Origin: Lophium mytilinum
Taxonomy: Eukaryota
DNA: 64,000 nucleotides
Assembly (NCBI GenBank): GCA_010093605.1
Contig: MU004198.1
Span: forward strand, 560,726-624,725
Reading direction: 5' to 3'
Under the pieces are notes generated by a model, which did no database searches, was not told the DNA's origin, and was given only the letters and a program-made list of their open reading frames with translations. The translations under genes were made by a program, and so were the position numbers. Below, piece by piece: positions 1 through 64,000 of the stretch. The first letter of the stretch is position 1. Each line of letters begins with the position of its first letter.

Positions 1-148
1 TGCAAGGGCGGTGAAGGAGGGGGGGAAGCAGGTGGGCGAGACGATCGCGATGGGGAAGGAGAAGGCGTTATATTTGACGGATCCGTGGGGGAATGTGGTG
101 GAGGTGCTGAGTTGTAGTTTTGAGCATTTGATGGCGAATGTTGGGTAA
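1..148 (+). CDS. 3' end of glyoxalase/bleomycin-resistance (VOC) family protein, 5' part outside the window
   Basis: Frame from base 2 reads ARAVKEGGKQVGETIAMGKEKALYLTDPWGNVVEVLSCSFEHLMANVG*. The Y-x-x-DPWGN-x-x-E motif is the typical C-terminal VOC strand. Confidence 0.8.
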   Translation, partial: ARAVKEGGKQVGETIAMGKEKALYLTDPWGNVVEVLSCSFEHLMANVG

Positions 149-373
149 GATGGTTTTGGGCATATGGGGTTGTGTTAGGGGGATATGAGATGAATGAAAG
201 TCGCCACCGTGTATCAACCTTTTTCTTGTATCCGCCGAAGTCTTCTTAATCCATTACTACTATCTACCTATCAGTTTCGGGGTGCGCAGACCTTTCTTGA
301 ACTAGCGTGTTGGATTGCTCGACCACCGCGTTATTACATTACCACCCTTCGGCCAAGAACACGACTCGCCGTA

Positions 374-1921
374 CTACCCGACCACGCCCACGATAATCCC
401 AACCATGACTGCCCATATACCCACTCCGGAAGTACGCACGTGAAATCTAGGCCTTGCTGCATTTGGCGTCGAGGTCGGTTTCGCACTTTCAGTAACTCCC
501 CTCGTCGTCGATGCTACTAAAGTCGCTGCTCCTGTCGAGGACTTCGTTCCAGAGTGCTGAGAGAAAGAGTAAGTCACCAAGGTGCCAATGGTACCGAATG
601 GAGAGAAAGATGTCGTGGTAGTTCCATTTCCAGCAGAAGGATAGGGCGCGAGTGCGGTCGAGAAAGCGTATCCCAACGCCGTGGAACTGGATCCTGTCAC
701 TGCTACCGAAGCAGAATAGGGCAAGCCGGCCGAAGTTGAATAAGGCACCCCGGTAGGCAACACCGTCGCTAAGAAGGTGTATCCAGATTCCCCAAATGGA
801 ATTGATGAGGGTTGTGGTACAGCAGTTTCTCCTGGTGCGAGGGTCGAATGTTGCACTCCCGACGCTGGTGCAACATAGCCGCTAGTACTCCCCGTTGCCT
901 CATTACCAGCAACGGCCACCGACGCTGGTGTTCCCGGGGCGATAGGAGCAGCTGTATTGCCTTGTTGATGATTTGGGATAAGAGCAGCGGTCGATGGCGC
1001 GTTTACGTTCTGAACTGGCGTCGCGGTAGTTGCTACGGGCGCTGGTGCTACGACTGAATCACCACCGCCATTCCCACCTCCACCTCCACCGGCACTTGGA
1101 GATACCACGGGGGCCGGATCGATCTGGACCGGGTTGGCTGGTTCGCTTTGGATCGCGGATGGCGTTGAAGCAGGCGGCGCAGCAGCAGGAGCGCTGGAAG
1201 ATGCAGGGACTAACCAGGGTTCGGTATGCACCGCGATCGGGGCTACAGGAGTGTTGCCAGATGGGTGGTTAATGCCCCCTATGCTTGGTTTTACCCTGGA
1301 GGAAGTGGGTGTGATGGAAGTCGATGCCGGCGCGGGTACAAATGCCGCGCTTTGCACTGCTTCAGGATGCTGAGGGCTTATGTGTGCATGGATAGACCTT
1401 GAGGTTGCTACGACAGCGGAGGAGATGGTTTTAGATGTGGGAAAAGCGAGCAAAGTGATGGTCCCAGAAGCGTTTGTTGCTGTTGCGACGTTAGCACTAC
1501 TGTTAATAGAATAGTAGGGCATAGTCCAAACCTGCAGAAGTTGCATGAGGAACGAAAGCAGTGAGGATCTGTAAAGACAGTGTTGCGACCCTGAAACGGG
1601 CGCTGGACATTAGCATCGTTGCTAATAATTGAAGCCTTTGCAAACGCGAGGAAGAGTTCAAAATGAGCGACTGGTAAGCATAGCCCCAAAGTCTGGGACT
1701 AGCAATCCTTTAGCATTATCAACACCGCAAACATTCAGCTGAACAACCCGCTTCCGCATGAATGCATACAGTATCACGTTCGAATTTCCGATATTTGAGT
1801 ATCCCCATGTCAGCGTAACTTGCTTTTCCCGAAATAAGATAGCCGAGGACGGCGGGTCAGCTATTGTGCTTGGCCCCCACCGGGAACCAACCAGCAACCC
1901 TGGCAAGACTGGCAAGATCAT
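374..1921 (-). CDS. Ser/Thr/Pro/Ala-rich, probably GPI-anchored cell-surface protein; 5' exon structure uncertain
   Basis: ORF 374..1546 is low-complexity S/T/P/A/G-rich. It ends with small residues (PNAA), a spacer and a hydrophobic tail (GVGIWAVMVGIIVGVVG*), like a GPI signal. Upstream ORF pieces (QVTLTWG..., HFELFLAF...) may be N-terminal exons; the start is a guess. Confidence 0.55.
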
Positions 1922-2530
1922 TCGTTGCGTAGGGCCGAGAGGGTGTTGATACCTTGAAATTAATATCAGTGCCGCTCTACTAGTACGGCGATGGTGTCCA
2001 ACGCGTGTTGTTCTGTCGCTCGACGCGTCTGTAGAAATTGCGCCACACGGGACGACGATCTTACTATCGAGAATCCATGTAATTATGTGCAGGTACAAGA
2101 CGCAGGTAAAAAGGTGCTGCGGTAGAGATTCCAGGTTCAGGCGACACGCATCGCAGATCGAGCTCTGAGAAGGTAAGCAGGACTAAGTAAAAAGAGAGGT
2201 TCATTGATTACAAAGGTGCAGCTAACTATCTGGGGCAAAAACGAGAACAAGATAAGAGATATGTTTTTGACTTTCGCTTTCTTTACTACAAGTGTTTTTT
2301 GACTTCTTGGTGAAATATGGATAACGATGAATGACAGCGCTTCAAGGTGCACAGAGGAGAGTGATGATGACAAGCAAAATGGAAGTCTCCACGAATGTTT
2401 ACAAGGATAGTAATGAACCTCGTAAAGAGCAAAAGGTAGAAGGCGGTCATGGGCTAGCGTACTGAGAAAGCGCAATTGGGTCATCCATTTCAAACATCAG
2501 GGAAAAGACGTGGCAGCTCAGGAAGACTCG

Positions 2531-4603
2531 CTAGTCGCATGATGGATGTCGAAACATTCCAGGCGTGCGGTTAGGTTGATGGCGGCTTTGGGCTGCTCTA
2601 GCACTCAGGAACGCAACTCTGGTACAAACGTCAGTGTTACATCTAAGGCAATAGATAGATAAATCATGATACTCACCAACTGTATCATGGCTATAAAGCT
2701 CGCTTTGGTATTTGATTGGCTTGATGTCATAGAAGACAGGGTGCGCCTTAAACTCAGGATAGACGCGGAGGATCTCTCTCCTGACTTGCCTGATCTCCGA
2801 GCAGTCTTCGAGAGCTTTCAGATAATGGTCCACATAGAAAAAAGAATCCTTTGCCCGGCGCTCAGTGACTAATTTGCCGATTCGACTACTACAGACGGGA
2901 CAGATTGCATGCTCTAGGACGCGCACTAGATCTGGGGAAGTGTTCCTAGAGATGCTCCAGACTTTCCAGCTATCTCGCGGTAGATCAGGCATACGGCCTT
3001 CGGGAAGAATGCTCTTCATGTAGCTCGAGAAGGCGATGGCATGCTCGTTGCCTTTAGCTCCGTGTGACTCCATATGCAGGGCAAAAGCCTCATGGTCAAC
3101 CGACTTGGAAGAGCAAACTGGGCAAAGAACGTCGCAAGCCCTTGCATCATAGCCCATTCTTTTGAGGACAGATATTTGCTCGAGACGCTCTTTGCCTGTG
3201 TGTCCCCGGAGATGTTCCTGCATTTCTCCGATGGGAAGCCATTTTTCGCAATTTCCAAAGAGGCATTGGCGTGAAGTGTTCTGTGCATTGAGAAACGCTC
3301 TAGTTCGATTGTCTAGATACTTTGGCATTGTCCTGTCGTGGCGATCCATGTGCACTTTGGCGAGATCAAATGACATGGTGCCCGCTTGACACCCGGATTC
3401 ATAGCACTGCCATCGATCGTCGTCTGTATGTGCTGTCTTTAGGTGGTTGGTCAACTTGTCAAGGCGATAGAAAGCTCCACTTCCCGTTTTGTCACATAGT
3501 TCAACTGGACACGAGAACATTCTTTTACCTGTGTGCTTTTTCATGTGCCTTTGAAGCTCGTACTTGCGTTTGAACGTGCGCCCTGAACCGCAACCGGGAT
3601 GTTCGCATCGGAACGCATTGGCATTCGGAGAAGTTCTGATTTTATTAGCACTGTTGCATGGGTAAGAGGCTGGAGGGGCGATGATACTTTTCTTTGGTCG
3701 GTTTGGTCTGGCTCTCCCCAATGATTATGCCTTGGCTTACGAACTGGAAACCCGTGTCGTCACCGAGAGTGATGTTCCTTCGAGGCAAAATAGACTTGTT
3801 CAAGTGTGGTGTCTCTAAATCATTAGACTCCGGCGTCGCATCTCCGGAAGGACCATCGCCATTATCGCTCAAGCTCTGAGGTGGTGGTGTTGACTCATGA
3901 GACTGAGTAGAGTAGCTGCCGTTCATGATCTGCCCAGAGTTTGGAAAGGGTGGCAATGAGAGTGCTTCATTGGCATCGCCAGACGGCGCACCAAATGCTG
4001 CAAGAAGCGGGTTTAGATACGGATACTGGATATCGAGCCTTTGCTCTACGAAGGGAGTGTTTTGCAAAGATTGGCTGGCTTCGTGAGAGCCATCAGTAAC
4101 ATAGGCAAACCCCTGAAATGGTGGGATGGGAGCACTGAGTGTCATGAGCAAGTTTCCATAGGCGCTCTGGTCATACTCCGGGCGGGACCAAAACGAGGCT
4201 GTGTCGCTGCGACTGCCTAGCCAAGCTCTCAAAGGTGTCGTAGTCGAGTTCGAATCCGCATAAGGAAAGCCGAATGCTTGCTCTACAGTACGAGATACTC
4301 CTAGAGATTGGTCGGTACCATGGCAACATGAAAGGTTGCTAAGATCCCAAGGCTGTGCTTCATATGCCGAGGGGCCTCCTAGTGGAAATTGGAAGCTTGC
4401 GGGATTCTGTTGAGCCTCAGACGGGAAGTTGGGTGCAGCCTCAGGAATCCTTTTTGCCCTTTGTTAGCCCCTGTCTTTTTTTTTAGCGCTTACCCGCTTC
4501 CAGCGGATGCATCGCCCTGGACTTCGCCCTCTCCTCGACCCCCTGCCAGCAGCTGCTCCCAGAAGGCAGGATCTTCCTGGAAGAAGTCGATGAAGTCGCT
4601 CAT
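2531..4603 (-). CDS. C2H2 zinc-finger transcription factor (multi-exon)
   Basis: Tandem fingers CEHPGC...FKRKYELQRHMKKH-TGKRMFS-CPVELC...FYRLDKLTNHLKTAH plus degenerate fingers. ATG at 4603 (MSDFIDFFQEDPAFW, acidic/aromatic). One intron GTAAGC..GCTAAC..AAG near 4450-4493; a second GTATCA..GCTAAT..CAG at about 3636-3687 joins ORFs 3645..4232 and 2531..3721 in frame. A possible last intron (GTGAGT..CTGAC..CAG) would move the stop to 2605. Confidence 0.85.
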
Positions 4604-5306
4604 GATTCGTCGGTCGAGAATGAGGCGCCTGCAGGGCTACGTGGAAGGGCAAAAGCGGTCAAGCTGAGAAGGCTGAGAATGCCAAGAAACCGAGGTGACG
4701 GCGAGTCTGATTGGTGAACGAGGAGAAACGGCGGGAACGATGGGCTCGGGGATCGAGCTGCCTTTGAGTTCTGCAGAAGCGACAGGGCGGTCTGCTAGGC
4801 CTGTCTGCCTTGATCGGTGCTGGCAGGGGGTGCTTTGCCCTTGATGATGTGGTGGCTTGGGTGACTTCAGGTAGCTTTTTGGAGTCGCACAGTCTGCAGA
4901 GGCGATGACGGTGACCGAAATTTCGGATGCGGAGACTATGCTCTCATGAAACTAGGCGTAGTCGAGCTGGAGCCTGAGAAAATGTATGAGTTTTTCGTAA
5001 GACAAGACAAGGCAAGAAATTTACCACGCGTTATCCCCACCAGCCTAGGTACATCAAGTCCACAGCGAGCAGCTAGAATGCTTCGTATAAGGAACACAGC
5101 CCGTTCGTCTTAGCAATACGAGAGCAACGGGACGTTTGCAATGCAAAATGTAATGATATGATATATGCAAGTGTATTCATGTTAACTCACTCACATTACC
5201 TTGGCCGCAATCGGACACCGTCCCACCCAACCAGTCAAACACCTTTCCCCTGCATATTGCAGGTCACAGTACCGCTAAACGCGCGAAGGGTATATGAAGA
5301 GAAAAA

Positions 5307-7554
5307 CTACTCATCGTCATCGAAGCCACCGACCACATCAGCCCACCCCGACGCCCATCGTTGGCCGCCCGTCTCTCCACTCAGCCTCAACTCTCGTGCT
5401 CGAGGTCCTTCCCGCCAGCACCTAGAGGTGAAGTCATCTCCAACACTAACTAAAGAGCCTTCTGTGGTCCATGCCACGTTTGTGACTTCTTTTTCATGCC
5501 CTCGGATGAGAGGTGTGCCATGCTGGTACATCGGGATGGTGTCCCGTGATGATGGAGATCCCGATCCGCTAGAAGCCATCGTCAGACTAGGTGCAGAAGA
5601 CAAGGAACGCGAGCTCGATCTTGTCCGAGGTAGTTCGTCCGCATCCTCGTCTTGATACTGTGGTTCCCGTTGAAGGAATGACTCATCAGTAGGGAAGAGA
5701 ATGGGTGAGCCTTTCGAGCTCCCAACAGCCAACAACTCTGATTGATCCCCAGAAGCTTTGCGCAAGGAAGCCTTGACATAAAATGACCCAGCTTGCAGAT
5801 CAGGGTGCTTAAATCCGTAGATCGGTCCAAGTCCAGCCTTTCCAGTACTCATATACCGCTGCCTCGTTGAATCAGAAGTGTTGAACTCCGGTGCATGTCC
5901 CAGTATCAGATGGCTTGTGGCGTAAGCGTAGATCCTGTGGTCTTTGCTCAACACATAGAATCTAGAGCCATCGGTGTTTAATGTCAAGGAATTAACAGCA
6001 CAACGTCGATGTCGATTGTGCGAGTCGGGTTCCTTTGTTACGGAAATGGGCGTAGGTGGTCCTCGTCGCGAGTACCGGCCCCGTATATCCCACAGCTTGA
6101 CGGTGGTAGACGCATCGGAGGCTGTAAGTAACATGTGTGATCGGCCAGAAGGAAGGAAGGCCAACGCAGTGACGGATACCCTGTCTCGGGAAGGAGGTTC
6201 TTTCTTGCTCGAGTCCCTGAATAGTTGTAAGTACTCTGACAGGAAATCTCAAAGAATCGATGGTACATACCTGAAGCCTTTGGAGCCTGATGTCACGCTC
6301 GCACCAGCAAACATATTATTTGCGTGTGCCCCAGCAATGGTGCGAATGGTGCTTGCAAAGGGAGCACTGTCGTCGTAGGCAGAGGTGTATACATCGGAGG
6401 AACCGCTACACCTCAAATCCCAAATCTGAACTGTCCCATCGCGGCCTGAAGTAGCTATCACCTTGTCGTCACCAGGTTGAAAACAAACTTGTTTCACAGA
6501 CGACGTGTGCTTGGCTAGGACGTGCACACATTGCTGCGTGCGCACGTCCATAATCTGGGCACTTTGATCGCCCGAAGCTGTAGCCAAGAGCAAGTCATCC
6601 GAGGAGAAAGCTAGGTCCATGACTGCGTTGTTGTGCGGACGAACAGAAACATGAGCCCTGGAAAAAGAGGCGTGAGACTCTTCGGTATCCATGAGATGAA
6701 CATAGCCGTCCTCGTCTCCAATTGCTACGAATGGGTTTGCTAAGAATAATGCGTGAGCTTCGTCTTATAGAAAAACAACGTAGTGGACCAGAGCGAGGTG
6801 GAGACTTACTATTGCATGAGGCAGTACAGAAAGGTATCGCGCTATTGGGTATTTGTAGCAGGTCTGTCGGACCAGTGGAGAAGTTGGCAGTTTGATCTTG
6901 CCAGCGAGAACAGCTGTCTTGTAGAGCACCCCGTCCGACACTAGCGGCACCTCCGAATGATCTCTGTAGGATCCGAGCAGTGCTTCCCAGGGCTCTTGAC
7001 CGCCTAACGGGCTGTGGTCGAGGACGTTCAGCTTCTTCAAAGAATAGAGCTTGTGTTTCCAGCTCTACTTCTGTATCCTCTAGGATTGTGAATTGATGCG
7101 AGGCAGTTCGGACGCGTTTCGATGGGCTTGATGGTATAGGTGAGCTCTGTATCGGCGAGCTTTCAGGCGAGAGATACGCCAATTTTCTTTTCCTGCTATC
7201 CATCTGAGGAGTAACTGGATGGTCGTCGGATGGGGTGGGGAGATCGGCAAAGTTCACAGTCTTCCTAGGGGTTCCGTTGTGAACATTGCTCCGGCGATTG
7301 ACAGAGCGGGTAATATCTTGCAGCTGCCGTCCAGATTTGCTGAGCGACGAGAATCGAGAGGACCCATGGACCGAGGATCGCGGAGTGAAGAAGCGGGTGA
7401 ATCGTTTCGGCGTGATCGGGGGTGGTTTCTTGAGCTTCCTGCTCCCTGTACTCGACGGCGGGCCGAGTGGCGATGAAGGAGGCATATTTGATATTGCATC
7501 AGGAAGGTGGTCCTGAGCGTCGTCTGACATTATCATCGGATTCGCGTTCTCCAT
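5307..7554 (-). CDS. cdt2: Cdt2/DTL WD40 substrate receptor of the CRL4 E3 ligase
   Basis: HNNAVMDLAFSSDDLLLATASGDQS, DGTVQIWDLR, SFYVKASL and GHEKEVTNVAW...GDDFTSRCWR match Cdt2-family WD repeats. The N-terminus is disordered with many S/T-P sites. ORFs 6595..7572, 6249..6692 and 5307..6164 are joined by introns. Confidence 0.85.
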
Positions 7555-7646
7555 TGAGGCCGAGGTAATCAATTGGCGTTAGGAAGAGGTATTGTGAGGA
7601 CGAGTGTAGAGGTGGGGATGGGTGGAGAGAAGGCTGGTGGTGCTCA

Positions 7647-7673
7647 ACGCGCTAACACACGAGAAGAGACGCG
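7647..7673. promoter_or_regulatory. Two MCB-like (ACGCG) cores upstream of cdt2
   Basis: ACGCG at 7647-7651 and 7669-7673, about 100 bp upstream of the ATG. cdt2 is an MBF target in fission yeast; function here is inferred. Confidence 0.4.
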
Positions 7674-8474
7674 CAAAGTGGTCGAGCTTTAAGTGCACGG
7701 AGGGCATAAAAAAGGTGGCACGCCAAGCCTCCGAAAGCTCACCTGCAGGCGCGGCGCAACAATGCAGTCCGAAATAAAGCTCGGAAATCTAAAGGTGAAT
7801 GCCCTGTACAGTGGCACATAGAAAGTGAACGATTCGAGAATACCATGTCCCACGGCCTAACACTGCGACGAACATAAAGTGGCATTCCAGCTTGATGGCG
7901 TCTGAGATGGCCCAGGGAGCTATCGGATTTGCCAAAGCCGTTGTTCTCCAAACTTTTGATGCCGTGTTAGAGGATCTCAGGCAGTGCTAAGGAAGCGTGC
8001 ATAGGTCCAAAGCGTAAAGTATAGTCTATCGAACTGTAAAGTAAGTTCACCAATTCGTGAGCTGCCACTTCTGCCCGTCCCGTGCCGTCATTGGCTCAGG
8101 GTGGAATGTGGGAAAACAAAATATAGGGACTTATACTACGTCCTGGGTATATCTAATCTTACGAGACACAAGCTTTCCATGGCAAGACTTAGACTCATAG
8201 TTCAGTACTTTAGCGCTTGCGATGTTATATTATATCTGTGTCAGACAGGTATCATTGAGGTATCATGAAAACTTCAGATTACGGAGACATCGACCGTAGC
8301 CAGCTCGAAACTCAGCGCCAATCTTTACAAAAAAGCCGCTCATTCATACATGCCACTCCAAGACTACAATGTCATCGATCGCTCACGCTAATGCCTCTCT
8401 TACCCCTACATTAATTAGGTCCACCACATATCCCTAGGCAACCACATTTACGCGAGTAAGACTGAGACTGAGAC

Positions 8475-9771
8475 TTATTTGACGACTAGTCTGGCTAAAA
8501 AGCCCCTCATTGCCTCTGCTCCTTCCCTTCCGTCCTCGCCTAAACTTCGCTCTAGGTCTTCCACCATGTGCCTCGCCTTGAAGTTCAGCTCCTCGACGCA
8601 CTTCTTGCTATACTGGAAGCTTCCCGTGCGTTCCATGTAGCTAACGGCGTACTTTTTGACTTCCTCGTCTGTGGTTTTTTGTTTTAGGATGTTGATAAGG
8701 ACGAGGTTGGTGGGATCGGCACGGATGGCATGGATTATGAGGAAGGAGAATTTGCCCTCGGTTAAGTCTTCGCAGAGACCTTTGGCGGAAGAATAGGCAG
8801 AGAGGTTGAGGTGGTCGTCGAGGATTTGGAAGAGGAGGCCGATGGCGTTGACTAGAGGGACGCAGTCACTGCAAAACAGCGTTGTTAGATGGGTTGAGCT
8901 TTTAAGAGGCTGGATTGGGAGTTTGTCAGAACTAACATGTCAATCTTGCTATCCGCCTGCATGAGCTTTATTGCTAGCCTAAATAGCCCCCCTGTTTTGT
9001 TGCCCACCATCTCGAGGTAATCGGCTTCGGAAGGACAAGTCAACGAGTCTCGCCAGTACAGGTCCATGCCTTGCCCACGGTGCAGGTTCAGCAGCTCCTC
9101 GGTAAAGATATCAATCATGGCGGGATTCGAGAGCTTGGATAGCTCGCGTAGGGCGAGGAAGTAGACGTAGTTTGCGCTGTTAATGACTTGAGCTGTGCCA
9201 AAGATTCGGTTGGCCACCGGGACACCGCGGCGGAGGAGGGACGAGTCTTCGACATCGTCGACGCTGGAAAAAGCGCAATTAGCTTCAGTATCTTGCAGAG
9301 TGTATACAGGGGCTACGCTTACAGCAAAGAAGCTGTGTGCAGCATTCCCACCACCTTCGTGATCACCTCCAGGCTTTCCGCTGGCACCTTGAGCCACATG
9401 TTGAAGGCGCCCACGAGCTGTGCCCGCATGTCCTTGCCCGGGTGGCCGTAGAGGTATTCATAAGGCCCCAGAAGTATCTTCTCCTTGTCCTCATCCCACG
9501 GGGCGTGCTTCTGGTGTATGAGTTCATCCCCAATGCCGCGAAGCGGGTCCGGCGGCGGCGGCGTCATGGGGACTGGGTATGGGTGTGTGTGTGAGACTGG
9601 GGACGTGTGCTTCTTGCCCTGGGCTATCCAGTCTATTTCGGAGAGTGGGCGGAGCACGGATTTGGAGGGCAGGCGCGCTACACCGGAAATACTCGAGATG
9701 CTGCTGGTCATGCCGTGTGAGCTAGTTCTCGGAGGGATGGCATTTGGGGAGCTTGGATTCTCCGCAACCAT
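8475..9771 (-). CDS. Geranylgeranyl diphosphate synthase (BTS1/al-3 type), 3 exons
   Basis: [26 protein letters not shown] (first Asp-rich motif), [32 protein letters not shown] and [11 protein letters not shown]. Stop TAA at 8475-8477. Confidence 0.95.
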
Positions 9772-11676
9772 GGCGGAACCAAAGAAGGTGGCTGCTGATA
9801 CCGCCAGCAGCCGTATTTATAGGCGGAGAGGGTGGGGATGGCACTGATACGATGCGTGGGTGCTGCCTGCGGGCATGAAGCCGCGGCGCGATGCTATTCA
9901 CGACTGCGGCGCAAGCTGTGCCAGGCCGCGTGGACTCGACTCAGATGCGACTCGGGATCTGGGGCAGGATTGACGTAAATGGTCAGCCCGATAGACTCGG
10001 ATTGCTGCAAACCTTATAGCTTCGTAGAGGTGGCGGAGGGCGGAGGTGGTGATGATGTGCTGGAGCTGTCCATCCTTCAGCACAGCTACGTAGCGCTCAA
10101 CAATCTGCGACGCCGACTCGCCGCGCTCTTCACATGCTCGACAGCCAGGGTCTTTCCGTCGGACGCGGGGTTATGCACATTGGTTGCGTAAAGCTCCAGG
10201 GATCTAATTCAGGGATTATCCATCTCTTCAAGACGATCCTTTCTGCCTGTGCGTTCTGTTTCTTTTCGTGGCCTTCAGCCTGAAATGGTCACGAGAATGC
10301 TACCTGATCGTTCTCATCTGACTGTCGGAATGGTGGACTCCGATAGCCATAAGTTCGCGCCCATTCTTGGATTGCCGTTTTCCACAAAAAATGCGTCTGC
10401 AATTCTTTACACAGGATGCCCGTTAAATGGGCACACGCTTGTGATGCTAGCGCCGCATATGCCGCTCAAGCCTCTCCAGCCTCGACGAGTTCAAAGGCCG
10501 ACATCAACACCATCGCCAACACTCTCTTCGCCGCCATCAGCACATCTCATCCAAGTAAATCCCCAACCCTTCGCAGGTGCTTGCTTGTTGGGAACAATCG
10601 TTGAGCCTGAAGCCAAGCCCCCATAGCTAGAACCATGAGGGTCTTCCCAGCGAATAGACTGACACAAATGCACCATAGGAACCCATTGCCTACTGCATCA
10701 CAACAACGTGGAAATCCAACCTGATACAGTTCGCCGCATTTTCTATCCCTCCAAGCGAACACACTCTCCGCACTCTACAGATGCTGCAAAGCGTTTGCCT
10801 AGCACCGACTCGGGCGCCTGCTATTCTATCCGTCTCGTCTTCATTTACGGTGACAAGAAGCCACGTGTCCAGCATTACTCCGTGGCCGACTAGTCCATGG
10901 ATGTTAAGCGTCTATCTTGATTGCTTTGCGCCTTTTCATTCTGGGGCCGGTACTCCATGCTCATTAATCCGCAAGTTCTAGAGTCCCATATATTTTACGG
11001 TATCTTACCGCTGCCGTGTCGCCTAACTTCATTCATCCCCTCAAGGACCACATCTCGTTACTTTAGTGGTTCTTTGATCCTCAACTCGTGGTTATGACGA
11101 AAGCTGTTGCGTTGGGCACTTCACTAAGCTTCGAGCACTTACTTCCGACGGCCAATCATACTTCTCAAATCTACCTCACCCCAACGATGAGTCTAGATTC
11201 CAGAGTGGTGAAATATCCTCCGATAATATGATTCATAGAACCATAGCTGTGAGTTGATCGGTAAAAACACACACCCGTATCCATATTTTGACATTCCCTG
11301 TCGTCAAGTCTAATCACCTTTGCGTCCTTCCTGCTTACAATCCGATTTTTTCCATTAATTTTCCGATTCATCTTCTATACGGTAGTAGGAAATCGCCAGC
11401 ACCAAAGTTTCACCACCGCAAGGGGTGCATCGATGCTCGATGTGGCATGAATTTCGCTCTGGTCGCAACATCGATTATTCGTATTCGTTGCAAAAGCAAT
11501 AGGACAGCTTGTAGTAACCCTAGTCCTAACACTACGATCCGACTGCTACTTTGCGGAGCCCGCTCTTGCGTTCTTTCCTGTTCTCTCCCGTTCTTCCTCG
11601 TCCTAAGAACCCCTCTTCAACAACAAATAACTAAAACCAACGCCGCACGTAGGACACATTACATTGGCCGCTAGAC

Positions 11677-13841
11677 TTATCGTCTATGTGCCATATCCGC
11701 TTCCCACGTGCTCGAGCCAGACTGACCAAAGCTCGGGCGCCACTGCATTCTCAACGGGGCGTCATGCGAATCAGCACGCGGTTCCTCTGGAGGCGGAGGC
11801 GCCCTATGTGGAAGGCCAAGTGTTTGCCGCAACGGGGCGTGATGCGAATCAGCACGCGGTTCCTCTGGAGGCGGAGGCGCCCTATGTGGAAGGCCAAGTG
11901 TTTGCCGCAGCCCGCTGTTCTGCTGTTCTCCAACATTGGAAGGCCATCGACTGACCGGATCAAAGCCGTCTTGACGTTGCTGGTAAGGCTCCGACATGGG
12001 TGCCGGAGGCGCCCTATGTGGAAGGCCAAGTGTTTGCCGCAGCCCGCTGTTCTGCTGTTCTCCAACATTGGAAGGCCATCGACTGACCGGATCAAAGCCG
12101 TCTTGACGTTGCTGGTAAGGCTCCGACATGGGTGCCGGACTGTACCCGAACGGATTTCTGAATAATGGCCGCTGGATCGATGGACTAGCGTATGGGTTGA
12201 TATCCTCTATCGTGTCCGGAGGCATGCGGAGTTGATGTAAATTCTGCGGCTGATTCAGGAAGCCACTCGCCTGCAATCGAGGGGGTATTTGCGGGGGGGA
12301 GTTCTGTGGTAATGGCAGTTGCTCTGTTTCAGCTGGTAGATGTCAGCGGGTAGGAGAAAGCTCGTACGAACGCACCGGGGCGAAGGGAATGAGAGACTAC
12401 TTAAGAAAGGGCATCCAGGGGTGGCATTCCAAGCTTATTTAAGGTACTGACGCGCTTGCAGTGAGGTCCTAGGGATTGGGAAATGTACTTACGTAGGCTT
12501 TCAGCTGGCACAGTTTTCCAGTTCGGGTCATGTGCTCGCTTAGCCTTCTTCGGGTCAGGTTTCGGCATTTGATCGGACCTCCAGAAGGTCGGAGCTGGCC
12601 TCTTCTTGAAAAGCTCATGGAGGACGGTTTCGTCAACAAGACCACGAAGTGACATCCACACTTCTAAGGGATATGGCCTACCTTCTGGCAGCCTATTCTG
12701 CAGTACTCGAAGCGCCCTGCTCAAGTAAGTTTGTGAGTTTTGACGTTCCATGTTGGCTGCGTTAATTAATTCATTCAGGTCCTGCACTTGAACGTCTGCA
12801 GGGAACCCAGGAGTCGGCCCCATTTCGTATAGTTCGCGGAGCTCCACTTCGCTGTAGAAAGAATTGAGCGAACACCAAATAGCGAAAGGAAGCAATCTGC
12901 CATCCGGTGTCCCATTCCGCAACGTTTGAAGAGCGTCCGCCGCGAAACTGCCTGCCTGCTTGGCTTTTAGATGAGCCTCTCTAATGACTTCCATCACCGT
13001 GTTGACCAGCTCTTCCACGAGAACATCTCTCTGGACTGTCATGTGGACCTGAATGGTGTCAAGCTCAAGCCCTTGCTCGTCAAGGTTGGCATTTTTGTCC
13101 TTCCGAAGCTTCCGGCTGCGGGCCGCCGCATCCCTATTGCGTTCCAAGTTCCTTGCTCGTTTCATCGCTTCTTTCGAGCCTGGAAGCTCCCCTGGGCGGC
13201 TCTTAGCCCTCCTGCCACCCTTCCTCGTGAGCTCTGAATAGCACGCCTTTTGGAAAGGCGTGCGTGGCGCTGTCGCCCGCGGTGAAATCGCCGCCGATGA
13301 AGGAGTCTGGCTAGCATCTGGGGTCGGGAGCTGTAATCCGTCTGGCACTTCTACCGAGAGGCGGTCGACGTCGCGGGTTATTCCAGAGGTTATGTTTTCG
13401 GGAGAATGAGTCGATTCCACAAGGCCACCCATTGGTGCATGGTAAGTCGGCACCACAGTCGAGGTTCCATCCGCGCCATCGATATCGTTGTCTACCAAAG
13501 TTTCGCGACCAAATTCTAACACGCATATTCCTATTAGTCAAGGCACCGTCTCTTGGGAACGACGACAAACTTACCAAACTGTTCCTGGAAATGATGTCCC
13601 AAGTCATCCGGTTGATTAGAGAAACTAGAAGACGCGTCTAAATTTGCGTCAGGACCAATCAGATCTCATTCTTAGCTCGGAGGCAACATGCATTTGCCTA
13701 TCCAGAGACTACGAAGAACTTACCAAACTGTTCGTCATCGCAAAAGGTAATGTTGTCCAACTGATGGGTAAAGTCGGGGTCCTCAGGACCGACGAGATGC
13801 CCATTCTCGTAGCGAAACCCCGAAGAGTCACCACCTTCCAT
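11677..13841 (-). CDS. bZIP-domain protein with a duplicated internal domain and tandem-repeat C-terminus (4 exons)
   Basis: Basic region KRARNLERNRDAAARSRKLRK followed by a heptad zipper. Introns 13638-13723, 13531-13574 and 12333-12492 (all GTAAGT, branch site, AG) join MEGGDSSG... (ATG 13841), ORF 12401..13522 and ORF 11677..12276 in frame. Confidence 0.75.
11752..12138. repeat. Nested coding tandem duplications: 2 x 78 bp and 2 x 132 bp
   Basis: caacggggcgt... starts at 11752 and 11830 (78-bp unit). The core ggaggcgccctatgtggaaggccaagtgtttgccgca occurs three times (about 11795, 11873, 12005). The 132-bp unit repeats at about 11873 and 12005, essentially identical. Confidence 0.95.
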
Positions 13842-14263
13842 GCAGATGATAAACCGCTGGAACAAGCACCAGCCTATGAAAATCAGCGAAACCATACGAG
13901 GATCTGGATGAACTGCTGGAATTCAAGCCATAGGAATGAGTATGCACAGCAAGCGAAGTGTGGCCTCATTATCGGACTTTATCTATAGTAGCGGCCACCT
14001 TGCTACATGAAAAATCGGAGCATCTAGTAATACTCCCAATTAGGCAGACCTAGTGTTAAGAAGCACTTATCTCAAAGAGCCCGTTGCGAATGTTGACACG
14101 GTAACGCACGCTCTGGGCGACATTCACCGAGGCTTGCGCCCCAAAATAACAATGGATAGGAACTAACGAGGCTGGAGAGGACGAGACTTGACTCACGCGT
14201 AATTACGGTAGTGTGGAGCACCTTTGCCACTTTTGACTGCTAAATATAACAGATCTAGGCCGT

Positions 14264-14303
14264 CTGTCACGGAACAAGGAGCTGTCACGGAACAAGGAGC
14301 TGT
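14264..14303. repeat. 18-bp direct tandem repeat (ctgtcacggaacaaggag x2.2)
   Basis: Seen directly, about 420 bp upstream of the bZIP start codon. Confidence 0.9.
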
Positions 14304-16575
14304 AGGCCGTGTACGTGATGTATTGGATGAATGTTGATTGATGAGTGTAGGGGAGAGAGAGGTCTGGAGGAAGGTGAGGCTATAGACAAGAGGTAACACG
14401 TGCCTGCCGTAGCCCTCACCGCTACTCCCTGACACCGTCAAACAATTTGGCTGTTACGGTGTAGCCATACGAAGTTGACCGAGCCGCATCAGGACCTCCA
14501 AGGCATAAGAATAGCCTTGAGGGAAAGGTGAGTCGTGGTAGCACGGCTGTCCGTTGCGTTATAGGGGTCACTGAGTTTACAATGGATGAAATGCTGATTA
14601 TGGTGTGGATTTTACAGCAACCCAAAAGATATTTTGAGGAGGTGGAGGTCCACTGAACTTTAACAGTCCTCGTATGTTGAAGTAGGACAACCATGGAGAA
14701 AAGGGTCCGCTCTTTGCTCCCCTTGCAGGTACTGCCAAGGCAAGTTAATAGGGCGAATAGCATGGATGTTTAAGACGTTTTGTCTCGCTCTTAAGTTTCA
14801 TTGGGTTGTTAAATTCGGGTCCTTTATTAGTGGACGATAAACACTGTTTCAACATGGGGCGAGGCCTCTAAAGAAGTCTAAACTTAGTTCAACCCCGTTG
14901 ACGTTCAAGCCTCAGGCACCCCTTCGACGAGCGTTACTATACATTATTCCCATGGCTCCTCCTATCTCCTAAAGAACCGCTCACAGAATCCTGTAGCTCA
15001 AACGACGAGAAGCAAACCCTTCAACATCATCCACTTTCTGAAATTGAAGCTAAGAAAGACCAAAACAAATGACGGAGCTACGAGCCTAGTGACAGCGCTA
15101 CCACTAGTATAGAAGGCAAGCGCGCCTTGACTGCTGCAGAGCGACTTCTGATTGGTTTGTGCCGACAATAAAATGTTGACTCGTTGAGGAGTCCCACCCA
15201 GCCTCAAACTTGTCGGGAACTTCCGTCCTCATAACGCGCTGTTTTATTTCACCAGGGTGCCAGCAAAAGAGAGAGGGGAAACATTGGTATTCAGGCAAGA
15301 CAGAACAACTGCTCGCCCGTACCTGATTCGCGATCTAAACATCTAATCGCACTTCTGTCCGGCCTCGGAAACCCGACCGAACATGGCCTATGCCCCACAT
15401 AGGGAGCTTCGAAATCCATTTCCCTGCTCTCTCATGTCACCTGCTAGTCTACAACTCAAATTCTGTCTAGTGTGATAAGCCTAGGACCGTAGCTTGGAAG
15501 ATGTCACGTCTTCAAACGGAGACGGGACAAATGTCGTCGTAGGAGCACGCTCGGCGTGGCCAAACACGCCATTGTATTGGACAGATTCCATGGGCGAGGC
15601 TGCTAGCAAGGCTGCGACTGAGCGATAAGCCGAATAGATGCGGACCGTCGTCCGTAGCGGCGGCATGGAAGGTTCGGGACGTTACGCTAATTCCCCGATG
15701 AGGGGCTCCGCCTCCACTAACGCCCCGAACTGACGTAACGAGGCAGCTTTTATGCCTGAGGATAGACAGGCCTAAAGCAAATATGACCCCTAGCTGTTCC
15801 TAGTGTATTGGCAACTAAGCAAGCGCTGCAACAGCCTTGATTTGAGTGGTCAGTTGGGAGATGTCAAGAGCGCTGGGGGATGAGGCTGGACATCCGATTG
15901 ATGACGTCGAATATCATCAGTACTAGCACCCGAGTAGCCATAGCACAGCAGGAAGAAATGACGCAAGATCAGGCCAGAAATGTGAAAGGAAGAAAAGGAA
16001 CTAGGATGGCTCGAGGAAGGAGGGCGGCGATCCGAGTTCTTGTACTGTATAATGTGCCAGCGTAGTGCTTCTTCCAAGTGTATGGTGCAGGTCGGGGCCA
16101 TCTACGGGACTTTATAGGCACTGTATGTACATCGACGTCGACCAGTCGGCGAATATGACAGGATCAGAGGGAAGGTACGATGAAAATGGGCGAAGGGTGA
16201 CACAAATAACACCACAACTTGCTATTCTGGCGAGCCCGTAGGCATCTGCGTGAGGAGCCCTGGTGGGGACTGCTGCGGGGTAGCTGTTCTGGCCCCAGTA
16301 TAGAAGCAGTAAATAGCTCCAGAGCAGTGAGTTTGAGGTAGTTGATTGCGGGCCAATCAAGGAGCTTCAGAATTAACCTTTCGCTTCGATCGCGGGACGA
16401 ACCGTGCTGGACCCTGCAGCACAAGGCACGTGCAAAGCAACCTTGAACACCACTCCGCCAATTCATCTCATCTTCAACACCACGCTTGCTATCTGAAACG
16501 CCCAGGCGTATTCGACGAGGCCTTCTCATACTTCATATCCTCCTCCACCGTCGCTACCATCTTCTGCTGCACACC

Positions 16576-17329
16576 ATGCCCAGCATGTCCGCCGCCGTGC
16601 CGACACCCAACCCACCCGACGACCCCTACCTACGAGTACAAGCACACACCTGTCCAAAGTGCGGCGCCGAATACGCCCACACCCTCGACGAGCACAACGA
16701 CAGCGACAAGCGCCGAATATCAGAACTAGAATCCCAGATCAGGCTCCTAACCGAAAAGGCCACCTCCGCCGGTACGCCCTCCCTTCCTCCCAAACCCCCA
16801 CAAAGCTCTAGCTAACTCCAAATCTTCTCCAGTCGACAAACTCACCGACTACGAAGACGAGCTCCGCCGCCTCAAATCCACCCAACCACCCCCCGAACCC
16901 CCCCGCTCCTCCACCGACACCGAAGCCCCCCGCCCCACCACCTCCTCCAGCACCTCCGCCCCCAAACCCTCCCGCTTCTCCTCCCTCCTCGGCGCCCGCC
17001 GCGACACCCCCCCGCCCCTCCCCCCCGTCCCCTCGCCATCAGCCCAGCAACAACCCGACCTCCGCGCCGCGCTGGAGCGCGAGCAGAGCCTCCGCGCGGC
17101 AGCCGAGGGCAAGCTCACCGCGATGAGCGGGGAGATCGAGGATCTCAGCGTGCAGCTGTTCCAGCAGGCGAACGAGATGGTAGCGACGGAGCGGAAGGCG
17201 CGGGCGAAGCTGGAGGAGCGGGTGGCGGTGCTGGAGTCGCGGGACGACGAGAAGCGGAAGCGGTTGGAGAGGTTGGAGGGGGCGATGCGGAGGATTGAGC
17301 GGGTGAGGGGGTTGTTGCAGGTTGGGTGA
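16576..17329 (+). CDS. Short Sec2p-domain (GDP/GTP exchange factor-like) coiled-coil protein
   Basis: CPKCG near the N-terminus, then RRISELESQIRLLTEKATSA|VDKLTDYEDELRRL (intron about 16772-16832). EIEDLSVQLFQQANEMVATERKAR resembles the Sec2 ELEELTASLFEEANKMV motif. Confidence 0.8.
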
Positions 17330-18516
17330 CCTGATGGAGGGGGCTATGCGGTTATGTTTGGGGACTTACATAATTATACGGAGGGGGAGGTGCTCTGCTA
17401 GAATTGGACGTGGCGAGCGGATATGTCTGGAATTGAAGAAGGGCGCGTCAGGGCATGCGCTGCGTCGCTCGCGAGGGATACACAGCGCCGTGGCATGGTG
17501 CTGTTGCGGTCTTTAGGGACTGCTTTGAAGACCCGCCAGGGCCAGATATCTGTGGTCCTGGTAAGCTGTCTCGGCTATGTGAATACGAGGAAAGGGCTTG
17601 GCATGATTCTCTGGCCTAGGGGCCATCGCAGACACGCCGGACGCTCTGTGTAGAGGGCTAATGAAGAGAGAAGTGGCATGGGGGGTTGCATTATCGTGTT
17701 ATTGACGTCGCATTTAGCGCTCATAACCTAAGCTTGTACTGCTAGATTGTGTTATATATTGCTACATCAAATCATATTCATCACTCTTACCCACTTATAA
17801 CCAATGACCGGATCACTCCAGTTTATATCTTGTACTACTGCTGAACTACTCCTCGCAGTGCACTCCGAAGTAGTATGGCAAAAAAGCCGTTAGTGACACA
17901 AAGGCAAGCTGATCACGGTGCAACTCGCCAAAGCAACATCTCATCTGAAGCATGATGACAGTACTCAATAGTTGCCATTTGGCACTCAATTTCCTACCGC
18001 TAATATGTACACCATCCAACCTCATAACGTCCATCCCCAAACCCCTTTCATGTCCTCCGGAAAAAATCCCCTATCATATTTATGAACACAAACCTCCATA
18101 CTCGCCGTGCACAGCACCGCAAGGCACCAGTGAAATGCTTATACGCCTAAACCTGCAAACAGAAAATGGAACTAGCCGAACTTCAAGCGGCGGCAATTGC
18201 CACGCTGCAGAAGCCAACGAAGAGAAAGAAAAAGACACTCGAAATGCAGGAGATGCAGAAAAAATGCCAAATCAAAGCATTATCCCCGCTTACCTAGAAG
18301 CCAAACGCAAGGCGGGTTCCCACTAAGGATATGAATTCCGCTTGATCAACAAACAAGCGCCCCAGAAAATCCAAACAAAGCCAAACTTGACAAACCGGGT
18401 ATACCCGCAAGAAACAACACCACAGTTAAGTTCATACATTCGTCCTCAACGCATCCAACACTTTCACTCGGATATCATGATGCGCAATCCAAGATCGTTC
18501 TCCAGAAATTGAAAAG

Positions 18517-21500
18517 TTATCGAGCTGGAATAGTGGCGGATAGCTGCTTTTTCCTTTTCTTGACCAACCACTCGCTGAGTAACGAGTCCAGCCGCCCACC
18601 CATGTCTTTGACGGCACTTCGTTCGTCTTGGAACAAACCGGCCATGATGGGGTGCTCCGGCCCGACAGGTACAACGCCAGAGGTGTCGTGCACGACGAGG
18701 AGCATGTCCCGGATGTCGCTGCCATCGTCGAGGTAGGTGCGGAGACTGGCGTCTGACCACGCGGGTAAGGAGGCGGTTGAGGATGGCGGAGGGGAGTGCT
18801 GCATTTCGTGGGTGGGGATAGGAGCAGGGCGACTTGGGGCTGCTGGGACATTTGTGAGAGGCGGTGTTAGGGTCGTTGGTGATGGGGTGCCTGTCGGGCG
18901 AGAGGCGATGAGATTGGGTGCTGAGGGCTGTGATGTAGAAGGGCTATCGCGGAGGGAGGGAGTTGATATTGGCGATCCCGAGTCTTGGCTTGAGGTATCG
19001 CCAGTAAGGTCAGGAGGATTGTGGGCGTCGTGATCAAGGCCGCGACTGGACAATTCATTTTCTGGAGGCTGTGCATCTCTCGGAGACACATGCACTGGGG
19101 ACTCAGATAATCGCTCTGCAGCATCCGAAGGGTCGGTGCAGCGTTGGGACGTCTCATCCGGACCGTCATGGGGGTCTGCAAAAGGGTCCGCCTTCTCGTC
19201 GTCTGCTGAGGAGTCGAAATCATCGAGCTGAACGCGTTGCTTCGCCTTTTTGACCTTTTCGGGCCGAGGTTCGTTCGGACTGCGACCTAGCATATTGGTA
19301 AGAGGAGTTAGTTTCGATGCGGAAGAATTGGACCGAGATCTTTGGGACTCCGCTCTAGACTCCGGTGATTGTATGCGGCCTTGTACGGATTCCTGCGGAA
19401 GGTGTTCTGGTTCGGGAGATACCAGACGCATGGTACCGGGATTTTGTTGACCATTAGGTTTGGAGTTCAATGGAGCTGGCTGAAGCTGCACTGTAGGCTC
19501 TGGACTTGCAGTCTGTGACGTATTTTGCGCGTTCTTTGGAGGAGACACGTCGCCATTTCGGGGTGCTTTTTGGAGTTTGCCCTTGCTGGGATTTCTCTGG
19601 GGTTGCACCGCGGGTTCCTTTTCGGACATGGAGTTCTCCGTCGGCGAGTCGTCCGAGTTCTTGCTCTGAGGTGAGCCTCTTCCAAGCTCCTCGGAAACCT
19701 TCTCAGTATCACTACCCTCAGGATCTTGGGTCTTGGTTTTCTTGTCCTTCCTCTTGAACAGCCCGCTAAGCATTCCAGGTTTCTTCTCTTTCTTTTTCTT
19801 CTCGTCCTTTGTCTTATCCGCGAATCCGTTCTTCTCGAGACTTTCCAGGCTAGGACCTCGCTCCTTAGTCTCAAAGGACCGCGTGGTTGAACCGCTGGAG
19901 TCGTCTCTGAGAATGTTTGGCGTCAGGGTAATTTTCCGTGTCTCTGCGTTGTCATCTTTGAAGAACGAATCTGTGTTTCGAAGTGTCCCGTTCCGCGAGA
20001 CTTTCGGATCGACTATAACAGGTAAGCTTTCCGATTTAGTATGACCCTGTAAAGAGAACCTACGAGGTCGATCAAACATCTCATCACTTGTTCGTTGTTT
20101 GTCGCTCTCCTTCAACAATTCATCGGTTGAGTCTCGGGGGGCATCAATGCTATCCGCAGATGATTTGACATCCTTCTTGGCGCCGTTGATCTTGAGTGGT
20201 TGGACAGCCAGTGCATCCTCCTGCTCTGGCTCTTGGCCGTTTTGCGTCGCCTCAACTTGTGTCTGCTGAGACGTCCCTTCGAATGAATCGTCTTGGTCAT
20301 CGTCTTCGTCGGAAGAGTAGTCATAGTCAGAGGCTTCGACATATGTAGGCGCTGTAAACTGAACAGTCTTTGCGTTTCGTCGCCTCATTGCCTTTTTCAA
20401 GGGGTTCTTCGTTTTCTCGGCTGTATCGCCCAGCATGGTAGCAGATAGCTGTATTGATTAGAAAAGACCCCAGCAAAATCCAAGAAAACATACATCAATA
20501 TTTCGGTGCTTATTCAACCGCGCTAATCGCTCGGTCGGCGTCTCGATGTGCTCGGCGGGGAGATATCCTAAGATCGTTAGTTTGTGAAATGATAAGCAGA
20601 TGCAGGAGGACGTACCAATACTGCTATCCTTCACTACTCTAACCAGCCACCAATAGCTATTACTATCGTCCAAAAGGACCATGGTGTCGCCTTTGGTGGC
20701 ATTGGCTTGGCCTTCTACCGTGGCCACAAATGTATGCAACGCGTAAACAAACTCAAAATCGATGTCCTCTGTGTATCGTAAGCACTCTCCGCCCCAGCCA
20801 GAGTCAATGAAACGGGGATCTTCAGAAAAAGAAACGTCACTGTCATCATCATCGCCAGAATAGTCCATGTCAAGGGCAGAGTCGGCGTCGCTGTCGGTTA
20901 TCCAGGATGCATCGGAGCTTGTTGGAGAACCCGGCGGTGTAGGATGAGGAGTGTGGACGACCTTGAATTCTCCGGGGGGAAACATTCTCCGATCAATCTT
21001 TGGAGGGATGAGGTAGTATTCATCAACATCAGAACCGTTTTCCAGTTCAGAACAGTCTTCAATATCAGACGTTTGCAGTTCAGGGCCGTCCTCAACATCC
21101 GAAATGGTTTCCAGTTCAGGGCCGTCTTCCATATCCGACCTTTCCAGTTCAGGTCCATTTTCGATATCCGAACCTTCCAGGAGCGGGTCATCTGAGGGAA
21201 GCAGCATCTTTCGAAGGTCACCGGAGTCAAACTTGACCAGCGAGACGTTGGAATCCTGGCGGATGCTCTGCAATTGGGCGTCAATCCTAGACAGATAATC
21301 GGGCTGTGGTTGTGGCAGTGTGGTCGAGGTGGCATCCGTGATTCCGGCGAAGCGGACCGTCTTCCTGGCGCCTGGTTTTGATGCCTCCAGCGGCGTATAC
21401 TTACGACCACGATGAAGATGACTTGGTGACTGTGCCTGAGGCAATCTTGAGCGTAGGGATGAAGGAAAAGGTGTAGGGGAAGGAATGAGAGAAGACGTCG

Positions 21501-22149
21501 GCCGAGCCCCCGTTCCAGCTGCTGTGTCGGGATCGTCTTGACCAGCGGATACAACGAGCGGAAGGTGAATAGGCGTTGATCTGTAGGGCGAAGAAGAGAA
21601 ATCGAGGCTGGGTGAAGGGGTGTCCGACTTCGAGTACCGAGTGGGAGTCGGAGTCGAATCCGGAGAGAGAGAAGAAGAACGGCGCGGAGGCCAGGACGTA
21701 GGTAGAGAATACACACCATCGTCAATTGACGGCGAACTCGAGATTTTGTCCATCATATCGTCGTCGTCGTCCATGTCGTCCATGTCGCCGTCGGCCATGT
21801 CTCCGTCGTCGCCGGCATTGGACATGCCGCCATTCATGCGTATAGCTTGCTCGTCTTGTCGTTGCTGATCAGCATTGCTGACGAGGGTGGTCTCATCGTC
21901 TGAGCCTGGGTCCTCGCGCAGAGCAGCGCCCGAGTCGTCCCATGCCTTCTGCAGGTTGGCATCTTCAGCAGCGCGCTCATCGTCAGCCTGTTTGACCGCG
22001 GCCGCCTGGTGGGGAGCGGCTGGGCCAATTCCGAGGGGTGCTGGACGAGCGGGCTGGCGGGAGTGGTCCTGAGCGGTAGGAGAGGTCTTTTCTTGTAAAT
22101 CGAGCGTATCTGCACGGGAACCACTGTTAGAGAGTGCGCCAGTTCGCAT
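18517..22149 (-). CDS. tea4: SH3-domain polarity protein Tea4/TeaC/Bud14
   Basis: IDFEFVYALHTFVATVEGQANATKGDTMVLLDDSNSYWWLVR...GYLPAEHIETPTERLARLNKHRN is the Tea4/Bud14-type SH3. Also a KTVQF PP1-docking motif and C-terminal WSDASLRTYLDD...LDSLL. Confidence 0.9.
21025..21175 (-). repeat. Imperfect 33-36 bp coding tandem repeat (SD(I/M/V)EDGPELE, about 4.5 copies)
   Basis: cagttcag-containing units recur. The peptide reads SDIENGPELER-SDMEDGPELETI-SDVEDGPELQT-SDIEDCSELENG-SDVDE. Confidence 0.85.
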
Positions 22150-24137
22150 TGCTCAGCGCGGAGACGTACCAGCCCGAATAATATGGGGTCGCGTCATTCT
22201 AACTCATGTCCAAAAAAGAATCCAGCGGGTGGGATGTTTGTGCCGCCCGTCGCCAAATCGACCGAGGCGTCCAAAGAATGCGAATGTCGGGGGAGCAGAA
22301 GGCAAACGGGTCTAAGCAATGCCACAAGAACTATAGCAGCAAAGAATGTGCAGCCTATGGAGGGAGGAGCGGCCGTCGCATGCGGTGGTTGGAGTCTAAG
22401 TCGGGGGGGAGGCACAGGCCACCAGGACGTGAGGCGGTGCTGATCGGAGGCCTCAATGGTGGCGCGGCGCTGAGAATGCGGTCGGTAGGTAGGTATGGAT
22501 GTAGGAGAATGGTCGGTAGGGCGCTGGAGCAGCCTTGGGGTTCGCAGCAGTGGTGTTCGGGGGTCTTCAGGGTGCAAGAAAGGGAGTCAAGTTTCGTGTT
22601 TCATTAATGCCAGGGGGCTGTCCCGAAATACTTGCCCCGTGCTTTCTGGGTAGCGCCTCCCCACCCCCAAGAGCCCGACGCCGGCATCCATGACCGCTGT
22701 CGACCGTAAACTGGGCCCGCTGCCTGCTGCCCGCCTGCTATCGACAAGCCGGCCTGCATGCTGTGTTCCATGCTGTAGGCGTCCATATGACGATTGAACC
22801 CACAGCAGCAGCACTCCCCTCTGTTCAAGAGGAGGCGCAGGCCAGCAGGCAAGTCACGCGGGCTGGACTGGGGTCGCTTAAACGAGCAACGAGCCACAGC
22901 ACGCTAATCTTGTTCCTGAGCACTGGAGATCTCATGGAAGTAAGCTTGGTTCCTTGGTTGTTGGAGAGGCATCGCGGCCATGGCTCCGCGTCCGCTGCCA
23001 TCTAGAAGGCCAGCTCGTCGTCGTCATCCACCATGGCACTTGTCAATGGCCATGTTTGCTGCATGCATCAAGTCCCCGCCCGATTGAAACACTCGACTCA
23101 GACCTGCAGGCCTGTCTTGCCTTGAAACGTCATCTTGCCCATTGGACATAACCACGACGAAAACCTTGATCATCATTAAGCACCTGGCGAGAATCGGGTA
23201 GCGTTCAGCTGTGTGCCCTTCCTACCGGTCGATGAGAGAGAGCAGTTCTCGTGAGGGACTTCGCTCCTTCAGTCTTCTTCGGTGCACCGAGCCGTATCCT
23301 GCAGTGGCACAGGGTCGCATTCGGGACTTGCACTAGAAAAGCGGTGTTTACAGCTAATGGGCTCAGAAAAAATGTATAAGACCATTCTGAAGGCATATCA
23401 GTCCTTACATGACGTCCCGATACATCTTTCTATCACAGCATTGGGCCAGAAGTTGTTCCGAATCCTCAAACATGGACCCCATCCGAGAACAGCGCGCCGG
23501 GTTCTATATTGGGCACAAGCCGCATATGATGGTCGAAATCCATCCTTAGCATCGGAAGGTCTCCCGCAGCCTTTCTAGCAAACAATTATCGAGGTGTACC
23601 TATGCGACTTCGTTTGCGATTTGTTGTCGTAGCTTTCATGGCTTGGCACTTCATCACGCCTCGTCAAATCAAGCTCTCGTTGAGCCTCGGTCCTCTTCAG
23701 CCCGATCCAAAGTTGGGAACCAACCTTCCCCAGTCTGTGGAACCCAAGAGATGTCCACCTGCAGGTTGTCCGATGCTTTGGTCACCTTCCAACGTCATTG
23801 ACATCAAATACCTGCGTCGAACCGAGGGTCTCCTGAGAACGGATGTCGGTCATGTCCTTATTCATTATCTACTTGAAGCCGTGTTACTTGAGCCTTTTTC
23901 TCCTTTTAGCATCTTATTATAGCTGCTACACGTGGCAGTAGTTCAATCCCTCGTCGTAGGTTTCTGCGCTTTTGCCATCCAGTACTTGGAGTGCCTCATG
24001 GTAATGTCAGATGTCTAATCGAAACCAAACCCATCCTCTTGAATAGCCATTAACCGTGTAGACTATGGCTGACAAACTTGTAAATGCATGATAAGAAAAT
24101 GAGAATACAATAGACTCTACTACTCTCACAGCACCGC

Positions 24138-25132
24138 TCAGGCGCCAATCTTTATCACCACCTTGCCCCTCGCATGTCCAGACGCCGTCTTCGCAAACGC
24201 CTTCTCATACTCCTCCAACTTCCACACACTATCCACAACTGTCTTGCACAGTCCCCTCTCCATAAGCCCCGAAATAACAGCCAGCTCCTCTCCCCTCGAC
24301 TCCATAATGAAGAACAGCCCCTTCACCCCCTTCGGCGCCCCTCCCTCTGGCTCCTTATACCGCGGCACAATACTCACAAACGTCCCCCCTTCCCTCACCA
24401 CCGTCCACGCATCTTCCATTGACTTCCCCCCCGCACAATCAAAAACCACATCAAACTTTTCCTCTCCTCCTCACCAGCCACCCACGCCTCCAAACTCGTC
24501 TCCGTATAATCAACCACCTCATCCGCTCCCAACCCACTTACAAACCCCGCATTCCTCCCACTACACGTCCCAACCACATACGCCCCCGCCAGCCGCGCAA
24601 ACTGCACCGCCCACAACCCCACCCCCCCACTCGCCGCCAGAACCAGCACCCTCTTCCCAGCATTCTCCACAACTCCCCTCCCATCCGCCCCTAACGCCGC
24701 CAGCCCCCCATGCTCAAACAGCGCCTGCCACGCCGTCTCCGCGCTCATCGGCACCGTCGCGGCCTCGACCTCGCTCAGCGCCTCGGGCCGCAGCGCCGCT
24801 TCCGAGGGGGCGATGGTCGCGTACTCCCGTGCGCAGCCTTCGCGGGCGGCCGTCACGCGGCCGTAGATCTCATCGCCGGGAGCGAAGGGCGAGCCGGCGA
24901 CGGGGGTGAGGACGGTGCCGGCGACGTCGAAGGCGGGGACGTGGAGGGCGGGCCAGGCGACGAAGGGGCCCCAGGTGAGTTCGCCGTTGGTGAGGGCGGT
25001 GGCGTGGACGCGGATGAGGTGCTCGGTTGGCGGGGGGGTGGGAACGGGGAAGGCGGGGGAGAGGGATAGGGTGGAGGTGGTGGTGTTGAAGAGGATGGTG
25101 GGTTGGGTTTTGGGGATTCGTGGGGTGGGCAT
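24138..25132 (-). CDS. MDR-superfamily NADPH:quinone oxidoreductase-like protein, with a frameshift near 24457 (sequencing error or pseudogene)
   Basis: LIRVHATALTNGELTW, DVAGTV, TAWQALF, VLVLAASGGVGLWAVQFA and LGADEVVDY in one frame; KFDVVFDCAGG...GHARGKVVI* in another. The frame changes within aggaaaagttt. Confidence 0.85.
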
Positions 25133-25794
25133 TTTGGAGGTTTGGGTGGGGTTTGGAGGATGGAGCTGGAGGGATGGAAGATGGGATTGAGGATTGCGAG
25201 AGTTTAGGTGGTGGTTGATATGGAATGGAAGACAAGAAGGGGATTCGATGGTAGGTTATATACTATAGGACTATGGCGTGCTGTGACGCTTCATGCATTG
25301 CTCAATCAGGACCTCAGCGCTTTTCGCGGACACTTGAACGACTGATGAGCCGGGTGCTGCGTTCTCGACAGCAATGAAGCCGGAGATGACAAACCTCTAT
25401 AGGCTGTAGGCTACATGTCAATGCTTAATGGGCTGACTGAGAATGAGAAACGCAATGCCCAGACAATCGAAATTCATGGCTGAAGTCGGTTTCCGTGGAG
25501 AAAGCGGAAACAGAACAAAGACTGGAAGTATAAAGAGCTGTAGGTGGATGGAGTTAGTCAGTCAGCAGCCATAGGCACGCCAAAATGCAGGTATCAGGTG
25601 TACGTCAAGACGATTAATATCAGGGATTCTTCGTATTCAGTCCCGACGCCCGCTCAATGCTTGGCGAAGCTCCGATCCATCTCCGCGGAGTGGATAGCAA
25701 TGCAAACCAATAGACCCCCACAGCTACTTGGATATAGTCCAGACTTTTGAATACCAAGACTTTTCCGCTCATACATCGCTGAAATCTAAGATGC

Positions 25795-28700
25795 CTAGGA
25801 AAACATGTTTCGCGTCGCTCGCTGCGACGTCGCCTTATTCTCATACTTGAAGAATTACAGGTTAGCACGCGGTCTACTTCAAGAGGTGGATATTTCTTAC
25901 CTCCAGGAACCCCGTTGCACTAACGAGGACGGTGAAGCAATCGACGAGGTCGCTCAAGTCAGTATCCACGTCTTGGAGGCCTCCAACCTTCACGTTCCGC
26001 TTGAACACCGCTACCATGCTATTCCTATTTTCTCGGAGGAACTCTCGTGCCTGGAAGAGCGTCTGATCGTTCTGAGGACCTCGCGAAAGAACCGCTGCAT
26101 CGATAATTCGCAGAACCGACAGCATTAAGTCGAAATACTTCTTAAGAGCATTCGGGTTTTCGAACTCTGCGAGAAAGTGAGCGAGGAGACATCCAAATGG
26201 GTTTAATAGTGCTTACCAAGACCAATATCTGGATCCGCGGAAAATATCTGAGACTCCTGAATAGACTGAAAGAGACCAGCATTGAGGACCTGTGCTGCAC
26301 CGAGCTTCGTTTGACTTATCCTCACTAGGAGCGCAAGACTGGCATCATAGTAAGACAGGAAAACGGGCACTTCTATAAGGAGGTTAGCTATCGTCCTGCA
26401 ATAATTCAGGGGACATTTACCTTGTGCAGTGGCGGCCTTCAATTCAGTTGGAATGTGCTTTATGTGGTCCACTAGCACACTGACAAAGTTCAACCGTACG
26501 AAAGCTTCCATCATGTACTTGGACCCTTCCCGCATGCACATCGCAACGAGTGCGTCAAGGAATAGTAGCGCAGAAACCTTGCAGGTCCCTGTGCCTGCGT
26601 ATGCGTCATCGCAAAGGATTTCGATCAGACGATCGCCGGAATGCTTGACTGTAGAAAGGCTATGCCGTCCTAGCGGAGATCCCTTTGTTGACTTTTTAGA
26701 GGTTCCTCGCAGGTATCGATAGGAAATGTGGTAACAGGCTTGCCGAAGCTCTGCGGTACTACCAGCGCCCAATACTCCGACGAGTGCGATGCGAAACAGT
26801 TGGGACAACCTGTCGTTCGCAAAATCGCCCGTTTGTGTTTTCTCGAAAGTAGTCGAATCAAAGTCAATGCTCTGTATCAAAGCCCCAGCTAGGCCGGACA
26901 ATTCCACTGCCGCGTCCGATGAATCTTCATACGACTTCTCGAGCTTAGGCAGCATCACTTGTAAGGTCTGTAGGATGAAAGCTATTCGGACGCCAGGCTC
27001 GAAGTCGCAGCTCTGAAGGGTTACAGTTGTCAGCTGAGCCCATGCTTTAAGCGCCTCCTCTTGCAAACGAACGATCCTAGCGCGCTCATTGTTACTGAGT
27101 AGGCAAGATAGAATGTCCCCTATTTCTGCGTCCAGTTCTTGTTTACTGTTAGGAGCGCTGACAGTAACCCCTTGCCTGGAATCGTTGCCGTGAGACGTCG
27201 CGTGGTCGCTGGAAGTGTTGTTGATTACGCCGCTCTGAATCAATTCGTTAGATCGCAGACCGATTAATTCTCCAACGAGGTCAAGATCGTAGATTTCTAG
27301 TCCCTGTTCATCTTTTCTGCAAACATCGAGATCGAGACCGTTCAGATGAATTAGTGGAGGCGGGCTGTAAGCATCGTTGACCTCTAGCTCCATAAAGTCG
27401 AAGATGTCGAAGATAGTAGGGTTCTGTTGCTGATCTCCGCCGGGAAACACCGTTGTTCCTAAAAGGCTTGACTGGATACGAGCTTTTTGTGTAGGCATTC
27501 CAGCACGGTCGTTATACCGAAGCTCTTTAGCAGTATACTCGCAGAACAAAGACCTCTGGCGAAGGAAATTCTGAAATGCGACCGCGGAACTGCCAAGCCC
27601 TGCAAGGAGGAAGTCGACGCTATCAATCGTCTCTCCATCCCACAAAGTGTTTGCGTCCACTGTCTGAAGTGTTGTAGCTTCTGCGAAAGCAAAATCAAAG
27701 TCTCGCAGCTCCTCCATAACCAGGTCACTCGTAAGAGGCGACTTCCATAGCTTGTTAAGGACTTCCAGACATTTGCGTTTTATATTTGACATCCAGGTGA
27801 CATACTGCTCTCCATCAGTATCTGGATACTCAACGGTCAAATGGAGAATCGCGTGGAAAAGCGAAACGTGGTTATCCCAGAGGCTTCCAGGCGCTATGCT
27901 GACGTCGTTGTTTCCGCATGAAAAGCCCAGTAGAAGATGCGCAATTGTAGGTCGATTTGGAACAGTGACTAAGCAGCTGTTCAAAAAGTCGAGAATATGG
28001 TTCTTGATGATGTATCCAGGCGCCTCTGACTGCGTTTCTAATTCTCTTTCATCTTGTTTCATCACATCGACCAGCGATCTTGAGATTCGTTCGGCGTTGT
28101 TGTCCTTCTCCATGATTCCGACAACCTTGCTGCGACTCGGTCGCTGCCCAAAGCCTGCAGTGGGAGAGACTACTAGCTTGCGCGAGGAAGCGAGTTTTTC
28201 CAAAAGCCGCAATGAGACAACTGCAAGTTCTGTATGCCCGGAGCCGCAGTAGAAGCCTAGTCTAGTTACAATATCAAGAGAGCTGAGTACTGCGTCTTCG
28301 AAAGAAGCAAGAACAGGATTTGAGACTGATTTCCGATGCTGAGATGAACTGAGTTTAAGAAGCGGTCGGACAATATCGAGATATGTGGGCTGAAGAGTCA
28401 GAAGACGATCCATCGTCTTGATGCTAAGTATCAAAGACAGAACCAACGGAGAGTCTTCAGGTGCGTCGTCTACAGCGCTCTCGTTCTGGATCGCAGTCGA
28501 GAAAAGCTCCTTCAGCACCTTTTCGTTGAACAGCCAGTCCATCACTCGAGTGGAGGGATGGAGTTCAACATATCTCTGTAATGACGACGTATGTATGACT
28601 GAATCCACGGCGATATTGGACTTGTTGGCGATAATCAATAGATGGTCATTAAAGGAGTCGAGAGAAGTGGAGATGAAGTTCAGACAGTTCCATCTGAGGA

Positions 28701-31062
28701 CCTGTCGCTGCAGGCCGTCTGGCAGTTCGCCACATTTAACGCCGAAGACACGGCCAACCACAAAATCAACATACGCGTCAATACCAGCCTGGGGTCTGTG
28801 GGTAGAGCCGAGAGTCTCAGGAAACGGGAGAGAGTCACGAAGTTCGTAGTCGAAAGCGTAGGGTTGGACCAAGGCACGGAGAAGCTCGACAAGGGCATAC
28901 GATTCGTCATATCCGCTCGCAAGAACTTCCCAAAGATTCTGCGGCGACGTTGCGTTGGCTATATTGCTCTGCCGCGCATCGACAACGAATCCGCTTGCTG
29001 TCCATTTGTCGAGGTCGCTCCACATCACTGTTGCAATTGGTGGGGTCTTGTCAGTGAGTAATGCAGCCAGAGCACTGAACACGGAGGCACGGAGGCGGCT
29101 TTCAACTTTGTCCACACAGAGTTTTAAGTAGAGCCCTTTGACATCGAGGTTGTTGTGATCGATCATCCAAGTTCTAGCCTCCTTGCTCTCACGACACAGA
29201 TGACCAAGCAGACGAAGATAGCTTTCGAGCATCATCGCACTTTCTGGTTCCACGATTTGATCAACCGGATTCTGGGCGGTTGGGAAAAGTGTGCCTTGTG
29301 TCGTCTTCCTTGGTTCGTGGATATTCAAGCCAAGTTCGTATAATTCGTTGAAGATGTGGGTATAGCTCAGAGAGCTTGTCCGCCGGATCTTCCCCGACGA
29401 CGATCCCCCTTCATCTAGAAGGAATTTATGAGCAGCGTCGGCGCACTCAGGTCCATTAGATAGCGCTTTGAGCATTTCACAGAATGCAGCAATGCGGGGT
29501 GTTGGCTGGCGTTTTGCTGCCCACTGTAAAAATCCAAAAAGATTTCCTTCGGGATCAGACCAGAACAGCTGGTCGGCTTCCTCCGGGAACCCGTCAAAGG
29601 CATATCCGATAATGATGAGGAAACGCTCCAGATGAAGCTCATACTCAACGGGTCCGCGTTGAAATCGGGAGTGCAGCAGCTTTCGTTGTTCGTCCTCCTC
29701 GGCTTTCAGCTTTCGTAGAGTATCCGGCATATTAGTGACGAAAGCTTCCACAAAGGACTGCATCTGTTCCATGAGCAGAGTTTTAAAATACTCCAAGGGC
29801 TGAGGCGAGGTGTCTGACGGAAGAACAGGCGTCTCGTGGATCAGATGCGAGACTAACCCGGCTTTTGCTGGATCGTACCATTTGCTAGGCTTAATATCCT
29901 GACTAATGGAGAGCATGAAGTGGAATGCACCATCTTTGAGGGCATCCATGAACTGAGCGGAACGTTCTTCTGCCTCAGCTCGGGGATCAGCGACTCGCAG
30001 CGCAGCGTCATTAGCATTAGCCTCGATGTATCTGCCACTATACTCGGCTAACCACCACACAATTGTTGCGGCCTGGAGATTTCGCAACCCCCAAGCCTCG
30101 CCGTCTTTGCTCACAATCTCCTTGGTGAGACTCCTTGCTTCAGCGGTGGTGCACGGTCCCGAGTCCGGGTTGAGGTAGTTGATGAAGCATATGAGAATGG
30201 GGACGTAATGGATGGTGACGAGGTCGTGCTTGTCCAGACGTTTTATCTTGCCCAACAGCGATCGGAAGTTCTCGAGGTTTGCGTATGGCTTGATAAGATC
30301 CGTGCAGATGGCGCTCAGTGACTCGTGTTGCTTGATCAAGCTCTTTCGTTGGAAATCATTGGTCTCCACGGCCTCTGACGAGGGGATCTGGCCCATGACC
30401 TGGGCACTCTGTTCCCGTTCGGCTAGCTGTTGTAACCACAGCTCCATGTCGTTCAAGCTCGCCAGACATTTTCCCCAGTACGCATGCGCATTGGCGTTGC
30501 TTGTGTCTGTGGCGCCTACGATATCCCGGATATAATCCCCAAAGTCGATCAGTTTGGGCTGCGCGATGGCTTCCTCACTCTCCCGTATGGAGAGCCGGAT
30601 AATGACCCGCAAGCATTCGAGTAAGAACTGTCTGCGGTTCTGGAATTGGAGTATTGCGGTCATGAGGGGGCTACGATCGAAATCCTGCGCGCCTTGTTGC
30701 GCCGCATGGAATAGGGCCGCGGACTTCAGTTCGTCCAGGTTCAAGCTGTCCGCTAACTGTATGGTTTGCTGCTTGAAATCATCGTTGATCTCGTATTCCT
30801 CGTCGTCGATGGTAATCCTACCTAGAAGAGAACACCGGGTCAGCAGGCTGCAGTCCTAGTGAGTCTAACTACTCATACCAGAAGTCAGGGTGTTGCGGCT
30901 TGCGGCATTCTTCTCCGGTTTATCCAGCAGAGCCTTGAACTCATGGATCCTGCGATCCAATTGATCTTTGAGCCTGTCGACAACCAGGACACCAGACTCT
31001 GCGAGGGCGAGCAGGTCCTGGTGCAAGCCATGGAGGCCTTCGAGGCTGTCTGAATCACCCAT
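25795..31062 (-). CDS. NUP192: Nucleoporin Nup192 (Nup186/Nup205 family)
   Basis: N-terminus MGDSDSLEGLHGLHQDL...FKALLDKPEKN, then INDDFKQQTIQLADSLNLDELKSA, LERFLIII, PTIAHLLLGF, IFSADPDIG and FLRENRNSMVAVFKR. About 1700 aa over several exons; the last exon ends ...RNMFS* at 25795. Confidence 0.9.
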
Positions 31063-31463
31063 AGCAGCAGAGTGGCGCGACGAGTGTGGGCATAGCGCGG
31101 CGGAGCGGGATGTGGGTGCGGAGGTGAGCGGGAAGCTGTAGTTGCTGGCTCTGTTTCCTCTTGAATTCGCGTTTGTATGCGGAGCAGAAAACGCGCTAAA
31201 ATGGCCCGGCGATACTTCGGCCGACCTTTTGGCGGACCACAGCCTTGGGCCCTTCTCTTCCGTCTGAAGTCGACCTCACCCTCGCGATTGAGGCCATCTT
31301 TTCCCGTGAATGAAGCTCCGTCGCTGAAGATACTGGACCTCGAATAGTACGCGTCATGCTCAAGCACTAGGGCGCTACATTCACATTCCCGATATGACAC
31401 TTCCCATCCTACAACCTCATCCGTTGGCGTGGACCTACTCCGCCGCCCGCACCGAAACATATA
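31063..31463. promoter_or_regulatory. Putative bidirectional promoter between NUP192 and TEL1 with MCB-like elements
   Basis: About 400 bp between divergent ATGs. CGCGT at 31168-31172, ACGCG at 31191-31195 and a perfect ACGCGT at 31349-31354. Confidence 0.55.
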
Positions 31464-34400
31464 ATGCAGACCAGCATGACCGAAGTCGACCACCCGCTGG
31501 GTCCGAAAGGTAGGCTTTTAAACAACCAATCGCCCGGCTCGATCTAACGTGTTCAGGTTTGTTTGCAACCGCAGTCGGCGACGTTAATAAAGCGGTCGAG
31601 AAACTCACGAGTAACAACTACTCCCGCCTGAGGTCGGAGCTGAGCGCGCTGAATCTTGAAGCATTTAACGACCTACTCGATGATATCACGAGCCGCGTAG
31701 TAGACGACCGGCCGCTTTTTCTGCGCGGCAAATCTAGCACTACTGCAGCGAAGACACGATTAAGGCTGCGTTCGAAAGCGCTTCGCCTTGTTGTCAGTCA
31801 CAGCTTGTCCCGCATTTCAAGCACTTGGATCAGCGACCTCATAACCCATATCGACCAGGCGGTCCGGTCAGGAAGCGAGGGCTTCGTTGCGCCATTGCTG
31901 CCGGAGTACCCTCAGACTTTGCGTGTACTCGTTGCATCTAGTACAATCGTGGAACGGCTGTCGGAACGAGACCGAAATACTGCACTAGACCTATGCACTG
32001 AGCTCCTCCCTCTCATAGTAGAGAGGCTGACTGGAGGCAGTGCCTCTACCAATGGGCGGTCGATAAGATCCGCCAGTGAATCCCTCTACAAATCTTCGAG
32101 TGTCGCTACGTCAAAAGCTTTAGACGAGGAGTCGAAATTAGACTTCAGAATTTCCGCGAACGCATTCCTATGGTGCTTAGGCCATATAGTGGGCGCATCA
32201 AATGCCCCTGTATTTGACAAGGACAGGTCAGAGCGCATTCTCTCGGCGGCAATCGCGTGTATCGAGACGCGAACGTTGGACACCAAGTCTGGCTTCCAGC
32301 TGATAAATTCTCTCCTTAAACTAAGCACACTAGACTCCGGAGAGTTCACCAGATCTGCGGTTCGGCGTTTGATACCACTGCTCAAGTCTTTCTGGTCCCT
32401 GAAAGAAATACGAGAAGAGCTGTTGATCATGCTAATCTACACTGACGCTTATATTTCAGCGATGATCCAGCCAGAGGATGAAGAGTCATTCAAACTTGAT
32501 CTTACCTCGCTCTTAGAGACGATGCAAGCAGATTACAAAAAAAACAGATTATCCCATGAAGTGCTCTGTTTCCGCTATGCAGGGAGACCTGTCGGAGCAA
32601 GATTTCCAATTGGTACACTTGCTTTCACGCTGCACAGCGAGCATGAATTCTTGAGGTCTGATGCCTGCATTTCCTGGATGAATGTTTTCTACATTTCCCA
32701 CTTGGCGTCTATGCTCGACTCCCAAGGGAGTCGGAAAGTTATTGAGCGTGAGCGCGACGATGAAACTGCCGCAAAACGACCTCGTGTCGAGCATCGTCTC
32801 CATGAATACTTGCGTGAAGCATCTGATCGTCGGTTGCAGACAGCTACAAAGACCGAGGACACTAGAGACGCTGCTCTGTCGGTGATTTCGTTCATGGTAC
32901 AGGAACGACCACTGAATGACGAGGACTTGCTTCAAGTTCTTGAGACACTGAACCCTTTAATCACTCATGATACGCCCGGCGTGTCTGCGTGGGCATTGAT
33001 AGGCCTTACAGCGTATGTTTCCATTGTCCTATAATCAGACCAATGCAATTAACTCAATTTGCTACCAGGACCGCATTCCAGACATCTTCGAAGTCTTCCA
33101 AATTTACAGCTCAATGGGAGTCTATCTGGCAAACCGCTGCGCGCACCATCACATCCGATTCGTCTTCACGAGCTGCGTGCCATCTAATGAACGTGGTTCT
33201 TAGACTCGGGCTTATATCATATGAATCGATTTCGGAGGTTGTTGAAAGAGTTCTGCCATCCGTGGAGCTCAATGGGCCAGCACTGCTCACCGAGTCTAGC
33301 TCATCTTTATGGACAACTCTTCTCCGTGGAAGGACCGAAGGAAATCCAACGCTGTTTAATGAAACGTCAGAGCGCATCTTACAGTGGCTGTATTGCAAGT
33401 GGACGCCTAGTAGGTTGTCTCGTCCTGTTATAGATCTTACTTTGTGCTCACAAGTGCATAGGCCTCTTTTCGGAAAGATCATACGCCGAACCTAATTCCC
33501 TCAATTGCAATTCTCGAGACGTTCTCCGGCTAATCGCGGCGTGCCTCGACCGACCCTCACTCCCCGCCAGCGGATCATCATTCGCCGTCTTGAAACCCAT
33601 CGGTACAGCATGGCTTCACGCCCAATCTTGTCGTAAACTCACCGATTACCTACTGCTTTTCGACGAGAGTCTCCCCTTTCAATCTAAATTAGACATAGAG
33701 TCGTTCGCTTCAGATGTCAACGCATCTCAACCTACCAGTCATCTCCTGATAACGGAGGCAAGGGTTTTCGACTTCCTAGTTTCAGAATTAGAAAAAACGC
33801 AACAAAAATGGAGACTGTGGACTACAGAATCACCGCAGAGTGTCACCCAGAACATGCTCAGAATAGTTGCTACCCTAGGGTTTGTATGTTCTGCTTTATG
33901 TTATACTGGAAGTCCTTCGCAAATTCGGCGGGTACAAAAGCTAGAGCCCATGCTCGAAGCCTTCCTTCGCAGCTTCAGTAGTCTCTTCTCTCGTCGCTTG
34001 GACGATAAATATAAGCTCGACACGGTTCTTCATGTGTTTGCTCAAGCCGCACCTGATATCAACCAAATCACGTCTCTGGATCCAAAGCACTTTCGGGAAT
34101 CCGGAATCGGAGCTTTTGCGAGCCATATGTCTAAGGCCCTAGAAACCCAAAAAGCTTTGATGGAATCCTTTTATACCGAAGACATCGATTTTATGGACAT
34201 TGACGACGGACCGGATTCCCAAATGACAGACGAAACTTCGACTCGGGACCGACATGTGTCCCGGCATGATCTCACTGCCAGTACGAGCCTAGAGTCTCTT
34301 CGGTCATCATGTTCTGCCTACTTGAGCCTGATTGCTTGCGTCGTTAGGTCGCCGATGGATGAAGAGACTTACAACATTATACCACCTGGTTTCGTAAACT

Positions 34401-37400
34401 ATCTCACATCTATATCGCCAGCAGACCTCCTTCACTGCCGGCAGTTCGTGAGTGCGCTAATATCGGGTCCTGGGAGGCTACAAAAAGCAACTTGTCAGGC
34501 CCTGCTCGACCACATTGGAGCCGAAGTCATGCGTCAAAATGAGTACCAGACATCAGAAGTCGCCGAAGGCATGGTCTTGGAACTATTGATCGGCACTGAA
34601 TCCTTGTGGACAGACGGAGGGTCGAAAGATGCGGCGACTGTGGATCTTTACGCAACCGGACAAGACTTCTACGAATGGTTTCTTGGTGGATATGATGAGT
34701 TTGGCTGGGCGAAGTCGACTAACCTGCAGATTGGGATTGCTAATTTGTGTCTTTGTTTGTCGAGGTCACAGCCTGAGTTTGCGCAAAGTCTTTCCCTGCC
34801 ATCTGTGCGCACAAGTCTTTTCATGCTGCTCGCCGACTCAGACATTCCGGTTCAATACCATATCGCACAATGTCTACCTGACATGTTCAACAACTTCGTT
34901 CTAGCAACGCATGACTCGGTTTTTGCCGATATTCACGAGAGCCTACCCAATAAGGATCGTCCAGAAGACATTGCCATTCGTTTGCTGGTTCTGTCTCGCC
35001 TAGGATCAAGTTGGCATACGCTACTACGTAGATGCGTTTATCTTATATTCGAGACGGCGGGCTTGTTTGAAAGCGCCATGGCACATGCAACGCGATGCAT
35101 AAGCAACGTGTCAGAGTCAATAAAGCTAGGAAGCTCGCAAGAACTCTTTCGGATATTTGCACCACAAATGATATACAGCTGGCTGAAAACCGGAAAGAAG
35201 TTCGCGGATATACCCTTCCTTGCTTTCAACTACGACACCCTTCTAGATCTCATTGAAGATGTCGAGGACGAAGCATTTGGCCAATCAATGATGTTCGCAA
35301 AAGAAGATGAATTGGAATATTTAGCCAAGCTTTCGAAACAGTCGATCCAAGAAGGGCTGAAGAGGAATTTTGCGAAAGCAGCAGCCTACAGCATTTCGTG
35401 GGATACTTGTAGCCGCAATGGGAACAATAAAACCCCAAGCAACGACGCTCGCCTTCAGACGCTTCTTGAGCGCGAACAATATTCGCAGCTCTTTCATTGG
35501 CACTTTCCTCGCATTGTTGGAATCGTTATTTACAGTATGGACAACGAAGACCTCCTCGAAAAACGCCTCGCAAAGCGTCCACCATATATCAATACTTCCA
35601 ATGCATTGAAAGAGATCAAAACCACGAGTCATTCAAGTCAAGATCTACCGGAAGGCATAGCACCAGCGTTTACTGCTAAGTATTTGAGTGATCAAATAGA
35701 ACGCTTATGTCGTAGAGTGAGTATGGATCCTGTAAGTTTCTGGACGGCCGAAATATTTGTGTTCGTGATGAGAATGCTTCTCGACCGCATTCATCCAGCC
35801 TTAGGCTCTCTACACGCGTGTTCAATCATTCGAAAAATCCGGGTATTGGTCGGCTTAGCTGGTCCCATCGCTTTGGACGGCTATCCTTTGCAAATGACTT
35901 TGCAATCCTTGCGGCCTTTCCTCACGGACAGCCAATGCGCCGAAGATACCCTAGGAGTCATGCAATATCTCTTCGAGCGTGGGAAACCTTTCTTGTCCTC
36001 GCAACTGTCCTTTGTCACTGGCATTGGGCTCTCAATTCTCACATCGATCCGGGTTTTCTTGGGTTCAACACAGGAGAGCACAACCCAAGAAAGCCAGTAC
36101 CAAGCGACTATGGACAGAGCGAAAACATTCCATTCGTGGTTTACCGCATACCTGGAGTCGTACTCAGCATCCACTCAAAGTAGCAAATCTCTCCTCAAAG
36201 CATTCAAGTCTATTATTCGCGCCGCTTCACAAACGCGCATTGAAGGAAATGCTAATGCTGGAACCGCTGAGAGCAGACTTCTTCAGGAACTGCTGGACGA
36301 CGAACGTAGTGAAAGATCTCTCCTAAGCGGCCCATCTCGCGAAATCGCCTTCAATCTTCTGTGTCAAAATTTTCAACCTCCGAAGTCTATGCAAGACGAC
36401 ATCATGGGCACCGACGAGCAAGCAGTCCGTTTTGCACCTCAGGTGTGGCAATCTTGCCAGCGTGCTGGTGTGGGCGACGGCTACCTCATATGGGCCGCAA
36501 GAGTGCTTGGACGTGCGTTCGGCGCCCATGGAGAGCTTGAACGAGGCCTACGAGTCGCAAGTATTGAACGGAGTGGATCTTATACGCTGAAAAAGTACAG
36601 ATTTCGTAACTCGAGAGCTGCCATCTTCCACTCGCTTGCAGAGCTTCTCTTGAGCGATGACCGGAAGGAAATGGGCCTTGCGGAAAGCACAATTCGTCTT
36701 ACTCTGACTAAGACTAAGACTGCCGAGCAGCAGTCGGAACTCGACCAGATTCTTCCCCAGGCTCTTTCTGAGTATATCTCTACCGCACTGACCCTCCCAT
36801 TGTTGTACACGAATCCAACTCGTCACAAAGACCCTCATTCAACCGTCAAAACTATGGCGCACCCCGCGCCTGGGAAAACAGCTTCTTTGTGGATTCGAGA
36901 CCTCACAGTCAACTTGTGCGAGATTGCTTCGCAGGACCCTCTGCTCGGTTCCTTGTCCGACATTCTCCAGGGCATAGAAGGTTACCCCGAGAAGCTCTTC
37001 CCGTTTATTCTTCATCTAGTACTTCACCAGGAATTCGATGGGCAGCGTAGTGTACGTGACGCAATTTCGAGAGCATGTTTATCTTGGTTTGAGGGCCGCA
37101 GTCAGGCAACTGTACCCTACATCAAGACTCTCATACGAGGAATCCTTTATCTACGCACTCAGCCTGTACCACACGAGATCACCCGTGAAGATCGCGATAG
37201 GTGGCTCGACATCAATTATCTCAAGGCTGCAGAAGCCGCGACAACATGCGGCATGTACAAGACTGCTCTGCTCTTTGCAGAGACCCATGCTGCTCCACAC
37301 GTGCGCAGCTCTAGGCGATCGTCAACACTGCCGCAGTCGAGTATCCCAACACAGCTCCAGTTTACAATCTATAGGAATCTAGACGAGCCTGATTCCTTCT

Positions 37401-40400
37401 ACGGAGTTGAAGAAGAGCCCAGTCTGCCGTCTATACTGAGCAGGTTGGATTACGAAAATAATGGTATCAAGAGCCTACTCTTTCGTGGCGCCCTCATGGA
37501 TAGCCAAATGCGGCAAACAAACTCCGTCGATCCAACGGACTCCCGTGGGATGATCAAGTCTTTCATCATACTCAACTTGAATAGTGTTACACACCATTTA
37601 CTATCGAACGAACAGTTTCACAACACGGGTCCAGAGGTAGTCAACAACACTCTGCATACAGCACGAAAGCTTGAGCAATGGGACATACGGGCGCCTCAGA
37701 CCAATCATTCGGAGGCCAGCACCATCTTCAAAGCTTTCCAGGGATTACATTATGCGTCCGACTCTGCCACTGCTCGCACGGCCCTCGATAGTCAGTTACT
37801 GGCAACAATAGGCAACCTGGTCGGACGTGAGAATTCTTCGGGTACTATGAAGGCTTCGCTTAGAACACTAGCTGTTCTCGCTGAAGTGGACGATTGTATC
37901 ACTGCATCAGACCCGGATCAGTTGACAGACGCGTGGTCGCAAATGCAATCTCGCCTAGGTTGGATGCAGAATGGCCAGTCAGTATTCTCATGCCTCCATG
38001 CTACATGCTGTGTGCTAATTCATTGCTAGGTTTGATGATGTTAGGATGATTATGTCTTGCCGAGAAACCCTTTTCAGTGTTCTCAGCAGCAATGCCCAGC
38101 TCCAAAGCTCGTTGCGTGTGACGCCAAGAGACATCCGCCATAAAGAGATTGCAGCCCTGCTTTCTTCCTCCGAAATAAGTAGAAAGCACGGCGCTTGGCA
38201 GGAATCTCTGGCAAGCGCTACCTACTTATCGTCTATCGTGCCTCAATGCACGTCTGTCGGGCTCAATATCGAGGCTCTTGCTGAGCACGAGGTTGCAAAT
38301 GTGCTCTGGGAGCAAGGAGAAACGGAGACGTCGATCCGCATCCGACAGAGACTATTGAGGAGGGGTGATCTGTCCGCACAGTCAGATACGCTATCAGTCT
38401 CGATCTTGCTTGTAAAGCTGGTAAGTTATACACCTTCTAAGCCTCTTGTCTCCTCTGCTCACTGCGTTAGGGACATCACATGGCCGAAGCTCGGCTGGAG
38501 AAGCCCGAAGTCATCATCAAGAATTACCTCAAGAGGGCTACAGCAGAGTTGAAAGGTGAACGTCATGGCTCTGAGCCCGGAAAAGTGTTTCACGAATTTG
38601 CGTCCTTTTGCGATAAGCAACTCCATGACCCCGACTCAATCGATGATCTGACGCGCATGAAGACGGCTATGGAACGTAAAAGTGAGGAAGTTGCAGAGTA
38701 CGAAAATTTAGCCAGATTGTCGAGGAATAGCAAGGATAAGGAGCGCTACAAGAAAGATGCGGGAAGATCGAAGAAATGGCAGGAGCTTGATAGCATTGAG
38801 TATGAGAAGTTGCGCACGAGTAGGGAGGATTCCCTACGACAGTGCTTAGAGAACTACCTGCTCGCGTTGCAGGCATGCGACAACTATGACCACGATGTAC
38901 TCCGCGTCTTCTCCCTCTGGCTTGAGTATGCGGAGATACCGCTTGCCAACGAAGCCGTCGGGCGTCACCTTCCAAACGTTCCCAGCGGCAAGTTTGCTGT
39001 GCTGATGAACCAGCTCTCCTCAAGATTGCAAGCCGAAGACACCGAGTTTCAGGCTCTCCTGGCAGGACTCGTATTTCGATTGTGCGCCGACCACCCTTAC
39101 CACGGAATGCATCAAATCTATGCAGGCGCTATGCCGTCTCCGAACAAAGATGATGCAACCAGATTAAGAATAGCAGCCGCGAAGAATATTTCTGGGATGC
39201 TCAAAAATGACTCGAAGGCAAGTGTATACTGGTCACCCCTTGAGGAATCCAACAACTTGTACCATGAACTCGCCATGGCCAAGACAGAAGCGGATAAAAG
39301 GGTTGGGAGGGAGCAATATCTGGAAAAGCATCCACAAGGGAGAAAGCTTATGCAAAGAATTCCTGGACTCAAAGTGCCTCCTGCAACAATATCATTGGAT
39401 ATTCGGCCCAATTGCGACTACAGCGATGTGCCCAAAATTACGAAGTTCAGAAACCAGATATCAATAGCAAATGGATTGAGCGCTCCAAAGATTGTCACGG
39501 CCTTTGCATCTGATGGCAAACCCTACAAACAACTAGTAAGTCACTTATCAGAGTCCGTGGCCACTAATACTAACAAGCGACAGTTCAAATCCGGCAATGA
39601 TGATCTTCGACAGGATGCAATCATGGAGCAGGTTTTCGAGCAAACTTCGGGAGTTCTAAAAAATCACCCAGCGACTCGTACTCGCAACTTACACATCCGC
39701 ACCTACAAAGTGGTCCCGCTATCTCCACGATCAGGACTCATGGAGTTTGTACCGAACACTATGGCTCTGCATACGTATCTGATACCTGCACATGAGAAAT
39801 ACTATCCCAAGGACCTGAAAAACGACGCGTGTCGAAGAGCAATTGCGGATGTCAGCACCGAGTCGAACGCAGTCAGAGTAAGGAAATACAAGGAAGTGAC
39901 GCAACGCTTCAACCCGGTGATGCGATATTTCTTTCTGGAACGCTTCGAGGACCCGGATGATTGGTTCGAGAAGCGACTTGCATACACTCGATCCACAGCC
40001 GCTATCTCAATACTTGGCCATGTTCTTGGGCTCGGAGATCGGCATTGCCACAATATTCTGCTGGACGAGCAGAGTGGAGAAGTGGTACATATTGATCTCG
40101 GTATTGCGTTCGAGGCAGGCCGTGTTTTGCCTGTGCCAGAGGTCGTCCCGTTTCGCCTCACACGAGATCTGATAGACGGCATGGGCTATACCAAGACCGA
40201 GGGTGTGTTCCGAAGGTGCTGTGAATTCACCCTGGATGCGTTGCGTGAAGAACGCGAGGGTATCATGACGCTGCTCAATGTACTCCGCTATGACCCACTT
40301 GTCAACTGGTCCTTGTCGGTCTCCAAAGCGAAACGCTTGCAAGACGGTCAGGGTGAGGGTAGAGACGCTATGAGAGAGTCCCGGGCGTCAACGCTGGCCC

Positions 40401-40658
40401 CCGGTGGAGATGAGCTTGTTGTGGACCAAAGCAGCAAGAAGGAAGACGATACAGGCGAAGCGGGTCGTGCGCTGTCGGTCGTGGAGAAGAAGCTCTCGAA
40501 GACGTTGAGTACGGCCGCGACAGTCAATGAGCTCATCCAGCAGGCAACCGATGAGCGCAATCTGGCTGTTCTTTTCTGTGGTAAGTTGACTCAACCAGAA
40601 CGAAGATACCTGTACTTTTGCTAATCCACGATTCACAGGTTGGAGTGCGTACGTGTAG
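31464..40658 (+). CDS. TEL1: Serine/threonine kinase Tel1/ATM (PIKK family), about 8 exons
   Basis: FAT region; kinase domain with NGLSAPK, KQL|FKSGNDDLRQDAIMEQVF, LGLGDRHCHNILLD and HIDLG; FATC ending ...NELIQQATDERNLAVLFC|GWSAYV*. Introns near 31510, 33014, 33410, 37978, 38421, 39536 and 40581. Start ATG at 31464 or 31476. Confidence 0.95.
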
Positions 40659-41103
40659 GCACTGATGTTGGAAAACCCTCGACGTGAGCTCTGCCATACA
40701 AAAATCGCCTTCTAATTTTCATAAAGCCTTCGCATCCTCGTAAAAGCCCTCCGACTTTCGATGACTTTACATATTAGGCGTTATAGCGGGCGTACGGAAA
40801 TGAATTATTCCAGTTTACTATGGTTGCATCTGGAGCGATTGATCACATGCGTGCGGTCTGTTCACTATTCTGGAGTTCTTCTAAATATGTAGCGGAGTCA
40901 TGAGCTCTAAATCGTGGTATCTGAACAGTAAGAAAATCGTACACTAAACGAAGGCGCGGCGTTTCTAAACCAAGCAGTCAACAGCCGTGATGGCTATATG
41001 CAATCGCAAATTCCGCGCAAGAAAACATGACATCATGTGCCCGGTAACGCGATCAAGTGTCTCCAAAGCTCGCTTTCTAGCAAACGCCAAGCTAGTAATC
41101 GTT

Positions 41104-42590
41104 TTATGACCTTGTACTAGTCACGTCGATCTCCACTGTCCGCACGATATCGCCCTTTTCCACATCGTTTTGCTCCCTTCCCTGCCCCACCCGGGTTCGG
41201 TGGCCATACGGTGCCAGCTCGAGCGGTCCATCGCGCAGCTCCAGCGTGGTCGATTTTCCGTCGGGCACAATGGCCTCTTGGCTTCCATCTCTTCTCTCGA
41301 TTCCCAAGCCGCTATCGTTTTCGCTGATACTGCCTCCGCGGCTGCCAAGCGGGTAGCTGGCGTGCGGTTTGCTGCCTTTGTACATCCGATACTGGGACAA
41401 TTTGGTGCCGTTTCCGGTGTGCGAGCCAGAGATGCCGCCAGGGGTGCGGCGAGAGCCGCGGGAACCGGACCAGGTGTCGAGGCGGAAGAGAGATTTGAGC
41501 AGGGGCCAAAGGAGCGGGACGTTGGCAATGTAGACGGCGGTGGAGGCTTCGCCAATGTACCAGTTTAGGAAGATGGGCGAGTAGGGCTGGGTGAAGTTGT
41601 AGTAGCGGTTGAGGATTGCGGTTAGGACCTGTGAGCAAGGTGTTAGTGAGATGTCGTACATAGAGCGATTGTGAAGAAGTGATACTTACAACGAAGAGTC
41701 CAAGGCTGAATACGCTGTAGAGGATGATCTTCCGTTTAAGTGGGAGTTGGGTCTTTGCGATGAGGGGAATAGGAATACACAGCATTATTAGATCCGAGGA
41801 GACGTTGAAGACAGTGGAGGTTATGAGGTGGTTATAGTAGGTGGCACATTGAGCTTGAAAAAGGATTGGTTAGTCAGAGCCAATGGCGGGGTGTTCGTGC
41901 GGAAAGACTCACGGTATTTGACAGGAACTCTCCAGTACTCCGTGATAGGATGGCACCAGACCCCAAGGTACAATATTTGTGTGAGAACGTAACCAAAGAC
42001 GCAGTAGCCGGCGACCCACTTCACAATGAGATGTTCCCTTGGGAGGCCGTTTCTGACGACTAGTTTAGTATGGCCTCCGATGCACGTAGTCTGTACGTTG
42101 GGCTTGCAGTCACTTACGTCAACCGATTGTACATGAACAACAGGCAGGCTTTGACCAGCCATGTTGTCGACAATTGGAACTCCTCCAGCGCAAGAGTCAT
42201 CTTGCTACCCCATATCGCATTCTTGACACCTTGTGGCGATAATGACTCGGCCACTCCAGGAGGCAGGTAATTGCTCCCATTCTGCATCACTTGGTTCACG
42301 GATATGACATCGCCAGTGTATGTGATCTAGCGCGAAGGTTTAGCATTCAGAGAATGTCCAAGTCCATCTGGGAATCTGCGTACGACAATGAAGGCCATGA
42401 TCCAATCATCAGCCTGGAACTTGGAGAAGCCGCCAAGAGCCATTCGACGAGAAACCCTGAACGGTGTCAGTGAGGCTTGACGCGATAATTAGAGTTTCGG
42501 GATAGCGAACATTCGCAGGGCGATCAGTATGATACCCACAGCATACAGCGTCCATGATTCAATAGCCAGAACCTTGATCGGATCAGTCAT
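41104..42590 (-). CDS. Pth11-like (fungal rhodopsin-domain, no CFEM) integral membrane protein, multi-exon
   Basis: MTDPIKVLAIESWTLYAVGIILIALR, WLVKACLLFMYNRLT, WCHPITEYW, DLIMLCIPIPLIAKTQLPLKRK...FSLGLFV and WYIGEASTAVYIANVP are all typical of the family. Confidence 0.85.
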
Positions 42591-44003
42591 TTTGAAGGGA
42601 TGTACGTGAGCACAGCATACACTATGGTACGAAATAAATGAAAGACGGTTCAAAGAGTGGACGAAACTCGCTCAGGGGCCCCAGCTTAATATCATCGATC
42701 TGGGAGATCAATAGGTTGCCAGATAAGAAAAGCATTAATCAGGGGCACTCGATTTATGAGTGGGTAACGTGCACAAAGACGGTATATGGCACATCATGTG
42801 GATCAGATAGACCCCGTTAGCGAGTAGACGCGGTACGGAGAGGGGGAACTTCTGGGGAAAAAACATGCAGCAAGTAAAACCATGCTTATTTTGGGATCAG
42901 CTAACTACATCCCACGGCGGGGGCGTACTATTGACTAGGAGCTGTCAGTCTCGACCCAGACGACGGGCGCGCCGGTCGGCACGAGTCGACGACAGCTGTG
43001 CACTACGAGGTGCGACTCCGGACGGGGGGGATTAGTATGGCGCTACGATGGTACGATGCAGGGGCGCTGATACCAAGGGCAAAGCAGGCGCTCGAGCGAT
43101 CGGGGACCGAAGAGCCTACAACTTTGATTCGGCCCGGATATGTAGCACGATTCCGCCAAGGGCGACGCGGTATGGTGTTGAGGCTTGAGGCTTGCGCGCC
43201 GTGCCTGGCGTGGACCCTGTTCAGCATCCTTGCTTGGGAAGTGGCAGTTTATGGATTGCCAGATTGCTGATCCTAAAACATCCTATGCCACGAATACTCA
43301 TCCGCTCTGGGTTTGTATGCCCCTCCTAGCACCGCCTGAGCTCGTGTAGTACGGTAGTAGATTTTGGAATGAGTGTTGGAAAACGGCAGTTTTGACAAGC
43401 TTAATCGCTCTCGGGTCTTCAGCTCAGATAGACTCGGGATTAGATTGCCACTTATTCAAGCGAGCCTGGGTACGTACCTCTCATCGACCTAGATTCGCCT
43501 AGTCCTGCCGCGCCAGCATGCTTCTTCCCACTCAAGCACCCCTTAGCATGCGTCCAACCACACCCCTCGAAGGCTCCCAGCGGCACAGTGGCAGCGACAC
43601 CAGCGTGCCGCGGGAGCCTCTTCCATACGAGGCGCAGTGGGGAAGGCATGCGGCAGATTCTCTCACCCGGCCCACGCGTCATATTTCTGGTCGACATGTT
43701 GCTGGCGCTGCGACAACTCGTGCCGCCTCGTCCCCGGCAACCGACGAAGTCACAGCCAGGTTCAAGAGCTAGGACAAATGAGTCTCCGTGTGCGCCCGGT
43801 CGATAACCACGCCGCATCAGGGTGCTGTGCAGGAGCTTTAGGCCGTCTAGGACCTCATCGAACCATAAAAAGGTGACGTGAATCACGGCTGGTCCTTTAC
43901 AGCCGTCCGAGACTGTCGAAGAGGCATTTCATTCCTGTATCTTTATTAGAAAGCGTCTCTCGCCGCAATTGCATGCTTCAAGAGTCAAATTCACGCAATC
44001 GCC

Positions 44004-46324
44004 ATGGCCAACCCCTCCATCTCTGCCCTCGAGTTCTGCCAGCGGAAGTTTGACTATCTGATCGTCGGTGGCGGCACGGCTGGTCTCGTCGTCGCAGCAC
44101 GTCTGACCGAGCGTCCCGACATCACGGTAGGAGTCTTGGAAGCGGGACCTGCAGCTGTCGACGACCCAATCATCAAGGTCCCGGGTCGTTTTGGAGAAAG
44201 CCTAGGCACGGAATACGACTGGCAATTTGAGACAGTACCGCAGCCAGGTTTGAATGGTCGGCGCATTCCCTGGAACCGAGGACGGGTTCTCGGCGGGACA
44301 AGCGCGCTCAACTTTATGACTTGGAACAGAGGCAACCGCCAGGACTATGATGCATGGGAAGAGCTGGGGAACACGGGCTGGGGTTGGGATAGCCTTCTGT
44401 GAGTCCATCCAGCCCCGCGTTGCACTGCGCTCAGCCGTGCTCACGCTCAGTCAGCCCGTTCTTCAAGAAATCGGAGACCTTCGACGAGCCGTCTGCAGAG
44501 CATCAATCTCGTCACCATACCCAGTTCAAAAGCGAGTTTCATGGAAGCAATGGCCCCGTCCGGACTGTCCACTCCAAAGAGTACTCCATGCCTCACCAAT
44601 ATTGGCACGCAACTCTGGACCGCCTAAGCACTAGAACAAATACGAGCCATTTCTCGGGATCTAACCTCGGGGCATTCACCACCCTAACATCCGTAGATCC
44701 AGACACAAGAACGAGATGCTCTTCGGCAACTGCATACTACCTGCCCAACTCGTCGAGGGAAAACCTTGTGTTGCTTACTGAGGCTACTGTCCTAGAAATA
44801 AACATCGAAAAAGACGGCCGAGATGAATGGGCCGCGAAAGGGGTCAAATTCATCCACGCGGGCCAGGCGTTCGTCGCACATGCAGGCTGCGAAGTGATAC
44901 TCTGCGCAGGTAGCGTGCAGTCACCACAGTTGCTAGAGCTGTCGGGAGTCGGGAGCCCTGACGTCCTCGAGGCGGCTGGCATTCCTCTCAAAGTCTGCAA
45001 TCCGAACGTGGGGGAGAACCTCCAGGACCATATGAGTAAGACCCTCCACTCCATGCAGCGCCAACACAGTAGTCTATGTGCGTTTTCTCCGTGGCTGCGC
45101 GGGGTGCTTCGATAATCTCTCAGCTATCGCTGCGGGATGATTCGCATAACAAACCGAGCACGCTGGGCATGGAAAAGCGGCATACTCAGCCAGCATTCTC
45201 TCTCGTGCGGTCGCGTGTACACCTGTGTGCCACTGCCTCAAGTGCTTCATCAAGCTTCCGCATAGCACGGGCTATGAGTTTCAATCTCTTTTACTTTTTA
45301 AAAATGTGTCGAAGCACCGCAAGCAATGGCAGACAGGTGTACACAAGGCGAGTGTTCGAAAAACGAAGTCAAGACCCCGAACAGTTACAGAAGAAACACG
45401 CACATATTATTCTACGGCAATTGCGTTATGCCAGCACTTGCAGGCGATCTAACGGTATTTCTAGTGACGGCGATGATCTTCGAGATTGACCCCCGCATCA
45501 TCGGTCCCGACGAGTTACGCGCCGATCCAAAGCTGGCTGAGGCTGCTGATCTTACTTATGAGACGTCACAGTCTGGCGTACGTGCAATGTTGCCATGTGC
45601 CCTCAGCTACGTTCCCGTCTCACAAGTCATACCCTCCGCAACGATCGCGGGATTGGCGCGACGAGTATCGACGCCGAAGAGCAGTCTGCGAGATCGAGTC
45701 CTAGCCAAGCAGTTCGCTCCAGGCGTGCTTCGTGGGCAGGTGGAATATCTGTTCGATGTCGGAAACTGGAGTCAATATTTCAAGTCGGAGCCTGGTAAGG
45801 TTTACGGCACGATGCTAATGATGCTCCAACTTCCCTTCAGCCAGGGCTCCGTCCATATTCCGCCAAAGTCGGCCGCAGGGCCGCCCACAATGCTAACCAA
45901 GCCAGTCATTGACCCTCAGTACTATGGAGGAGAGGGCGGGGGGGTTGACTTTGACATCATGACGGCAGGGCAAAAGTTCGCCGCAAAGATCTGCTCCACT
46001 GCGCCGCTCTCGAACATCATCAAGTCTCGCGTCTTTCCACCTCAGCAAGGCGCTACTGCGGACGAAGAAGACTTCACAGACTTTGTAAGGAACTTTACTG
46101 CTTCCGACTGGCACCCTGTTGGCTCGTGTGGGATGGGCGGCTCGGCTGGTATCGCAGCCGGAGTAGTTGACGACAGACTGCGGGTGTATGGTGTCGGTGG
46201 CCTCAGAGTTGTCGACGCAAGCATCATGCCCTTGCAGATCTGCGCGCACGTCCAAGCGACTATCTATGCGATTGGGGAAAAGGGCTCGGCTATGATCTTG
46301 GAAGATCGGAGGGTCGGGGGATGA
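44004..46324 (+). CDS. Intracellular GMC oxidoreductase (AA3-like), 3 exons
   Basis: FDYLIVGGGTAGLVVAARL (FAD binding), GRVLGGTSALN, SPQLLELSGVG, VGENLQDH; catalytic DWHPVGSC and AHVQATIYAIGEK (His/His pair). No signal peptide. Introns at about 44399-44453 and 45036-45464. Confidence 0.95.
45052..45430 (+). other. Extended fold-back RNA structure filling GMC intron 2 (candidate introner-like element or cis-regulatory RNA)
   Basis: Nested complementary segments found by hand: 45075-45083/45398-45406, 45091-45097/45382-45388, 45100-45105/45374-45379, 45106-45111/45364-45369, 45155-45161/45352-45358, 45215-45236/45323-45344, 45242-45248/45311-45317. Confidence 0.7.
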
Positions 46325-47822
46325 TGGGCACATGCAACCAGGCTCCGTGGTGAGGATCCGGGCGTCGCTTCAAGATGGGACAATGGTAGTCGAAGATTTG
46401 TACACCCGCCTCGACCTGCCCACGAAGCTCCACCTTTGCTCCGTAATACTGCCTAGACACATAATCACAGAGCGCACACGCTATCCCGCGCCCTCTCCGC
46501 CTTCCGCAGCGCTATCCATCGGGAAGGTCGTATTCTGCGGCACTTATCTTTGCTTATTTACGGGCTTCTTGCCCGCTTTCGGCCAGGCCCACACGCGAAC
46601 CCACTGCGGCCAAGCTCCTGGTGGCTGATCTCGGGTCCCGCCTGAGCGGCACCGGCTCGCTCGCGCTTCCTCAGTGGGCCGGCCGAACCCTGAGAGGGGA
46701 CAGCGGGAGATATGCGTTTGGATGCGTCTTGGCATCAAGCTTGACAGGCACCAGACGGCTCAGGCTCTTAGCAAGTCTAGGTAGTCGCCGCACCGTGTTC
46801 CCCGCCGCGCCAGACCCGCCCGGAGCTGCGACGACGAGATTCCGGTGTACATACACAGTATGGCCGAGACGCAGCTACACAGTAACAGTGTCAGGACCGT
46901 CTCGCGACATGAGGAACGCTGTTATGTCCTAGATCTCGGGGTTAGAGGCCATTCTTGCCGATAGATCAGGACGAACGAGTCACGCAACCGGTCTAGATTT
47001 GTTGTTTCACAGTTTATGAGCTGACTTTTATCGAATAGCGAAGATACAGTACGACAGGCCATGGGTTCGATAAGACCTGCTGCGCTTCTATAGTCTGCTC
47101 GTCAAGGTACTGTACCTCGAGCATACTTACTCGCGGGCATGCTTTGAACTGCCATGGGTCGACACTTGGGATGCGCAAGCTCGCTAATCGCCACGTTCCC
47201 TCGCATGCCCTCTTCCCAAGTCCTCTCGATCACCGTAATCAACTGCATGGTTCTCCGCTTCTTTGCCTCCATGTTCTTCCATGTTGCACAAGAGAAGGCT
47301 TTTCATGCACATCTTGCCACAAGGAGCGATGTTCTCGTACCGACGAACAGACTACTCATTGCGGCTCCACGCGAGAGTGCGCCACCGGGAGAAGGACTGG
47401 TCGTCAACCCATCTGCATTTAGCACCTGCAGCGGCTCTAACTATGTCTCAGGCAAATAGAGTTTCCCGCGGCCCACTGCCGAATGGCCACTGAGACGAAG
47501 ACGGCCCCGGCACAGCGGTTGTGCTGCACGACGCCAGATCCGTAACGTGGGATGCACGATGGTTTCAGTGCTCCCCATGGCGGTACCTCTTGCCCTGGGC
47601 TGGCGCGCCACGTTATCTGTTTAGTCAAGGAATCCCAACGGTCTGGATGGCGTTTTGACTATCTCCCGCAGGAAGTGAGAGCCTCGCTTCGCCGCATACC
47701 GGCACCCATCCCATCCGTTTCTAGCTTTCTTCCAGGCTCCCCACTCCTCTCAGTCCCCAGACTACTTCTTTTGCTTCTCTACATCCTCCATAACCCTCCA
47801 AAGATCATTGAGGGTAGACAAG

Positions 47823-49929
47823 ATGGTGGACCAAACCGAGGTAGCCGAAGGAAGATTCATCCCTGGGACTGCTCTGCTCGTTGACGGTATGAACAGCCTT
47901 TCTCAACTCCACTAGCTGTGCTGCAATTCGCTCGAAGCATGCTCTAATCGCCGTCTTACTTGAGTCTAACGATGCATAGATGCCGGACAGGAAGTTGGAA
48001 AGCATGCGGGGGGGAAGCATACCGAGATCGTTTTGATCCCTCCGCCATCCGATGACCCCAATGATCCCTTGGTGAGTCGCCGCTGTGGATTCTGTGCGAT
48101 ATTCATGTCGCTAATGTCTGACCTATAGAACTGGTCTATGAACCGCAAGAGGTTGCAGCTTACGTTGATGTGCTTGTACACTTTCATTCTTAATGGCTTG
48201 TGAGTACGATGCAATCTGTAACAGCCCGTCCACCTACTAATAACTCCTAGTGTAAACTTTTACGGCGTGGCTTACGTCGGCTTGTCTACGGACCTCAAAA
48301 TATCCTTCAATGGATTGAACGTTGGGTAGGTTTACCCGCTCTAAGCACGATGCCAGTGAACTAACGTCAACGTCTAGGAGCGCGTTGCTATTTCTGTTCA
48401 GCGGCATTGGTGCTGCCTTTTGGCAGCCAGTGGCTATGAAATTTGGTCGACGACCGGTCTACATCATCGGACTGATCATCACCATGGTTGGTAGCATCGT
48501 TGGAGCTACGCAAAAGGATTTCAACATCTGGTGTGTCTTTAATGTCATATGGGTAAGTCGCACTTATATATCGACGTCTCTCGAACGCCACTGACAATTC
48601 CAAAGGGTCTTGGATGCGGCCCGAAAGAAGGACTACCCCAGATCTCCCTGCAAGACACATATTTCGCCCATGAGATGGGAGCCAAGGTTGGCTATTGGGC
48701 ACTATGCTATAGCGCTGGCGCTTTCATAACTGTAAGTTGCCCCAAACTCAACTCGCGATTCAAACTAACACTGCATAGCCACTAGTTGCAGGATATGTGT
48801 ACGTTCAGCTGAGCTGGCGCTGGTGTTTCTGGATCACCGCCATCGGAATGGTTAGTTACTTTCATTTATTCTCAGGCCTCGCCGATGAACGTCTCTGACC
48901 AATGCACAGGGCGCTCTTGCTATCCTTCTCTTCTTCACTTTGGAAGAAACCTTGTATCCTCGCACTTTCTCGACCGAGGGAGTTTCGCCATCTGTTTCAG
49001 GTGCTGGGTCGACCAGTGAGAAGTCTGATCCTGATGCCGTCAGCAGTGACGAGAAGGGCGCAGTCACTGTGTCCACTGCTCTACCTTCCCAGAAAAAGCT
49101 GAAGACTTTCTGGGAAGCACGTCCATTGCACGTGTACGGCATCAACCCCGGCCCATCCTGGCGTGACCTGTTCTTCCGGCCATGGATACTAGCAACCTTC
49201 CCCCCTGTCCTCTGGGCTGGCTTCTTTGCTGGTGTCTCGGTGTGCTGGTGGGCTGCCATATTCACGACACAGTCTGAGTTCTTCTCCGCTCCTCCGTACC
49301 TCTGGAGTGGGGAATCCGTCGGCCTCACGAATGCGGCTGCCCTTATCGGAAGCATTCTGGGCACGATCTTCGCTGGTAATATCAGCGATTGGTGGGTCCT
49401 GGGAGCTGCTCGCAGGAACAAAGGTGTCCGCGAGCCAGAGCAGCGCTTGTCTCTGCTGCTCGTGACCGCCATCATCACAGCCGGTGGGCTAAACATGTAT
49501 GGATACGGTGTGTGGCACGGAGTGCACTGGACATGCCCTGTATTTGGCATGGGCCTCATGGCCTTCGGCTTCACCGCCTGCTCCATCATTGCGGAGGTAA
49601 GAAAACCCATCTCCCCACTATCAAGATGCCATATTTCTAACTTTATTTAGACCTACGTTCTCGACTCCTACCGCGCCGTCGCCGCGGAAGCACTCGTACT
49701 GCTCAACATCTTCCGCAATCTGATCGGTATGACCTTCGTTTTCGCGATCCAGCCGTGGTTGGACCACTCAGGCTGGGGCAATGCGTATGTGCAGATGATG
49801 GCGCTGGCTATTATCACCCATCTGACTGTCATCCCAATGATGATGTACGGCAAGAAGCTGAGGGCGGGCACGTCGGAGAAGTATCTTAAGATGTTGGCGG
49901 ATAGTGGAATTCCTGTGACGTATGCGTAA
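47823..49929 (+). CDS. MFS transporter, DHA1/HOL1-like, many introns
   Basis: IPGTALL...IVLIPPPSDDPNDPL|NWS, KFGRRPVYI, DTYFAHEMG, LSWRWCFW, EETLYPR, RRNKGVREPEQRL, YVLDSYR and YGKKLR. Confidence 0.92.
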
Positions 49930-50149
49930 GAGACAATGCTATTCAGCACTGGGCTTTGAAAAAGATTTCAGTGAACTATAGTCAAGCGCATATTAGCGAT
50001 TACAGATATCAAGATTTCAGACATGAATAATAATAACACTTGTAGATCCAAGATCCTAATGCCACAACAAGTTAATCCCCTAGTAGAAAAGAGGAGTATA
50101 AGTTGATTATATCTCTAGGCGTTAGTATCTATACACTCCCTTCTTAGTA

Positions 50150-50302
50150 GTTGCACGGGACGAAACCGTGAGCGTTTGAACGTGATACAACGAACGTTAG
50201 ATAATGTTATAAGAACGTTAGAGAAACGTTTTACAATGCATTAAATGCTGTATATATACTCCGTTGCTGTCAATGTAGAATAGAACTGAAGCAATACAAT
50301 TC

Positions 50303-50338
<36 letters not shown>

Positions 50339-50369
50339 ATATTCTCCCATCAACTCTATACCTTTAACA
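50150..50369 (+). mobile_element. Short LTR-like fragment (possible solo LTR) nested in the relic
   Basis: TGTTA at 50205 and TAACA at 50365-50369 form terminal inverted ends. Also a TATATATA box and CAATACAA. It keeps CpA/TpG, unlike its flanks. No clear target-site duplication was seen. Confidence 0.45.
50303..50338. repeat. (CTAT)n microsatellite, about 9 units
   Basis: Seen directly. Confidence 0.95.
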
Positions 50370-51019
50370 ATACCTGGGTGAAATTTTATAATAGTAGATG
50401 CTATAAAGTAGTCTTAGAGAATAGTTTTATTTTAGTAGTATATATAAGGCTGTGCATACTTATGTATTTATATCTAGGGGCTAAATATACTACTAACCTA
50501 GTTATTAGAACCTACTCTAAGGCTCTCCACTAAAGTATAAGGCTAAATAATAAGGCTAGAAATAAGGGCTATCTAACAAGAATATAATGCTTATATACTA
50601 TACTACTGTATTTAGTAAAAAGGCTTTTATAGTTAGTTGATAACTTAAGCAAGCTTATAGAGGCCTTAGCAATACGTATAAGGTAATAGAAAGAGGGTAA
50701 AGTACTAGATTTAAGAAGGTATACAGTAAATATAAAAGCTATATATAGCTACTAATATAGTAGTAGAGGGTAGAATAGTTACAGGAGTAAGAATTACATT
50801 TACTAAAAGGGAGAGAGAGTAGAAGAAGATAACCTTAATAATATTATATTAAAGATAAGGCCGTAGCTATTATACTACCTAGGGCAGACGTCGCAAAAAG
50901 AAGAGATAATAGATAATAAGACGCCGCCCTCCGCAATTAGGAAGGGGCCTAAACATTTATTATATACCGCTTGCATACCTACACTAATCTACCTTACTAT
51001 ACTAATACTCTATCTATTA

Positions 51020-51113
<94 letters not shown>
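51020..51113. repeat. (TCTA)n microsatellite, about 23 units
   Basis: Seen directly. Confidence 0.95.
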
Positions 51114-52349
51114 ATATTAATATATCTATTAATTAACTAACTTATCTAGTTACTTATATATCTATCTAAAAATATTCATCTCCTAACTATTTAACTTATG
51201 CTACTAAAATCTATTTTATAATACTTTACTATATTTTATCCTTACTATCTTACCTTTACTATCTTTTATTACTATACTTTAATTCTATAGTATAAGTAAT
51301 AAATATTGTAAAAAGGCTAAGAACCTCTATTTTTATATAGTAGAGTTCTCTATATAACAGAATTAGTTTAACTAAGTAATATCTTGAGAGTTCTTTTTTT
51401 ATCTGATATATTTCTAATTAAATTTTTATTAATTTCTAGTAATTTCTTTTTGAATTTATTACTTATATATAAAAAGTACAGTATTTTTATCTCTACTTTT
51501 AATTAATTATTTCTAAGTACTAAAAGTACTCTAGTTATACTCTTCTGTTGGTAAATTAATATAATAGACAATTTAAATTTTAAAGCTGTAGTATAAAATT
51601 CGCCTATTTAAAAGTATTAATATAAATATTTATACTATTAAAGTAATTATAAATAATACTCTAAGTTTATCTAGATAGATTAGAAGTATATATATATATA
51701 ACTTCTTAATAACCTAATATTAGTATACTTATATAAGTTTATATTCTACACTAAATTAACTTAATTTAGAAGCCTATATACTAGGTAATAAATAGATAAA
51801 GTATAGTATAACTTTAAAGAAGGTTTTTAAATAGTATCTAAGTAATATAATATAGACTAGCACCTTAAAGTTATAATTTAGAAATAACTTATTAAAGATT
51901 AGAATTAGTATATATTATAGCTATTTTAAAATACTTAATATTAATATATAGATTTATAATTAAATTAAAATAAATTAGCTCTATTATAATAGATACTTAA
52001 ATATCTCTAAAAAAGTATTTACTATATTAATTACTTATTATCTATATGCAATATCTCTATTTATTTTCATGGGCTGCACAATCTTAAGGCTAAAAGATTC
52101 CAACAGCTTAACCAGTTGAATTAGCCTCGAGCTACGTCTCCTCGAGCAACTTGACAACTTCTACCTTTCCCATCACCGCGGCCGCTTGTGTGACCCGCTC
52201 GCTTGTGGATTACGTTATCGCGTAGGTAACATAATGTTCTGCCTAAGGCACTTTGCACTTATGCGCCTAATAGAATTTGACCATATTTCCCTTGCATCAA
52301 TAGCAGTCACCTTCACGAGACACTCAGTCACCCGCTTTGTCCTTCCAGA

Positions 52350-54522
52350 ATGAAACACCTGTTCGCAAAGCTGTTCAGGCGTGTCGAAGAGTCGTCATTG
52401 AGCGGCCCAAGCGAATTTAATGTTGAGCCAATTGCAGGAGACGCCCAGCAGACACTCATGTCTGTCAACACTGTTGCAGAGGTTTCCTGCGCATTATGCC
52501 GCCAGTACGGGTGGCTACGCTATATCACTCTGCCAAGAATCGATAAATCGACTGATAACAGAACAAAATATGACGTGCTTGCTGCATCGGCAGAGCAAGG
52601 TTGTGACGCTTGCCGTCTTCTACACACAGTCCTCCAGCCGTACACACTAGAGTCTGTCGGACCAGCCGGCATTGAGTTCAATCCAAGCGGATGGCATCAT
52701 AGTGCTTTCAGAGTCTTGCAATGGAGACCGGAATATGATTATCGCAACGATAGGCAGATGTCGTGGGGTCATCCTACAAGTGTATATATCTTTACGACTG
52801 AGGGTAAGCTCTTCCAGTATGAGACATGCATGGACGAGCATTAATTTAATAGGCTCTCCTTGTCCATGGACCGGGATTACCATTGACGTGCCGGAGTACG
52901 GTATAGCTAGCATGGAGCTGGCTGTGTCACGCATCTCAAAGTGGCTCGGGGACTGTAAGAAGGCTCACGAAGCAGTCTGTCAAGACACAAGACGTTTAAA
53001 TCTCCTGCAACGTCCAACACGACTCATCAAGATAAGAGGGCCAAGATGCGTATGTCTCGATATTGGAGAACGTGACGACGACACAAAGGGCGTTACGTAT
53101 GCTTGTCTAAGTCATTGCTGGGGTGGCGTAAAACCTATCGAAACCACAACACATACCTTGGATAAGTTCCGACTACAGATACCTTGGGACTGGCTTCCAC
53201 GAACCTTTCAGGACGCAATTGAGCTTGCATGTCGACTTGGTTTCGAGTATCTATGGATCGACAGCCTTTGCATCATTCAAGATGACGAGGAAGATTGGAT
53301 GCGAGAGAGTAGCAATATGGCTGCAATATATGCTAGCTCTGACCTAACCATAGCAGCGTCTCGAGCTCGAAACGGGCATGAAGGCTTGTTCGGCGTGCCC
53401 CCTCCTAGTAAAAAGGTGCAAGCCTACACCTTTGCCAACGGGCCAAAGCCATTTACTGTCTATGTCAGACCGACATATCATCATGCAGAATTTGAGTCAG
53501 CGGAACTGCCGCTGCTTCGAAGGGCTTGGGCTTTCCAAGAGCGACTCCTCTCGAGACGCGTGGTTCATTTCGGCGAGGAAGAACTTTATTGGGAATGTAT
53601 GGCTGGATCTAGATGCGAATGCATGCGCGATAGTATACGATCTCTGAACAAACGAGTGCTCATCGACGGAGCACATGATCACACGTGGGAAGAATTTCAG
53701 AGGGACGATATCCATTTAGAACAATTCCGACACGAAAGATGGCATAACATCGTCACGACGTACTCTTCTAGGCAACTTTCTTTGGCGAAAGACATCTTTC
53801 CTGCCATCCAAGGTATTGCGCGGCTCTTCCATTCAGAGTCAGGAGTTAATTACCATGCCGGATTGTGGGAAGACAACTTGTTACGTGATCTGCTCTGGTT
53901 CAACAGTGCAGGCACTACAAAGAAGTCACCGTATCGAGCTCCTAGCTGGTCATGGGCATCTAATTACTACCCTGATGAGGCGAAAAGCAGCTACTTGGAT
54001 CTACCGTCGCAGGAGATTCGATGGTCTAAGATGGAGAATGCTGTAGAGAAAGCTGTCGTCATTGACGTGTATACAACGCCGAAAGGCGATGATCCTTTTG
54101 GTGAAATCGTCTCCGGAGTTCTCAAGATTCGAGGTCGATGCCTGCGTGCAGTCGAAGAATGGATACTCAACGATGTAACGGACTATAACATCGATGAGAA
54201 GAAGCAGTACGAATTCGAGCGATCACTATCAATAAAGCGCAATGACAAAGAAAGGAGCGAGATTTGCCACATCACGCAGCCGTATCATTGGCATTACGAC
54301 TGTGATGGCGATTATCCATTCTACACCGAAGTTCGCCTCATGGAAATTGTGGCTGATAGCGCGATGGACTGGAAAAATGGTACCACTTCGATTGCATTCT
54401 CTCGGGATCCTTCTGGAAGACCTGACATTTTCGAGAGAATCGGACTTGCACATCTACCGAACTCGATGTTGAAGAATGCTTTCGAGGAGGTGGGCGAGGA
54501 ACTAACATTGACAGTCATCTGA
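52350..54522 (+). CDS. HET-domain (heterokaryon incompatibility, PF06985-type) protein, 2 exons
   Basis: WLGDCKKAH, PTRLI, YACLSHCWG, LPRTFQDAIELACRLGFEYLWIDSLCIIQDD, MAAIYASSDLTIAA, LLRRAWAFQERLLSRR and APSWSWAS. Intron about 52804-52852. The N-terminus has CALC...GCDAC, typical of the family. Confidence 0.95.
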
Positions 54523-54674
54523 AGTTGGCTACGTTACGGTTCTCGACAATGTCATCACCTTGTGGTAGTAGGTGGCCGCATGCGGTCAGAAATGACTATT
54601 ATCTCTCTAATCAGCATCAATGCGCGTCATGGCAGCACATCTCTTATCAAAGGCTGACACCAAGGGACACAGAA

Positions 54675-55208
54675 TCATTCATATGCAGTCACACCATACA
54701 TACTGACGATCTGGCTGAGCACTTGATCGACTTCTCCGAAACCTTCTGTTCCAAGGATATCTTTTGGCTCAAGCGGGACGGGTTCGCCTTGCTGGAATTG
54801 GGAATGCTGTCCGCCGTCACCCTTCTCAAGTACCATCGACTTTGTCATCACCAGCTGCTGTGTGTCCATGAACCTTCTTCGTTGGCTGGGCCGAAAGGAG
54901 TGCAGAAGATGCTGCTCCGTCACAGGGAACCACTTGTCAGAAAAGCCGCCATCAATAATTGTGCTGATGAGATCCAGTAGGATTGCCGATGTGCTAGATG
55001 CGATTGCATCTTTTGACATTTCCAATTTTCTATTATGTGCCGAAGAATATTCAGAGGATGTAGAGAGATCGTGTTGCGTTGGAGGATTTGCGAAGAAGGC
55101 AGCGGCGGAGGACGACAATTCTTCGAAGTGATCTGGAGAGGTTTGTCGAATCGAGCTGTCCATTTCTACTGGACTGGAAAGCTTTGCTGGCAACACATCT
55201 GCGCTCAC
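54675..55208 (-). pseudogene. Truncated N-terminal relic of a fungal Ser/Thr protein kinase
   Basis: GFSDKWFPV...FMDTQQLVMTKSMVLEKGDGGQHSQF...LEPKDILGTEGFGEVDQVLS resembles, from recall, the pre-kinase region and Gly-rich loop (GxGxFGxV, here G>E) of a fungal kinase family. The ORF stops right after subdomain I and has no good start. Confidence 0.55.
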
Positions 55209-55445
55209 AACGATTCTGGTTTGGCTGGTGAAGTCATCGCTTTGGCGAGAGGTGGCGGAGGCGCGTCAAGCTGGAAGGAAGGATGAGTGTTGGGATAGTC
55301 AAGTCTGGAGTGGCAAATAGCAACAACAAATTCAGGATAACATCGCTAGAGTTGTTAGACGATTATTGGGGTTAAAAGATGTTGTGCTACAAAAAGGGCG
55401 GGAACTCAGTCTGCTTGCCGCACATCTGGTGCCATGGCTGGCAGC

Positions 55446-55795
55446 CACGTGATAGATTACATTCTTAGTACCCTTACTATGGCTACTCCTCTATCAGAAG
55501 AGCCTATAAGAATAAAATCTAACTTGGATAAGATTTTAATAGCCTCAATAAAGTCTATTGGAAGTATTAATTAGATACAGTTATATAGGCTTTATTATTT
55601 TATTCTAGTTGTTAAAAGTACTTCTAGCCATACTCAAGTACTAACCTCCAATAATAAACCTCTAGCTTACGCTAACTAATAACTTAAAATCCATTTCTAA
55701 CCTAGAAACCGTAGGGTAATTTCAGGCGCAACCTCTCCGCCTTCTACACCCTTTTCATACTACTAAGACCTGCCTAAACAAGTAGCTAGTCACGT
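55446..55795. mobile_element. Second short AT-rich RIP-like relic
   Basis: TpA-rich tract without ORFs; CACGTG occurs at both approximate ends. Confidence 0.5.
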
Positions 55796-55946
55796 GCTAA
55801 GTCCCTCCCTTTTAGGTACAGTGCACGATCTATACACTAGTCCGTAAACATCTAGCGCGCTCTCCGGTCTGTCGTTGTATGTTCTTGGAGCCTCACCGGT
55901 CGCGCTCAACGCCATAGCGGCCGGACCGGCAAGGGCGCTACCATCA

Positions 55947-57060
55947 TGAACTCTACCGGTCCGTCTTTCACTCTTCGCCTCGCTCTTGCCGCGAGACATC
56001 TAGTGGATGAATCCTTCACAGAGACTCTGGAATCTGCAAAATGCACCTCTTAGGTCCCTTGCGGTTTGTTGAGAACGACTCTGCCCAAGCATGGAGATTC
56101 AGCCTCACAAATACCGGGTACAACTTGGCCGCACCGACGCGATGCTCGCCGGTCCTAGTCTCAGTGGCTTCATAGGTGCAAGTTTCGTAGACCTCTCGTT
56201 TTGAAGCGCAAATCTCTACAGCTTGAAGCCTGAAACACCGGTGGTCGAGTGCTGGTCAGATTCTAGTAATGGTATATAATGCAATGATAGTCTTCTCTGC
56301 CAGAAAAAGTTCACCAGAAGCAACATTGAAGCTCTTCAGTCACAGTATATTTCTTGCTATACCCAGCATAAAATCTCCTAGACGAAGTCTTCTTTGACAA
56401 CCCCCTTCAGCGCTCTGTCGAAACCTAGCTGATTTTCACGCGGAATCAAAGCGTACAACGTCCGTACGGGAAAGGAGAGAACGATGGAGACTACACCGGA
56501 CCAGACTGCAGACGACAATGCTTATCGTTCCATAATGAAGTATAATGAGTTTACAGGCAAGCATCTCAGCACTTTTAGCCTTCCCAAACTTCTTACTAAC
56601 TTAAGGAAGCTGATGATATTGGCTACTATACAAACTGCTCTAGCTTCTCTAGCTCTGTCGCTACTTGTGCTTCTGATGCATCCGAAACGCCAAAAACCCA
56701 TATGCAGAAGAAGGCTGAACATTCGCTGGAGAGATTGTGGGGGCCTTTTTCGCTATCTGCCTGCTCATGCTGTTGCATGCAGTAGCAGATCTGCGTTCCG
56801 TATCGGACTTTGCTCTTCCATCTCTTGTAATCTTTGTTGGCCCTTATATTCTTATCCCTTCCCCGTTCTTTTCAGCCCCGTCTTGTCCAGTGGTCTAGGA
56901 TTGAAAGTCGTGACAGCTTGGTGTTTGAAGTACATGGCTAGTTGTTCGGTTGCCTCACCCTCAGCATGGTCTTGATTGGTTCTATAGAGTACAGCACATG
57001 ATCTTCTCTTGTAAACCATACCCAACATCCATCTACCGCCTCTTCTTTCCATGATGTATT
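55947..57060 (+). pseudogene. Possible decayed gene of unknown function
   Basis: Coding-like frame from ATG (MNSTGPSFTLRLALAARHLVDESF...) broken by TAG/TGA stops of the C>T type, an intron-like CTAAC..AAG near 56597-56604 and hydrophobic stretches. No recognisable family. Confidence 0.25.
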
Positions 57061-57733
57061 GTAGTCATCGATATAAGTCGTTTCAACATTCCAGGCTCTG
57101 CTAAATGCTACGAGACATCTCTCTCTTTTCAGGTCGTGTTATGTATGTTGTGAGCGCATCTAACCGCCAAACTTGGGATCTCCGATGACGACACATTCGT
57201 CTGTTGAATCTCTTGCCTCGAAGAATGAGGATCGCGGCTCTATGATTACTAAAGAAAGCCTCTCCAACCGATATTAAATTTTGAAATAGCTTGCATAGGC
57301 GTGAAGGTACCCGAAGGGCGGTGGACTAAGCATGAGTCTGCAACGTTGTGTGCTGTTCAACACCTTCTTAACTTGGCTCAGGACCAAGTTTTACAACGCG
57401 CAGCTTCGCAATATCCAGTTGGGTCTCATGTGAGTACGCGCCGTCAGCAAAATATTCGGTTGATTGATTTCCGAGGATTCCTAGTATAATAAAGAATGAG
57501 GGTTTCTTTTGCCGACCTTTTGAGCCTTTGAACTGACTGAAGTTACGAAAGCCCCGTCGCCCGTTAATACAGCTTGAAAATGGGAGGGAACACAAGCTCA
57601 GTTGCTCTATGTAGACCTGAGGTATGCAGAGCAAGCCCTAAATGTCGATGATTTATGACAACATGGTTTCTATTTATATCAAATGTGAGAAGCGACAGAG
57701 TCAACTCCATAATAAAACCTCCCAAGCGTCATC

Positions 57734-60314
57734 TCATTGCGTCAACTCTCGTATCATGACTTGCTTGGGATCCCAAGTGTCTGAGAAAAGTTGGTGACCC
57801 CAATATAGCAGGCTCTCATACCGATGCTCTTCTTTGAGAAGGGCGTACGTGGCCTCTGTGCTTTCGTTAGCTATCGCGTTCTAAATCCTGTGATCATCGA
57901 GGTCTCGCTTACTCTTCTGGCTGAGATGTTGCCCTAGCGCTTGTAAGTATCTTGTCTCTTCGGCATTCACCTCCGTCAGTGAGCTGAAGTCGCAAGACGA
58001 CCAGTCCAGTGTGAAAGGCTTTTGCCCGTGAAGAGCATCCCGGAAGTGAGCTATCAGAGATTGAGCACTATGGAAGTAGCCTTCTACGAGTCGATAGTCT
58101 TCAAATCTGTTGCCTCGACCAGGTGTCTATTCTAAGTATGAGCTTCCGTGCGACGAGATCATGCTTCTTCGGAGACTTACATAGTGACCATAATCCTGAG
58201 CAAATTCGTGGTCGTGGGCGACGGCGATTTCTACACTGTTCAACAAGATGAATATTGTAGCGTAGACCTCAAACCAATCTCTCCGACTCTTCTTAGAAAT
58301 CCTTTCCTGAAGCATCTTCAGGACACGCTGGCGGAGGGGAATAGTGATGCTTTGAATCACAACCTGGTCAAGTTGAGTGTCCATGATTGGCGTCACTGGA
58401 ATACGTCCACAAAGATGGCTTCTTGGATCGTCAACGGTGCTCATGCCTAACGTTTCCTCACCGCAAATACGCCAAGGTCTCTCCGTCAAGCGTGATGCTG
58501 TCCACAGCCTTAGCGTATTTTGAAGTAGAGCACTCTATACGATCATGGTTAGAGTTGGTTGAAAAAACTGCACCCTTCCTACAGTTACTTACATCTTGCC
58601 AGCGCGCTCTTTTGATTGCGAGCTGGAAAGTCTCCCAGATCAAGAAGTCCGAGTCATCCAGATAACACTCGAGATATCCCTGCAACGCTTTGTCCACGTA
58701 CTGAGCGAGAGCATTCTGTGTGTCTTTGAGCTGTGCTAAGGCGTAACAAGGCATCTCCAGTTTGAGTATCGAGCCATCTTCTAGATGATGTTCATATGCT
58801 GTCGTGTCTCCGTCAACAGGAGTGAACTCCTTAACATAGACACATATTGTATGACCGAGATCATGCGTCAGCTCTAACATTTTCAGTGGCGACGGTGCTA
58901 TCGCGGACAGATCTGACAGCTTGTATACCTCTGGTCGAACGGTCCACGTGTCCTTCTCACTCGTCACTGGTAGTTGAATTAAGTAAGTTTAGTAACCCCA
59001 TTAAAGCAAACAGACACTTACTAGTACGGAAGAGAATTGCATCAGTGACACGGCTGCGTATGCAAGGTATTCGCAACGATAGTGGATTTACGGCGAGGCA
59101 ATCGAGACATGGTTCCTCGGGATTTGCACCCGCGCGACACTAGAAAATCAGCTACGAATGCAAGGTATGAAATGGATGGGTAGCATACCCTCTTTTTAAC
59201 ACGTTGGCAACGGATGCATGCGGCGATTTCGCGAGTTTCTGCAGTGGTAACTCGTTCGACCGGGGCAAGCGCGCGTCTCTTGGGACGAGTCTTGATAATA
59301 GCCCCTGAGGTCGATAGAGCTGAAGAATGAGCCGCTGGAGCGGTATTGATTCGGCTTGACTGCCTGGGCTCTGCAGTCCTCTGATCTCTTCGTGGTTGTT
59401 TGGTGACCTCCTGAAGAAGTAGGTCAATCGTCTTCTGTTGCTGTTTTACAATAGCTACGAGTCTTTGCACTGTCGGAGATGTATCCCTAGAATCCAAAGT
59501 CCGCGAGCCGTTGAGCGGTTCCGGTGTGGTGGGCAAGGTTCCCTCCACTTCCTCGGGTGCGTCCTCGTTGGTCACGGCTGTGCGATCAGCTGCTGGTTGG
59601 GCAACTTGGGTTGATGATCCTGCTATACTGAAAGCGTCATGGACGCCTGCTCGATACAGCAGGGATGAGTTGGAGGTTGGAACTCCGGCTTGGTTCGGTT
59701 CTAGGGGAGGGATATCAAGCAGCGTCTGGTCGTCTCCTTGCGGATTGTTGGCCATGTAGAAGGACTCCACAGCCGATGCGAATGGGTAGAAAGAATCTAC
59801 AGCTGAAGAAGGTGGATTGGTTGCAGGGAACAAGCCATATCCCGTTTGACCAGTGTAGGTCGCTGCAGAAGGGACGAGACTGGTTTGAGAATCTCCCTGG
59901 CCATGGTCAAGATAAGCTCCCTCAGAATGCAAGTGATCCGCGATGAGCCCCCAAGAGATGGTCTCATCTTGCCCACTACTGTCGGGCCAGTGGGGCAAAG
60001 CAAAGGTCGAATAGTCTGCAAGTTGGCCACTCAGACCAAAATTGACATCGTCGTCCCACCAGATCGGCTGGGACAAGGGCGGACCGCTTTGGAGTGCTTG
60101 GAAATCATGCCCAGGAGCAACACTACTCTGGTCGTGGCGCAGCTGCGTGTTATGCGATGTACTGGTCTGCGATAGATCTATGTGTTGCGGTGCAGGGGGA
60201 GCAGGGGGCTCTTGCGAGTCGTGCTAGGGAAAGTTAGGTATGGGTGGCCTTGGCGCTAGGCCGGGAGGGGAGTGCCATGACTTCTGGCCGCCGACTTACC
60301 CTACGGAGTGCCAT
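57734..60314 (-). CDS. Zn(II)2Cys6 transcription factor (central binuclear cluster), multi-exon
   Basis: After splicing: ACIRCQRVKKR|CRAGANPEEPCLDCLAVNPLSLRIPC (six Cys). C-terminal IPVTPIMDTQLD...WFEVYATIFILLN and ...YWGHQLFSDTW. Micro first exon MALRR (ATG 60314) and intron GTAAGT..CTAAC..TAG. Confidence 0.85.
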
Positions 60315-60630
60315 CGGACGTTGTAGAACAAAGTGGAGCTGTCGCACAGATGAAGCAACGGTAGATGCTAGATATCTGTTCCCAGGTAATGCAGTTCGCA
60401 GGCCACATCGGCGAGGCTCCCAGCCATGCAGGCCGCCGAAACGAGGAAAGCGTCCTCACCGGTCGCGACTCCAGCGACCGGCCAGCGTGTTCCCGTCCAC
60501 ATAACAGTGCCGGTCCGCAGAGCATGGAGCCCAACACATATCTTCAAAAGCACGTCGGGCAAGGCAGAAACTCGTCCGCCTCATCTTCCACTACTCCGTT
60601 TTCGTTGCTTCCGTTGCCCTTTGCCTCGCT

Positions 60631-62934
60631 ATGACGAGGATGACCACCACTGTGCCTTGGCAAGACCAGGCCCAGAAGAAAAGAGCTGATACATGGTCCA
60701 AGATTCCGCGGGAATGGCTTCTGGATGACCAAGTAATGAGTGAGGCAAAGTCACGGCGCAAGTTGACGGGCAAGTTCATTGAAAATTTGCTGGCTGCCAA
60801 TGAGCAGAAGATCACAGCCCTAGACAGTCTCCAGCTCGTTTCATGCATGCTCAACAAGACCTTCTCGGCCGAGGAAGTAGCAACAGCATTTTGCAAGAGG
60901 GCAGCCGTAGCTCACCAGTTGGTCAGCGCTGTCAAGCTTCATTGCGTCGCCTGCATCACTGACCATTCAGAACAATTGTCTGCACGAAATCTTCTTTGAC
61001 CAGGCTCTCCAACGTGCTCGAGAGCTTGACCAGCACTATGCCAAAACGGGATCGGTCCTCGGCCCGCTTCATGGTCTTCCAGTCTCCCTCAAGGATCAAT
61101 TTCACGTCAAGGGCGTTGAAACGACTATGGGTTATGTTGGATGGATCGGCACTTATGAGGGGAAACGGGGGACTGGAAAAGAACTCAATTCTAACAGCCA
61201 ATTGGTAGACGAACTTCTAAGCCTAGGGGCAGTTCTTTATTGCAAGGTATGTGACCTGTCTAAGTACCCCACGCAAGATCTAACGGTTCGTAGACAAGCC
61301 TGCCGCAAACACTATTGGTAAGCATGAAGACGTTCAGATAAAAGTCGAACTCGGTGTGACAAAGTAACAGCTCGGAGAAACCCACAACAACGTCAATGGC
61401 TATACAATGAATCCAGTCAATCAGTTGGTGTCCTGCGGAGGGTCCTCAGGAGGTTCTTGTTTCCCTTTCTTCGTTGCCTCTTCCATGCCGTCGAAGTCAT
61501 CCAATAAGAGCTAAAATACGTTCTAGGCGAGGCAGCTTTACAAGCCCTACGCGGAAGTACGCTAGGTGTTGGGACCGATATCGGTGAGATACGACTTCTG
61601 CACAGCTATTCCGACAAGCTGCTCACCCGTTAAGGCGGTTCCGTTAGGATACCTGCTGCTTTTTGCGGCACCTATTCCATCAAGCCAACGACCACACGAC
61701 TTTCCTACAAGGATGTCGCGAACAGCGTGAGCATCTTCTAGTTAGGTCACTGTTCTGTGGTGGATCTAACCAGAAAACGAAGAATCCTGGTCAGACTAAT
61801 ATTCCATCGTCCATTGGCCTCATGGGTATCACTCTGCCGTCGCTCCGACTTTTGATGACCGCGATTCTCTCCACTCAACCATGGCTCCGAGACCCGGACG
61901 TTGTGCCTCTGCCCTGGAGAGGCGATCACGAATATGTCAAGGCGTCACGTCCGTTGTGCTTTGGGATTATGGCCACTGACGGTGTAGTCATGCCTCATCC
62001 GCCAATTCTTAGAGGGATGCGGCTTGTCAAAGAAGCCATTGAAAAGGCCGGTCATAAAGTATGTAACTCCATGACGCCTCTACAGCATCTACTGACAGAC
62101 TGCGGAGACAATACCTTGGGAGCCTCCATCTCATGCAGAAGCTACTAATATTCATGTCAGTTCAGTACTCTCGGGACCCCGCAACTTCACTATCCAAACT
62201 TGTTGACTTTTACGCAGAGCGACTTCATGAGCTGTGATGGAGGCGCAAACATATTTGCCCAATTGAGGCTCTCAAAAGAGCCAGTGGTAGAGGAAAAGAA
62301 GCACGACCTGGGCAATGGCCCCGTACCGCCTTTACCACTTCTTGACTTCCAAAGGAGCTGTCTTCGCCGCAAGGCATACCGCGCCTCCTACGCAGCTTAC
62401 TGGAACTCGACCCAAGAAAAAACTAGCACCGGTAAATAGCGCCAATTATGATTCCTTTAGAATAGTATTCTAATTTTCAACTAGGACACCCAGTAGATGC
62501 GGTAATCATGCCCGTAGCACCAACCGCTGCTGTCTTGCCCGGTCGATATCGGCACTTTGGTACTGTAATCCTTCACCTTGTGTAACATCCTTGCTAACGG
62601 ACATGGAGGTTACACGGTCATCAACAATTTGCTAGATTCTTCATGCGTTTGTATTCCTGTCACGCACGCCGACAAGAATGTTGACATCTTCGACCATGAC
62701 TATAAGCCGAAGAATGAGACCGACAGGTTGAATTGGGAAGGATGTAGGTCTTCCCCTCTACTGTAGGCAATACTTCGGTAGCCCAGCTCACTGGCTTGAA
62801 CAGATGATGTCGATAAATACGACGGAGCCCCTGTTGGTGTCCAAGTTGTAGGACGAGTCTTGCAGGAAGAATGGACTCTTTCAGTAGCAGAGACCGTTGT
62901 TGATGCGCTTTCAGAGGTCCATCAAGGTCCATGA
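60631..62934 (+). CDS. Amidase-signature family amidase (acetamidase/amdS-like), many introns
   Basis: AFCKRAAVAHQL, GPLHGLPVSLKD (catalytic Lys), CGGSSG|GE, GTDIG|GSVRIPAAFCG (Ser-cisSer-Lys triad motifs) and GAPVGVQVVGR. Confidence 0.93.
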
Positions 62935-63378
62935 AAAGGCCATGTAGCTGGATTTCATATCCGATGGTGCTTTACGCCATCGACCTATCAGTCGCTCGAG
63001 CTAACAACATCCAACGATTCAGAATAAATGAGTAGCTAGTATTGCGTTGGCCACTCTCTAGCATCAACAAATTGAATCCTTACTTTATAGCATAGGGAAC
63101 TGCAGTATCTGAGTTCTGGACTATGGTTTCACGCGAGTATGTCCTTTCTTAGTAGAAAATCATGTTATATTTCATCCGTCACAATTTACGCTATGAGACA
63201 ACTGGAGTGCTTTGCAAGGAGCACGTTTCAGTCTGGGAGTCAGTCGAAACGAAGGCGAGACATCTCTACCAGCGAGTTGATCAGGAACAAGGCATATGTA
63301 AAGAATAGCGACGAAAGGAAATTCGTGAGCTGGTTCGAAAGTGTTCGCACGGCTAACAGTGACATAGCAATTCCAGAA

Positions 63379-64000
63379 CTACGCATGGCATGTATCTTTC
63401 CTGCTGATAACATGAGCCCGGGTATGATTTGGGTCCATGTACCAGACAGGCTCAATTTTCCCACCATATATTTCGTCCCAAATCTCATCCATGTTGTCCG
63501 GAGTCTTCCAGGCCAGTTTTTCATTGCGGATCCACATACGGACGAGATGGCGGCTCTTATCTACGTCGTCAGTAAAGGCCTCGCGGGCGTGGAAAATGCC
63601 TAGATTGTTGACGAATGTCATGTCCCCTCTCTGTAGCTCAATAGAGAGGACGTGTTTGTTTGCTGTGAAGTGAACAGCATCGAGCGCCTCGGCCTGAGCA
63701 TCAGTCAACGGAGGAAGGGTCTTGGGGCGAGGCGCAAGACCAGAGCCCGTGAGCTGACGTCGTGAGAAGCAAAATGAGACCCGCTCCGCCTCGGCATCGT
63801 GGCATAGTATTGGATGCTCGTAGAAGGATCCATCTTCTTCGTGCCTAAGAAAATCAGGAAAGTCAGTCGCCCGCTTTTATAATCCGACCTTTACTGACGA
63901 GCTTACTTATCAAAAGCCCAGTTCTTGTCCGCGAGAACATGGATCAGGTCGGGACGAGTGGTAGCAATATCATTGTAAACCTGTGCTGCAGACGCCACGT
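63379..64000 (-). CDS. 3' part of a TauD/TfdA-family (clavaminate synthase-like) Fe(II)/2-oxoglutarate dioxygenase
   Basis: VYNDIATTRPDLIHVL, PPLTDAQAEALDAVHF and LQRGDMTFVNNLGIFHAREAF...RHLVRMWIR. The 5' end lies beyond the window. Confidence 0.88.

Follow-up and report, generated by a model that had tools for sequence, protein, structure and literature searches.

MITEs and fold-back elements are short, non-autonomous derivatives of DNA transposons with inverted-repeat arms. A second kind of repeated sequence, the fungal introner-like elements (ILEs) of Dothideomycetes, was reportedly described by van der Burgt et al. in 2012. ILEs are whole introns that recur, splice signals included, in almost identical form (PMC3609843, PMC4457414). 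The internally symmetrical (stw)introns of Hypoxylaceae are spliceosomal introns in which inverted repeats form a long hairpin and which are spliced normally; according to PMC8469720, the terminal inverted repeats measure 45-55 nt, the whole intron is repeated, and the TTTCTAGAAA palindrome is typical. Finally, fungal TPP riboswitch introns combine a structured element with possible alternative pairing.

Here we describe a 429-nt intron, the second of a GMC oxidoreductase gene, located in a 64-kb window of Lophium mytilinum DNA (the whole stretch analyzed, to which all positions refer). In our judgment this intron is probably a pre-existing, still-spliced short intron that contains a MITE-like fold-back repeat (or its relic) of about 340 nt, and its fold is that of a DNA palindrome. 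The insert resembles MITEs and fold-back elements in its size, in being non-coding, palindromic, and multi-copy, in its position within a genic region, and in the equal folding of both strands; moreover, on matches of 35-56 nt per copy, its copies appear to be dispersed among unique contigs. In contrast to such elements, its two arms are very unequal (223 vs 121 nt), and it was placed by the palindrome and a shared core of about 40-130 nt rather than by defined termini or a target-site duplication. We know of no autonomous partner for this repeat.

The comparison with the other systems is similarly mixed. Like ILEs, as these are characterized in PMC3609843 and PMC4457414, intron 2 exceeds regular introns in length, is predicted to fold stably, and contains repeated sequence; the top GMC homologue of its host in our protein search came from a Dothideomycete (68% identity). 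Unlike ILEs, it has single-copy ends, it occupies a site that other lineages share as a short intron, and it is about eight times rather than twice the regular length. With the Hypoxylaceae (stw)introns, as PMC8469720 describes them, it shares normal splicing, inverted repeats, a long hairpin, and the lack of an Rfam match, whereas its repeats start 32-39 nt inside the intron (45068-45075), the TTTCTAGAAA palindrome is absent, and its donor is a plain GTAAGA instead of the split (D1,2) donor. The structured element and the possible alternative pairing recall the fungal TPP riboswitch introns; however, intron 2 has no Rfam match at the gathering score, its structure is not strand-specific, and it contains a dispersed repeat.

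The host gene was assigned to the GMC oxidoreductases by matches to Pfam GMC_oxred_N (E 3.5e-15 and 1.8e-16) and GMC_oxred_C. Exon 1 (44004..44398, plus strand) encodes the FAD-binding N-terminus, as indicated by frame translation and by positions 1-62 of GMC_oxred_N (E 3.5e-15); judging from the open frame, the gene would start with the ATG at 44004. Its end is set by an RNA-like joint, 44398>44455, in a contig of sequencing run X1. The same joint defines intron 1 (44399..44454, plus strand; depth 85.3), a GT..AG intron of 56 nt that serves as the ordinary short comparison. Exon 2 (44455..45035, plus strand) extends the GMC_oxred_N match up to profile position 217 of 218, and its 3' end, where record 1 of X1 also ends, encodes ...NLQDHM and the first base of the following Met codon. 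Exon 3 (45465..46324, plus strand; stop codon at 46322-46324) begins where record 7 of X1 starts and covers positions 1-139 of the 139 in GMC_oxred_C (E 2.1e-26). The nearest solved structure is 4ynt; on the exon-3 side, the alignments to solved structures stop short of the intron 2 junction.

Intron 2 (45036..45464, plus strand, phase 1) reads GTAAGA...CTAAC...TAG, with the CTAAC (45449-45453) placed 12 nt ahead of the AG. These boundaries, proposed in the original prediction, agree with the sequence and with X1 contigs that join 45035>45465 exactly; this is the only joint across the intron in X1, a run whose record bears no RNA label and that we read as RNA from its two GT..AG joints. The joint has a depth of 79.5 and the exon contigs have depths of 85.3 and 64.6, while a minor unspliced contig (record 2, 45006-45494) has a depth of 9.9; with contig depths serving as a rough guide only to the ratio, the spliced form dominates in this one RNA-like run. 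The length of 429 nt equals 3 x 143; all three forward frames are broken by stops, and read-through from exon 2 meets a premature stop at 45113-45115, as had been foreseen for intron retention. The earlier statement that most introns here measure 45-60 nt holds for the one other intron on which it was checked, the 56-nt intron 1.

The insert within this intron is an imperfect, lopsided palindrome of 344 nt (45068..45411, no strand assigned), small and non-coding, with a left half of 223 nt and a right half of 121 nt. Of 115 aligned columns between its arms, 86 are complementary (score 71 vs 36.7 +/- 4.8 in shuffles), and inverted repeats I1, I3, and I5 were found in the intron. I5 comprises the outer left arm (45075..45111), which pairs with the outer right arm (45364..45406) according to the arm alignment and pair probabilities of 0.89-1.00; neither arm is assigned a strand. 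The unique sequence outside the palindrome holds the splice signals: the 5' part (45036..45067, plus strand) contains the 5' splice site, and the 3' part (45412..45464, plus strand) contains the branch site and the 3' splice site. In X2, the probable source DNA run, the bins 45037-45103, 45372-45438, and 45439-45505 all have a depth of 153.2, that of a single source contig, so that the intron ends are single-copy at a likeness of at least 80%.

Two copies of a repeat unit in opposite orientations can be distinguished inside the palindrome. The fuller copy (45155..45285, minus strand, antisense to the gene) was delimited by setting its reverse complement, by eye, against the loose ends seen in other copies; it contains the core (45208-45248), a small hairpin (45261-45276), and the CGACCGCA motif, whose complement lies at 45205-45212. 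Record 9 of X2 aligns to 45208-45259, and one X1 contig begins matching at 45155. Most other genomic copies align to the second, short copy of the core (45307..45345, plus strand), among them records 3-6, 10-15, 18-21, and 25; the corresponding bin 45305-45371 reaches a depth of 2678.6 in X2, vs 153.2 elsewhere, and 1254.6 in X1. In the one full copy of the element at hand, a TA dinucleotide flanks TGTGCG...CGCACA on both sides; given that TA is itself palindromic, it may belong to the arms or the repeat, or be a target-site duplication.

Altogether, X2 contained 24 matching contigs, one of them the source and 23, of up to 18 kb, with other copies of the inner arms, each at approximately single-copy depth. 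All 23 other copies fall within 45104-45371, because every other bin has the depth of the source contig. In X1, 13 of 17 records were less than 99% alike, and the core was also found in the runs of two other organisms, X4 (4 of 8 records) and X7 (1 of 2 records). Runs bearing at least three different organism labels thereby retain it at a likeness of 80-90%, and the contigs that contain it are often transcribed ones. The visible match of the other copies, at a likeness of at least 80%, is only about 35-56 nt each, which fits either one element or two inverted partial copies, and the core that they share with intron 2 spans about 40-130 nt. On inspection by eye, the sequence of their loose ends resembles that of the left arm in reverse complement, with a small TAGC-loop-GCTA hairpin, GGAAACT, CGACCGCA, a purine run, and TGCT.GCTGAGT, while record 18 of X4 has the same loop-side spacer as the intron 2 element.

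Searches outside these runs returned no further family members. Within the 64-kb window, blastn with a word size of 7 matched intron 2 to itself and to its inner inverted repeat, and found no second copy of it. When metagenomes were scanned with a core motif of 19 bases, 15 loci came up, none of them a family member; blastn of the intron matched 13-25 nt there, and we regard these loci as chance matches because the alignment was limited to the motif itself. A full-text literature search with an 11-nt core motif matched 17 papers, and all 10 of those listed appeared unrelated (human, mouse, or antibody studies). The original prediction had offered a fold-back mobile origin among its alternatives, and this part is supported by the dispersed family to which the inner arms belong, with its 23 other X2 contigs and its copies in two other organisms' runs; the repeat presumably arrived by transposition. 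That it represents an undescribed fungal fold-back family, with a core of about 40 nt, the TAGC-loop-GCTA hairpin, and CGACCGCA, which favours introns and UTRs and persists as a hairpin invisible to splicing, is a speculation that we hold to be rather doubtful.

The age of the intron site was approached through 120 protein homologues. The H-M-M-TAM spacing of 70 of them is the same as in the spliced product. In eight others (P0011-14, P0016, P0018, P0020, and P0067), extra residues lie precisely at the junction, beginning with Ser and ending with Val, the edges that a phase-1 GT..AG intron would yield if read through (A|GT, G|TG). The lengths that follow for the intron in these eight gene models, derived from peptides and not from their DNA, are 48, 48, 48, 57, 60, 60, 75, and 78 nt. 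Since the site and the phase are the same, intron 2 would predate the insert, and on this peptide evidence the site appears to be old, the intron there usually measuring some 50-80 nt in related fungi. An empty site, with the intron but not the palindrome, was not seen in the other organisms' runs: in X4 the intron ends are not covered by any contig, and X7 provides one contig of 151 nt reaching only 45058, that is, the first 23 nt of the intron. A TGA direct repeat of 3 bases at the exon edges was considered as a codon-adding target-site duplication and was ruled out by the 70 homologues with M-M-T spacing.

These observations also bear on an introner or introner-like origin, according to which the repeat created the intron on insertion by carrying or recruiting splice sites. 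Several features would suit such an origin: the intron is strongly structured and far longer than its neighbour (429 vs 56 nt), as is described for fungal introner-like elements in PMC3609843; its core is multi-copy, with 13 copies within contigs of the RNA-like run X1; and PMC4457414 reports gains that occurred in parallel at one site or close to it. However, at a likeness of at least 80% the intron has single-copy ends, its splice signals are set off from the palindrome by 32-39 nt and 53-58 nt, and the eight homologues from several lineages have, by their peptides, a 48-78-nt intron with the exact site and phase. Furthermore, no codon is added relative to the 70 homologues, and the fungal ILEs described in PMC3609843 are about twice, not eight times, the regular intron length. 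The single-copy ends and the shared site speak against the introner that had been proposed for this locus, and we consider such an origin unlikely.

A role as a small-RNA precursor, in which the transcribed inverted repeat would be diced to siRNA- or microRNA-like RNAs acting on other copies, is compatible with the fold-back insert favoured here. The inner inverted repeat of 34 nt (82% complementary, with 12 perfect pairs) lies in a long stem, and the repeat is transcribed both in the pre-mRNA and in other X1 contigs. On the other hand, the stems are interrupted, and the sole miRNA model matched, mir-547, scored 14.6 bits vs a gathering score of 90, which is noise. We rate this role as improbable.

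A further proposal is a regulatory RNA, in which two competing folds of the sense pre-mRNA would control splicing or retention in the oxidoreductase transcript. The strong fold on which it was built is real: the minimum free energy (MFE) of intron 2 is -152.6 kcal/mol, compared with -123.4 +/- 5.9 in shuffles (z -4.96), and 0 of 100 shuffles equalled it. Yet the antisense strand folds at least equally well (-167.8 kcal/mol, z -6.34). The palindrome alone gives z -6.5 and -7.0 on the plus and minus strands with RNA parameters, and -5.3 and -5.2 on the two strands with DNA parameters. Nor is there the claimed excess of G-U pairs on the sense strand, which account for 9 of 132 pairs in the sense MFE structure vs 21 of 149 in the antisense one; the 29 mismatches in the 115 arm-vs-arm columns comprise 6 sense G-U, 10 antisense G-U, and 13 that are neither. 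As antisense folding is at least as strong and antisense G-U pairs are more numerous, the fold reflects a DNA palindrome and not a sense-strand RNA structure, so that the stable 'RNA fold' simply follows from the inverted repeats in the DNA and arises on both strands alike.

The helices originally drawn by hand are present at their places. Five outer stems have mean pair probabilities of 0.96, 0.89, 1.00, 0.99, and 0.93, the 22-bp helix 0.905, GUGCUUC/GAAGCAC 1.00, and the hairpin at 45261-76 0.82, whereas AGUAG/UUAUU (0.36) and CGAGCAC/GUGUUCG (0.35) are weak. Removal of the fold was expected to leave about 50 nt, but 85 nt are left without 45068-45411 and 97 nt without 45075-45406; a value near it, about 59 nt, is obtained only when weak outermost MFE pairs are counted into the fold. 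The competing 10-bp helix (45103-12/45309-18) is indeed a perfect complement, a point in favour of a switch, as are the minor intron-holding contig beside the spliced form and the premature stop caused by retention. At equilibrium, however, this helix has a pair probability of 0.000; with the helix enforced, the MFE is -124.3 instead of -152.6 kcal/mol, a cost of 28.3 kcal/mol, and the repeat's GTGCTTC/GAAGCAC motif, which occurs here a third time, accounts for the complementarity. The four Rfam matches to intron 2 are all under the gathering score and none is better than E 0.056, the best of them reaching 18.6 bits vs a gathering score of 37 on the minus strand. With a fold that is not strand-specific, a competing helix negligible at equilibrium, no Rfam family, a dispersed repeat as its core, and a spliced form that dominates in the one RNA-like run, a splicing switch is very unlikely: the long intron is probably common genome clutter, not an RNA switch.

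That the left arm contains an antisense gene of the box C/D snoRNA type, as suggested by TGATGA and CTGA at a spacing of about 65 nt on the minus strand (reverse complement of 45185-45256), can be dismissed almost entirely: a snoRNA hosted by the intron would need these motifs on the other strand, they lack an adjacent terminal stem, the sequence at the TGATGA position is different in the loose ends of other copies, and no Rfam snoRNA model matches there. A tRNA or SINE origin was rejected as well, ARAGORN giving no tRNA-like gene in 44900-45600.

For the fold-back insert that we favour, the following course of events may be envisaged. An imperfect non-coding palindrome, built from a short dispersed repeat family, would have come to occupy an old spliceosomal intron, whose splice signals would stay in the unique flanks beyond it. 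In the pre-mRNA, the hairpin would loop out the added length and thus keep the branch point near the 5' splice site; when helices are jumped, 22 steps lead from this site to the branch A, vs 416 nt along the linear sequence. Such looping-out may be why intron 2 is still spliced in a genome of very short introns, and the hairpin probably either helps splicing or is neutral to it. Unspliced transcripts, which carry the premature stop, would presumably be discarded.

Intron 2 provides no evidence for a new regulatory RNA, and it calls for caution, since a very strong z-score for an intron fold may stem from inverted-repeat DNA, a matter that the reverse-strand control settles. It also shows clearly how an intron of eight times the usual length of about 50 nt can be accommodated in a fungus: the insert is self-complementary, and the splice signals have remained within the old flanking sequence. 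Should the repeat family prove to prefer introns, it would be relevant to the lengthening of introns in fungi; a fold-back family with a preference for introns and UTRs would offer a route for lengthening very short fungal introns and possibly a source of hairpin small RNAs.

The intron at 45036-45464 lies in a gene of three exons on the plus strand that encodes a GMC-family flavoprotein oxidoreductase. Exons 1 and 2 carry the GMC_oxred_N domain (Pfam E 3.5e-15 and 1.8e-16), with the end of exon 2 at profile position 217/218, and exon 3 carries GMC_oxred_C (E 2.1e-26); the nearest solved structures are of GMC enzymes, among them a fungal FAD glucose dehydrogenase (4ynt). The 429-nt intron has the originally predicted ends, GTAAGA at 45036 and TAG at 45464, and contains CTAAC at 45449-45453; it is in phase 1, and read-through meets a premature stop at 45113-45115. 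Splicing was followed in the public run X1, in which all sampled words of the stretch were present. The record of X1 carries no RNA label, and its RNA nature was read from two GT..AG joints in its contigs, which indicate that processed transcripts are present: 44398>44455, which skips 56 nt, and 45035>45465 (depth 79.5), which skips 429 nt, exactly the predicted intron. Exon contigs also stop exactly at 45035 (depth 85.3) and begin exactly at 45465 (depth 64.6), and the intron is kept in one 489-nt contig (45006-45494, depth 9.9), which could be pre-mRNA or contaminating DNA. Contig depths, a rough guide only, suggest that the spliced form is dominant in this single sample.

Most of the intron is a palindrome (45068-45411) built from a repeat family. 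We aligned contigs of public runs to the stretch at 80% likeness. In X2, a DNA run and possible source of the window, 24 contigs align, one being the source contig. The remaining 23 all fall within 45104-45371, since the depth in all other bins exactly equals that of the source contig, 153.2, and the summed depth of bin 45305-45371 reaches 2678.6. The repeat-bearing contigs of X2 are up to 18 kb long, each at about single-copy depth, so the copies are dispersed in unique surroundings. Such contigs also make up 13 of 17 in X1, and 4 of 8 and 1 of 2 in X4 and X7, two runs labelled as different organisms.

Most repeat copies align at the inner right arm of the palindrome (45307-45345). By eye, their loose ends resemble the reverse-complemented inner left arm with the sequence around it (about 45155-45285), in the order small TAGC-loop-GCTA hairpin, GGAAACT, core, CGACCGCA, purine-rich run and TGCT.GCTGAGT. 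A fuller copy of the repeat unit therefore lies in the left half, antisense to the gene, and, judged from these alignments, the right half carries the core again as a short copy in inverted orientation. One repeat copy, contig record 18 of X4, has the same loop-side spacer as the intron element, which hints that the fold-back layout occurs beyond this locus. A metagenome scan with a 19-base motif gave 15 loci, their likeness limited to the motif itself. Record 5 of X1, a 4008-nt contig at depth 519.6, bears a core copy at its positions 117-155, and thus at least one copy is close to an end of an abundant transcript.

Other inverted repeats occur in the window. A sharply AT-rich block at 50400-52000 (GC 0.325 in 50001-51000 and 0.18 in 51001-52000, about 0.5 elsewhere) contains AT-rich ones at 51274-51484 and 51498-51896, and looks like a degraded repeat relic, possibly RIP-mutated. 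GC-rich imperfect inverted repeats lie at 16899-17225 (38 nt at 71%) and 24508-25028 (30 nt at 77%), where GC is 0.58-0.61 and GC skew is strong.

The original prediction had offered an introner, an element that itself created the intron. Two results of sequence comparison say no: in X2, both ends of the intron are single-copy at ≥80% likeness, and the intron site is shared with homologues. The splice signals are all outside the palindrome, the 5' splice site by 32-39 nt and the branch and 3' splice sites by 53-58 nt. The site was compared in 120 homologues of exon 3, the top one (68% identity) from a Dothideomycete. H-M-M-TAM spacing is identical to that of the spliced product in 70 of them, so no codon was added at the junction. 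This count sets aside 15 homologues without an NLQDH-type motif as the pattern was written, 25 without the downstream anchor pattern (most with visibly normal spacing and other residues), and P0010 and P0038, homologues with short inserts that end in Val and apparently mis-set splice sites. At each exon edge, the TGA is simply the conserved coding ATG-ATG-AC.

Eight of the 120 gene models (P0011, P0012, P0013, P0014, P0016, P0018, P0020 and P0067) have an insert exactly at the junction, with Ser first and Val last, as expected when a phase-1 GT..AG intron is read through (A|GT, Ser; G|TG, Val). At the second residue these inserts have K, E, M or T, compatible with GTAAG, GTGAG, GTATG and GTAC-type donors, and by length they would correspond to introns of 48, 48, 48, 57, 60, 60, 75 and 78 nt. 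From these peptides, we infer read-through of a phase-1 intron at the same site, with which all eight long inserts are consistent. As records, the eight are apparently translated through an in-frame intron at H-M|M-TAM, and the inserts are likely annotation errors. The remainder of our intron outside the palindrome, 85-97 nt, is near the implied range of 48-78 nt.

The fold had also been attributed to RNA-level constraint on the sense strand. It is indeed strong, with a sense-strand MFE of -152.6 kcal/mol versus -123.4 ± 5.9 in dinucleotide shuffles (z -4.96), and most helices drawn by hand have high probability in the predicted ensemble. The reverse-strand control goes against the attribution, as the antisense MFE is -167.8 kcal/mol (z -6.34). 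The palindrome alone scores z -6.5 on one strand and -7.0 on the other with RNA parameters, and -5.3 and -5.2 with DNA parameters. Nor are mismatches preferentially sense-strand wobbles: G-U pairs number 9 of 132 in the sense MFE structure versus 21 of 149 in the antisense one. When the left half is aligned directly with the reverse-complemented right half, 86 of 115 columns are complementary, and of the 29 mismatches 6 would pair as G-U in sense RNA, 10 in antisense RNA and 13 in neither. The proposed competing helix, 45103-45112 with 45309-45318, is a perfect 10-bp complement, but its pair probability is 0.000 and forcing it to form raises the energy by 28.3 kcal/mol; it exists because the GTGCTTC/GAAGCAC motif occurs three times in the element (45104, 45242 and 45311). 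An Rfam search, proposed as a check in the original prediction, returned four matches, all far under gathering scores, and ARAGORN found nothing in the intron region. Overall the RNA-level reading is unsupported, although a long, strongly folding intron had been correctly observed.

Two smaller features touch the left half. Positions 45186-45195 are a 10-nt perfect complement of 45533-45542 in exon 3, inside a 25-nt inverted repeat of 76%; this is probably chance. On the minus strand, 45185-45256 holds box C/D-like TGATGA and CTGA about 65 nt apart. The motifs lack a terminal stem next to them, no snoRNA model of Rfam matches, and this TGATGA is not conserved in other repeat copies.

As described in two papers (PMC3609843; PMC4457414), fungal introner-like elements have hundreds of near-identical copies, about twice the regular intron length and stably folded. 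The present intron resembles them in length and fold stability, but differs on the points that define them there, repetition of the whole intron and recent gain. In the symmetrical (stw)introns of Hypoxylaceae (PMC8469720), the inverted repeats are terminal and 45-55 nt long, and the intron is repeated as a whole, unlike the present case. Eukaryote introner families have median lengths of 30-654 nt, with terminal inverted repeats in 72 of 177 families (PMC9860276), so a palindromic element in an intron is well within known biology. The intron is best regarded as a case of a known kind, in which a short inverted-repeat element lies within an intron.

An old short intron would have acquired a fold-back, MITE-like repeat, or a pair of its partial copies in inverted orientation. 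On transcription, the paired arms would loop out about 340 nt. In yeast, intron secondary structure can reduce the effective distance between the 5' splice site and the branch point. Here the predicted structure places the branch A 22 steps from the 5' splice site versus 416 nt along the sequence, and with this shortened path the intron may be recognised almost as a short one would be. In unspliced RNA, the reading frame would close at the stop at 45113.
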